From positions 372,001-436,000 of the forward strand of contig AP026152.1 in assembly GCA_030295235.1 (NCBI GenBank): DNA of 64,000 nt. Direction: 5' to 3'. Positions 1 through 64,000 of this stretch are shown piece after piece. The notes under the pieces were generated by a model. That model was not told where the DNA came from, searched no databases, and was given only the letters and a program-made list of their open reading frames with translations. The DNA is from Fistulifera solaris (Eukaryota). Both the position numbers and the translations under genes were made by a program. Position 1 is the stretch's first letter. Every line of letters starts with the position of its first letter.

Positions 1-2765
1 CCCGCAAAACTGGTTGCTCGTCGCCACTTCGAAGACCTTTCCCAACAACAATTACGAGATCATGGAACTCGTCGGTTGGCGATTTACTGCGCAATTGCTC
101 CAGATGGTTGCGTACAGCTGCGCGGGCCATTGCAGCAGAAAAGCTGTGCAGATCCATAGCCCGCATGTAATTGCCTTTTTCATCTCTTGTATTCCGCCAT
201 GGTTTGACTACGTCCTTTCGCATAGCATCTCTAAAAATGCTGAGAGCCATATCCTTCTGCCCTGCATTTTCTAGCGCAAGAATAAGGCTACCATAGGTCA
301 CTACGTTGGGTGATAGGCCCCTTCCACTCATCTGCTTCATTCGCTCGAATAGATCTAGGGCTTCGACCCATGCATTGCCTTTTTCGCAAGCTGCGAGAGC
401 AGCATTGAAACAATACAGATTGAGACTGTCGTCGTGGGAGTCTTGTATCGCCGTTTGAAGAATACTAAGGGCTCTCTGCCATTTCCCGGCAGCCTCACAG
501 GCACTTATAGCTGAAGAATAAGTGGGCATATCTGGCTTAAAGCCATCCTCTTTCATACGCCGGAGAAGTGACAAGGCGCACTCCCACCACTGAAACTCCT
601 GATTCTCATTATAGCTCCCAGTACTTCCGGACTTCACTGCAACCCTTCGGGCTTCATGTTCCGCCTGATTACAAGCAATCATAGCTTTTCTGTAAGATAG
701 TAAATCAGGCTGGTACATGTCGTTCAATACCTCTAGGGCGATGTCTGCTCTGCCATTTCTCCCACAGGCTGATATCAATGAGTTGAGTGCCACGTTCGGA
801 GTCTTCCAATCCCCGTATAGACGAAAGAGGACGAGCGCCTCTTCCCACTTGTTTGCTTTAGCGCAGGCGATCATGGCATATCCCAACGATACGGGATCGA
901 TGTAAGATGGTGCCTGTCCCACCACGGTATCACTGGAATGAATGATCGCCACGGCTTCTGACCAATAGTCGGGGTTTACACTGAGGGCGCAAGTAATAGC
1001 TCGCACGCAACCCACATCGCACGGGATCTGAATTTTGTGAAAAATATGCAGCGCATCGTCGACCCGCCCGAGTTTTGCGTACGTCTCTATAGCGAGAATA
1101 AGAATAGGGCCAAGTGTCTGCGAATCGAGCTCGTCTCCATGAGAAGCGTTAATAACCTTTTCGATGCTTTGTAATCGAGTATCTGCCTCATCGATTTTGC
1201 GCAAAGTTGATGCCAGTAAGGCCGACGTCGGACGACTTGTCTCGAAACCGTCGCTCAGGGCTGAGAAATACAAGTCCAAAGCAGAGTCAGCATCGCCTTT
1301 GCGCGCATACGCTGTTATAAGGCCGTTATAGGTGACTAAGCTCGGGGCGATATTCTTTTCTTTCATTTCTCGAAACAGCTTTGTAGCACATCGAACATTT
1401 TCCGCCTCAGCAGAAACCCATATCGCTGCCGTGTACATTTGCAGGTCCGGTGAAACACCATTGTCTCGTGCATGTTTCACAAAATAAAGAGCACTATCGA
1501 CGTCTTTGGATTTTCTACAAACCGAAATGGCCCGAGTGTAGGAGACTTTGCTTGGTGGAATAGCTCCTTTGCGATGCCTTCGAGATAGGTTCATTTCGCG
1601 GATTAACTTTTTGCTTCATCGGCATCTGGACAGGCTGCGAGAAGTATGTTGTAGCACGTTTCATCCAAAGCCACGTTAGGCCCGAAACATCCGTTCCGAA
1701 TATCATCGAAAAGAGAGAGCGCTGTTTGATACGGTTCGTTCTCTACACATGCTCGTAAAACAGCACGAATACAAATCATATCCGGTAAATCAACAAATAT
1801 TCCTCCGAAAGATGCCGTCGGAGAGGATTTGGGGGAGTTGGCCATGTAATGAAGAAAATCAATCGCGGTTTCGATCCTGCCATTCCTAGCGAGAGCATTC
1901 AAATAGCTTGTACAGTGAAGAGCATTGAGCATCACATCTTGATCGCTCATGTCCTTCATGATTTTCAGTGCCTCTTCGTCGTTTGCTGCGGACGCACACA
2001 CTTGAAGCAGAGCTCCCCAGAGCGCGTCCGTCATGTAAATCTTGTCGCGTTTCATATCTTCATAATAGGTCAGTGCACGGGAAATATCTCGGGTCTCACT
2101 GGTCACCAACAAAAGTGGTAAATACATGGCTTTATTCAACACGATATTCGTTGATTTTATTTCGCTGAGAAACTCGTCCAGGATTAACCATATTCGCTTC
2201 CGATCCGCCCCTGCCAGATTTCGCGAACAGGCAAAAGAACAGACTCCCAAACGGACTCATCCCAAGCTACATTCCGATATTCTTCCGTCAATTGCTGTTT
2301 CATCAAGTAAGCCTCTTCGATATCGTTGCACAGTCGAAACAGTTGGGTCAATGTGACCGAAGTCGGCAGCACATTCGACCGTTTCATCCGGTCGAGCACC
2401 GCACGTCCATGAAGAAGATGTCCCCCATGGGATGCCAAGACCAACAACGCCATATTGCACAGCTCGATATCTATTTCTGGGGTTTCCTTTGTCAAGAATG
2501 CTATGATTCGATGATATTCTTTGTGTTTGCCCCATCGCTCGATTGTTTTTATCAAATCAGCTTGACGGTCCTTGACTCCGCCAAATGGCGGCGTCTTGTT
2601 TCCATCTGATTCATTCCCCACACCCCGCCTGTGTTTCCGGGCACGTCGATTGCTCGAACGTGAGTTGAGGCCGTCCTTAAGGACTGTGAGCGACGAAGGT
2701 TGCGGCGGATGGTGCAGAAGGAACGAACAAAATGAGCAGTAAATTGTCAAGGCAGATCCTTTCAT
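1..2765 (-). CDS. Pentatricopeptide-repeat (PPR) protein, probably organelle-targeted; 3' end runs off the window; apparent frameshifts
   Basis: Overlapping minus ORFs (2184-2774, 1603-2250) with PPR-like units (HCTSYLNALARNGRIETAIDFL, CYNILLAAC). The downstream minus strand continues with PPR motifs (e.g. PNVVTYGSL-like near 290-310). Confidence 0.8.
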
Positions 2766-3653
2766 TGCGGACAATCTAGGCGAAATATCCGGAGAAGGAA
2801 TTGAATACGAAATGACACAAATACTTGCATAAACGTTTCAGCTTTTGTTTTTCTTTATTTGCAACCAATTTTGCCCTATCATCAACATCCATGAAAAATA
2901 ACATGCGAAAAAGTCAATAAAAACGGAGTAAATAATTACATCTACACTCCACGTTAAGGATTTAGCTAAAACCTCGAATGATGAAAATGGGCACCGCTAT
3001 ATATTGTTCATTCACTTTAAAATCATCCGCCATGTCCTAACAACGACAATAATGATGAGATTAAAAACTTCGCTTCATATTCTTATTAAAGCGAGAGGAG
3101 ACGGCTTTTCTCTAAACATAAATAATATCACAAACATTTCTCGGGACTCAGGACTGAATCAATCTTATTCACGAAACTGTGTCTCCTACAGTTCCCTCCC
3201 CACTTCCAGCAAGAAAACAAAAGTATCGTACCGGTTTTGATTCAATAAAATGATGCGGCAGTTTGAATTTTTTAGCTCTGTCCGCCAACGAACATTGCCA
3301 ACGAAAAGATGAGACAAAAACAGCGCCGCACGCCTACACGACGACGATAATGATCGCGAGACTTCGACGACTGTCCACAAGAACTGCTCTGAAATCCGTG
3401 AACTTCCATCAAAAGAAAAAACGATAGACTGCTACTTATATTTAAGTACACGCACACGAAGCCCTGCAAAAATGTTTCGATAAGAAAGGATACTCGATCC
3501 GAAAGAGTGAAGGATGTTCACCGAAGGGTTCGCATCCAGCGAACATCTCTGACAAATTGCCTCTCTTTCGCACTCGACATCCTCCGGAGCAGGAGATGCT
3601 TTCACACAAAAAGCATTTCATAGATATTGAAAGCAAACGAGATAGGTTTCACC

Positions 3654-6473
3654 ATGTTCAAAACCAAACATCCCAAGGAAACCAAAGATGCGAGGGGGGA
3701 AGAAAAGTGGTAACACTCATGTCCTCGTCACCATTGCGGAAACACCCACCAAGCCTCCTCCGGACAAAGGGAGTATCGTGCAAGGAGCGAAAAGTCTGCA
3801 CTTCGAAGAGTTGGTAGCGCATCGCTATGCATCGTTCCGACACGATATTCATGAGCTCATCGAGGCGTTGGAAGACTATCACGAATCGATGGTGAACGAG
3901 CGCAAGGCGCGAACCAAGGTGCGTTTGTGACGAGTGCGGCGAATGTCGAATCGTTTGCGATGATCTCACGTATCGTTTAACAGGCCTTTGAAAAAATTGA
4001 TCTGTTTTCGAAGAATACGCCATTGGTCGACGTAATTCGTACTAAGCCCTCGACATCTACCATCACCCGACGACATGATGCAACCAGTCGCGAGCATGCC
4101 GATTTGTTCGAAGATCACATCATTGACTACATCAAGGAATGGAGCGACATTGTTTCGCACAAATTCGAGACGGAAATGAAGGAAATGAAGGAGTACCGAG
4201 AAGAAAAGAAGCGACGCAAGCAGCAAGTCAAGCAGCTCCGGACCCATCGTGATAAGATGTATTTGATCAACAAAGATAAGGCGGAGGACGAGACTCCCAA
4301 ACTGTTACACAAGGAAGATAAACTCGACGTCGCAAACCATCGCTACGAGAAACACAAGAAGATTCTTTCTCAGATCATTGAAGAGCTCATTGATGGATCG
4401 TGGAAGGACTTGTATCCGTTAATGGCCAACATCTACCAATTGGAGATTGACACGGCGAACAAGAAAGCTGCCATTCTCGGGGGATTGCAGAATTCCATTG
4501 ACAAATTGTCCAAGATTACCAAGGAGCAAGGCTCATCGCCCAGTTCAGTCAGTAGCAACACGACTTTGTGGCGAAGCTTGCGAACGGACTGGCTCAACTC
4601 CGGACCCGTGCCGACCGTGCCAACGAAGGACGATACGCAACCGATGGCGAACACTCTCACGACTCCCGTCCCGACCATGGAAAACCGCGACCAGAGTGAA
4701 AAGAGGAACGATGAAGAAAAGCTTCCTCTCATTGAAGAAGACGTTATGACGGAAAGAGAAGATTTGCCACAAGATACGGAGCAGAGAGAATTGCTAGTCG
4801 AGCAAACGTTTGTGACTTCAGGTACGGAAAAGCCGGCATCGCAAACCGATCAGACAACTCGATCACAAACGGTTCAGCCCTTGTTCGATCGACAAGCCGC
4901 AACTTTCGAGACATCTCAGATGGAAGAGGAGCAAGCAGATAAGTCTCAAAGCAAGAAGTCTGGATTGATGGATGCCATTATCCCTCCATACTTCACAGGA
5001 GATAAAAAGGATCAGAAAAAGGAGCCTTCGGATGAATTTCAACACGCTGAAAGCACAGAGCCTTACGACAAGCAACCTGGATTGGTGCGTTCGGTTCTCC
5101 CTCCGTATTACAAGGGGGAAGGGAACGAGAGAGACGAAATTCGAGTTGACGAGCCAGATGAGCTGCAAGATGATTCTGAAGAGAAGCAAGGCGGAATTTT
5201 GAGCTCTTTGCTTCCTCCGTATGGCAAAGGAGAAACAACGGATCGAGATAACGTCCAGAATGATGGGAACGAAATTTATCAAAACACACAAGAGGATGAG
5301 TCTCGTAACAAATCGAGTGGATTGATGGGATCGCTCATCCCGGCCTATAGTAAAGAAGAAGATACTGATCGCGATAATGTCCAGGGCGAGCAGGGCAACT
5401 ACCAAGGCACGCAACAGGTTGATTCTCGTGATAAGCAACCCGGACTGGTTAGTTCGATAAAGTCGTACATGAAAGGAAACGCCACAGAAAGTGAAGAACG
5501 CGATACCACTCAAAACTCGCAACACATTGATTCTCAAAACGAATCTCGCTCCAAGCAACCTGGACTTGTTGGTTCCCTAAAGTCATACTTCAAGGGCAAA
5601 GCCGATGACCAGGGAAACACTTCAGAAAATCAAACGTCGTATTCAGAGGGAGACAAAGTTGATGAGTCTCAAGAAACGGGCGGCTTGGTGTATGGAACGA
5701 ATGAGACAGAGTTGGATCAACCGGCCGCATTTGTAGACACAGGGGCATCGCAGGCAAACAATGGTCAAGCAGTTGGGCCTGAGTACGATCGACAGTCCGC
5801 ATTTTCAGACAAGGGACAATCCGAATCTCAGAGAAGCCAGCAATCGTCGAAGAACGTCCAATTCGAAGATCTTCAAAAGGATGATTGGAAGAAGACCAAC
5901 GATTACATGGGGGAGTCGGGACTGGATCAACCAGCTGCATTTGTAGACACAGGAGCTTCTCAATATCAAGAATCTGGGTCCCAGGACGAGTCGCAAATGG
6001 ATCAGTCGACTCCTCGCGAAAAACAGCAGAGTGAGATGAACATTGATCGCATGGCTGAGTTTCAGAACGATCCGTTGCGCGAGTTTGGAGGCGGTTCACA
6101 GGGCGAAACGAACCAGAATCCATCCAGCACCACCCTGGGCAAAGTGAACGATACGTCGGACTACGATCCATCCAGCTCTACCAAGGGCGATACGAACAAT
6201 CCTTCGGACCACAATCCATCCGGCGCGACGCAAGACGATATCAACGATTCCTCAGAATACGATCCATCCAGCGAACCCAGAGACGACCCGAGGCAAAATC
6301 CATCCGACAAGGACGCCAAGTCCGCCGCCTTCTTAATCGATCAACCATTGGCCTTTCAGATCGATGAACCGGTCACCTTTCAAGTCGTCGACCAACCGGG
6401 CGCTGTAGAACAGACGGATCCGGATACCTTTGAAATTTACGAGACCGATCCCAATCAGACCAGCTCCAAGTAG
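3654..6473 (+). CDS. N-terminal helical (BAR-like) domain plus long acidic disordered repeat tail; intron 3919-3983
   Basis: ORF 3688-3918 splices in frame (GT 3919, AG 3983) to the 4023-6473 ORF. The N-terminus is coiled-coil-like and the C-terminus is Q/E/D/S-rich with internal repeats. An upstream ATG at 3654 needs a 1-nt correction in a G6 run. Confidence 0.7.
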
Positions 6474-6781
6474 AAAATGTCGTGTGAATGTTGACAAATA
6501 AAGATGGATGTGAAGTGAAATTTGTGTTTGAGGTTTACCATCTAAAGTTTACATAAAGAAAGAATCGCATAACAATAGTTATCCACAATTAGCGTTACGC
6601 TACACAATCGAATAGATCAGCTCCAGGCGTCTTTTGACGAGATATGCAGGTCGTGTTTTTCGAAAAAATCGCACGTTATGATTGAGTCACTCTGTAAGCT
6701 TACTTGGTTGTAATTATACATGGTATAGATGTTATAACGAATGTCGACTGCTTCTCATCTGCTCCGCATCACTTTCGTTCA

Positions 6782-7354
6782 TTAGTTCACCGTTGTGAGC
6801 ATACTATCTGGAATTTCTTGTGAAGTAAAACCACGCTTCTCGCGTTCCTCCCTGGTCCATACTTGCGGAACTTTGCGCAATCCATCCAGCGAATACTGAT
6901 GCTTCTCCACCAGACGCTTCGTGAGCATATCGTACAAGTCTTCTGGCATTTGCGGATGACGATACATGATCCAACAATATCTTCGATTCGGAAAGCCGAC
7001 CACGGTGTACATGTAATCTTGATCGTCCAGTTCAATAATCTTGTACGGCATTTTGATGGGCCAGAAGGGTGAGACTTTCCAATCCCCGGAATTCTTCTTG
7101 TCGCCCAAAACATATCCCTTTTGAGGCAAACTTCCCATCTTCGAAGTCAAAGGCTCTTTTGTATTGAAATGAAAATCAATATCAATGTCATGGCTATTGT
7201 TCTCGAGCCACGTGTATCGTTCGACGGCATTCGAATTGGTCGTTTCCAACATTGTGGGTTTGACGGCAATCACGAACCAACTGCCCATGAAACGGGCGGT
7301 GTCGCATTTCGGAACGCATTGCATCGGTGCGAAAGAAGAGGTAGATTGTCCCAT
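6782..7354 (-). CDS. Lipocalin (Blc/ApoD/TIL-like) with possible N-myristoylation
   Basis: RFMGSWFVIA (lipocalin GxW motif), YKIIELDDQDYMYTVV and WIMYRHP motifs; N-terminus MGQSTS. Confidence 0.85.
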   Translation of the reverse strand: MGQSTSSFAPMQCVPKCDTARFMGSWFVIAVKPTMLETTNSNAVERYTWLENNSHDIDIDFHFNTKEPLTSKMGSLPQKGYVLGDKKNSGDWKVSPFWPIKMPYKIIELDDQDYMYTVVGFPNRRYCWIMYRHPQMPEDLYDMLTKRLVEKHQYSLDGLRKVPQVWTREEREKRGFTSQEIPDSMLTTVN

Positions 7355-7818
7355 CTTGTTGTTGAGTGATGATTTGTAGTTGCTTCTTTATCACGATTGG
7401 TTTGTTTTGTGAGAATGTCTTTTTTGCGAGAACGATCGCGAAGCTTTTGGCGCGACAATAACTTTTTGAGAACCGTTGGGAACGTCGTTTCGAATGCTTA
7501 CCGTTTGTACACTCCGAACAACAGTGGCCAAAAGGTGTATGAGCTGGAGTGAATGACTCGGACACACGCTGAACACGTCATTCGTGTCTTACGGAGTATA
7601 AGTCCCGTATTATAGGAAGACGAACTAGGCGGATATCAAAAGAACATTTCGATGACCAAAAGACGGCCCATCTTCGTGTCTCTCAGCCCATTTTGTAAGA
7701 AGAAAGACTCTACCTAATCAGTTACAAAAAGAATTCAAAGTAGCATCGTTCTGATTAACTTCTACCAGATACTTAGGCTTTTACGTTCTGCTCATTGTAG
7801 ATGCATGTCATGAATTAT

Positions 7819-8666
7819 TTAACGATCACCATTCGAAATGGCTTGACCGGTCAATCCCGCACGAATTCGCGAAGCACCCGAACTGACAAATTTAATGCCC
7901 AACAAGGTACCCAAGACCGCCAAGGGTTCATTGACATGATTCCAAATGATTTGAGAACCCAACACGGAGGCAATGCCGGTCGTCAACACCCATCCACGAT
8001 CGGGTAGATCCTGGTTGCGGAGCGCTGTCACGGCGCGGAAGCTGCCGTCGACAAAGGTACTGGCGGCGACACCAATTGTCGTAATGAGGGCAAAATCGTA
8101 AGGATCGACACGCAGCAAATAGCCCAACAAGACTTGCGAACCACCCAACAAGACATTGCGCCATTTGAAAGTATCTTCCACAAAGAGACTGGAAAAGACA
8201 TTGACGGCTCCAATGATCATCAACAGAAAGCTTTGTTGCACGGCCGTGATGGAAATGGCCAAAGTGGGGGCCAAGAGCGCAAACATGCCGACGGCAAATT
8301 GGAGGGTACCTTCTGTGAGTATCCAACCCCAATTTTGCGCCAAGCGCTTTTTGTTGCGATTCGCATCAAAAAAGCAAGACGCGTTTGTTGTCCATGTATT
8401 CGGGGACCTTTTCGGCCTGCTTTTGAATTTTATCCTTGGCTTCATTCAAGGATTCTTTCGCATTTTCCGCGTTCCACTGCCGGAAAGAATAGTTTAGATT
8501 ATAAACAAAACGAACAATATGGCTAATCCTTCATCAGATTGAATGTGCGCACCTTATTATTCGCAGCAAGGCTAGTCGTCTGTGTTGCTCGAGGCTGAAG
8601 GGAAAGGAAAGCATTCGTCGTGCCCGACAGAAGGGCGCCGGTAGTGATGATTGTTGTATACTTCAT
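7819..8666 (-). CDS. HdeD/DUF308-family membrane protein with plastid-type presequence; one intron, one apparent frameshift
   Basis: NWGWILTEG...GMFALLAP and RGWVLTTGIASV motifs with about 6 TM segments. Exon 1 reads MKYTTIITTGALLSGTTNA-F. An extra T in a T6 run near 8370 shifts the frame. Confidence 0.7.
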
Positions 8667-9226
8667 TTTCGTTTATGCTGTTGAAATAAAACAAGAGGCT
8701 ATTTATGAGAACAGTCAACTACATGACAGAAGGACTTCATGTTGTTGAATTCAACATCCGTGGTTTGCATCTCCGAAGATCTTGCGAACCGCAATGGCTT
8801 TCTTTCATGGTTTGAGAACCCATCCGCTTTCTTCCAAGCACATCTCTAAAGATTCGCATCGATAGAGCAAACTTTCTAGGTAGAAAACAATTGCCCGGGT
8901 GATAGGAAGCAATCTTTCGAATTCGAAGTGTCGAAGAGCTTCTATCGATTTTGTGTTTTGTGCGTGATGCAAAATACCAAATACCCCGTAGTAATAGATC
9001 GCGGCGAACGGGTCACGAATGTACGTGAATGGACGAGGACGAAACGGCACTGAAATGGAAAACCGCAACGACATTTCCCATTTTGAGCTTTTGTGAATGC
9101 GTTCCGCAGATTTTGCAACCGCGTGGCATTTCGTCACAAAAAGAGATTGCAGTCGATTCGGTTCGGGTTGTCTCCGTTGTTTCTCTTGATTGGCAATTTT
9201 AAAGCCATTTTTTTATCATCCTTATC

Positions 9227-10120
9227 ATGAGACTCGATTTCGCACCGCTACTGATCACGTACGCGACTCTGGCAGTCTCGGCATTTCAGCCATTGACGAC
9301 GACGACTTCTCTGGATCGAACGTCTCTCTTTTCCTCGTCTTCCGTTGATTTGACTGTATCGGCCAAAACATACTTACTGGATGTCGCCGAACGTCTCAAA
9401 TCACAAAATGGAGTCTTTATTGTGGATCCGAAAGCACAAGACGAATTACAAAAGGCGGTACAAGAACTCGAACAGCAGAGTCAATCCATGAAATCCCCCG
9501 GGCCAAAAGCCTACCTGGGTGACTGGACGTTGCTCTGCACCGTCGCGACTCCCAAATCCAATTTCCCCTCCATTCCGGTATTACCCAACAATCCCATCCG
9601 CGAGTCGATCGCTCAAGCATCGAATCAATACGTCAAAGTCGTCCAACGCATCCGTTCCGACAACAACCAAACGGTCAATCGCGTCGATCACGTGATTGAA
9701 TACCAACCTCCGGATCAAATCGGGAATGTCTTGTCGGCCATTCCCAATCTTCCCGAAGCCATTGCCCAGTTCAAAATACCCAATCCCTTGCAAGTTCGAA
9801 AAAGCAAAGTGGTACTCTGTCATGAAGCGCAAGTTTCTCCGTCCGACTCGTCTCTGTTTTCGACAAAACTGACACTCAAAAGTGTCGTACTCAATGTCGC
9901 GGGGACTTCGGCGATGCTGGATCCGCAAGGAGCCGATGTGTGGGCTGCTAACTTGCCGGGCGTTCCCGATGTGTTGGGACGAGATACGTTCGAGACGACG
10001 TATTTGGATGATACGTTGCGGATCAGTCGCACGCAGGCTGGATTCATCGATCAATTGCGGGTCTTTGTGCGAGAACCGCCCACGACGTTTGGTGAAAAGA
10101 GGAAGAGGAATATGTCGTAG
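9227..10120 (+). CDS. Plastid lipid-associated protein (PAP/fibrillin)
   Basis: Signal peptide + SAFQP; LGDWTLLCT and TFETTYLDDTLRISR fibrillin motifs. Confidence 0.85.
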   Translation: MRLDFAPLLITYATLAVSAFQPLTTTTSLDRTSLFSSSSVDLTVSAKTYLLDVAERLKSQNGVFIVDPKAQDELQKAVQELEQQSQSMKSPGPKAYLGDWTLLCTVATPKSNFPSIPVLPNNPIRESIAQASNQYVKVVQRIRSDNNQTVNRVDHVIEYQPPDQIGNVLSAIPNLPEAIAQFKIPNPLQVRKSKVVLCHEAQVSPSDSSLFSTKLTLKSVVLNVAGTSAMLDPQGADVWAANLPGVPDVLGRDTFETTYLDDTLRISRTQAGFIDQLRVFVREPPTTFGEKRKRNMS

Positions 10121-10413
10121 TGACGGAGCTGGTCGATGAAGGCGACGCCGACGAAGATGTTGCTCCTTCGGATTACTACGAAGACTAAAAACTAAACAAG
10201 GAGAAAACACGGAAAAAGGCAATAGTCGACAAATAATAAACTACATGTTATAGCTAAGACATTAAATGTTTTTGTATTCAATCGAAATAACTAAACGAGT
10301 TCATCTTTTAATTCAAAGTTTACAAACAATGACAATTTCAAAATAGCTGTTCAGAACGGTCACGTAATCCTTCGTATTCGAAGAAGAAACAATTCACTTT
10401 GCGATGAATGGGT

Positions 10414-10429
10414 GGAGGTAAGAACCTCC
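10414..10429 (-). promoter_or_regulatory. Histone mRNA 3' stem-loop (H1)
   Basis: Minus strand CAACC-GGAGGT-TCTT-ACCTCC-ACCCA, 34 nt after the H1 stop. Confidence 0.85.
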
Positions 10430-10463
10430 GGTTGTTGTAAGAAAAGATCTTGTCTTTTTTTCT

Positions 10464-10987
10464 TTACTTCTTTTCCGCGGCAGGAGCGGCCTTTTTCTTG
10501 GGAGCCGTCTTCTTGGCGGCCGGCTTGGCCTTGGTGGCCGCCGCCTTTTTCGGAGCCGCGGGCTTCTTCGCTTTGGGTGCGGTAGCCTTCTTGGCGGCAG
10601 CCGGCTTTTTGGCCTTGGTGGCGGTCTTTTTGGGAGCCGCCGTCTTCTTGGCGGTCGTCGTCGCCTTTTTCTTGGGCTTGGTCGGCGCCTTCTTGGCCGT
10701 CGTCGTCTTCTTGGTGGCCGTTTCCTTCTTCTTGGGCGCTTCCGCAGCCTTCTTGGCGGTCGCCGTCGCCTTCTTTTGAAATCGGCCGAGAGCTTGTAGG
10801 AATTCTTGTTCTGAACGAATTCACCCGAAGCCACACCATTCTTCAAGGCTTGCAAGAACGTTGCGTTTTGCCACTTCTTATCTTTGGGCATTTTGTCCTG
10901 CATGGCCTTCTTGATGGCAATCATACTCGACCCATTGCGGTCTCCGAGGGTGGTAATGGCCGAAACAATTCCTGCTTTGTACGACAT
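10464..10987 (-). CDS. H1: Linker histone H1 (globular domain + K/A/P-rich tail); probable 5'-UTR intron 10999-11098; 1-nt frameshift at 10774-10777
   Basis: MSYKAGIVSAITTLGDRNGSSMIAIKK...SYKLSADFK winged-helix domain. Adding one A to an A4 run restores the KKATATAKK... tail ending at TAA 10464. Confidence 0.9.
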
Positions 10988-11746
10988 GATGTTACGTTCT
11001 GCAACAGGCACAACGCGGTCAGTCTAATGCTCAACTAATTACAAAAGACGTCACGGAGAATTCCACAGTCATCACTTGCTGCGACAAGAGGTACTTACAT
11101 GTTTGTTTTGAATCAATCAACTGCTGTAAATGTTGTTGCAATGCGATGCAAATCGGTTGCTTGCTTTGCAAAAACGAGTCGGCCAATCTCCGCCTGCGCC
11201 CGAATTTGAATCCTGCGCCAGCCTACCTGCGCGTAGAACGCTACGGCGTTGTACATACGGGAAAAGCTACAGGAGCTTCAGTACTGGATTACGAAAATTT
11301 GACTCATGTCCCAGCGCGTCCGTTGGTCGCGCCAGCATGATCGGCGTGAACGAATGACAATGATCAATGATGGCGTTGTCCTCGCAAGCGCAATGAGAAG
11401 CTTGCTTTGGCTTGCTCTTGCAGTCTCTTCAGATGATATTCATTCAGCATTGCAGAACGAACATGGCCTGCTGGATCGTGAGCCTTTAGGTTTGTTGTGG
11501 GTCGCCTGCTTCTGCAACTTGAAAGGCATTGCTCTAGTGACGCTAAGCGACAGCTACGAAGAAAAGTCTAGACTAGTTCAAAGGAATAGATTCCTAGAAA
11601 GCAATAGGTCATTATAATAAGAAACTACCGAACGCAATCTTTATCACCTGCATCGACATAGAAATCCGTGAAACAAAGCAAGATCAAGTTTGAACAGCCG
11701 AAACAAAAGGTCGTCGCATCCAAAAAAGGACTTTGTGTGTTTGGGT

Positions 11747-11762
11747 GGAGGTAAAAACCTCC
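11747..11762 (-). promoter_or_regulatory. Histone mRNA 3' stem-loop (H2B)
   Basis: Minus strand AAACC-GGAGGT-TTTT-ACCTCC-ACCCA, 36 nt after the stop. Confidence 0.85.
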
Positions 11763-11798
11763 GGTTTAAAAATCTACAGAGTAGACAAGGCAATAATC

Positions 11799-12155
11799 TT
11801 AAGCACTGCTGGAGAACTTGGTCACGGCCTTGGTTCCCTCGGAGACGGCGTGCTTGGCCAATTCACCAGGGAGCATGAGGCGGACGGCCGTCTGGATCTC
11901 GCGACTGCTGAGCGTGGCCTTCTTGCTGTAAGTAGAGAGCTTTCCGGCCTCGGTAGCAATGCGCTCGAAGATATCGTTGATGAAGGAGTTCATGATGGAC
12001 ATACCCTTCTTGGAGATACCGGTGTCGGGGTGGACCTGCTTGAGCACCTTGTAGATGTAAGAAGAGTAGGTTTCGGTACGCTTCTTGCTCTTTGTCTTGG
12101 CGCCAGCGGCCTTCTTGGGTGCCTTAGCAGATTGCTTGGAGGGAGTCTTAGCCAT
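11799..12155 (-). CDS. H2B: Histone H2B
   Basis: [23 protein letters not shown]...[16 protein letters not shown]. Confidence 0.98.
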
Positions 12156-12652
12156 GGTTGCGAAAGTTTGAGTTTGCGATAAACGAAGATGAATTCGAAT
12201 AATTGTGAGAAGTCTCTGCGTTGCGCTGCTGCGGTGCTTTTTGGAGCGGGCCGTGATGCAAGGAGCATTTGGGCCGGCGCACGCCAGCCGTCACACCGAC
12301 TGCTGGTACTCATTGTACGTACACGTTAAAAATGTACCAGCGACCTCGTACGTAAGCCTGAACGGTGTTTCTCGTACACAATTCAAACCGCGCCACATCG
12401 TCTTGCCGTTCTACGTCTTGCAATTTTGGGCGCATCGAACTGGTAGAATTTCTACGGAACGTACGAGTGTACGAGACCCTCGTAGACGCCGTGCAATTTC
12501 TACGACACTCTACAGAACGTCGGCCCCGGCTTGTTCTTCTCCGCCGCTTTCACACCATCGTTGCTTTGAACGCATTCGTCACAAAATCACAAGCAACCCT
12601 TGTTGACAGCTCGTTTTTACATTATCAAAACACAAACAAAACTACCATCACC

Positions 12653-13030
12653 ATGTCTGGAAAAGGAAAAGGAAAGGGAGGTCGCGGAGACAAGAAATCC
12701 ACCAGCAGCTCCTCCAAGGCCGGCTTGCAGTTCCCCGTCGGTCGTATCGGACGTTACTTGCGTCAAGGAAAGTACGCGACGCGTATGGGTGCCGGAGCTC
12801 CCGTCTACTTGGCCGCTGTGCTCGAGTACTTGTGTGCTGAAATCTTGGAGTTGGCCGGAAACGCCGCTCGTGACAACAAGAAGACTCGTATTGTTCCCCG
12901 TCACATCACTTTGGCCGTCAAGAACGATGAGGAATTGAACAAGTTGTTGGGAGGAGTCACCATTGCCTCGGGAGGTGTGTTGCCCAACATTCACGCTGTC
13001 TTGTTGCCCAAGAAGACTGTGACCAAATAA
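12653..13030 (+). CDS. H2A: Histone H2A (copy 1)
   Basis: [10 protein letters not shown]...[11 protein letters not shown]...[11 protein letters not shown] at 12653. Confidence 0.98.
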
Positions 13031-13094
13031 GCATCTTGACGTGTGCCGTTCTGACTGTTGGAGTCGAGCGTTTGCCTTGATTCTTTACCAAACC

Positions 13095-13110
13095 GGAAGT
13101 TTTAACTTCC
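13095..13110 (+). promoter_or_regulatory. Histone mRNA 3' stem-loop (H2A copy 1)
   Basis: AAACC-GGAAGT-TTTA-ACTTCC-ACCCA, 64 nt after the stop. Confidence 0.85.
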
Positions 13111-13543
13111 ACCCAAACCAACAAAGGACATCAGTCTTTCAAGGAAATTGAACTTTAACACCGTATCATAACTAGATAATATAGTCATTTGTTTATTCTT
13201 TCATTGTCATTTATTATTATTTGTTTTATCTTCTTGAGTGATTTCTATTCGTTTATAGTCTTTTCATTGTACGTACAGTACAGAAATTAAGGGTCGACAA
13301 TGCGTTCCTGCGCAAAGGATAGGAATAATAAACTTGAGTACCGTAAAGACATCATCTAAATTCAGTCATTTCGTCGGCACGAGCACACGACCCGTTGCGT
13401 GCCAACGGCGGACGATGCAGCGATGCGAGCAACAACAACAAATGCGGTGGCATGTATAAAAAGCAACAAAAACATCCGATGCGATCATTCCTTTCGTTTG
13501 TCTTGCTTAGATATTAAATTGAAGATAACCAAAGAATTGAATC

Positions 13544-14964
13544 ATGGTCGCTTCTGCCGTCTTCATCACGGATTTGTCCGGAAAATGCTCATCAGCCGCA
13601 ATTATCGCGGTGATGTACCGTTGAATAAAGCCGTAGAACGTTTTACCAAGTATTTACTTGATACACCCGACGAACAGAAGAAACCGATCTTTTTCACGGA
13701 TGTCAATGGCGAGTTTTTGCACGAAGAAGATGTGGGAGGGACCGGAATTGGAGGCGAAACCTATGTTTACATTGCCGTACGTCTGCTAATTCAATTCTTC
13801 CCCGCCGTTTTGCGTCTGATCCTCATCAGTCTCTTTTTTCTCTTTCCGTAGCTCTCCAATCTCTATATGTGCGCCGTAACAATAAGAAACAGCAATGCCG
13901 CTTTGACGTTGACATTTCTGTATCGCTTGTCCCAGGTCTTCAAAGATTACTTTGGCACACTCGAGGAAGAAAGCATTCGTGATAACTTTGTCATTATTTA
14001 CGAGTTACTCGATGAAACCATGGATTTCGGTTTACCGCAATCGCTCGACAGTACCATATTGCGTAGCTTCATTACGACGGGAGCCAACCGCATGGCCGAA
14101 GACACCCGCAGCAAGCCCCCGGTCGCCTTGACGAACGCGGTCAGTTGGCGTGCGGAAGGCATCAAGCACAAAAAGAACGAGATCTTCTTGGATGTCGTCG
14201 AGAAACTCAACTTGCTGGTGGCAGCCAATGGTACCGTACTGCATTCGGAGATTCTGGGAGCGGTCAAAATGAAGTCATTCCTTTCAGGAATGCCGGAACT
14301 CAAGCTCGGTTTGAACGACAAACTCATGTTCGAAGCGACGGGCCGGGCCAATCAAGCACGCGGTAAATCGGTAGAACTTGAAGATATCAAATTTCATCAA
14401 TGCGTTCGTTTGGCTCGATTCGAAAATGACCGAACCATTTCGTTCATCCCACCCGATGGCGAGTTTGATCTCATGACGTACCGACTCAATACCCACGTCA
14501 AGCCCCTCATTTGGGTCGAAGCGGTGGTGGAACCTCATAAAGGTAGTCGCATTGAATACATGGTCAAGACGCGGTCGCAGTTCAAGTCGCGATCGGTCGC
14601 CAACAATGTCGAGATTATCATTCCGGTACCACCCGATGTCGACAGTCCGTCTTTCAAATCGTCCGTCGGTACGGTCACGTACTTGCCCGACAAGGACGCG
14701 GTGGTGTGGAAAATCAAACAGTATCACGGTGGACGGGAGTTTTTGATGCGGGCTCATTTTGGGCTACCGAGCATCAGTGCCAATGATCAGAAGGCCGAGA
14801 ATTCGTGGAAAGCGCCGATCCGCGTCCAATTCGAGATTCCCTACTTCACCGTGTCGGGCATTCAAGTTCGGTATTTGAAAATTATTGAAAAGAGTGGTTA
14901 TCAAGCTTTACCATGGGTGCGCTACATTACGGCCAATGGAGACTATCAACTTCGAATGGCATAA
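13544..14964 (+). CDS. AP1M: AP-1 adaptor complex mu subunit; intron 13777-13851; 1-nt frameshift near 13585
   Basis: MVASAVFITDLSGK-MLISRNYRGD, SIRDNFVIIYELLDE, KFHQCVRL, YQALPWVRY. Confidence 0.95.
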
Positions 14965-15043
14965 TATTTAATACAGATGTTTCGATGTGTGAAGTAGCCA
15001 TGAAGTGCCAATTAGACATGATTTCTATAAGCTCGTTAATTAA

Positions 15044-17633
15044 TCATTGAAAGGGAGCAGTACTCTCGTCCGATGTAGCGTTACCTTCCGACAAAGCACT
15101 TTGCACCTCCGTAACAGTTGCGGCTTCCGGTGCTTTTGCTTCTTTAAGGGGCTCTTCAACGATTTCTGGGCAAACGTCTTCGATCACCTGAGCGACAAAT
15201 GGGCTTTTTCTCTTTTGACTCCTCTCTTCGTTCAGCGGCCACCTTTTGTAAGTTTGCCGACCGATCTTCTTCCGATAATTCAGGACTGGTTGTCTTGGTA
15301 TCTGGGGCAGCACTAGAGATTCCAAGTTGCAACAACTCGACTTCCTCGGAATCCGCTTCTAATCCTCTTCCGCGAAGGACCTCTTTGCGTTTTCCTTCCA
15401 CAATGGCATTTACTTCCTCAGGCGCTACGCCTAGGTTTCGCATTACAGCTGCCGCAAAGGGTAGTGTAAGAAGCAAGTTATCTTCAGGAAGAATAGGCAC
15501 CATAGCAGCCACATCCAAGGTCTTCTGCAAACGACTTGCGTGGTCCGCATCCGCAGCACGCGCAAAGATCTTCAGGTCCGGGTACCAACGTCGAAGCGCA
15601 ATCACGACACGATTGGCTTGCGCTTTGTCTGCTATACAAACTACAACACATCGAGCTTTGCCAATGTTGAATGCTTCCGCAACTTCTTGACGACCAATGT
15701 CTCCGTAGAAGACGGGTAGCCCCTTATTTCGCGCTTGAATAGCTTTGTTGGGATCCACCTCCAGCCCCACATATTTGATAAACTTGCGATCCAGCAAGTC
15801 ACAAACTACCTTTCCAACGGCACCGTAGCCCACGACAGCAGCGAAGTCATCGCTCTCCTTAATTTCGTTGGCGTCACGATCTTGTCCTAAGTAATGAGTA
15901 AAGTCACTCTTCTCCTCCAACACTTTCGCGATGCGTCCTCCTGCAGATGCCATCAGCGGCGTTGCCGCCATGGTTAAACTAACGGATGTCAACAATAGTT
16001 TGGTAGTTGCGGGATCGAGGATACCCAAAGATCGCGCCAAGCCAAAGGCAACAAAGGCAAATTCTCCTCCCTGACTTAAAATCAGTCCTGTTTGTGAAGC
16101 TGTGGACATACTCAACCCAAAAGCTAGCGAAAGGGCAGTCGTAACGGCAGCTTTGAGTGCTAAGATGGCCAAGACGAGAGAGCCCACCAAAGGGAGGTTC
16201 GAGAGAACCAAGCCAACGTCAATCTCAAATCCTACCGTCACAAAGAAGAGCCCCAACAACACTCCACGGAACGGAGCAATATCGGCTTCAATCTGATAAC
16301 GGTATTTCGTTTCAGATAATAGCACACCTGCCAAGAAAGCTCCCAATGTGTTACTCAATCCCAGTCCTTCCGTCATAAACGACATGGATAGAACTGTCAA
16401 AAGAATAACACCTAAAAATGCTTCTTGAGACTGTGCTTGAGCCACTGTCCGGAACAAGGGATTGACAACAAACCGACCAGCAGCGGCAATGGATCCCAGT
16501 GCCAATCCGGCTTTGACAACAGCATTGAACACGGCTCCCGCAAGTCCACGACCGCCACCCGCCAAAATAGGCGTTACAACGAGCAGAGGGACCACGGCTA
16601 AATCTTGAAAGAGTAGCACACCGAATGCAGCCTTACCAAAGCGAGTGGCCAACTGATCATTATCTTTCAAGAGCTGCAGAACGAATGCAGAACTACTCAA
16701 TGCCAGCCCACCGCCCAGCACAACTAAAGCATTGGCTGGCAATCCCAGTAATCCTCCAATACCAGCGGCCACCAGAGCCGTCACAATAAACTGACTAAAG
16801 CCCAATCCAAACACATCCTTCTTCATGGAAAGCAAACGCTCCACCGACAATTCCAAGCCCATTTCAAACAAGAAGAATACAATCCCGAGTTCCGCCAACG
16901 TTTCGGTCGTATGAATGCCCGAAATCAAACCCGCCGCGTTGGGTCCCAACAGCATACCGGCCGCCAGAAAGCCCAAAATGGGCGAAGTCCCGAGACGTTT
17001 GCACAGTGGCGTCACTAGAGCGGTGGCCAAGAGCAACAACAAGGTATCCGATTTGGGGCCTTCCATGTACTTCATTAAATCTTCGGCGGCTTCGCGGAGC
17101 GTCTTTTTGGTTTCACGGCCCGCCGTGACCAATTGATCTTCGACGACTGCGGTCTTTTTGGGAACGACGGCTGGGCCGCCGCCGCCTCGATGCCAAGTGG
17201 ACGACGATGTGGAGTACGTGGGAAGCTGTTGTTGGACGACTCGTTCAATGGGAGTACTCGAAGCACACGGCGGTGCATCTTGCACAGGGAGAGCCATTGT
17301 AAAGAGCGAAAATGCCAGTGCAGCGGCTACCAAAAGACTGCGGCGCTTCGATCGTTGCCAAAGAAGGACTTTTCCCATCCATTTCGTACAAAACTTGGAA
17401 AACGTTGCACAGGATCGGCGCAGTCCCCAACGACGAGGAGTTTCGTCTTCATCGACGACGCGGGCTTCTACGTCTATTGTTTTGGAAAACAGAGTCGATT
17501 GTTGTTGTTTGGCAACGAAGAAGTTGCTTTTTACAGTAACAGGCGGCACCAGCCGGGCAGAGGATGACAATCCTTCCGTCGATATCGCACAAAAAGCCAA
17601 CAGCAGCGCTGCTAGCAAAGTATTTCGACCCAT
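15044..17633 (-). CDS. Kef/KEA-type K+/H+ antiporter (CPA2 + TrkA-N/KTN domain) with signal/plastid presequence; C-terminal frameshift near 15207
   Basis: LAELGIVFFLFEMGLELS, LLFQDLAVVP, LSQGGEFAFV and VVGYGAVG...VFYGD motifs. Confidence 0.92.
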
Positions 17634-18125
17634 GAGCGACTTGTTCTCGCTCTCGTGCCTCTCACTAAGGGTTTCCGGCTAGGATGGATGCCAAGGAGGT
17701 GCAAGAGGTTGCTTCTCCAGACATAAACGTGTATCGTTGGCTTGTGACCGTTGTGATGTGTTTTATTTTTTTTGTCCGCGATCTTCTGGATTTGCGCGGC
17801 TCTCGCCCGCGGCCGCGGCCGCGTGCGTATCTCCTGACCGTCTGCCTGTCGCGTGTTCATTGCCGCTGCGATACCTAGTACGGACGTTGACGCATTCGAC
17901 ATTCGACGTTTTCCAAGACTGGATGTGCTTGAGTAATCAATTATTCAGTTGACTTTTTTTTAGGAGTAAAACTAAGGTGCTGATGCAATCATTATTTTTT
18001 CATCACGTCAAATGCTAACACGGCCAAGTATTAAGTAATTAACGAAATTATTTCGTGGTTGCAGCAAGCAAATAGTCCACTTCTTTCAAAATAGCAGTCT
18101 TATGTTCGCTCCATGTTTCCGACTT

Positions 18126-18222
18126 TCGTTGTGCTGTTGACAGAATCGTTGGAATGAACAGCATTGCGACTTTTTTAGCAATCGTTGTGCTGTTGATAGA
18201 ATCGTTGGATTGAATACCATTG
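18126..18222. repeat. Imperfect direct repeat, 2 x ~41 bp, period 56
   Basis: tcgttgtgctgttgacagaatcgttggaatgaacagcattg / tcgttgtgctgttgatagaatcgttggattgaataccattg. Confidence 0.75.
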
Positions 18223-18443
18223 TTGCACTCGATGACGGCGACGGACTAGTTAAATCTTACTACTCCGTACTCCGCATGTATTGCTCGGACTCGCAACGAA
18301 ATTTGAAACTCCTTTCTTCTAAAGCGGCGTTTATTCAATAATTACTGATACAGTACTGCATTCACCCTCAATTAGAACAAGTTTAACATACCAGTAATAA
18401 CAAAGCACGAAGATTACACAGAAACCAAGTTGGCTCCACACAC

Positions 18444-19549
18444 TTAGCGCCCCATCTTGCCTTCCATATAATCACGCATAGCTTGTTGAATTTCCGCTTG
18501 TGTATTCATCACAAAAGGACCTTGTGCCGCAATGGGTTCATCGAGAGGTTCTCCACCCAAAATCAACAGAGCAGTGTCAGATTCCACGACACGGAGACGC
18601 AACATGTCACTCCCATCCAGTCTCATCAACGCCACATCTTGTGGTCCGAGCTTCGACGTTTTCATTTTCTGATCGTCCTCGCCACTCAAGACTTCAATCG
18701 AGCCTCTTCGTACAAAGACAATACAGTTGTGATGCGCCGGAAAGGGCAGATCAACTTCGGATCCGACGTGCGGCAATTGGACGTCCCACATTTGCACGGG
18801 CGAAAAGGTGGAAGCTGCACCTTTCGTGTCCCCCAACTCACCCGCGATGATGCGGGCTTTCCCGAGAACGTCGTCCGAGTTTAGAGGCAAAGCTACTTCG
18901 GGAATATCTTCCTTGGCAATGGGTTGATAACGAGGCTTGGTCATTTTGTGTTTTTTCGGCAAATTCACCCACAGCTGACACATTTCCAATGTACCGCCCT
19001 TCTTGGTAAATTCTTTGCTGTGATATTCTTCGTGAATGATACCGCGCCCGGCCGTCATCCACTGTACATCTCCTTCACCAATCACGCCACTGTTCCCCGT
19101 GCTATCGTGGTGTTCAATTTCTCCCTGCATGGCGACTATAACGTGTGTGTGAGAGATTGCTCAGGAACAATAGCGAGGACATCCCAATACTGACTCGACT
19201 TACCCGTCACAGTTTCAAAACCTCGATGAGGATGTTGACCAACACCCCGAGGTTTCGTACTCAAATGCGCATTGAATTTCTTGGGATCGGCATAATCGAA
19301 CATAAGCAATGGACTGAGTTCGTTGGTGAAGGCGAGACTGCCAAAGACCGGATAAACGTGAAAGCCGTCGCCCACCCAATGTTTGGCAGGGCGTTCCATC
19401 ACCTTTCGGACCGAGCGAAATTTCGTCATGTTATTCGCAATGCAAGTATCAATGTTGTTATTCGACGAGAAAGCCGACGAGGTAGGATGAATGAAAGCTG
19501 TCAAAAGACTAATGGCCGAGAGCGGGGAAGTCCAGACCGAAGTGCGCAT
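18444..19549 (-). CDS. Pirin-family protein with N-terminal presequence; intron 19136-19203
   Basis: HPHRGFETVT, VQWMTAGRGIIHEE, QLWVNLP, GPFVMNT. Confidence 0.95.
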
Positions 19550-20119
19550 ACAGTATGCAATTCAATTCAACCTCTGCGTTTAAACTTGAAGAGAGGATTG
19601 CGTCTTCTTAATACCGCTTCTTAATGTGGATAAAGGAAAGTATCTGTGATGGGAAAGGCCCGAACGCACCATTCATTCATCCGAAAAGACTGTTGTTCGG
19701 TGAAGTCAACGAACATCACCGACAAAAGACAGAACGCGGCGGGCCACGTTTTTATTTTTGATGCATCAGAGCAAAACGCCAGAAAATGTACTGAGGGTTG
19801 AGGTTATTACGTCACAAAAGTGACTTTGCCTCCTCTTCACTCCAGCTTCTGTCTAAGGTTAAATCTTTCTTCAGGTCTAGGAATCCGCCATCCATCTGTC
19901 TAGCTACTTGTTTTTTTTAACTTTTGCATATCAAAATCTTCAGATTTAATAAATGAAATAATAATGTTGAGTAAGCTGTTTGTATTTTGTATGTACACGA
20001 TGCCGCCCCTTAAAGACGTTATTGCTTCGAATGGGGATATTCCTTCTTTCCATGACTCTCAGCCAAGCAGAATAGGAAGCTCGAAAACACACCGTTCGCC
20101 TTCTTCTGCGCTACTCGCT

Positions 20120-21355
20120 TTATTCCTCATCCGACAGATCTTCCGGATGAAGAAACAGACGATTCATTTTCGATACCGACAACATGGAACCGCCCGCGAC
20201 CCAAGGAAGGGCTTCCACGTCCTTGACTTTGAAGCCAATGGGTTTGCCTTCATCTAACATTGTTTGGACCTTTTTGATGAATTGGGCCTTGTTGGGTTGA
20301 CCCAAACGTGCGTACCACATGTAACATTTTTTGCCCGTTTCCACGTCCACGACGTGCGGTTCATTCGATTCCTGGGGTCGTTCGGGGACGGGAGGGAGGC
20401 TTTTGCTGGCTGTTTTCGCAACAGGTGCGACGGGAGAGATGCTTTTGGTGGCCTCTTTCGCAACAGGTGGAACGGGAGGGGTGCTTTTGGTTGTTTCTTT
20501 CGCGAGAGGTGAAGAGACGGGTACGTGAACTTTTTCCGGAATGCCCTCTTTCGGTTTCTTCGTCTCATCCTTTGGAGAAGCACGGCTTTTATTGCTGGCT
20601 TTGACAGTCCGAAAGGACCTTTGCTTCTTTCGACGAACAGTCTCCGCTGGTATCTCTATTTCGACTTCTCTCATGACGGTCACTTTGGTGACAACGCGTT
20701 TCAAAATCTTTTCGTGAGCGGACTCGGAGGAATCCGAGGCGGCCTCGCGGGCTTTCCGCCGGGCTTCCATGCGTTCCTGACTTTTGTGTTTCCATTCGCG
20801 TTTCATATTCTTTGCAGCATCACAATGATCCCTACTGAATCCGTGATAATAATCTTTGGGTTTGTGTTTCATTCGTTCGACTGGTTTGGTGGGTGCTGGC
20901 TCTGGTTCCTCATCCGGTTCATCATCGGCCTTTTCTTTCTCATCGTCCTCCTCTTTCTTTTCCTTGTTCCGAAAATTAAACCAACTCTTTCGTTTCGGCT
21001 TTTCTGGAGCAGCAGCCGACTTTGTTGGCGTTTTCTTGGTAGCTGCCGGTGTCGAAGCACGTTTCTGCGGATTTTGGGAAGGCGCACTACGTTTGGGTTT
21101 CGCATTCGCTTTTAATGCTCTCTTTATCTTGCGGTTCTCGCGACGTATCCGGGCTTCTTCTTCCGCCTCCGAGTCGGTGACGTAATCCGATACTTCAATT
21201 TCTTCTTCTCGCTTCACAATCTCTTTTCGAGCCGGACGGATGATCACCGTTTCGTACGAAGAATCACTGTCATCGTCATTCTTCTCGGGTGCCTTCGTCC
21301 CCAATGTGAGTTCGGACACGACCGAGGCATCAGATGCACTGCTTTTCGTTCTCAT
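20120..21355 (-). CDS. Uncharacterised charged/disordered protein with compact C-terminal domain
   Basis: 411-aa ORF; K/E/P-rich body with PVAK repeats; C-terminal CYMWYARLGQPN...VEALPW. Confidence 0.7.
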   Translation of the reverse strand: MRTKSSASDASVVSELTLGTKAPEKNDDDSDSSYETVIIRPARKEIVKREEEIEVSDYVTDSEAEEEARIRRENRKIKRALKANAKPKRSAPSQNPQKRASTPAATKKTPTKSAAAPEKPKRKSWFNFRNKEKKEEDDEKEKADDEPDEEPEPAPTKPVERMKHKPKDYYHGFSRDHCDAAKNMKREWKHKSQERMEARRKAREAASDSSESAHEKILKRVVTKVTVMREVEIEIPAETVRRKKQRSFRTVKASNKSRASPKDETKKPKEGIPEKVHVPVSSPLAKETTKSTPPVPPVAKEATKSISPVAPVAKTASKSLPPVPERPQESNEPHVVDVETGKKCYMWYARLGQPNKAQFIKKVQTMLDEGKPIGFKVKDVEALPWVAGGSMLSVSKMNRLFLHPEDLSDEE

Positions 21356-21782
21356 GATATCGATGCTGTGAATAGTGAGACTTTACAATAGTTCTTAGGG
21401 TCATGGTAAAGCATCCATGCTCTTTTCCGCGGGTCATGGCTCATGGCATGCCATTTTGCGCTTTCGTCGTTCACAGAAAAATCCTGCATGGCTACAAAAT
21501 ACGCACTTACAGTGCTGAGTGTACTAAGTCTCATCGGACTGTACACTCCTGTATACCGTTAGGCTTTTTCAACAATCGTTTCGGGTTTCGGCCAAGGTTG
21601 TCTCGGCTGCTGATTCAGTCCCGTAGCTTGGATCTTTTTCAGTCTCGAGTTGCTTCGTTCGAGCCAAAAGCGCGGCGCACTTTCGCGCTTTCTTCGCGGC
21701 TGATTTCCCCGTCTATTTGCGCAGCAACGATCTTTCTCCTCCATCATTCATTTCGTTTCCAGTTTACACGCAATTTTCTACC

Positions 21783-22037
21783 ATGTTGACGCTCATGAAA
21801 ACGTTGCTTCTTGTTGTGATGTTTGTAGTGGTCTCGGCCGAAATTCAAGCGACGGTGAACCGACTGGATTGTGAAGATGCCCACGACGGGTTGACGGTGC
21901 ACTGTCAATTTGCGCTCGACCGCAAAGCGCATCGCAAGAATCTCGATACCTGCATTCATATTGGCAAGGAATCCTTTTGTATCGAAGCGAAAATACAAAC
22001 GCTCATTCGAAAAATGCACGGTTATGACGATCTTTAG
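21783..22037 (+). CDS. Small secretory-pathway protein (4 Cys, C-terminal YDDL)
   Basis: Hydrophobic signal peptide MKTLLLVVMFVVVSA, 84 aa. Confidence 0.55.
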   Translation: MLTLMKTLLLVVMFVVVSAEIQATVNRLDCEDAHDGLTVHCQFALDRKAHRKNLDTCIHIGKESFCIEAKIQTLIRKMHGYDDL

Positions 22038-22332
22038 GAGAGGGGGCGACGCGAAAAACGCCTTGCAGTCTTGTAAAATCACGTTGAATCTCAGCAGTCT
22101 TCTGGCTTGAAGAAGCAAGCACGTGTTTATGGTATACTTTAGCATAATGTTGAGCAATTAGTGATAACAATAGTTGGGGTTTGAGAACATTTTTTAATCG
22201 ATTATGACGTTGACACGGTAGCGGAGGTCCTTTTCGAATCAGTGAAAATGGAATCAGTTACAGAGTATTATTTTACTAGTATACGAAACGTAAGTTCCTC
22301 GAATTCAGAGCACGTGCTTTGTTGGTTTGGGT

Positions 22333-22348
22333 GGAAGTTAAAACTTCC
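22333..22348 (-). promoter_or_regulatory. Histone mRNA 3' stem-loop (H2A copy 2)
   Basis: Minus strand AAACC-GGAAGT-TTTA-ACTTCC-ACCCA, 55 nt after the stop. Confidence 0.85.
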
Positions 22349-22403
22349 GGTTTGGTAGGAAATCGAGGCAAACGCTCGACTTCATCAGGGCACGTCAAGA
22401 CGC

Positions 22404-22781
22404 TTATTTTGTGACAGTCTTCTTGGGCAACAAGACAGCGTGAATGTTGGGCAACACACCTCCCGAGGCGATGGTGACTCCTCCCAACAACTTGTTCAAT
22501 TCCTCATCGTTCTTGACGGCCAAAGTGATGTGACGGGGAACAATACGAGTCTTCTTGTTGTCACGAGCGGCGTTTCCGGCCAACTCCAAGATTTCCGCGC
22601 ACAAGTACTCGAGCACAGCGGCCAAGTAGACGGGAGCTCCGGCACCCATACGCGTCGCGTACTTTCCTTGACGCAAGTAACGTCCGATACGACCGACGGG
22701 GAACTGCAAGCCGGCCTTGGAGGAGCTGCTGGTGGATTTCTTGTCTCCGCGACCTCCCTTTCCTTTTCCTTTTCCAGACAT
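22404..22781 (-). CDS. H2A: Histone H2A (copy 2; same protein as copy 1)
   Basis: Translation identical to 12653-13030, in inverted orientation. Confidence 0.98.
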
Positions 22782-23081
22782 GGTGATGGTAGTTTTGTTT
22801 TTGTTTTGATAATGTAAAAACGAGCTGTCAACAAGGGTTGCTTGTGATTTTGTGATGCCGTCCTGGACGAGAAAAGCGCGAGAAGTTGCCGAGCCCGATT
22901 TTAAAAAGTGGCTTCTGTACATTTGCTACTGACAGCTACATACATAGGTGCTGGTACAGATGCTACAGGGCAATCTGCGCCACTGCCGTTCCTGTAAAGT
23001 TTATACCAGGGTCTACGTAAAAGTCATGTTGAAATATTGCACCATTCGCGCGCCGTACTTTTTTACGGGGGTTTCTCGTAG

Positions 23082-23588
<507 letters not shown>

Positions 23589-23628
23589 GTTCGTTACTCC
23601 TTTGCCTCGGTATGAGGTTATCCAAACC

Positions 23629-23644
23629 GGAGGTCTTTACCTCC
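23629..23644 (+). promoter_or_regulatory. Histone mRNA 3' stem-loop (H3)
   Basis: AAACC-GGAGGT-CTTT-ACCTCC-ACCCA, 40 nt after the stop. Confidence 0.85.
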
Positions 23645-23806
23645 ACCCAAACAAACAAAGACACATTTTGCCTTGATTCGGAAACTTGTTGTATTTGGTA
23701 TTTCGAAACTTCTTTTGGTCTCTACTACTCAGTATCGTCCTTTATTATTTCTTTTAGCTTTTAGTAGACTTACCTGGTGCTTGTAATCATTATTATTTCT
23801 GCCAAT

Positions 23807-24508
23807 TTACAAGACATCGTCAGTGATCCATCGTGTCACCCTATCACGTAAGTCATCTTCATTATCACTTTTCACTAATACCACTTGCCTGTCCTCTCTA
23901 TCGTGTCTTTCTTTCGTTCGCAATGCCCCCTTCCAATATACATCACTATCCAGCTGCGTTGCTAGGATCATCATGGGGACGGATCCTGGTTCGAGTTTCA
24001 TGGTCCAATGGGCATAATGCTCGACGTAGTCATGGAATAAGGAACGCGACGCACTCGTTGTCGCGTAATAACGCTCCAGTGCCTGGACGCTATCGCCGTG
24101 GTCCAGTGGCAATGGATCGACCATGATCAGGCCCTGGAGTGGCAACGACTCGAGATAAAATTGTGCCAACCACGAAATCATGGGACCCCGACTCAACAAA
24201 ACCGCATCATGAGTCCCAAGATGAGACAGATCGCTCGACAGTTCTCGGAGGGCCGCATCAAAATCATGGGTCGCCGTGACAGAAATTTGTGCAAAGGAAA
24301 ATCCGTGCTCGTGGACCAAAGTCGAACGCCACGTATTCCAAGACTGCGCATAAAAACCTTCGTCTTCGGCCAAGACAATGGTGCATGGTCGTTCTGGAAC
24401 AAGACTCGTCAAGACCGGCTCTTCTATCATGGTCAACAGATTGCGACGGAGGAGGGGAACGCATTTATTGGGAAAACTCCGCGACAGCAGGGATACAGGG
24501 TAGATCAT
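23807..24508 (-). CDS. Hypothetical protein, degenerate alpha/beta-hydrolase-like fold
   Basis: 233-aa ORF; VLLSRG...LAQFYLESLPLQGLIMVDP resembles a nucleophile-elbow region. Confidence 0.55.
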   Translation of the reverse strand: MIYPVSLLSRSFPNKCVPLLRRNLLTMIEEPVLTSLVPERPCTIVLAEDEGFYAQSWNTWRSTLVHEHGFSFAQISVTATHDFDAALRELSSDLSHLGTHDAVLLSRGPMISWLAQFYLESLPLQGLIMVDPLPLDHGDSVQALERYYATTSASRSLFHDYVEHYAHWTMKLEPGSVPMMILATQLDSDVYWKGALRTKERHDREDRQVVLVKSDNEDDLRDRVTRWITDDVL

Positions 24509-25146
24509 CGTTTTTCGTCCGACCTTTTTTTTTGTTCATAAGCAACTGCTTTCTGTAGTTTTTAGCGCGGTGACAAATCGCCTCTGAGAATAAAAAAGCA
24601 TGTTGTGTTCTACAGAACGTATGTTAATGACAAGGTATACTTGACAACAACAAAAAACAAACATTCCGTTGCAATAGGAAAAAGTGCACTTCTGCCATTG
24701 TCTCTCAAGACTCACCTCTGGCATCTTGAGTCACTCGTTGATCGTTGCTAATAGAGCATCGACGTACAGACTGAAAAGATGTTTGGTGTGTAAAGTAAAG
24801 TGTACAGGCATGAGTACCGCTTCGCCCTCAACGCTAAAAACTCTCAGCAGGGACGCAAGAAACGACGAGACGAAGGGGACCTTGCTTTTTGCGGTCCATT
24901 GATGTCGTTAACGAAGCAAATAATAATCAACCCCGATGCTTCGCGAAACAAATTCGAACTATTGGTTCTAGATAATTTTACTAGAGCTAATCAGAGAGCT
25001 GAGCGTGCGCTTGCAGAAAGTAGGTGACGAAACGTTTCGGGTGAACAGGAGAGACCCCTATATAAGGTTTCAGCACTCTCTTTCTCATCGGGAAGTCTGT
25101 TTCGGAAAATTTTATCAATTTTTTTACAGTAGAGTGAGACATAAGT

Positions 25147-27015
25147 ATGGGGCAAGAAGCATCACTACCGCAAGGGGTGGAAAATGGCGACGAAAATTTA
25201 GAACAAATGGCGCGGGCTCCTCCTTCGGCGGTCGATCCGTCGTTGCCACCACCGCCGCCGCCTCCCCGCAGCGGCAGAAAATTAATCAACGCCATGTTTC
25301 GGTCAAATCAACAACAACAACTACAGCCGGGAGACTTGGATCCGAACAATGAAAATGGCCCCGGTGAAACGGATGCGGAACCAGACGAAAGTCGACCAGC
25401 GAATGAACCGCAGTCAGCTTCTTTACCGAATCATGAGAAACCTTCGCCGCGAAAGACCATTTTTCCAGGAGGGAAAAATTTAATCAATTCGATGAGGAAT
25501 TTGTCGTTACGATCCAAGCCCAAGGCCGCGGCCGGAGCAGCCGATTGGGAGAAACAATGGGACGAGGATGATGAAGATTCCTCGGAAGAAGAGGAAGTCG
25601 GTCCATTGCACTTTCAAGATCCGCCAGTGGAAGAGGATGCCAAGCTGCCGGCACAGACTGTACCCGAGAATCAGGAAGTTAGTGTAATATCCAGTGACGA
25701 TGCGTTAGAATGGGACACGGCGGTACAGCAAAATCTCGAAGAGAAACCAGACATACAAATGTTCTTGCCCATGCTTCGTGTTCTGGGCAAGGGATCTTTC
25801 GGAAAGGTAATAACTTTTTTGTCCATGAAAATGCCACGAGTACGGTCGACTCACAATAGTCTTTATACACCAGGTCGTACTTGTACAGAAGAGAACAGGG
25901 AAAGATCGCGGTGGCTTATATGCCATGAAAATATTACGAAAATCACATTTGGTGAAACGGCGTCAGATTGAACGTACAAAAACTGAGAGAAAAGTGCTAT
26001 CTCTTGTCAATCATCCTTTCATAATGAAACTCCATTTTGCTTTCCAATCAGAAGACAAACTTTACTTGGTACTCGATTACTGTCCGGGTGGTGAACTCTT
26101 TTTTCACTTGTCGCGGTTTCGACGGTTCCCCGAAAGGGTAGCGCGATTTTTGCTGCAGAATTGTTACTGGCGATCGGTCACATACACAAGCGCGGTATTA
26201 TATTTCGTGACATGAAACCTGAAAATGTTCTACTGGATGCGGACGGGAACGTGAAGCTCGGAGATTTTGGACTCGCCAAATGTGGAATAGTGCACCCTTT
26301 GGAAGGGGCTCTCTCTATGTGCGGCACACCGGAGTATATGGCGCCGGAGGTTTTAGCACAAGCCGGTCATGGTTTTTGCGTCGATTACTGGGGATTAGGA
26401 ATGATACTTTACGAAATGATGACAGGTCTACCACCGTGGTATACCACAGATCGAGCGAAACTGTTTCGCAAACTGAAAAGCGCACCACTGGATATTCCCT
26501 CTTATTTTAGTGCACAGGCGGCAAGTTGTGTGACTGGATTGCTCGAACGAGATCCACGGCGGCGTTTGGGAGTATTAGGAATTCGCTCGGCCATGGAACA
26601 CTCTTTCTTCCGTAATGTTAATTGGAGAGCGTTGTATGCCAGAAGAGTCGAGCCACCGATACGGCCCTGTGAAGGCTGGAAGTCACCAGAATCCATTCGG
26701 TACAATGAAGAGATGGGTGGCCAGGCATCTGTCGATGATTTTGCTGCCATCGAAGAAATCAATGCTTGCGATCTGGACGCGGCGGTTCAGAACTTCGAGA
26801 ATCAATTTACGCGGATGCCCGTTGAGTCAGAAGATCATGGAAGTCAACATCAAGCGGAAGAATTAGCCGCTTTATCTGAACTAAATGCAGATACATTTCG
26901 GGGATTCTCGTACGATGGGAAAGAACACCCGCTTGAAATTTCGAATCAAGACAGTTCGACTTCACTCGACTCGTCTGGGCCGGCTCATCAAGTTCAGCCT
27001 CATACTCTCGATTAA
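25147..27015 (+). CDS. AGC-family Ser/Thr kinase (S6K/SGK/Akt-like); intron 25807-25873; frameshift near 26150
   Basis: LGKGSFGKV, YAMKIL, RDMKPEN, DFG, CGTPEYMAPE and hydrophobic motif FRGFSY. Confidence 0.95.
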
Positions 27016-27304
27016 AGCTACGCCGAGCATTGAAAAACCATGTAAATCATCTGACTGCACATAGTGTAGACTATTCCTACTTTGAACCCCCTTTTCTGGT
27101 TGTATCGTATGAAAAGATTGCAAATGAGCTTGAAGTGTATAAACGGACGTGGTATTGCACCGATGATCGTGGTTTGTTGGGTATTGCGTTGGTAGGACGA
27201 TAGTTTACCTTCACATCATCGAAGTCCTGTACAGCCTAAGTCAGAGCGACAAAAGTCAACAAGTTCAATGGCATGCTATTACTATGTACACTGCGAAGCG
27301 TATG

Positions 27305-27976
27305 CTAAACATCCTCTTGTTGAGTAGTTTGCTCGCCCAAAAGGATGCGATTCAGTGCTGGCCTCGTCATGATTCCGCATCGACAGTTGGGACACTCGAT
27401 GTTATTCTTTCTCGTGACGGAAGACATCCAATCGCAAATACAGTTGCTATGAAACAAATGATGACAGCTTGGGGTTTTGAACACGCTTTCGCCGGGTATC
27501 AGTCCGTGGATGCAAATCGAGCAAAGCACTGTCGAGCTATCTGTTTGCGCGTATTCTTCTTCATCTTCTCGTTGCGTATCTTCTACTTTTCGGTTCATAC
27601 GCTGGCTGTGCTCGCGATGGTCGTTGAGCTTGCATTCTTTTATTGTTTCGACTGAGAGATGAAACAAAGGAAGCGTATTCATTAGTCTTTCCTTGCGAAC
27701 GCCACTAGGCACTGCTTCAACACTATGCATTATGATTCTTTGCTCATCTTCATTCGAAGAGTCTCTCGTAGGTATGGTTCGCCGGTGATACCAGGGACAT
27801 AAGCTCCGTATTAAATCAACACGCGCACGTTCGGGTTCATTCAGAATACAACAATCAATTAAAGTGTTGGTCCCAAACCGCAAGATCACCATACCGATCA
27901 TCAGAGCCATGATGGCTGCTAAAATGAGTAAAGCCTCTTTCGTTTTTTCGTGATCATCTGCATCACTGGTGTCCAT
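27305..27976 (-). CDS. Transmembrane RING-H2 E3 ligase (ATL-like), paralog A
   Basis: N-terminal TM segment; CSIC...CHHLFHSNC...CPNCR. Confidence 0.9.
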   Translation of the reverse strand: MDTSDADDHEKTKEALLILAAIMALMIGMVILRFGTNTLIDCCILNEPERARVDLIRSLCPWYHRRTIPTRDSSNEDEQRIIMHSVEAVPSGVRKERLMNTLPLFHLSVETIKECKLNDHREHSQRMNRKVEDTQREDEEEYAQTDSSTVLCSICIHGLIPGESVFKTPSCHHLFHSNCICDWMSSVTRKNNIECPNCRCGIMTRPALNRILLGEQTTQQEDV

Positions 27977-28955
27977 TTTAAAGGGAAGAAAAGCCGCCAG
28001 ACCCCAGGCAGCAATAAATGTTTCTCGACAAGGTTACACCAAACTTGTTGTTACGTGAACAATGGATGAAATCATTCGACAGCCTCCGACAACTTCGCTG
28101 CTTTCCAGTCTCCCTAGTAGCTCGTTCTAGCAGATTGCGGGTAAAGGATAGAAATAGACTCCGTATGTTTAGAATATCGGTATAGAATGAATCAATTGCG
28201 CTCCAATAGAATTGCGGGGCAATTTCTCGCATTTTCCGCATGACGCATCGTCGCTATTCTATTGAGCTCTTCTTCAACGTACACAAATCAAGATACTCGA
28301 GCAAGTACAGTACCAGTACCGGGTTTTTTCCTTCCTTCGACGAAGTGATTGAAATCTAGCTTCTCCAAGCATTCTACCCGTTTCGTCTATACCGACGTGC
28401 TAAACAAATTGTTCTAGTAGGTCACAATTATAATGATATGCATCTTCGTTACAAAGTCCATAACGTTTACTTAATAAAATACCTCACCGGCAAGCAAGGT
28501 CGGATGTTTGCAGTCATTCAATTCTGCACCCTAGCTAGCTAGGTTGAAAAGAGAGTGTGACGAAGGGGCGAGAGGACTAGTTGACATCGGGAGTAAGGTA
28601 AAGGACAAGTTATAGGTTCATGGCACGCTTTCTGAATGAAAAGAAGCTGCTTGCAAGTCGCGAAATATTATACTCCGTACTACTTCGCATTTTGCATCCA
28701 GAGTTTGCGTGACGTTGCCTGCCTAAGATTTGAGCCAAATTTTCGTCAGAGATCATGAATGCACTTCGACCTCCATCCACCCCAGTGTTATCACACAGCC
28801 TTCGCGTCCGTCATTTTACTACGTAGCTCTCTAAAACCAACACCCAAACTTATCTTATTTCCCGTGAAACAATGATTCACCAACCAATCTTTGTGAATGT
28901 GCAGCAGCAACAGCAAGACGCCAATCCATTGCGACGCAGTGCGGCGCCCAGTTAA

Positions 28956-29608
28956 TTATACGTTTTCCGGCTCCAATTGTCCACCGAGATAAACACGGTT
29001 CAGTGCTCTCCTAGTGATGATGGTGCTGCGGCAGTTCGGACACTCGATTTTATCACCCCCGCTTTGAGTTATCATCCATTCACCGATGCAATTCCGATGA
29101 AACAAGTGATGACAGTGTGGGGTGATGAAAACGCTGTCGCTGGCCTTCAGCTCCTGGACGCAAATAGAACAATCCGAATTGTTTATGGTGGACCGCATGT
29201 TGTCGTCTCGTTTTTGTATCATTGTCTCTTGGTCGTTTGATACTTCTCCATGCTTTCTTTGAGGACCCTTTTCAAGCCTTTGCTCTTCTAATTCCTCAGT
29301 TGAAATGTGAAAAGAGGCAGCGCACTGATCAGTCTATCCTTGCGGATACGGACGGGAACAGCTTCGACGTCTTGCACTGTGATGGGTCTTTCCCGAGTCG
29401 AAACTTCGTGTCGTGGCTGGTTCTGCCGATGACACCATTGACATAATTTACACGTTCGCGCTTGCTGTTCGTCGTCCGAAATGCAGTGCTCCACCAAACA
29501 AATTGTTCCGTACCAATAGAACACAAAGCCGATTAGAACGCCTATCACACCTGCTGTAATAATGACAATCTCCTCAACTTTTCGGTCTTCTGCTTCATTG
29601 GCTGACAT
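28956..29608 (-). CDS. Transmembrane RING-H2 E3 ligase, paralog B; frameshift near 29311
   Basis: TM segment; DVEAVPVRIRKDRLISALPLF matches paralog A; CSIC...CHHLFHRNC...CPNCR. Confidence 0.85.
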
Positions 29609-29917
29609 ACTGGCAAATGGATTTGTTCTTGAAGGACTGAGAAAATCAAGACCTGGCGATAGTATGCCGTTCCGGTTAGCGTGCTTATTCCGCGATTGAT
29701 CGAGGCGTTCAAATTGAGCCAAGGTATGCTATTGCAAATGAAAATTTGAAAACGATTGCTGAAGTCGGCTGCTATGTGTTTCATTTGTGGAAAAAATCGA
29801 AATTTTTTCATCTTTTCAACCACGACTCAAGTCACACGGACGAAGACGTACCGTACCACAAGGGGTGCTATTGCTAAAGCTATACCTGGTACTTGTACCA
29901 AAACCAGCGTCCTAGAT

Positions 29918-31526
29918 CTATGAGCTGACCGGAAGAAACTTGCCTGGATTCAAGATCATCTTAGGGTCCAGTAGAGCTTTCATAGATCGCATCCAATCGA
30001 GCGTAATTTCATTATGAACGCTAGGAAGAAGATGATTTTTCGCCTGCCCCAGTCCGTGCTCGGCCGATATGGATCCGCCACGCTTTAGAATGGAATGAAA
30101 CACATACGGTTCCAAAGCATTCACAAGATCTTTCTGCACTTCACGTTCACCAATAGTCGTCACATTGAAATGCAAATTACCATCAAGAATATGACCCCAA
30201 TTGGCATTGACCAGTGATGATTCGGTCCGACCGAGCGGACCCAACCGTTCCAGTCGCATTTCCTGGATCCAATCTTGAAATTGCGCAATCGGCAAAGATA
30301 CATCGTACTTGTATGTGTAACCCAATTGCGCCACGGTGGGATTCGCACTTTCTCGGATCTGCCAAAAGGATTGGTACTGCTTCATATCTTGCGCCAAGAC
30401 TCCATTGAGAATGTCGTTTTGAACCGCTTCCAAAAAAGTTTGCCACTTTTCTTGATCATGGTCGGCATTCGATCCGTGTGTATCAATGAGCAGAAAGAAG
30501 GGCCCTCCTTCCAGTACCGCCGAATCACTCCGTAGTGTCTCCGCCGATAGGGGCATTTTGTGTCGTCCCGATGCTTCCACCAACGTCCAGATAGCCGCAT
30601 CCATGGATTCCATCGCGGCCAGTATTTCTCCCAAATACTGTCTTGCTTTTTGTAGAACGAGCAATACTTGGTTGTAGGAAGCACACGCCACAAAGGCGGC
30701 TTGTTTCGATCGGGGCAACGGTGCACACGCCAAAGTGACGCCCGTAATAATGCCCAACGTTCCTTCCGATCCGAGAAACAGTTGATGCCATTTGTAGCCC
30801 GTATTGTCTTTCAGATTGTTGCGTTGACGATAATTGTAATCCAGAATGCGTCCATCGGCCAAGACGACTTCCAGACCCAACACATTGCCCGCCAAACTCC
30901 CGTATTTGCGGAAATACGGTCCGCCCGCGTTGGTCGAAAGATTGCCCCCAATTTGACACGTTCCTTTGGCACCCAAATCCAAAGGCACGAGCCAACCCTG
31001 GTCAGCGCAGTAATCTTGCAAGTTTTGTAAGACGACACCCGCTTGGCAGGTCACAATCCCCATAAGCGGATCCAACGCTGTAATTTGATTCATCTGTTGC
31101 AATTGGAGAATGATTTCCTGGTGGGCCCTGGTGGGGACACTCTCCCACCAAACCCGTTTTACCACCTTGTGGAACGATCGGCAAACGACGTTCGTGACAA
31201 TACCGGAGTAGGGCGGACACTTGTGCCGTCGTTTGCGGACGCAACAAGAGACGGGCCGGCGCCGGCCCGTAGTGCCCCGTCCAATCGGTGCTGGCGGCGG
31301 TCACGATCGGGTCCGATGCCGGCAACAACAAGGATGGGTTGTGTCCTAGAATTTCGGAAAATACCTGGATATCGGATTCGGTCAGTGAATTGTAGGGTTG
31401 ATGAAGTCGTCGTAAGGTGAATATGAATGGCGGTGAACGAGAACATGATAGTATCTTCCGGCGGCTCGAGGAAAAGAAAATGGAAGCCATGATGTATCTG
31501 CGCGCTAACAATTCTCGGTTCGGCAC
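29918..31526 (-). CDS. D2HGDH: D-2-hydroxyglutarate dehydrogenase (FAD-linked oxidase), mitochondrial; frameshift near 31143
   Basis: IVPQGGKTGLVG, PLDLGAKGTCQIGGNLSTNAGG, LKDNTGY, GHILDGNLH, SISAEHGLG, ILNPGK. Confidence 0.93.
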
Positions 31527-32317
31527 TATTGATGATTCTCATTCATCGTGCGTGCGGTTCAATCATTGTGAATGGTTACGTGTTGTTGTTTTTTGCTATT
31601 GTTGTCTCAATACATTGAAAGGATTGGATTGCTGCGCAAAAGTAAAATGCGATGCGGCTTTTTTGGGTTGCGAAAAAAATTCCCAAAAAATTACTATCAC
31701 ATAAAAAGACCACTGCACATCTCGTGACTCCATGAATGGCAATCACGGACTTTCGAATACCTTTAGTTTTTGTAAAGAAAACACTCTTTCAAAGGCTGGA
31801 GAGCATTGCAATGATTACTCTGAATAGTATTGTCGTTTTGACGATGTTATTGGATTCATTCGCTGCTATGGTGTTCGTTGAATTTCCTTTACGAAAATAA
31901 ACCAATAATTACTATAGCATAAACAGAAGGCGACCTTTGTTGTGACTGAAAGTAAATCCAGTCCCGGACTTCGGGCTTCTTTCTGCGACGATGGTGTGTT
32001 GACTACGAGGTATTCAAGAGAGGCTCCTTCTGTATGAAATAATTTCGAAACAGCAAACAACGTGGGAGACCAGCGGACCTAAATGCATGTCATTCGACCC
32101 AAGAGGATAGTTACCAGGTACACTGGGTATCGACTTTTGCGCAACTTGCAACCCTAATTCCGTCTGCCAGCCGGCCGTGAAGGGGGAAGTTTTCGAGATA
32201 TGCTGCGCGAGAATGAGAAAATGCGACGATGATGATGAAGTGTTCGCAAATCAAGGGGAGCATAACAACGTTATATTATACCGTCTCTCCCTGTTCTACA
32301 TTCATAACATCCCTACA

Positions 32318-33001
32318 ATGTTTCGTTTGCATTCAAAACTGACCCGGAAAAGCAGACGCTGGTTCGCTACAGCTACGGAAGAACAGTTATTGCGGGAAGA
32401 AGCGAAAGCTTTGACGTTGAAATTGTATCGAGCGTGTGTCCGATCGGTGCGGCACATTCGCCACGGCAATACGTTGGATGAAGCCGAATTTCAAAGACGC
32501 GAAGAAGAGCGTCTCGATTTGCTCAATGATGATCCTAGTACTAGCAAACGCAACCCGATGCTGTCCATGTTACCTCCCGTCGATCGAGAGGACGAATTGC
32601 GATCACGGGCCGAATATTACCTACAGTACGCCCGCGATTATTTTCAACAAGAAGCTGCCTGTCTGGACGGGGAACAGTGGTTTCAGCAGCGTGTAGCGCG
32701 GTATGTTTATAGTTTGCATCGTGGAGAACATCAGCGGAAATGGTTGTTGCAAGATATGGGGTTCGATGATCCTTTTTCGGGTTTGGATGAAATCCGTCTG
32801 GAGTTGTTTCAGAAGAATGCACAAGCCTTGGCTGCTCAACAAGATCCGGCGATAGAGGGACGCAGAACGAGTACTACTAAGGTCGAAAATCGGGTCGTGG
32901 AGGATGACAACGCATACGCTTGGAGTGACGATGAAGAGGAAGGAGACGAACGACATCTTCCCGGTTGGTATAAGAATGCGAAAAGTGGAGGAGATGTCTA
33001 A
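32318..33001 (+). CDS. Mitochondrial LYR-motif-like protein
   Basis: Basic presequence MFRLHSKLTRKSRRWF; ALTLKLYRACVRS. Confidence 0.6.
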   Translation: MFRLHSKLTRKSRRWFATATEEQLLREEAKALTLKLYRACVRSVRHIRHGNTLDEAEFQRREEERLDLLNDDPSTSKRNPMLSMLPPVDREDELRSRAEYYLQYARDYFQQEAACLDGEQWFQQRVARYVYSLHRGEHQRKWLLQDMGFDDPFSGLDEIRLELFQKNAQALAAQQDPAIEGRRTSTTKVENRVVEDDNAYAWSDDEEEGDERHLPGWYKNAKSGGDV

Positions 33002-33334
33002 AGAAGCGCAAAAGAGTGACTACTTCGGATCGCATTTACTGTGAGGCGTTCTATTTTCTCTGCATGGTCTTGTTCGAGCTGCTTTTTTTTCGTGGGCATT
33101 TCGGTAACAAATACGGTCGTAAAGGATGGCGCAGCCGCATGTCCGTGAAACTATGCATTCTCACAAAATTCTATGATTCATAAAATAAAATCATATTTAC
33201 CTGGTAAGGAATCAATTGTAGCAATTACATTTAATAATGATGTAAGCGTCAATTCCAGCGGGCTTGGATTCATCAATCAGCCATACAACGACCTTCATTG
33301 CCAAAAAATCACCTCATATAATATCTTTTCCTTT

Positions 33335-34021
33335 TTAATAGACACAGCCTGCATGCTCTACTGGCAACAATTGACTCACGTCCAAACCCAATTCCGTAGC
33401 ACGGTTTCGGACCGCGTCAATCACGGCAGGATCCGGTTCCGGGTCACGGGCAAAAATCCACATTCCTCCTCGGGTGTAGCAAGTCCCATCATCGCCTTCA
33501 CGATTGGGTCGTCCGGTTGTTATAATGGCCCATTCATAAGGAACTCCACTGGGACGTGGTTCATTGGCCAGAATGTCGGTATACGATCCAGCATCGACGA
33601 CCCAATAATTCGTTGATCGACTCAAGCCCAACGGCAAGAATCGAGGTCCAACGTTGGCTCTAGCCGGGTGTCTTCTCGGAAAGGGTACCACCGCACGAAA
33701 GTTAACGCTTCGTACTTCTCCTGTGACACTCCCTTTCCGGGCGCTATTGAACACGGTAATTTTCGGACGACCCAAGCAGAAGGGACAAAAGTCAGCCAGT
33801 TCATAATCGGCATACACACAATAAAACTGACTGAGAGGTTGGTAGAGCACTTTCTTTTGTTCGATGGAGTACCAACGAGCCGAAATGAACTCTTCAAAGT
33901 CAAACTCGTTCAGCGAGTCAAAGCCATCGGGAGGACAGTTTCTTCCGAGGAAAGTTGTGGATGTGTTCTGTGACGCAACACAAGTGAAGGTGAGTAGCAA
34001 GAGGGTGTTGAAGATCTTCAT
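33335..34021 (-). CDS. Secreted lipocalin/calycin-like protein, paralog A
   Basis: Signal peptide; FDFEEFISARWY, FYCVYADY, YEWAII, GMWIFAR. Confidence 0.75.
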   Translation of the reverse strand: MKIFNTLLLLTFTCVASQNTSTTFLGRNCPPDGFDSLNEFDFEEFISARWYSIEQKKVLYQPLSQFYCVYADYELADFCPFCLGRPKITVFNSARKGSVTGEVRSVNFRAVVPFPRRHPARANVGPRFLPLGLSRSTNYWVVDAGSYTDILANEPRPSGVPYEWAIITTGRPNREGDDGTCYTRGGMWIFARDPEPDPAVIDAVRNRATELGLDVSQLLPVEHAGCVY

Positions 34022-34503
34022 TGTCGGTATTTGTTGTGAAACGAGAATCTGAAGAAATGGGCTTTCAATCCGAACTCAACTTTTCGCGAGGATGTGAGAA
34101 ACGATCAGCGTTTTGTGAAAATGCGATGATGATGTTTTTCTCGAGTTTTCTATTTGCACGTCTTTCGTGCTCGCGGCAATGGGATGTGGAGCAGGTTCGG
34201 AGTCGTACATGATGTGAGCACATGAACCCGAATATGATCTCCAATGTACTAAATAATATTGCAAGATAGCTTAGCGAGTTTTATTGATAGATGAAAGAGC
34301 GACGTGTGTCTTGCGGAAAGTACTAGCATGACACAGAGAACGAGTGTACTCAGAACATCGAAAAATGTCTGTATTAGCGTCTAAATTGTCGCAGAGAGAT
34401 CAGATGATCCAGTATGAATCTATTGCGCTACGACACGCAAAATGGACATTTTCAAAAAACAACAAAAAGCCGACCATGAGGATCCAGAACCGTCAGAGCC
34501 GCG

Positions 34504-35442
34504 ATGAAAGATAATAGTCAACGACCGATCAACTCTTTCTACCTTCAATTCATTCTTATTATCATCTTGGGATCAGCTATTCTATTTCTACGCGCGGTTA
34601 CTGTTCTACCGCACTTACAATCCGATAGCGAACAGGCACTCCGCGATGCGTTTTCGGTCACAAAAGCGAACCGAGAACTGGGAAAACCGTACCTTGTGGT
34701 GGGGTACCCGAAAAGTGGGACGACCTCGGTCTATCAATTTTTTCAATGTTCGGGTTTGAAGACACAGCATTTTTGTTGTTGTGGTGATTCGAGTGACCAT
34801 CCGCCGTGTGAGGGATCGACGATGGCGGTTTGTATTTTGAAGAATATGGCCAACAACCGCACCATGTTAGAAGATTGCGGTGACTACGATGTCTATTGTC
34901 AGTTAGATGGTGAACGTCCAGTGAAAGCGTTTCAAGATACGCCGCGGGGCTTTCGGGGTGTCTTATTGGAAGACGGTTCGTTGGAGTTGCATCGCACGGC
35001 GGACAAATTGGATCGGACCTGGCTGTATCGCCACTTTTTGCCACAACACTTCCATCTCCAACGACTCCATGAAGAAAATCCCGAGGCTACATTCATTTTG
35101 CCGCTTCGTGACCCGGAAGCGTGGGCCAATTCGGTCTTTCATTGGTTTGAAATGCGAGGGCGGGTCGTGAACGAGTACATTGCTTTCAACCATTCTATAC
35201 AGAGACCAGGCAAACAGAAGGCAATGGAATGGCTGAAACGAATTTATCAAGAGCACACAAACTATATTAGAGAGTTTGTTCGAGAACATCCTTCTCACGT
35301 TCTGGTGGAATTTAATATCGCAGATCCGGATGCTGGAAAACGTTTGGCGGATGCCTTTCATCTGGACGAATCGTGCTGGGGTCATCATAACAAAATTGGT
35401 GATAGAGCAAAGAATATTAGTTTGAAGGAAATTCTTACATGA
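34504..35442 (+). CDS. Type II membrane sulfotransferase-like P-loop protein
   Basis: N-terminal TM segment; VVGYPKSGTTS (5'-PSB-like) and FILPLRDPEAWANS (3'-PB-like) motifs. Confidence 0.8.
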   Translation: MKDNSQRPINSFYLQFILIIILGSAILFLRAVTVLPHLQSDSEQALRDAFSVTKANRELGKPYLVVGYPKSGTTSVYQFFQCSGLKTQHFCCCGDSSDHPPCEGSTMAVCILKNMANNRTMLEDCGDYDVYCQLDGERPVKAFQDTPRGFRGVLLEDGSLELHRTADKLDRTWLYRHFLPQHFHLQRLHEENPEATFILPLRDPEAWANSVFHWFEMRGRVVNEYIAFNHSIQRPGKQKAMEWLKRIYQEHTNYIREFVREHPSHVLVEFNIADPDAGKRLADAFHLDESCWGHHNKIGDRAKNISLKEILT

Positions 35443-35667
35443 ATCAAAATTGAAAGCTCAGTCATAACTGTCTGAAGGTTTTATGGATGGCATTGTCTCA
35501 CGGCAACGCTCAAAAGGAAGAATATGTACCGCGAAAGGTGCCATATTGTACGCAACATTCTTTGCATTTCCCCAAAGTACTTCTACAAGGAAATCAATAA
35601 TGATTGAGGAATCAACTGAATGGGCAGCTATTAATTTCTGCATCCCAATATTCTAACCTGCCGTTTG

Positions 35668-36357
35668 TTAGTAAGCACAGCCTGTGTGCTCCACCGGCAG
35701 TAACTGGCTTACATCCAAACCAAGATCACTAAAGCGAAGTCGAATAGCGTCGATGACCTCCTGCGAAGGCTGAGCAGTGCGAGCAATGATCCACATTCCA
35801 TCTCTAGAGTAGCATGTTTCATTCTCGCCGTCCCGAGTGGGCCTACCAGCTGTGACGATTGCCCACTCATAAGGAGCCCCGATAGGGCTCGCCACATTGT
35901 TGACTACGTCAGTATAAGTCCCGGCATCTATAATCCAGAGATTCGCAGCTGCAATGAACCCCAGTGGTATGAATCGGCGTCCCACATAGGCACGAGCGGG
36001 ATGCCTGCCTGGGAAAGGAACGATTGCACGAAAGTTGGCAGTCCGTTCCGATCCGCTGACGCTTTCCCTCAAGGAACGATGAAAGACGGAGACTTTGGGT
36101 CGTTCGAAACACAAAGGGCAAAAGTAATCAGAGACGTCATATTCAGCGTAAACACAGTAAAACTGGCTTGTGGGAAGATACCAGGTTTCCTTTTGCTGGA
36201 TCGAATACCAGCGGGCAGAAATGAATTCCCCAAAATCAAATTCGTTCAAAGAGTCGAAGTCATCGGGGGGACAGTTGCCAAGTAACGCGGACGTCGAGAT
36301 GTCCTGAGCCGCCACCCAAGTTAGCGTCAATAGCGAAAGGATGCTAAAAAGTATCAT
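35668..36357 (-). CDS. Secreted lipocalin/calycin-like protein, paralog B
   Basis: Closely similar to 33335-34021 (NCPPDxFDSLNEFDF, LGLDVSQLLPVEHxGC). Confidence 0.75.
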   Translation of the reverse strand: MILFSILSLLTLTWVAAQDISTSALLGNCPPDDFDSLNEFDFGEFISARWYSIQQKETWYLPTSQFYCVYAEYDVSDYFCPLCFERPKVSVFHRSLRESVSGSERTANFRAIVPFPGRHPARAYVGRRFIPLGFIAAANLWIIDAGTYTDVVNNVASPIGAPYEWAIVTAGRPTRDGENETCYSRDGMWIIARTAQPSQEVIDAIRLRFSDLGLDVSQLLPVEHTGCAY

Positions 36358-36832
36358 CTTTTAGTTGAAAGTGCGGACGTGATGAAAGTAGATTAGCAGA
36401 ATATCCCGCCGAATATAATTTGTGAGAAATTCGTATCGGATGTTTCTTCTATGTTGAAGGACCAAAGCAACTTGTCTTCTGCGGAAGTTCCTCGGGTATG
36501 CATTGGTGATTCGTGTACCTGACACTTTTCCATTATCTAAAACACAAAGCTGCTCTTTTCTAAATCGTGATTATGAACAGCAAGATGTTGTTCAACTAAG
36601 ATGTATTTAATAGCGGCAAGATACGGATCGTCTTTCAAATCAATTCTATGATTGATCACTATCATGGAAACGAATTGCTTCCATACTGGCACCGACCGTT
36701 ATTGTGGCAATACATTATGCTGGATTTAAGAAACGATTAAAAAGGTCCCGAGTGACTCAGAAGCGTGCGGTAAATTGAGGCTTCATAGTAAATCAGGTTT
36801 TAGCATCCACCGATGCATTTGTGTACATTCCA

Positions 36833-37522
36833 TTACATCCGAAAGACTCTCTTTTTGATGACCGTTTCGCCATCACCGACACGCTCTACCTGCACATCGG
36901 AGGTGTTCTTATAGTGCTCCTTTAGCAACTGTTCTGCCATGGCCATTTCTTCTTGTTGCAGCTTTTCCAGTTGCAATCGATCTCGTTCCGCGGCCGATTG
37001 ATCGGCATCCCCAATGAGGACACGCAGTTCTTCCAGTAACACTTGATAGACGCGCTCTTCATTACATGATGTACCAGTTGCACGACGAAACCAGCTGGAG
37101 TTATTCGAAGGCATGTCACGGCACACTTTCTGAGCCAGTTCACGAACGTTCCCTTCACTGGACAACTGCTTCAACAAACGAATCTTCGTCTCGGCTTCTT
37201 CCACAGCTTCGTACATTTTCGTTTCCATTTTCCGTCGTTCACTCCCCCGATTTGAGTGCTTGACCGGCTAATACAACCGTCATGAAGGAAACGCCCACAT
37301 TGATGGCGGATTGTCGAACCCGGGCGCGACGGGCTTGTTGCTCGGCGGCGGACGGCGGAGCCGTTTTGCTCCCATGACTTGTTTCATTTGTTGATGTAAT
37401 ACTTGTTTCGCATCGAGCTGAATCCGCGAAGAATTGTGATAACATCTTGTCGTCGATATTTCTTTCGTAACATTACGAGAACGAATCATCATGATCCATC
37501 GGTGCGAAATATGACTCCTCAT
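36833..37522 (-). CDS. Hypothetical single-TM coiled-coil protein, possibly mitochondrial; broken by frameshifts
   Basis: Three consecutive minus ORFs: basic presequence, then a TM segment (VGVSFMTVVLAG), then a coiled coil. Confidence 0.5.
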
Positions 37523-38306
37523 TGTGTTTCTATTGCGTATGCTGCGAAGCGGTCTCTAATTCCTTTCAGTGCATAAATGTTGAGAGTTTTTTTGTGTTTT
37601 CTTCCGAACGGTACGCAACGATTTGCTACGCACGATCTATCTTCTTTGTCATCGTCACTTTTCATGTTTGTGTGTATTTCGCCTCGTCGTCCCTGTGCGC
37701 CTCGTCGCGTCGTCGCTCGCCGCTTCTGCCACTCATGACTGGTATCCAGTCGTGGTAGCGGTTCGTCTACACTTCATGCAATACTAAAAATGTATCCTAG
37801 GCAACGTCATAAGGAATTTCAACCTCAATGGCAACCAACCGCTAAATTGATTGCCAATGCAAAACACCCAGTGTGTCTTCTATTAGTAGCGGTTGGAACG
37901 GTGACACGCCAGCCGCGGTTGGTAACACAAATTTCGAATAAGAAGGGCAACTCATGACTGACATCCAGTCTTGGAAAATTTGAGGGGACACTGCTATTAT
38001 TTGCGATAAGTAAGAAACGACATAGCACATCGCTTCGGTACATTCCATAACCGCTCTTTTTCTAAAGCGAACCCTAACCGGCCCGAGCAAAAGTGTTATT
38101 CCCAAGCAATAATGCAAGCAATTACATCAACACATTGACAACAATAATAAATAATGTTATCATTCGTTTGACTTGTGTCTTTTCACTTTGGAGGTGGAAA
38201 TTATTTCGAAATTAGTCCTGCTGTAAGCGGCAACCGAATTTGGGGAAGTATACGATAATCAGGGAAGAAAAGGACTAACGTGAAACATTCACAAGAATTT
38301 ACAAAA

Positions 38307-41300
38307 ATGAATCATCATTCGCCACAGGAGGAAGACGAAGCATCATTCAACACGCAAAGTGAAACCAATCATCCCGAATTTCCCGAAAGTCCGGACGATG
38401 CTCGGCATTTGACCACGGTCATGGAAGATGAAGATGAGGAGCCTCTCGACGACGAAAATGATGTTGTAGCGATGCCCCTCTTTCAATACACGCGTGTCAA
38501 GGGAGCGACGAAACGAAGATACTGTTCCGCCATGGGAAAAATCATTCTTTCGTCCGAAACCATGTCTAATAGTAATAATGAAGAAACTACAGATCCAGCG
38601 GTTCCTTCACCGGATTTGTGGCAACAACATCCGGTCCATGTCCTGGCCCACGGTTGGGAGCAGGGATCTCTGGTGGTAGTTGATGCGATTTCGGGGATCC
38701 CCATTGCGGATCCGTTGTCGGTGAGAGAAGGAAGAAATCCGCACGCCGTGATTGCCGTCAGTTGGGATGCGTCCGGTACCTATTTGGCCGCAGTGGATGA
38801 CGGTGGGATGTGTGCGATCTTTGAAATCAAATATTCGATCCAAATGCGCGATGTGACGACTCCGACTTCTACGCCGACGGCGGGTGGTGGAAACTTGTTG
38901 ACCCATTTCATGTCGGCACTGACACGGCGTCCACCGAGCACCCTAGACGACAATGAATCGCGTCAACGGGTACCAGCGTTGACCGCTACTTCCATTCAAG
39001 TGCATCGAATTCCGTATCCGAGTTCGTTCGGGAAACCCACTTGCGTGGCGATTGATCCAGCGTATCGGAAACGACGAGAAAAGTCCGTCATTGTGGGTTT
39101 TGCGGATGGTCGGTTGGTCTTGACACGAAAAGGGTTTGTGTTTCAACGCCGCACCGATGCGGTGATTTATCAAGCCGTCCAAGACAAGGATTTTGCGGGC
39201 ATTGAAGCCATCGCGTGGCGCGGACCACTCGTAGCGTGGGCGGATTCGAGTGGTGTGCGTCTGTTGGACGTGGATGTGTTGCAGCGGATTGCTCATGTCG
39301 ATCGTCCGTCGGGGGCTCGTTCCTCCTTGTATCCATCGGTGTCTCGGGTGCATCCGTCGTTGTGCTTTGAAACCGAAAACGATCTGCTGGTGGCTTGGGG
39401 CGATTGTTTGTTGAGTTTGAATATTCGCAACACCGATGGGAGGTCGTCCGCATCTGTCGGCGAGGGCTCTGTCGTGGCTCAACGTCGTCGTGTGGAATGT
39501 AAAAATGGCGTGGGAGCTAGATTGCATTGCTTGTGGAGTAGTCCCTGTAGACTCGAAGCACGTAGCAGTGCTGGGTCTTGTACCGGCATCCGACGATGCG
39601 GAAGACGTGACTGAAACTGAAAATTGCAACGAAATCGAACTCCAGGTGATCTCCCGAATGCACGGAGCCGTCGTTTTCGCGGATATGATACCACTGGTCC
39701 GTGACGAGAAGAAATCCCACCGCCAGTTAGAATCCTCGATGGACTTTCAGCTTCTCTCTTCATTCGCGGTGCCAAGAATGGACAATTATTCTGAAGTGCA
39801 GGAAATGGACAACTTCGGGGGCTCGGGGGCAAATGCTCTTGACCCGCTTCAAGGAAGTATGTTTGGGAATGGCAGTAATGGTGGGGCACGCTTCCGGGAC
39901 GCGCACATATTATGGGGACTTGAACATATTGTGGTAGAGGACGAAAAGATATTATTTGACAAGGATAATATTGAAGAAACGAACGGTATTGCGAATGACG
40001 AATCAAGTGTTGATAGTGACGAGTACGGCTTTGCAATTGACAATTGCTCTCTTGAATCATTCAGTAATTTCGATCAATCCATTCCTCCCATTATTGCTCT
40101 GGTTTCGTCTCATGACATTGTTCTTGCACGAACAAGAGATGCCGACGATGCTGTTTCGTACGCCTTGGAGAAAGGAAAGTACGCTTTGGCTCTTCATCGA
40201 GCTTTGCAGCATGTCCGACGGCTGAGACGATACAATATTGACGAATTGATTAATCATTACTTCCGAGCATTGTTGCGGATCAATGATACAGATGGTGTGA
40301 GCAGACTCGAGAATAGATCTTTGTCGATCCGTAGGCTGAAAATTGCGTCCCAAGTCATGCCAACCTTATTCGGTGGCAAATTGGATATGTGGGACCACTG
40401 GTTAAAAGAGTTAGAGCGGATACCAGGTGGATTGTTTATAGTGAGAAATGCCATACCTGTGCGAGGTATGATCTGCAAGAGCTACGAAGTCCGTTCTTGC
40501 TTTTTGACGAACCTCACACCTCGTTACTTGCAGACCCTCAGCTTACACGAGAAGTGTACAACCGTATGATAATAAGCATGCTGCATCAAGTTTACTTTAT
40601 GAAAACGTCGGTAAAAGCTGGGAAAGCTTCAAAGCGGCTGGAAACCGAAGCGGAGAATCAATTTCTACTAACGCTTCTGTCGTGGGGGTCGATTAATGTG
40701 TTGAATGAGTTTGTCCTTCTGTCTGATACACAGGCACCAGCTATCTTTCGAGACATAAATCAAGAACTTTTTACTAGCCAAAAGCGTCGACGGGAACAAA
40801 CGGCTGCGAACTACCTAAACTTTATGGGCTCCGCTGGAGTGGCTACGGAAAATTTTTCTGGGCTGATGAATAGCTCCTCTGAATATAATGACCCGCTGTA
40901 CGATCTTGAGCATGTCGCTACAATTATTGGGGAACGCGTTTCATTGAAAAGCGCAGGCCAGAAAGATACTGACACACAAAACACGAAATTTGCTTTGGAT
41001 GCGATTGCGCTCTTGAGTTTGATGAGAGGGGATTTTAAGGGGATGCTGGCTTATTACATGGCACTTGGTATATTTCATAACGTAACGACACTAGAGTCCC
41101 TCGAAGACAAGGCTCTAAAATCTATCACACAAACGCAAGGCCGCAAGACAACTCCTGAGGATCATCACGGACGATACTCATTTGTTATCTTTCTTATCGA
41201 AAAGCATCATCTTCATCAATTTATTTTGGATGGCACTTTTCTTCCTTCCGAGCTAGAGAAATCCCCGATCGAGGCTCTTGTCATGCTTGTTGGCCTTGAT

Positions 41301-42458
41301 TTACTTGGGGATTTCCTATGCAAGCATTGCGCCGCCCCGCAAAGGAATGAAAGTGCACTGGCCGGAAAGACAAAAAGAAAAGTAGGGCCCAATCAGGAGC
41401 AGCGCATCGGCACACTTCCGATTGATGCCGTGGCGAGGCAGCTTGAACGTAGACCCAAGCTTCTTCATTGGTATTTACACATGCTTTCCAAGAAAAGACC
41501 CGAGCTCTATGTAAATTTTCCAACCACTTCGGTACCTCCGCCTGTTATCACTGACCTTCACAGACAGCAAATTGACTTATACATTCAGTACGCCGGCACA
41601 AACCGCGACTCGTCAAAAGTTTTTGATGGAGTCGAACTCTATAAGACCGTAGGGGTAGCGACACCCTTCTTATCATTTCTAAAGGTGAGTAAGATAGTAT
41701 GACTTCGCTTTAATCCCACGTTTCAATATCTCATCACGCTACACAAGGCTGTCTTACCGCTGGGCGGAATAAATCCGGTGGAGGTCGGGAAGCTGCTTGA
41801 CGATGAACGTAAAAGAAACTCTGAGAAGCCTGGTGTCTTTGCACTTGAACTTGCCTACATTATGGAAAATTTCGGAAACGGCTCGTCGGAAGATGTTGCT
41901 ATGGTGCTCGAGTTATACTTAAAAGGGGCCCGCTCTCTTGTTCTGGCTGTATCATATGCTCAGCGCGCTGGTAAACATTCACTAGAATTGTGGCACACAT
42001 TAATCGAGTACTGCCTATCACCAGACGCGGGTCCAGCGAAAGAAAACAGCAGCCTGTTCGGATCACTCTTAGAGGCGGCAGCTTTGTCAGGAGCCGACGT
42101 AGCTCTTCTCGTAAATCAGATTCCACATGGTATGGCTGTGGAAGGACTGCGTCCACGTTTGGTTGCCGCTGTTGCCGATTACCGTCTACAGCTGCAGCTA
42201 CACGAGAGTGCATGTAAAGTTTCCTCTTCGGATAGAGCTGTGTTATTAAGCGAATACAGCCATCGTTCGAGAAGGGGCATTAGATGCAATGCAACAGCGA
42301 CTGTCATGGCTGAGCCCTTAATTTGTGGGGAGAATTCCGCAAGCCAACAAGATGCCCTGATTGGTGACGATTCTCCTAGAATAGCATTGCCTCTACCTCG
42401 TCGACCTGAGGTCAGATCTAGCTATCAGAGCTTGTGCTATGCCTTGCCTTTGAGGTAG
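38307..42458 (+). CDS. VPS41: Vps41-like HOPS subunit; introns 40466-40533 and 41685-41747; frameshift near 39503
   Basis: PLFQYTRV, CVAIDPAY, IAWRGPLVAWADSSGVR, LLVAWGD, clathrin-repeat-like LHWYLH and LWHTLIEY. Confidence 0.85.
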
Positions 42459-42534
42459 CGCCCCCAAATTGTCGATGAACTACAGACTGCAGTAACGTAT
42501 CGAAAATTTGTTTGATAATGAAAGCATTTTATGT

Positions 42535-45534
42535 TTAATCCGCTTCAATAGAAGAGTCATCTGAACCCGAATCACTGCTCTCTCCTATAGTAACAACATC
42601 ATTGTCTGACTCTTCATCATCTTGGTCTGCCAAAAGCGTTCCCGTGATCACCGTTTTCCCGCCAACTTGTATTCTGCCATCCGTGTATTTGGGTGGGGTG
42701 ACAAGACGGTTGGACGATTCCCATACCGAATATTCATCTTTTTTGCCGTCGTCAACGCTTCCCATTGAGAAAAGAACAAAATCCAGGAGATAGGAATTTG
42801 CAAATAATCTATCGATGCGATCGAAGTGCCTCTCGGCGTATGGTTGGATTCCGGCGAGGATCTCAGGAATACCATCCATGGCAGCAAGGCGGTCAGCGCG
42901 GACACTTGTGACAATAGCTCTGAGGGTCGTAAGGGCAACAAGCGAGTTTCTGGCCAACGTATTCCACTCCCGACAATATCCGATTACCCGCTCTAAATGC
43001 TCAGAATTCCATTCTGCAATTATCGCCTTCAACAAACCTACACCACTGTTTCCTTTCGACAAATCTTGTTCAATCATTTTTGTTAATATTCGCAAGGCAT
43101 GATGGGGCTTGTCGCGGTCGAGTGAGATATAAAGGGCCTCTTTGTATTCGTTTTGACGCATATGATTAGCAAGCTTTTGATCGAGTAGAATAGCTTCTTT
43201 GTCCTCCGCCATTTTGGCTTTCATGACATCCTTTGTTGTATCGTCCCATATAACCAAGTTAGAATCTGCTCCACCTGACACGAGCGTTTTTCCATCGGAC
43301 AGTAAATCCAGAGCCCAGACTTTATCATTATGGCGACTCAAAGTAGCTTCGCATTCATTTGTTCGTATCGTCCAAAGCTTTAAAAGACCATCTGCCCCTG
43401 ATGACACAAGTTGCAACCCACCACTTAAAAAGCGCACCCTCAACACACTGGCAACATGTCCTTGAAAGGTTCTGACGCAGCTGAAATCACCTAGCGACCA
43501 GAGTTTGATGGTTTTATCTCCACTTGCTGTAGCAATCACCCTATCATAAGGAGAAAATTGACACTCCCAGACGCCTCGGCGATGCCCCTTCAGTGTAGCA
43601 ACTAAGGACAAGTCCGTGCTACGCCATATCTTGGCAGTCTTGTCTTGAGAGCCGGTGGCAATATAAGAGTCGTTCGGTGCTACCGAGACTGTATTGATAT
43701 CCTTGTCATGCGCGCGTGTACTCAGAAATGCGTGTAAAGACGCTTCATCCTCATTGAAGGCAAATTCATTCAAGTCAGATGAACCAGGAAGATTCCATCT
43801 CTTTAATGTCTTATCTGCACTCACTGACACAATGAAAGCTCCTCCGCCATTGTCAGCCGCCTTTCCACGCACCTGATACCGTCCAAGCTTTTGCGAAAAT
43901 GCCACCGCACCAACTGCTTCGGTATGACCGGTTGCAATAGCGACCGACTTTTGCCGTTCGGTGTGCCAAATTCGCACCTGCTTGTCCTTTCCGCAAGTAG
44001 CCAAGTATTGACCACATGGGCTCGCATCCACACACAAGACAACAGCGGTATGCCGATCCAAAACATCACAAGAAAATGTATTCAGATCGAAAATTCGGGC
44101 CTGAGCACTGTTGGTAGCGACAATAATCCGAGTCGGTGCATCGCCCGAAGTGGACGGTATCACTTTTAGATCCAATATCTCATCGTTGTGGCCAACAATT
44201 GTGCGTTGCGTTTCGAGTGGGTAATCTTCTTTGTGCATGGAAAGAAACGAGAGGTTGTGCTCTGCATCTGTGACAAGCAGCTGCTGCATCGTGATGAATT
44301 GATGCGATGACTTGTCCGACAACACACCGTAGGCATCATACAACAAATTCGTGTAGCCGCCCCTTTTCTCACCAAACATACTATTTTCATGTTGCTCCGA
44401 CAGCAGTGCCAAGCGTGGCTCGGAACTGGACAGATCCGCTTTCCACAAGCGCACTCGTCCTTTCCACCAGCCGTTGCTAGAAGAAGATCTTGTCCATCAG
44501 GATGACTATCCGGGAAAATGACCATCCCTTCCACTTGCTCGTACACAGGGAGCGTATGCACACGTTCGTAAGCGAATGATGCTCCTGCGTCGGCTTGTTT
44601 CTTCTTCTTTTTGACGTGACTTCCTTGACTCGCCACAAATTAATTACAGCATCACGACCCGTCGAGACAAAGATATTCCCACCCTGCACCCAATTCATAC
44701 AATTTACGGCCGCCACATGATCTCTCAGCACGACAACTTCCTCCGCATTTCGCAAATTATGAATGGAGATACTCCCATCATCACGAGCAATCGCAATTTG
44801 TAACGTGGACACATCGTCCTTCCATTGAATGGCCGAAACGGACAAGGTACCACTTCCCCCACCTTCGTATCCGGCCGCCAACGGCCGAAAACTGTGCGTC
44901 ACAAACGGTGTCCCACCACGGACATCCCAGATACGGACACTCCCGTCGACGGACGCGGTCGCCAGAAAAATGTGGGATCGATGAAATTCCATGGCCGTCA
45001 CGGGCAGCGTGTGTCCCGATTTACCCCACGTTTTTTGCAACTGAATGAGACGAGATGATCCATTCTGGAGTGAATACTGTCGTAGGATGGAATTCTGGGA
45101 ACAAGTGACAATCAATTTGTCGCCCAGGGCAAAGGCGGTCACGGCATCGGCGTCAATGCCTTCGTCCTCATCATCATCGTCGTTGAAATCATTCGACGCA
45201 TCTCCCCGCACCGAATCCAACCGGATTCCTCGTGTTGCATCCACCAAGACCAAATCTCCATTCACGGGAAGTAACAAAAGGGCACCGGATGGTCTTCCAG
45301 AGACAATAAACGACCGAGCGCGATTTTCCCTCCCGTATAAATCGGAGTGTGCGCCGTGCGTACCGACCACGACTTGGACAAGGTTGGAGCGGATGGCTGC
45401 GGAGCCGACTCGTTTTTCATAGCCTCGTCTTCGTCCGAAGAGGAGGTATCTTCGTTCATAGAATCGTTCCTTTCTTCTTCATCGGACGACGAGGAAGTTG
45501 ATGAAGTTGATGATTCTGAATCCGAAGAAGCCAT
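42535..45534 (-). CDS. UTP13: U3 snoRNP WD40 protein Utp13/TBL3; about three frameshifts
   Basis: PIYTGGK, IVGHNDEILD, AHDKDINTVSVAPND, LKGHRRGVW and Utp13 C-terminal REWNT...PYAERHFDRI. Confidence 0.93.
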
Positions 45535-45895
45535 GTTGAAATAAATATTGCTACACAAACAAACAAGTCGAAAAGTTGAGTTTCTTTTTCTTGTCGATGA
45601 TTGCTTCAATAATCTTCTTTGATAATAATGGCGAAATTAGATTTTTTCTTTTCGACGGAAATAAAAGCTTGGTGGTGAATGAGTCATGGATCGTTTGTTC
45701 GTGACTCAAAGAAGGATTCCAAATTCCGTCTTTCTTTCCTGTGTCAGCGCGGATGACGGCCGCACGCACCACGGCAAAAACATCCAACGCAAAAAACATG
45801 TCGATGATGATGATCGCATTTCCGCTGATTGATAATTCATTGACACAGCGCATATTCAACAACACTTTCACAACAAGAAGACAGTTCATTTCAAC

Positions 45896-46460
45896 ATGCG
45901 TAACCTTCTCTTCATTTCTGCCTTATTAATATCAACGAATGCCTTTTCGTTACAAAGCAGTGTCGATCGAAGGGCGTTCGTCAGCACAGCGGCACTACTG
46001 ATCGCCACACCGCCGGCGGTGGCGATCGATGATCTCGCCATGCCGACGGATGAAGAGGCTCGTCTTTCGGAAGAGGTAGGTTGGATAGTTTTATCTTAAA
46101 AACCCCGGTAACTCGACTCTTTTTTGCAGGAGACATTCCAGTTCCATCTGGTTTCGGTCATCTGCCCTCCTTTTTGGACCCGGGGTATAGAACAATGCCG
46201 TCTAGCTGAGACCTTTTTCTGTGTATAAAAGCGTTCTCTATCCCAATGCGGTGACATATTCGACTCACACTCTTCCGTTGCAATAGGAAAAAATGAAAGA
46301 ACGATTGCGACTCAAAGCGGAATTGCAGAAAAAGGCCGCGCAACCCAAAACCTTCAGCGAAAGCTTGAAAGGAGAAAAGTCGAAACAACAAGAATTGCAG
46401 GGCATGTCGAAAGAAGAACGTCGTAATCGTTTATGTGAAGAACTGGGGCGGGGATGCTAA
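45896..46460 (+). CDS. Small plastid (probably thylakoid-lumen, Tat-type) protein; intron 46076-46286
   Basis: Signal + NAF, then RR, a hydrophobic stretch and AVA. Exon 2 (in frame) EKMKERLRLK...RRNRLCEELGRGC*. Confidence 0.75.
46102..46259 (+). ncRNA. Candidate intronic box H/ACA snoRNA
   Basis: Hairpin closed by ACCCCGG/CCGGGGT, ANANNA box at 46187-46194, second hairpin, ACA at 46254-46256 just upstream of the branch point. Confidence 0.5.
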
Positions 46461-46603
46461 TAATCGCAGGGCGTCCACCGCAGAGCTAGAAAGAGGAGTG
46501 AATCTTGATGATTGAAATCATTGTAAACTCTCTTAAAATGTCATCGCGACGCTAACTTAATTAACTACCGGAACTTTTGTCGTTTACTGCTGCTAATTCG
46601 CTT

Positions 46604-47067
46604 TTACATTATATCATCTTCATCGACACCACCCGAAATGACGGCCGCCAGATCTTGACTTCGCATGAAACTGTACTTTCTTCCATCCGTCGTTTCTTCA
46701 TCTTTCGGTCCGATTCCCCAAGGATTCTTCGCTACAACAATATCTCCGATTTTCACATCCGGCATGGGTGCCACCAATCCATTTTCTTCTTCTCGTCCCG
46801 GGCCCATGGCGATGACACGACACAAATGCAAGCGCGGCAAATCTTCATTAGGCAAAAGAGTCCCGAATCTAGTTTCGGTCTCCCTTGAATGCGTTCGACG
46901 AGAAACATATCGTAATGACATTCCCATTGATCGACATTGTCGTTGACAATCAAGCGGCCGACCCCGGCACCTCCTTTCATTTCCGTTTTGAACCGCGAGG
47001 ACGCTAACGCCCCGGCTGTGTCAACGGCGAGTAGTAGTGCCAATGATAGAAGTGAAGCTCGGAGCAT
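46604..47067 (-). CDS. Plastid GroES/Cpn10-like protein; frameshift near 46855
   Basis: Signal peptide; after a 1-nt correction reads DMFLVERI...DSGLFLP...RVIAMGPG...DVKIGDIV...MRSQDLAAVI. Confidence 0.8.
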
Positions 47068-47408
47068 GATGAAGGAGTGTATTGTTGTATAATGAATGGT
47101 GTTAATGTATGTTCCGTTTCACAGCATCACATCGGAAAACGCGTTGAAAACATCACATCGAATATGTTGTGACGTTGGTCGAGAATATTCCACGTGTAGG
47201 CACAGGGGAAGGCGGGGAGAAGACGAACAGACGAGCAGGGAAAATGAGCTATCGACTAAAGTGTATCAGGATCAAAATTGCACGACTGTAAATGCAGTCA
47301 CGAATCAAATCAGCGCTAGGTAGATGTCAATCAATCTATCAATCTATCTAGAGTCCACTTAATCGAATCACCTCTACACAAGAACAATAACTCCATCAAG
47401 CTCAGTAG

Positions 47409-48098
47409 CTATTCCGATATCGCCATACTTGGAATGGTATTCCCGTGCTCCGCAGCTGCTTGGACACGAAACAAATAATATTCCTCCACGTATCCATCAC
47501 CGGCCACGGGATGAAGATCCAGTCCTTTTAGTTGTGAGCATTTCACCAGCGTATCCTTGTCAAAGGGGACAAAATCAATGGGTAAGCTGATGTGGGCGGG
47601 TAATTGTGTATTCAACGCGACTCGCTCGAAATACGAAGATGCTTGAATGGCACGAGCTTCTCGTTCGATGTCTTCCAAGTTGATCTTCAACGCATCAAAT
47701 TGCCGTTCCACGGCAATCAACATCTTTCGTTGTGTGGACAATTCCGATCGCTTGGTGCTAATTTTTCGCTTGAGTTCCATCAGATACTCGCGACTGTATT
47801 TTTCAATGATTTTGGTCATATCCACCGAAATGCCGTAAAAGGCAAATTCTTCCCGAAGGGCCGCGCGACTCACCGATGACGGTACGAGAAGCTTGTGGGT
47901 GCGCAAATAGTCCAGGACGTACTGAAACAACAGGCCGTTGCGATCGATAAAGAGGGGCTCGGCGTTTTCTTCATGGTTCGCAATCCATTGCGCCAACCGG
48001 GAATTCTTACAGCGTTCGAGTGTCGCGCGTGAGACTTTGTAGAGCGTACCACCGACATCCAACGCCACCGGGCATTGGGTGTCCTTGATTGTTGTCAT
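47409..48098 (-). CDS. BTB/POZ (KCTD-like) protein with coiled coil
   Basis: LDVGGTLYKVSRATL, FIDRNGLLFQYVLDYLR, EFAFYGI. Confidence 0.92.
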   Translation of the reverse strand: MTTIKDTQCPVALDVGGTLYKVSRATLERCKNSRLAQWIANHEENAEPLFIDRNGLLFQYVLDYLRTHKLLVPSSVSRAALREEFAFYGISVDMTKIIEKYSREYLMELKRKISTKRSELSTQRKMLIAVERQFDALKINLEDIEREARAIQASSYFERVALNTQLPAHISLPIDFVPFDKDTLVKCSQLKGLDLHPVAGDGYVEEYYLFRVQAAAEHGNTIPSMAISE

Positions 48099-48697
48099 GG
48101 GTTAACGAAGTCGAACAAGGCGTGGATTCGATGGTTCTCTCGACATGATAACTTTTTTTCCGAAGGACGGCTCGTTTTGTGAAGGGGCTAGTATTCGAAA
48201 GTTGGTATCCGGGATCGATCCTGGAGTGGACTCTGTTTTGCTGTTGCCGTAGGAACAAAAATCACTGGATCGGCATTCTACGTTTTCATCACGATAGTGA
48301 TGCCGATCGGGGACCACGAAACAAGACCCGATCATTGGGAGGGCAGGACTTTGACTTTGTGGTGCAAAAACGGAATCGGACGAAAATGAAATGCCCGTAG
48401 GTTCCAAGGACCATTAAACATGCCGATGCGGTATCGCGTGGGGCCGTTCATCCGGGAACGATGAATAATGTGCCGTGTCCGTTGAAATAATTGTATCACG
48501 AACGAACATGACTGAGAGCTGAAGGGCGGTGTCGTCTGGCCGTCACAACGGCAGGATGCAAGCCGCACGCGGCACGAAAAAAATCCACCGCGTTTATTTT
48601 TTTGTTGCCATGAAAGTATAATAGTCTAGAGTGATTGTGATCCTTTTTCGTTTTTAGAATTACGAGCCTAAATCTAACAATTCAACAATCATCAACA

Positions 48698-51600
48698 ATG
48701 AGCGACAACGACGAAGAATTGTACGACGAATTTGGGAATTACATTGGCCCGGATCTCGATTCGTCGTCCGACGAAGAAGACGACAGTGTTCCTCCGGCGG
48801 CACCCGACGATGCTTCTGATGTCTCCCACGATTCCATGAAAGACATGGTGGCACGAGAAGAAGCCTACGCGGAACCAATGAAGGCGATTGTGTTACACGA
48901 AGACAAGGAACATTACGCGTCGGCCGAGCAAGTCTACGGAGAAGAAGTTCGCACGGCGGTTTTAGATGAAGATGCCATGGACATTGAAACACCCATCATG
49001 GAGGCGGAAACGAAAAAAGTATTGCACGTTCAAGGCATTCCTTACGAATGGAATTATTCGGACGACTATCTGGGAGCTCATTTTCTCAATGAAACGACCC
49101 GCAATCGCCGCGCGATTGCCATTGTCGGACATTTGCATCACGGCAAAACATCGTTGATGGATCTGATTCTCGAACCCACGTTGCAGTCAGGAAGGTGGGG
49201 ACCAAGAGCATCACTGGATGGCAAAGGTCCACGGTATACCGATACTTTACAAACCGAACACGATCGACAAATGAGTTTGGTCAGTACACCGCTCACCACA
49301 CTCTTGACCGATACGCGCGGGAAATCGTTCTGTGTCACCGTCCTGGATACTCCGGGGCATCCCCATTTTCATGATGAAGCCGTGGCGGCCCTGCGGGCCG
49401 TCGATGCCGCCTGTGTCGTCGTCGACGTCGTCGAAGGGATCATGATGCATACCGAAATGGTTGTGCGACAAGCGATTGCGGAAGGCCTACCGCTCCTGCT
49501 GGTATTGACCAAAATGGATCGTCTCATTGTGGAATTGAAATTGACACCGCGGGATTCTTACTTTAAATTGCAACACATTATTGATGAATTCAATGAACTG
49601 GTCGGTAGGGCGTCGCGTGGACGGTATCCGAAAGTCTCTCCGGAACGCGGAAATGTTGCATTCGCGTCTTCCGTACACGGTTGGATGTTTACCTTACACA
49701 GTTTTGCGCAAGTATATTTGGAGCATCAAGCGAATGATGATGGATTGGGACAAAACTTGTCCATTGATGACTTTGCGCTTCGTTTGTGGGGGGATGCCTA
49801 TTTGGACCCGGAAACGGGTCGTTTCCAGCGTTCTCCGCGCGATTGTTCGACCAATAAGGTGGAAAGGACGTTTGTCACTTTTGTGCTGGAACCGATTTAC
49901 AAAATATACAGTGCTTGTTTGGGAGAACGCGAAGCTGATGTCAATGCGCTGCTGCGTTCGTTGGGAGTTTTGTTGAAGAAAGATCAGCTGCGAGCCAGTG
50001 CACGTCCTCTTCTTCGTGCCGCCTTGTCGCAATTCTTACAAACGGCGCAACACGGATTTGTCGATATGGTCGTGCAGCAGTGTCCACACCCTGCGGCTTC
50101 CGCGGCAGGTAAAATTGCGCGGAATTATACGGGTCCAGTAGTTCAGGAAGATGATAACAACCAGGACGTCAGGGATGACAAATACCTTAAACTCTACCAC
50201 GCCATGAAAGACTGTGATCCAAAAGGACCTTTAGTTATGCACGCTGTGAAAAGTTATGCGTCTGCTGATGGGCAATCCTTTTGGACCTTGGCGCGAATTT
50301 ATTCCGGCACGGTTCGACCAGCCACATCGGTGCAAATCTTGGGCGAATCCTATTCACCCGAAGATGACGACGAAGATACAGCGAAATGTGTCATTCAGGG
50401 CGTCGCCATCCCTCGTGGTCGATTTCACACTCACGTGAGCGTAGCAACGGCCGGCAATTGGGTGCTCTTGGAAGGGGTCGACGCGCATATCGCCAAGACC
50501 GCCACCATCGTAGAAGAATCATATGCGGATGTGGCACACATCTTCAAACCTCTTTCCTTTCCACAAGTTGGCGGTGAAGCTGTAATGAAACTTTCCATTG
50601 AGCCATTGAATCCTGCAGAACTGCCGAAGATGATTGAAGGTCTTCGACGAGTTTCGAAAGCATATCCCATGGCTAGGACTAGAGTCGAAGAAAGTGGCGA
50701 ACACGTCGTACTGGGAAATGGAGAATTATACATGGATTGCATGATGCATGATTTGAGGCATGTGTACTCGGACATTGAAGTGAAAATTGCGGACCCCATG
50801 GTGGCATTCCGAGAAACTGTGGTCGAAAGTAGTGCACTCAAATGTTCGGCTGAAACGTCAAACAAAAAGAATCGTCTCTCGCTAATCGCCGAACCTTTGG
50901 ATGAAGGTCTTGCCGAAGAGTTGGAAGCCGGGAAAGTGAAGGTTGCTTGGGAGCCAAAGAAGTTTGCTAAATTCTTTCAGACTCAATACAATTGGGACTT
51001 GCTCTCCTCTCGTTCAGTCTGGGCATTTGGCGATTCTCCAACGCACGGAACCAATATCCTGTTGGATGACACACTTCCTAGTGAAGTGGACAAGGTTCTG
51101 TTAAACTCTTGTAAATCAAGTATCGTGCAAGGTTTTCAATGGGCCACCAGAGAAGGTCCTCTGTGCGAGGAACCAGTGCGTGGAACCAAAGTCAAGATAC
51201 TGGATGCCTTGTTGGCCGACAAGCCCATTTTTCGTGGAGGTGGTCAGATGATCCCGACAGCCCGGCGTACCGTGCATGCAGCTCTACTGACTGCTAGTCC
51301 AAGGCTTCTGGAGCCAGTACTACGTCTCGATATTCAATGCCCCGGGGCCATTGTCAGCGATTTACAATCCGTGCTCAGCCGGAGACGTGGTCATATTGTG
51401 CAAGACCGTCCCATATCCGGAACCACATTTTATAGTGTGAAAGGTTTCCTTCCGATGTTGGACAGTTTTGGGTTTGAAACAGATCTTCGAACATTTACTC
51501 AAGGCCAAGCGATGGTATTTTCTGCGTTCGACCACTGGTCGGTCGTCCCGGGTGACCCGTTGGACAAGAGCATTATACTCCATCCTCTAGAACCAAGTCC

Positions 51601-51742
51601 TCCGCCTCACCTTGCTCGTGAACTACTCATCAAAACACGCCGACGAAAGGGTCTTTCGGAGGATGTCTCTATGAGCAAGTTCCTCGACGACGATATGCGC
51701 GCTCAATTGCAAGCTTTGCAAGAACAGGATAATATGGAATAA
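48698..51742 (+). CDS. EFTUD2: U5 snRNP GTPase Snu114/EFTUD2
   Basis: ELYDEFGNYIGP, GHLHHGKT, DTPGH, FQWATREGPLCEEP, SFGFETDLR, KTRRRKGL. Confidence 0.98.
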   Translation: MSDNDEELYDEFGNYIGPDLDSSSDEEDDSVPPAAPDDASDVSHDSMKDMVAREEAYAEPMKAIVLHEDKEHYASAEQVYGEEVRTAVLDEDAMDIETPIMEAETKKVLHVQGIPYEWNYSDDYLGAHFLNETTRNRRAIAIVGHLHHGKTSLMDLILEPTLQSGRWGPRASLDGKGPRYTDTLQTEHDRQMSLVSTPLTTLLTDTRGKSFCVTVLDTPGHPHFHDEAVAALRAVDAACVVVDVVEGIMMHTEMVVRQAIAEGLPLLLVLTKMDRLIVELKLTPRDSYFKLQHIIDEFNELVGRASRGRYPKVSPERGNVAFASSVHGWMFTLHSFAQVYLEHQANDDGLGQNLSIDDFALRLWGDAYLDPETGRFQRSPRDCSTNKVERTFVTFVLEPIYKIYSACLGEREADVNALLRSLGVLLKKDQLRASARPLLRAALSQFLQTAQHGFVDMVVQQCPHPAASAAGKIARNYTGPVVQEDDNNQDVRDDKYLKLYHAMKDCDPKGPLVMHAVKSYASADGQSFWTLARIYSGTVRPATSVQILGESYSPEDDDEDTAKCVIQGVAIPRGRFHTHVSVATAGNWVLLEGVDAHIAKTATIVEESYADVAHIFKPLSFPQVGGEAVMKLSIEPLNPAELPKMIEGLRRVSKAYPMARTRVEESGEHVVLGNGELYMDCMMHDLRHVYSDIEVKIADPMVAFRETVVESSALKCSAETSNKKNRLSLIAEPLDEGLAEELEAGKVKVAWEPKKFAKFFQTQYNWDLLSSRSVWAFGDSPTHGTNILLDDTLPSEVDKVLLNSCKSSIVQGFQWATREGPLCEEPVRGTKVKILDALLADKPIFRGGGQMIPTARRTVHAALLTASPRLLEPVLRLDIQCPGAIVSDLQSVLSRRRGHIVQDRPISGTTFYSVKGFLPMLDSFGFETDLRTFTQGQAMVFSAFDHWSVVPGDPLDKSIILHPLEPSPPPHLARELLIKTRRRKGLSEDVSMSKFLDDDMRAQLQALQEQDNME

Positions 51743-51853
51743 GAGAATATAATGTCGCAGCTAAAATTTTCTTTTTTTTACGAAAACGTTATTGTGTTAA
51801 GCAATCGTGGTTGTGATTGCTACTACTGTAGAAGAAAGAATAAAGCAACGACT

Positions 51854-52793
51854 TCACTTCAGAAATTCCTTTTGTGCTGTAACGACAATCTGACCCAACC
51901 ACAGCACTTGCAAAAGAGATAAGCCCGACAATGCCACCAGAAAGAAATAGAGCCAAAATTTGCGGTGCTTCAATTGCGGGTCGTCGGTTCGACGCAAGGC
52001 TTGCTGAACATCCCGACAAAAATAGTAGGAGACGTACGGCCACGCCAGGCATCGACAAAGGAGGAACAATAGAACAAATAGGACACCGACGATCAGTTTC
52101 AGGCGAGGGAATGCGTCGGCCAAACCGGGTATCCCCAATTCGAGATCGAAGTTGACCAAACAACACAAGGCGATGGTGGACAGTTCCGAATAACCGAAAA
52201 GAAGGGTGCATAATAGAGTCCGGTTTCGGTGGACCAACAACCGTACGCCGACAAGAGACTGAGAATGTGATGAAAGATCAGTTCCGGTTTATCGTTCCAC
52301 AGTATCGAATCCATCAAATCTTTGATTTGATAGTAGGTAAAAATAAAGCGACTCGATAGTGAGTCGGATAATAGGCATACAATCGTTGGGAATACTCGTC
52401 GGGATGCCATTTCTTTCCGTAAGGACTCGACGGTGACCGAATCGCACTGACACCGGCCCACACCATGATGATACAACAAAGAGCATCCACGCCGACATAT
52501 CGTGCCACGATTTGACGATGCTTTGCCGTTTGAAAGAGGACATGCGGATGCCACTGCAACAGAAACTGGACGGCGTGTTGACTGACGGTGAGGCAGGTCA
52601 AAAGAGGACACCGGTGAGCCACCGCGACGACCGATTCGGTCGTGTGTGATAAGCAGCTTCTCCGAGTAGTAATTGCCATGAAGGCTTGGAGACAGTCGTC
52701 TTCATCCTGATAGACCCTAGTTATCAGCAACAAGGGTTTCGATTGTTTCTGGAAAAATGATCGGTTTATGCGCGAACACGCCGCGAGGGTCAT
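51854..52793 (-). CDS. TLC-domain (TMEM56-like) membrane protein; fragmented ORFs
   Basis: YQIKDLMDSILWNDKPELIFHH, FGYSELST, multiple TM segments. Confidence 0.75.
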
Positions 52794-53132
52794 CTTTTGT
52801 TTGTTGTTTGCGAGAATGACCGCCAGTCAGTCGTGGAATTGAGTCACGCATGGTCCGAATCTTTTTGCTTTTTGTGCCGCCGGAAGCGGGGCGCGCTCGC
52901 TACTACTTTCTTACGCATACTACAGATTCCAAGGTACATTTTAAGCGTCGAGTGAGGACATGAGGAATGACGCAAAGAGTACAGCGAGAGATGCGAAGAA
53001 GAAGAAAAAGATTTTGCATGATGCCTGCTTCGCCTTTCAACGACAACAACATCCGTCGCGTCCATTCCATTTCTATTTCTTCTTCTTCTTCTTATTATTA
53101 TTTCTCTTCCTCTTCTTACACTCAAGAAAGCA

Positions 53133-54545
53133 ATGAACGCAACTATGTTGGCATTGCGTCGTTCTTTCGCCCGACCGCGCCTCACGGTGGGGGCCGTCCG
53201 TCATCTCAATGTGCACGAATATGTCTCCATGGAGATTATGCAAGCGCACGGCATCAAAACACCCAATTGCAGTGTCGCTAGTACTCCTGAAGAAGCCGAA
53301 CAAATCTTTGTACACAAATTGAACAAGCGTAAGTAAAAAGTGGTAAAGGATCGTTCGCTCGGTAGATTCGCAAGCTGACACGCACGCATTCGTTGTCTCT
53401 TTCTAGCCGGCACACCCTTGCAAGACGTGGTGATTAAAGCCCAAGTCCTTTCGGGAGGACGCGGCTTGGGTCATTTCAAAAGCGGCTTCAAAGGCGGTGT
53501 CCACATGGTCACGAAAGCGGGTCAGGCCCGTGACTTTGCCAAAAGCATGTTGGGAGAAGAACTCGTCACGAAACAAGCACCGAACGGCATTATCTGCAAC
53601 AAAGTATTGCTGATGGAACGCATGTACATGCGGAACGAAATGTATCTCAGTATTCTCATGGATCGGGCCAGTCAAGGACCTCTCATGGTGGCTAGTCCGC
53701 GGGGTGGGACGTCGATTGAAGATGTGGCGGCGACCAATCCGGAAGTCATCTTCACGCAACCGATTGATATTACCGTAGGTTTAACGGACGAACAGGCGCA
53801 GCGGATGGCGGGGAATCTCGGATTGGAGCCGGGTTCGGAAGGACATGCGCAAGCCGTGACTTTGATGAAGAATTTGTACAATATGTTCATTGCCTGTGAT
53901 TGCACGCAGGTCGAAGTCAATCCATTGGCGGAAACGCCCTCGGGAGACATTGTCGTGTGTGATGCCAAGGTCAACTTTGATGACAATGCCGAGTTTCGTC
54001 AAACGGGTATCTTTGCTCGACGCGATACGACACAAGAGGATCCGCGGGAAGTCGCCGCGAGTGAGTACGACTTGAATTACATTGGTCTCGATGGGAACAT
54101 TGGTTGCATGGTGAACGGCGCCGGCTTGGCCATGTCCACAATGGACATTATTCAACTCAAGGGTGGATCTCCGGCCAACTTTTTGGATGTCGGCGGTGGA
54201 GCTTCCGAACAACAAGTACAGAAAGCGTTCGAAATTCTCAATGCTGATCCCAAGGTCAAGGCCATCTTGGTTAACATCTTTGGTGGTATCATGCGCTGTG
54301 ATGTTATTGCGAACGGAATTTTGAATGCGGTCAAAGAAATTGGTATCAGCAAACCCATTGTCATTCGTTTGCAAGGAACGAATGTCGACAAGGCCAAGAC
54401 TTTAATTGAAGGATCGCCGTACCGCATGATTTTGGCGGATGACTTGGAAGCGGCGGCCGAAAAGGCCGTGGGTGTGGCGGAAATTGTCGCGCAGGCGGAA
54501 AAGATTGAGGTGGATGTCAAATTTGAAGGATTTAACAACTTGTAA
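53133..54545 (+). CDS. Succinyl-CoA ligase beta subunit, mitochondrial; intron 53329-53406
   Basis: RHLNVHEY, KAQVLSGGRGLG, MVNGAGLAM, PANFLDVGG, NIFGGIMRCD. Confidence 0.97.
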
Positions 54546-54719
54546 CATGATATGGTAGATATCTAGCAAAAGAATAACTTCTTTGCGTTGAATTGATTAA
54601 TCAGAAGATAATGATGTTACGAGCGAATATTCAAGGTTGAGGGTTATCACAGCACAACCCTAATTCCGTCAAAGGGAAAACATTTCGTCGGTACGGCAAG
54701 GAATGTATGTATGAAATTT

Positions 54720-55340
54720 TTATTGAGAAACAAACGTCACTTTCAAGATGGATTGACCCACTTTCATTTCGATGCCATCCTCCAAAGGATACGGTACATC
54801 GACTCGAACATCTTCGTCCCGAATCAATGTGCCATTCGATGAACCCGTATCTATGAAATAGAACGTCCCATTTTCTACCGTAAATTTGCCGTGCGTCGTC
54901 GAAACTTCCAAATCATGACAGAGAGAAACGCCATTTTGTTTGAATTTCTTCCCCTTGGATCGACCCAAGAGACACGGTTTGTTGGGTTTGGGTGTGACGA
55001 AAAAGGTGCTGCCGGCATGTTCTCCCGAGATGATATCGATTTTCAACATATCTTTGGCTCCTTTTTTGTCTTCCGCCAAGGGTTTGGAATTTTCGCAGTT
55101 CTCCATCATTTGTTCATGACAACTATACAACTCTCGTACACCGTCTTCCAGTTCCTGTCGCAAGACTTTTAGCGCCATTTCAGCTTTCTTATCTGTCTTG
55201 GCCAAGGCTTGCTGTAATACAAAGTTGAGAGCTTCTTCGACGGTGGATTTGCCGGTCGGAAACGGAACTGTAGCGTCAAACGATGCGTCAGAGACGGGTG
55301 TCAAGGCGGTTCGCGGAGCCGACGATGACACTTACCATCA
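54720..55340 (-). CDS. FHA-domain protein (start uncertain)
   Basis: LGRS...EVSTTHG...DTGSSNGT FHA motif. Confidence 0.85.
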
Positions 55341-55793
55341 TTCAATAACGTAGAAGTCATCTTATTTGTTGATTAATAGCAAATGATTGATTCGTATGGT
55401 TTATGTATCTCATCAATGATGCGGAGAGCCGACACATGAAAGAGAAAGAATAATGTGAGACGAGCGCATCTTTCACGTCCCCGCTATGTATAAAACGTGA
55501 ATGCTCTATAATGTTCTGGTGTATGTATATCAAGTAAAGGGTTACGCGCCGGCAAAACTTTCGACTATAGTTTATCATGTAGAAACCGTAGCGGAGCGAC
55601 ATGACCTGCTACGCTTTTGTTTTCCGCCGCCCCGCCCGCCTGTCGCGATGAAACCATGAAAACTTCTCCCCCGCACTTTCTTGTTGGACACTCCGCTGTG
55701 ATGAATCATCATTGAAACTAGCCATTTGTACTTGATCGCTCGCACAAACCGTGTGATTTTACAGATTCCAGACCGCGGTCAGCCGATGCAACC

Positions 55794-56315
55794 ATGAATC
55801 ATCACGCCATCAACGCCACCGCCGCCTTCTCGTACAGTATTGTTTGGACACCACTTCCTTTCATAACATGGATCTTTCCATTCATCGGTCATACTGGCAT
55901 GGCTGACTCCAAAGGGATTATTTCGGATTTTCAAGGTCCTTATTTTGTCGGAGATCGGGGTCACATGGCGTTTGGGGCTCCCACGAAAGTATTGAAAATT
56001 CGGTTCATTGAAGAAGACAATACGGAATTCTGTCACGCCTCACAATGGGATGAAGCAATCCAAGAAGCGAATGCTGTATACCGTGGGCGTATGCACAATT
56101 TGTTTTGCGACAATTGTCACTCGCACGTAGCGTATGCATTGAATCGAATGGCTGTCAAAGATTACGGTGTCGAAAAATGGGATATGGTGAAGATTGCTGT
56201 ACTCATATTTTTTCGGGGGCGTTTTGTTTCCTGGGGTGCCATGTTTCAGAGCTGGGGTCCTTTTCTTGTTATAGTAATGCTGATTTGGTTGATGAGGAGA
56301 TGGGGAAACAAATAA
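55794..56315 (+). CDS. TMEM222/RTE1 (DUF778) family protein
   Basis: IVWTPLP.ITW.FPFIGHTG, HNLFCDNCHSHVA. Confidence 0.93.
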   Translation: MNHHAINATAAFSYSIVWTPLPFITWIFPFIGHTGMADSKGIISDFQGPYFVGDRGHMAFGAPTKVLKIRFIEEDNTEFCHASQWDEAIQEANAVYRGRMHNLFCDNCHSHVAYALNRMAVKDYGVEKWDMVKIAVLIFFRGRFVSWGAMFQSWGPFLVIVMLIWLMRRWGNK

Positions 56316-56999
56316 GAGGATACGTTTGACTCTTTTATTACGCTGACGATGAAGTTTTCCTCATGTCTTTCTTCACCAGCGCACAGAAAGCAAAACACAC
56401 TCATAGGAAAATGGAAGTCGCGATTAAGCTTGCAAGTTACAGAAGTAGTAATTATAATCATCAGGGTGAATTAAGGCGAACATAGCGATGGTAATCTATA
56501 CATATCGAACCGCCCTTATAAGCGTATGACACACAATGAAAGCACAAAACACTGTTGCAGAAATTTTGGGGTTATCCGAACTGAACCTAGTCGACGAGGT
56601 TAAGTTTTCAGACACGAAACCAGATAGTCTTCTCGAAGCTCGAAAATGAGGCGTTTATGCTTAGGAGCTTTATGATAATTGCTCGGAATAGCAGCACATT
56701 TTCTCTGAAACAGTTTCGTTACATGATTCATAGAGGTTGAGACCCAAAAGCTTTTTTTTTCAATGTTATTGTTACACAGGAATGATGAATGATACTGCGG
56801 TATGAATTTTATACCACGACTTCTTTTTAGTCATGAATCGCCCCTACTTCTTCACCTATACTATAATCAGTACCAGTTCGACCACATCATATTTCTTCAA
56901 TATCACAAAAAAATCACCTACCGCTCATTTTCTCACATTTCCTCCCAAAATAAACATGTTAAAGCGAATACTAACATTTTGTTCCTTCGCAATAGCAAT

Positions 57000-58617
57000 A
57001 TGACTACAAACAAAGCTTCAGAAGTAACACCGCTTGTAAAGCGACGCAGGGATGAAGTGTTCAATGAAGAAGAACACATCTCCCGACAACTGGCGTTGGA
57101 AGAAACCAAGAATCTCATCCAATTGGCCGTTCCCACCGTCGGAATTCAAATAGGAGCCGTTGTTCCGCCACTTTTACTGACATCCTTCATAGGCCGCACG
57201 TACGGTTCCGTCCGTCTCGATGGATTTCTCCTCGCCAGTCTCACGGGGAATTTATTTACTTTGGCCTTATTACAAGGACTCTTTTCCGCATCGGACACGT
57301 TGTCACCGCAAGCATTTGGAGCCAACAATGAGCGTGAAGTGGGATTATTAGCGATGCGAGGGTTCTTGGGAAGCATGATGGTTATGATACCCATTAATGC
57401 CGTCCTCGTAACTGACATGGGTCCTATTCTGGAACACGTGGGCATCGACCCGGAAGTATCACATGATGCGTGGCAGTGGTACCGAATCTATATTCTTTCT
57501 TTACCGTTTTACGCTCTCTTTCAAGTGACTTGGAAATTTCTGTCGGCGCAAAGTGTTATGTTCCCATGCGTGGTAGCGGTCGGCGTGAGTAGTCTGCTGG
57601 TGTTGCCCGTAGCACTCGTGATGTGGACACATTTTGCGGATACTTGGGCACCGCTTGGGCCTTGGTTACGTATCAAGTGACAGAACCAATGCTGTTGCTC
57701 CTGTATATTTGGTGGAAACAACCGCACAGACCAGAAACGTGGCCAGGGCTGGCGTGCTGGAGAGATGCTTTGGAGGAACGACGCTTTTGGTCCTATATTG
57801 TAAGTCTATTGCGCTTGAAGTGTGGTACATTGAGCATGAATTATTCATCTGTATTGACTCGCACTAAATTTGTTGGCTACTCGATTCCGTCTAGGCACTC
57901 GGAGCTGGCGGGATTTTGGCGAGCTCTGAGTGGATTTACTGGGAGTCGCTAACACTCATGATTGGTACCATTGGAGTCGAAGCATTATCGATACATGCCA
58001 TTCCATCTTATGTCATCATGGTTATATTTATGTTTCCGTTGGGATTGGGAATCGCGTTGTCCATTCGGATGGGTCATACGTTGCCTCACAGTGTTTCGCG
58101 TACCCGAGAGCTCGCTTTCGGATGCTGGTGCATCAATGCGGTACTTTCCGGAGTCGTAGCTGTTGTGCTGCACATGACACGTCATCGTCTTTATCGCATT
58201 TTCACAAATGACCCCATCATTCAGCAAGGAGCAGACGAAGTATGGCCTCATGTGTGTATATTTCAGTTCGGATTGTGCATATTCGCGATCAACATGGGGT
58301 TAACGACTGGTCTTGGAATGCAATGGACGCTGGGTCTTGTCACTATCTTCTTTTTATGGATTCTTGGATTACCATCTGCCTATTACTTTGCAATTATCCG
58401 GGGAGGAGGACTACTGGCGGCCTGGCGATGCGTTTGGCCGCCCTATCTAGCCATTAACTTCGTTCTCATGCTGGCTGTATGGTGCAAGGATTGGGAGGAA
58501 ATTGCTATACAGATTCGTGCGCGAGAAGAATTGACAGAAATCAGTCCACTTACTCGCTCTAAGCAGCGACAAGAAGGAAAAATTGTTCAGCACTATGGAG
58601 CAGCATACGAGCGTTAG
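57000..58617 (+). CDS. MATE efflux transporter; intron 57800-57894; frameshift near 57633
   Basis: DTLSPQAFGA, KFLSAQ, TWPG, EWIYWE, SIRMGHTL, DWEEIA. Confidence 0.92.
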
Positions 58618-58891
58618 CTGAGTCGGACGGTGACGACCAAACTCTAGTATGACGTCATGGGCTGCTTTCTGTCGTACCATGTCAAGACTATAGCCTTAAT
58701 AGTAAAGGTAGGCAGGACCGGTACTAACATTCCCTCTTTCGCCGACACCACCACGAATTCAACCGTGCACCATTCACCATTCATTCATCATATTCATCAT
58801 TCATTTTACAAATCAACTTCACCTTCGTCGTTAAAAGAAGATATTTTGTTTGTCAAATACTGAAAGCTCCGGCCAGTGCTTTGCAACCAAA

Positions 58892-60437
58892 ATGGGAAAA
58901 CCAGAGTTCAAGTAAGTGGCAACTGCGGGCCCGCGAAGAAAAATTATTCCGTTTAAAAACACTCATTCCGTCAGTATTGTCTCGTCACGTCAATTTCTTT
59001 CAGTGTCTTTCGGGATTTTCTTTCCGGTACCATCATGGCGGCCACATCGGTTCCCCAGTTAATTGCTTATGCCGAGACGGTTGGTTATGCCGGATATCGA
59101 GGTTTGGCTACGGCTGGGCCGCCACTTATTGCATGGGGCGTGGTGACAGGAAGCCCGTTTATGAATGCTGGAGTGACTAGTATTACTGCTTTAATGGCAA
59201 AATCCGATTTAAAAGGCGAGCAATTTGTACAGGAACATGGAGAAGAAGCGTATGTGCTGTTAGTGGCTACCTATTCCTTGTGCATTGGTATCGCATCCGT
59301 GTTCTTGGCTCTGGCCGGTTTCGGGAAATTGGCGCAACTCGTACCTGTCTGCGTCCGCCGTGGCTTTAAATGGGGCTGTGCTATAGGGGTGCTTGTGGCA
59401 GCCATTCCCAATGGATTCTTTTTGAAGGGTGGGAGTGATTTGAAACAACTGGTGGCTTCTTCTGATTTCATTCGAGACAATATTGCCAAACCATTACAAG
59501 GAAATTTACCGGGCGCCATCAGTGTCGCACACTGTTTGTATGCACTGACTCATCCTTGGGAGTGGGGGCTAGCACCAGCTGCAATGTTCGTTTTTGGAAC
59601 TGCTTTTGTCATGAAAGGCCCCACCTATTTGCCCAAAGCTCTCCCACCGGGGTCTGAGGTTATTATCGTAACGGCCCTTGCTACTGCTTATAGTGTTTAT
59701 ACCAGCTACGAAGGCGCTGTCGTGGGTGAAATTCCTACATTAGACCCAGATGCAGGACTGTCCTTTTTCAAGGGAAGATTCGTATACCGGTTGAATTTGT
59801 GAGCATTTCCGACCTGATTGGCAACATTCCCATACTCGTCGGACGATTTGGAGGCTCGTTCATAATGCTCGCTTTGTCAAGTGTGATCTTTGCGGCAGTT
59901 AACTTTTTGTCGATTATGGGAATCGCTTCAGGGTTTGAGAGCGAAGATGGAATCGAATGGAGCGCCGAACGGGAAATGATATCACAAGGCGTCAGTTGCG
60001 GAGTGGCAGCTGCCGTTGGTTCCGCCCCTGTCTCAGGTAGTTTATCGCGCTCTCTGGTTTCCAGAATGACAGGAACAACCAGTCAACTCGCTTGCATCAT
60101 TACAGCCTTAGAGTGGATCTATTTACAGCCGTACATGAGCATTATGTCGCCCACTCCCAAAGCGGCTCTGAGCGCAGTGATTGCGAGTGCCGTCATCCAA
60201 GGGGTATGCGTTCCAAAAGATTTGCTTAAGATGAGTGGCGTCGATGCTTTGGTGGGGTGGGGCACCGGTTTCGCTACCGCTCTGTCCAGTCCAACACAGG
60301 GTTTTGCAGCTGGGCTTGTGCTGTACGCAGCAACGCTAATTCTCCGGCAAGGGGGGAGGCAAAAGGGAGAAGAAGGACTAATAAACGGTGTACAGTGTGG
60401 CCAGTACGGAATCTCCGTACACTTTATTGCTAGCTAA
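58892..60437 (+). CDS. SulP/SLC26 anion transporter TM domain, no STAS; intron 58912-59003; frameshift(s)
   Basis: RDFLSGTIMAATSVPQLIAYA, REMISQG, SGSLSRS, PTPKAALSAVI. Confidence 0.88.
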
Positions 60438-60450
60438 ACTATAATCTGCA

Positions 60451-61963
60451 CTATTCCTTTGTCACCATGCTCGCATTAAAATCAAATCCAGATCGTGGCA
60501 CAACGAGCTCCATAAGATCATCCGCAAAAAGCACACGCGTTCCTTTTCTCTTGATTTGTCGGTTCGCTTCGGCGATTCGAGCTCTCACGGATGACGCGTT
60601 TCGAACCGTCGGACTATGATGCACCAATGCCAGCACATGCGGATTCACTTCGTTCACAAACATACCGGCCATGGCGGCAGACGAATGTCCTCCAATCATC
60701 ACTTTGGCGTCAGAGTTCTCTTCGGAAAGCGTATTTTCATGAAGTATCACGTCAGCGCCTCGGCATAAATTTGCCATGACTTGAGGTACAGCATAGCAGT
60801 CGCCCAGAATAGCGAGCTTCCTGGGCTTGCCTTTTTCACCTATCATTACCTCCTCAGGCTGAATCATACGACTCTCGTCATCCGATAGAACGGGAAAGCC
60901 CCACTTGAGTGCTTTATACTTCCTGCTAGGTTTCAGCCCTATACTAGTGGCTTTCTCGCTATCAATGTTAATGGATTGTGTTTTCGGTTCTTCCACAACA
61001 TAACCCACGCATTGAAGTTTGGGCGTGTGCTCTACTTCGGCTGCTGTAATATACAGTCCACGATAGCGCGATGAATGAGTTCGCTCGGCCTCTTCTACGG
61101 TATTTACCTCGGGTGGAGTCATGATCGTCCACGTGCCATCGGCATTTTTGGGAATCGACTTCCGTATAAGGCCACGATGTCGAAACTCGGAAAAATTCTT
61201 TTGCACTCCAGGATGCCTCCATCGACAAGATCCACCCATGAGCTCGTATACTTCTACTCGTAGAATCTTTAGCTCAGCCGCACCCAAACTCAAAGTCGTT
61301 GCAATAAAATTATGCAATCCAACGGGACCGTATATCTGTATAGTCTTGTCTTCTAATTGCTGTACTGAAGCTATTACTTGAAGAAAAAGGAGAAGGCCTG
61401 GAAGTCCAAAAACGTGATCTCCATGAAGATGGGTAACTACTGTCCTTGTGAGATGGAAAATGAATGACCGTACAAAAACGACAGATCGACTTACTGAATA
61501 TCTTCTCAATTTCTCCCAGATTTACGGACGACATCATCAACTGACGTTGTACTCCATCTCCTGCATCAAACAGAAACGTTTTGCCTCCCATCCGGAGTGC
61601 TGAAGATGTTTGACTGCGAAACGGCGACAAGGACGCACCCGTTCCCAAAAAAGCAACGGTAAATCCCGAATCGAGGTGTGCCAGATGATCATCCGTACAA
61701 CCCGATACGCGAACGTACGGTTTCAAGTCCGGATGGAGAACGACTCCGGCTTCGTCGATCCTCATTGTCCCGGGAACTTGGAATTCCGAGACGGCGGCGG
61801 ACTTGGGTAAAGACCGCGAATGCGTACTGTGCAGAGATCTTCGATCAATTTTCATAGAAACGCCACCGTTTACTGCTGTTGCGGCGAAAGTGTTACAGAC
61901 TGGTCGGATAGAACACTCCCGAGGTCGTATTCGTGAACGAAAAACACACGCAAAGCGCTGCAT
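60451..61963 (-). CDS. tRNase Z (short form, metallo-beta-lactamase) with organelle-type presequence; intron ~61437-61494
   Basis: FLGTGAS, LFDAGDG, THLHGDHVFG, ILGDC, ADVILHE, GHS, LVHHS. Confidence 0.92.
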
Positions 61964-63086
61964 TCTTGATTTGATTTTGACTCTCACAAAAAATGAGAGA
62001 CAAAATACTAATAATCTTACGAAGATACGAAATACACCCCACTTCAACAACCTTTTGTATAACAAATGCAACAACGAAAAAGAGATAACTTCGTCAGAAT
62101 GTAATGGTTATCGTATCAACGCTGCCGATGGGAAAAGAATGAAGAAGTTATGTTTTTGTTATTTTTTTTTGTTTTTCGTTTGCGTTTTGTTGTCGCGATC
62201 GTCCAATGATTTCCTGCTGTCGCAGAGGTTTTACCTGCGCGATTGACTGCCAGTCGTGCGTAGAGAACGGCGGTCATCGTCATTCGCAATCGTCCATCGT
62301 GTCATCAACCAGCTGTCCGTTGAGCTGTCTCAGCTCCTATGTATCATACTGGCACGCGTGAGCGTACTTAATAGGAAACAACCGCAGCGACTGGACACAC
62401 GATCGAATGCTATCGAACTTCAGAGCCACGTTGCGCCCCGTAGACTTTTGTACGGATCCGAAATAGCGGGAAAACTCACTCGAGGAAAAGTTTTTCTCTT
62501 TCGTCGCTTTCGTCGTCTCCTCTCGCTTCGTTCACAACACAGCTCGCCTCGTGCTGTTGCTGTGTGTGACTTGGTTGTTCTCCTTTGCTTTCTTTTTCAA
62601 TAGGGCCACCATTGCCCTCTCTTAATTATATTCTCATTTTTAAAAACAAAATTGTGAGTTGTAGTAGTTAATGGTGAACGCGTTGCAATGATAGAGACGA
62701 ACTCTTCCATTTTGTTCGGTTGCCTGCGGTGTTAGTGCGTAAAGGAGTACCGACGGACAGGCGAACGAAGAGTCAACACGGCAAAAAAGTCGCTGTTTGT
62801 TTCCTCAGCGCATTCTTGTCTTGCATTTCTTCCTATTGCTCATTCTTTGATTATGCATTCTTTGCTTTAACAGTAAGGATTAATTAAAAAGACAGCAAAC
62901 TAGGGAACAGTCGGGGAAGTCTCACTCCTCTTTAGGGAGTCATCTTGCTTTTCGCGTCCTTGTTGGACTTTTTTCGGAAATAGGCACCGAAATCGACAGC
63001 TTGTTATCTACTTTACGATCGCCGAGAAAAAGTTGAACTTGCCTGGTTCTGCATTTTTCATCAATATCGAAAAGTTCTGCTTGTTT

Positions 63087-64000
63087 ATGAATCAAACAAT
63101 GGCAACAGTATCGACGATGAATCGACCTCCCCGCCCGGTCGCTCCGCCCCCAATGGCACGGAGCGGCCTCCCCGACCCCCTACAAAACCCCCACCGCCCC
63201 CACCCCCGCGCAAAAGCGCTCCTCCCCCACCACCTTCATCGACAAAACGCCCGGGGCTTCCGAATGACGAACATGAACCTGAGATTAAAAAACGTCGCGG
63301 TTCGGTTTCGATAATGGCACCGGTTGTGATGCGTGACGTGAACGTCTTTGACAAGAAACATCAAGTTGGTCAAGGTACGTTTTTCGCGGGAGAGCATTAA
63401 ACCTTGGAACTTCTTTTCTCAATTCGCGTTCTGTTTCATCCTTTAAAGGTACATATGGTAGTGTTTTTGTCGGCCAAGACAAAGTCACTCGCGAAATCGT
63501 TGCTCTGAAACGTATCAATACGGAACAAGAAGAGAACGGTTTCCCCATTACCGCTATTCGCGAAGTCAAAATCTTAAAAGCTCTGCGACATGTCAATATT
63601 GTCAACTTGAAGGAGATTGTCACGTCAAAGGGTGCGTGCATGCTGTTTTCTGTGTGTTGACTGGCGGAAATAAAGTTTCGCGTGTTGTTGCGCTTTCCAC
63701 GAAGCAGTACGCAGTTCTGTCCGCCTACATGAAACGGCAGTTATCTATCACAGGTCGTGCTCTTTTTCTCGCCCGCTCTGTATACACCCTGCCACAATGT
63801 TTGTGCTGTTGTTGTGTTCGTATTATGTTTGCAAAGCCCGTCACAATCATTCTGACGTTCTTCGTTTTTCACCATTTTTGTTTGGGTGTTGCGTTGGTGC
63901 CACTTTAGAACAAGGTGAAATCCCGAAGAACGTATTTATGGTCTTTGAGTACCTCGAGTATGATCTTACGGGAGTTTTGGACACTCCCGAGATCCGCTTT
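63087..64000 (+). CDS. Transcriptional CDK (CDK9/12/CDKC type), 3' truncated by window; introns 63375-63448 and 63632-63908
   Basis: Spliced VGQGTYGSVF...VALKRI...GFPITAIREVKILKAL...VFMVFEYLEYDL; Pro-rich N-terminus. Confidence 0.93.
63661..63799 (+). ncRNA. Intronic box H/ACA snoRNA candidate
   Basis: Hairpin 1 (GGCGGA/TCCGCC; GCGTGTTG/CAGTACGC), H box ACATGA at 63727-63732, hairpin 2 (GGCAG/CTGCC; ACAG/CTGT), ACA at 63794-63796; about 139 nt. Confidence 0.75.

What the first reader, a model, noticed from the sequence alone, without database searches (positions are those of the whole stretch)
13111..13126. Fixed-distance CAAAG after each stem-loop: candidate histone downstream element implying a U7-like snRNA
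Seen: CAAAG starts 12 nt after the stem in H2B (11731-11735), both H2A (13122-13126; 22317-22321) and H3 (23656-23660), and 13 nt after it in H1 (10397-10401), although the spacers differ (ACCCAAACACA, ACCCAAACCAA, ACCCAAACAAA, ACCCATTCATCG). Similarity between the two H2A copies stops immediately after CAAAG. Established: in animals a purine-rich HDE (core AAAGAG) about 10-15 nt downstream pairs with U7 snRNA to direct cleavage. Inference: there is a U7-like RNA with a 5' CUUUG segment, or a protein reader, which to my knowledge is not characterised in diatoms.
Basis: partly seen in the sequence, partly recalled or inferred. Interest (0 to 1): 0.75.

Follow-up and report, generated by a model that had tools for sequence, protein, structure and literature searches.

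The report
Conserved CAAAG box after histone hairpins
In this diatom, every histone gene ends in the animal-type RNA hairpin followed at a fixed distance by an invariant CAAAG box, which sits where animals have the U7 docking signal; this suggests animal-style histone message cutting outside animals and makes it testable.

Summary
All five histone genes in the window (H1, H2B, two H2A, H3) end in a 6-bp/4-nt hairpin followed by ACCCA, a 6-nt spacer (7 nt in H1) and CAAAG. A shared in-register 5-mer arose in 0 of 20000 (35-nt) and 4 of 20000 (15-nt) shuffles. A metagenome scan with a hairpin pattern that left out CAAAG found three more histone hairpins. An H2B in a second organism and an H4 in a third, with a different stem, have CAAAG at +12. 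An intron-containing H3 does not. That makes 6 of 7 non-redundant hairpins. None of 163 non-histone hairpin+ACCCA sites has the box. Conservation is complete at +1..+5 and +12..+16 and falls to background at +17. In the alignment to Rfam RF00032, CAAAG lies on the A-rich block of the largely animal-derived consensus, where the histone downstream element begins. The element is therefore real, histone-specific and HDE-like in position. What reads it is untested. No genome or RNA reads were available and no U7 candidate was found. The main rival is that CAAAG marks the end of the mature RNA. I found no description of this box in diatoms. I rate it a new variant of a known kind.

The parts
10397..10429 (-). 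H1 3' signal: stem-loop GGAGGT-TCTT-ACCTCC (10429-10414), ACCCA (10413-10409), 7-nt spacer, CAAAG (10401-10397). It lies 34 nt after the true stop codon.
   Evidence: RF00032 28.9 bits
10465..10987 (-). Histone H1 gene. The globular domain and the Lys/Ala/Pro-rich tail are in different frames, so there is an apparent 1-nt frame change.
   Evidence: Pfam Linker_histone E 8e-15; three-frame translation
11731..11762 (-). H2B 3' signal: stem-loop GGAGGT-TTTT-ACCTCC, ACCCA, spacer AACACA, CAAAG (11735-11731)
   Evidence: RF00032 28.3 bits; 35 of 37 identical to L022 H2B while the flanks are random
11799..12155 (-). Histone H2B gene
12653..13030 (+). Histone H2A gene, copy a
13095..13126 (+). H2A copy a 3' signal: stem-loop GGAAGT-TTTA-ACTTCC (13095-13110), ACCCA (13111-13115), spacer AACCAA, CAAAG (13122-13126). 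The finding's coordinates are 13111-13126.
22317..22348 (-). H2A copy b 3' signal, identical to copy a from 5 nt before the stem through CAAAG (22321-22317)
22404..22781 (-). Histone H2A gene, copy b (same protein as copy a; 5 synonymous differences in 378 nt)
23178..23588 (+). Histone H3 gene
23629..23660 (+). H3 3' signal: stem-loop GGAGGT-CTTT-ACCTCC, ACCCA, spacer AACAAA, CAAAG (23656-23660)
   Evidence: RF00032 29.5 bits

Best explanation
The 16 nt after each histone hairpin, ACCCA-AnCAnA-CAAAG, together with the hairpin form a bipartite RNA-level 3'-end processing signal. The hairpin is presumably bound by an SLBP-type protein. The invariant CAAAG box, held 6 (once 7) nt beyond ACCCA, acts as the counterpart of the animal histone downstream element (HDE). 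It anchors a second factor at a fixed distance, so that a CPSF73-type nuclease cuts after ACCCA by a ruler mechanism. The most likely reader is a small U7-like Sm-class RNA that pairs through a 5' CUUUG (compare the UCUUU box of animal U7), helped by contacts with the hairpin-bound protein. Shown here: the element exists, is histone-specific, is conserved across organisms and histone classes, is mostly single-stranded in predicted folds, and occupies the HDE position.
For: (1) Six of 7 non-redundant histone hairpins have CAAAG at +12 (five) or +13 (one). These are 4 of 4 in the window, plus L022 H2B and L009 H4. The L009 H4 hairpin has a different stem (GGAGCT/AGCTCC) and was not selected by the search pattern. 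(2) Chance is excluded: 0 of 20000 and 4 of 20000 shuffles. With a background of 0.0016 per position, 2 of 3 new hairpins having the box at +12/+13 has p of about 3e-5 (my arithmetic). (3) Specificity: 0 of 163 non-histone hairpin+ACCCA sites in 858 kb of fetched loci have the box. CAAAG is not enriched after 19 non-histone ORFs (7 in 3724 positions). (4) Footprint: information is 2.0 bits at +1..+5, 1.17 at +6..+11, 2.0 at +12..+16 and 0.62 at +17..+26. Window H2B and L022 H2B are 35 of 37 identical from -5 to +16, with both flanks no better than shuffled. (5) Position: in the cmscan alignment to RF00032 the box falls on the consensus block 'caaaa' of 'acaaaaAaa'. (6) The hairpin forms in 7 of 7 folds, and I saw no recurrent pairing of the spacer or box across them. 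(7) Literature: U7 has a universally conserved UCUUU box (PMC5054213, passages). LSM10 and LSM11 homologues are reported in stramenopiles (bioRxiv 10.64898/2026.10.14.759114, passages).
Against: No U7-like RNA was found. There was no RF00066 hit in the window at E<=10. The descriptor scan gave 7 hits: 4 are just the antisense of the histone 3' ends, and 3 are within the range of control anchors (1-4). The genome is not held. Only 5 nt are invariant, which is short for an RNA duplex, and the neighbouring spacer shows A/C changes that wobble pairing cannot absorb. Conservation stops abruptly right after CAAAG. The two H2A paralogues are homologous only from about 75 nt before the ATG to CAAAG, a transcript-sized unit that fits an RNA ending at CAAAG better than one ending at ACCCA. 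One of 7 hairpins (the three-intron H3 of L009/L044) lacks the box. Only three organisms were sampled, and the taxon of L009 is unresolved.
Confidence: 0.4

Rival explanations
1. CAAAG marks the 3' boundary of the RNA itself. Cleavage occurs at or just after CAAAG (for example after its CA, or a few nt beyond the G), so the whole 16-nt ACCCA...CAAAG tail stays on the mRNA. The tail may then be trimmed or polyadenylated. It is conserved because it is part of the mature message, not because it is a downstream anchor.
For: Conservation ends exactly at CAAAG in both the paralogue and the orthologue comparisons. The H2A paralogues share homology only from about -75 of the ATG to CAAAG, with 5 synonymous differences in 378 nt and unrelated flanks. 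This is a transcript-sized unit, as expected from RNA-mediated duplication or conversion. T-rich runs tend to follow within about 5-10 nt (consensus line), as with downstream elements of ordinary cleavage sites. Recalled, from no call: diatom histone transcripts are routinely detected in oligo-dT-based work.
Against: ACCCA is invariant exactly as in animals, where it is the retained 3' flank. The box sits at the animal HDE offset. CAAAG is not a general 3'-end motif in this window. There is no A-rich trace after the box in H2A copy b, which argues against a poly(A)-primed retrocopy.
Confidence: 0.27
2. CAAAG is an HDE-like downstream anchor as in the best explanation, but it is read by a sequence-specific RNA-binding protein (a subunit or partner of the cleavage complex) and not by a U7-like RNA.
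For: The invariant core is only 5-6 nt (A-CAAAG) with sharp edges and no extended complementarity, which is typical of a protein site. No U7 has been recognised outside animals except one predicted case in Rozella (bioRxiv 10.64898/2026.10.14.759114, passages). Physarum has the hairpin, a purine-rich 'HDE', SLBP and LSm10/11, but no U7 was found there (PMC8600027, passages).
Against: LSM10 and LSM11, the U7-specific Sm-like proteins in animals, are reported in stramenopiles. The box shares AAAG with the complement of the universal U7 UCUUU box. U7 RNAs are short and fast-evolving, so failing to find one says little (PMC5054213).
Confidence: 0.2
3. CAAAG is a DNA-level element, such as a binding site for an HMG-box-type factor or a transcription pause/termination signal, that happens to lie after the hairpin. 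The (A/T)(A/T)CAAAG HMG-box consensus is recalled and comes from no call.
For: AACAAAG is present in H2A and H3.
Against: Strict strand specificity and fixed spacing relative to an RNA hairpin. H2B, H1, L022 and L009 do not have the AACAAAG form. There is no enrichment elsewhere.
Confidence: 0.05
4. There is no function. The box is a relic of common ancestry or gene conversion among histone 3' ends, or a chance word in an A/C-rich spacer.
For: The spacer is A/C-rich. Within the window, three of four spacers begin AAAC, so some shared ancestry of the 3' modules is possible.
Against: The shuffle tests. Recurrence after a different stem, in another histone class and in another organism. The flanks are randomised on both sides of a 35 of 37 identical core in the H2B orthologues.
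Confidence: 0.03

Closest known systems
Metazoan replication-dependent histone pre-mRNA 3' signal: stem-loop (Rfam RF00032) + ACCCA + histone downstream element (HDE) paired with U7 snRNA
   Same: 6-bp stem, 4-nt U-rich loop, A-rich 5' flank, invariant ACCCA, placement 34-64 nt after the stop codon. A purine-rich box lies at the offset where the RF00032 consensus becomes A-rich. The box shares AAAG with the complement of the U7 UCUUU box.
   Different: The stem sequence is GGAGGU/GGAAGU rather than GGCUCU, and no hairpin reaches the Rfam gathering score (28.3-29.5 bits against 34; the two H2A hairpins were not reported even at E<=10). The box is a strictly invariant 5-mer with nothing conserved beyond it. 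No U7, SLBP, LSM10/11, cleavage site or poly(A) status could be tested for this organism.
Sea urchin histone spacer element CAAGAAAGA, a few nucleotides after ACCA (recalled from the Birnstiel-laboratory literature, not seen in any call)
   Same: A short conserved C-A-A-(A/G)-rich box lies a few nucleotides after the post-hairpin ACC(C)A. This is the case that led to the U7 pairing model.
   Different: It is a 9-mer in sea urchins and a 5-mer here. I could not check the exact spacing because the paper is not held and a word search gave only unrelated primers.
Non-animal histone stem-loops with loosely defined purine-rich 'HDEs' (Physarum, PMC8600027; pan-eukaryote survey, bioRxiv 10.64898/2026.10.14.759114)
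   Same: A hairpin followed by a purine-containing sequence in a protist, with SLBP and LSm10/11 homologues but no recognised U7.
   Different: Those HDE calls rest on purine richness, or on the words AAA/AAGA anywhere downstream. Here the element is a defined word at a fixed offset with cross-gene and cross-organism conservation. The survey calls stramenopile stem-loops further downstream and less conserved, whereas these are close to the stop codon and highly uniform.

Membership tests
Histone 3' UTR stem-loop (Rfam RF00032) | 6-bp stem with G-C at the second pair, 4-nt loop with U at position 3, U-A closing pair | tested here: met
   All 5 window hairpins and the 3 distinct relatives. Loop position 1 is U in 4 of 5 window hairpins and C in H3.
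Histone 3' UTR stem-loop (Rfam RF00032) | A-rich 5' flank and ACCCA 3' flank, located shortly after a histone stop codon | tested here: met
   AAACC/CAACC before the stem and ACCCA after it in all hairpins. Stop-to-stem distances are 34, 36, 64, 55 and 40 nt.
Histone 3' UTR stem-loop (Rfam RF00032) | Score at or above Rfam's gathering threshold (34 bits) | tested here: not met
   0 hits at gathering. H3 29.5, H1 28.9 and H2B 28.3 bits, with E 2e-5 to 6e-4. The H2A hairpins were not listed at E<=10. These are divergent members by curated score but clear members by architecture and context.
U7 snRNP-dependent histone 3' processing (HDE/U7 system) | Conserved purine-rich element at a fixed short distance downstream of the hairpin | tested here: met
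   CAAAG at +12/+13 in 6 of 7 non-redundant hairpins. It aligns to the A-rich block of the RF00032 consensus.
U7 snRNP-dependent histone 3' processing (HDE/U7 system) | A U7 snRNA: 5' segment complementary to the HDE, Sm site of the RUUUNUCYNG type, 3' hairpin | tested here: inconclusive
   Only the 64-kb window could be searched. There was no RF00066 hit at E<=10 and the descriptor hits were at chance level. No genome is held.
U7 snRNP-dependent histone 3' processing (HDE/U7 system) | LSM10, LSM11, FLASH and SLBP encoded by the organism | not testable with these tools
   None is in the window (Pfam scan of 39 ORFs), there is no genome, and I had no permitted query sequences. The literature reports LSM10/11 in stramenopiles without naming diatoms.
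U7 snRNP-dependent histone 3' processing (HDE/U7 system) | Cleavage after ACCCA giving non-polyadenylated mRNA | not testable with these tools

The most novel reading that the evidence does not exclude
Diatoms have a true U7-type snRNP whose RNA docks by CUUUG on the CAAAG box. U7-guided, ruler-type cleavage of histone pre-mRNAs would then not be an animal invention. It would have been present in the common ancestor of stramenopiles and opisthokonts, close to the last eukaryotic common ancestor. The invariant box gives an exact search key for the first non-opisthokont U7 RNA.
Probability: 0.35. Interest if true: 0.8.

Novelty: new variant of a known kind. Interest (0 to 1): 0.6.

Why it matters
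Whether U7-guided histone mRNA processing exists outside animals is a long-standing open question. Hairpins, SLBP and now LSM10/LSM11 homologues are reported widely, but apart from one predicted Rozella candidate I saw no U7 RNA reported outside animals and no precisely defined downstream element. HDE calls in protists rest on vague purine richness. A strictly invariant, fixed-distance CAAAG box in diatoms turns the question into concrete experiments in a transformable model group. One can map the 3' ends, mutate or move five bases, and look for a small Sm-class RNA carrying CUUUG. There is also a practical point. Because these hairpins score below Rfam's threshold, automated annotation will miss them, and poly(A)-selected diatom transcriptomes may misreport histone expression if the messages are not polyadenylated.

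Tried and rejected
- Whole genome: none is held for this window, so no genome-wide survey of histone genes, U7, SLBP or LSM10/11 was possible.
- RNA evidence: the look-up of sequencing runs listed 4 coded runs from one study, kept as contigs only, with no RNA holder listed.
- Metagenome scan: 117 stretches, of which only 3 contigs carry histone genes (L009, L022, L044). The rest are chance matches, mostly on contigs that look bacterial.
- Genome-contig scan (18 stretches) and viral-contig scan (75 stretches): no histone hairpin.
- Earlier notes of this scan: nothing for this genome or sequence. A word search gave one parallel lead in a green alga.
- ESM Atlas: it supports a diatom origin for the window but did not resolve the taxon of L009.
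- Cis pairing: folds of seven 3' regions showed no recurrent pairing of CAAAG with upstream sequence, so I rejected the idea that the box is part of a larger RNA structure.
- Literature searches for SLBP, U7, HDE or non-polyadenylated histone mRNA together with diatoms found no description of this element. Davila Lopez & Samuelsson 2008 and Strub et al. 1984 are not held. A search for the sea-urchin word gave only primers.
- Two searches failed on term format.
- The first pattern search was mis-registered and found only 2 of the 5 sites. It was replaced by the script.

Full report
**What is there.**
- The window is from a diatom-like eukaryote. The nearest Atlas cluster of its KefB-type antiporter scores 0.99, and its commonest phylum is Bacillariophyta.
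- It carries five histone genes: H1(-), H2B(-), H2A(+), a second H2A(-) and H3(+) (ORFs; Pfam). There is no H4 in the window.
- A generic scan for a 6-bp stem, 4-nt loop and ACCCA finds a canonical histone-type hairpin after each gene and no other convincing site.
- In sense orientation all five read AACC-GGARGT-NNTN-ACYTCC-ACCCA. A spacer of 6 nt (7 nt in H1) follows, then CAAAG.
- The hairpins lie 34-64 nt after the stop codons. For H1 this holds only when the Lys-rich tail frame is used, because the listed ORF runs through the hairpin in a wrong frame.

**Is it more than chance?**
- I counted the duplicated H2A once. A 5-mer shared in register (+/-1) by the four flanks arose in 0 of 20000 shuffles of the 35 nt after ACCCA.
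- It arose in 4 of 20000 shuffles when only the A/C-rich first 15 nt were shuffled.
- CAAAG has a background frequency of 0.0016 per position.
- It is not enriched in the 200 nt after 19 long non-histone ORFs (7 in 3724 positions). It is therefore not a general 3'-end word in this genome.

**Independent replication.**
- I scanned the metagenome collection with a hairpin+ACCCA pattern that deliberately left out the box. Of 117 stretches, nearly all are chance matches, mostly on contigs that look bacterial. tblastn finds histone genes on only three contigs.
- L022 carries an H2B that is 93% identical in protein to the window's. Its hairpin is followed by ACCCAAGCACA-CAAAG, so the box is again at +12.
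- From -5 to +16 the two H2B signals are 35 of 37 identical. The 3' UTR before them and the 60 nt after them are no more alike than shuffled sequence, and the coding regions are 305 of 360 identical.
- L009 carries a divergent H3/H4 pair. The H4 hairpin has a different stem (GGAGCT/AGCTCC) and was not what the pattern matched. It is followed by ACCCAATCATA-CAAAG, again at +12.
- The H3 on L009 (the same gene is on L044) has three introns. It differs from the window H3 at one of 121 aligned residues. It has the hairpin and ACCCA but no CAAAG (ACCCACGAAACATTGC).
- In total, 6 of 7 non-redundant hairpins carry the box. As raw copies this is 7 of 9.
- As a negative control, 167 hairpin+ACCCA sites occur in all 210 fetched loci (858 kb). 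Only the two histone sites carry CAAAG at +12/+13, and none of the 163 sites on contigs without histone genes does.
- Scans of the prokaryote-genome and viral collections added nothing.

**Anatomy of the element.**
- Information content is as follows for the six box-bearing flanks, with H1 brought into register:

| Region | Bits |
|---|---|
| -5..-1 | 1.74 |
| each stem arm | 1.78 |
| +1..+5 (ACCCA) | 2.0 |
| +6..+11 | 1.17 |
| +12..+16 (CAAAG) | 2.0 |
| +17..+26 | 0.62 |
| beyond +26 | 0.50 |

- The last two values are at the small-sample baseline.
- The consensus is ACCCA-AnCAnA-CAAAG, with C at +8 also invariant.
- The hairpin forms in 7 of 7 single-sequence folds. I saw no recurrent pairing of the spacer or box across them.
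- The strict strand and distance relation to an RNA hairpin points to an RNA-level function.

**Relation to the animal signal.**
- No window hairpin reaches Rfam's gathering score for RF00032.
- With E-value reporting, H3, H1 and H2B score 29.5, 28.9 and 28.3 bits against a threshold of 34. The H2A hairpins are not listed.
- In those alignments the diatom CAAAG falls on positions 33-37 ('caaaa') of the consensus block 'acaaaaAaa'. That is where the largely animal-derived consensus turns A-rich after the hairpin, which is the start of the histone downstream element.
- Marz et al. (PMC5054213, passages) state that the histone-binding region of U7 contains a universally conserved UCUUU box. Its complement AAAGA shares AAAG with the diatom box.
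- I recall, but could not check, that sea-urchin histone genes carry CAAGAAAGA a few nucleotides after ACCA.

**What reads it?** This could not be tested.
- No genome is held.
- The window has no RF00066 hit at E<=10, and none of the 39 ORFs scanned against Pfam is an SLBP or an LSm protein.
- A descriptor scan (CUUUG, Sm-like site, hairpin) gave 7 hits. Four are simply the antisense of the histone 3' ends. Three are within the range of scrambled-anchor controls, which gave 1-4.
- From the literature, a 2026 survey (bioRxiv 10.64898/2026.10.14.759114) reports LSM10 and LSM11 homologues in stramenopiles, naming Ectocarpus. I read the abstract, sections 5, 10 and 27, part 1 of section 15, and passages. 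The supplements were closed.
- That survey reports only one predicted U7-like RNA outside animals, in Rozella. It defines HDEs merely as AAA or AAGA downstream, and it does not contain the word diatom.
- Physarum shows the same situation: hairpin, purine-rich 'HDE', SLBP and LSm10/11, but no U7 found (PMC8600027, passages).

**The main rival.**
- The abrupt end of conservation at CAAAG can also mean that the RNA ends there.
- The two H2A copies are nearly identical from about 75 nt before the ATG through the coding region (5 synonymous differences in 378 nt). Their 3' UTRs are diverged in patches and include a 9-nt indel. They are identical for the 42 nt up to CAAAG and unrelated outside these limits.
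- Homology that excludes the promoter and stops at CAAAG looks like a transcript-sized unit. This modestly favours an RNA that includes the box.
- Against this stand the invariant ACCCA, which is the retained flank in animals, and the HDE-like offset.
- End mapping on non-poly(A)-selected RNA would settle it.

**Verdict.**
- The element is real and histone-specific, and it is HDE-like in position and composition.
- Whether it is read by a U7-like RNA (my best guess, 0.4), by a protein (0.2), or marks the RNA end (0.27) remains open.
- My searches found no description of it in diatoms.
- I rate it a new variant of a known kind, with interest 0.6, because it gives an exact and testable handle on whether U7-type processing exists outside animals.

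Noticed in passing
window 10465-10987 (-): The H1 gene changes frame. The globular domain (Linker_histone, up to about ...KLSADFK) is in one frame. The Lys/Ala/Pro-rich tail that ends ...AAPAAEKK* is in another. The ORF as listed instead reads an Arg/Pro-rich tail straight through the hairpin. This is probably a 1-nt indel or assembly error in an A-run.
   Followed up: partly
window 11786-11793(-), 13072-13079(+), 22364-22371(-), 23602-23609(+), 23668-23675(+): A second shared word, TTGCCTYG, lies on the sense strand in the 3' UTRs of H2B, both H2A copies and H3, 15-23 nt before the stem, and again 7 nt after the H3 CAAAG. The window-wide count is unremarkable (7 against 4.7 expected), but the placement is. 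It is absent from H1 and from the L022 and L009 H4 3' UTRs.
   Followed up: partly
window 12578-13129 and 22314-22856: The two H2A copies are homologous only from about 75 nt upstream of the ATG to CAAAG (+ about 3 nt), with unrelated promoters and downstream DNA. This is a transcript-sized duplication or conversion unit. Copy b is paired divergently with H3 rather than H2B.
   Followed up: partly
L009 2372-3295 (-) and L044: An H3 gene with three introns, 120 of 121 aligned residues identical to the window H3, carries the hairpin and ACCCA but lacks CAAAG. It may be a replication-independent variant processed differently.
   Followed up: partly
window 10397-10429, 11731-11762, 13095-13126, 22317-22348, 23629-23660: None of the five hairpins reaches the RF00032 gathering score, and the two H2A hairpins are not reported even at E<=10. 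Rfam-based annotation would therefore miss diatom histone stem-loops.
   Followed up: yes
window 11731-11775(+), 13082-13126(-), 22317-22361(+), 23616-23660(-): The antisense of four of the five histone 3' ends (all but H1) reads CUUUG, then a G/U-rich GUUUGGG stretch, then a hairpin. This superficially fits a naive U7 descriptor. It follows trivially from complementarity and is noted only as a curiosity.
   Followed up: no
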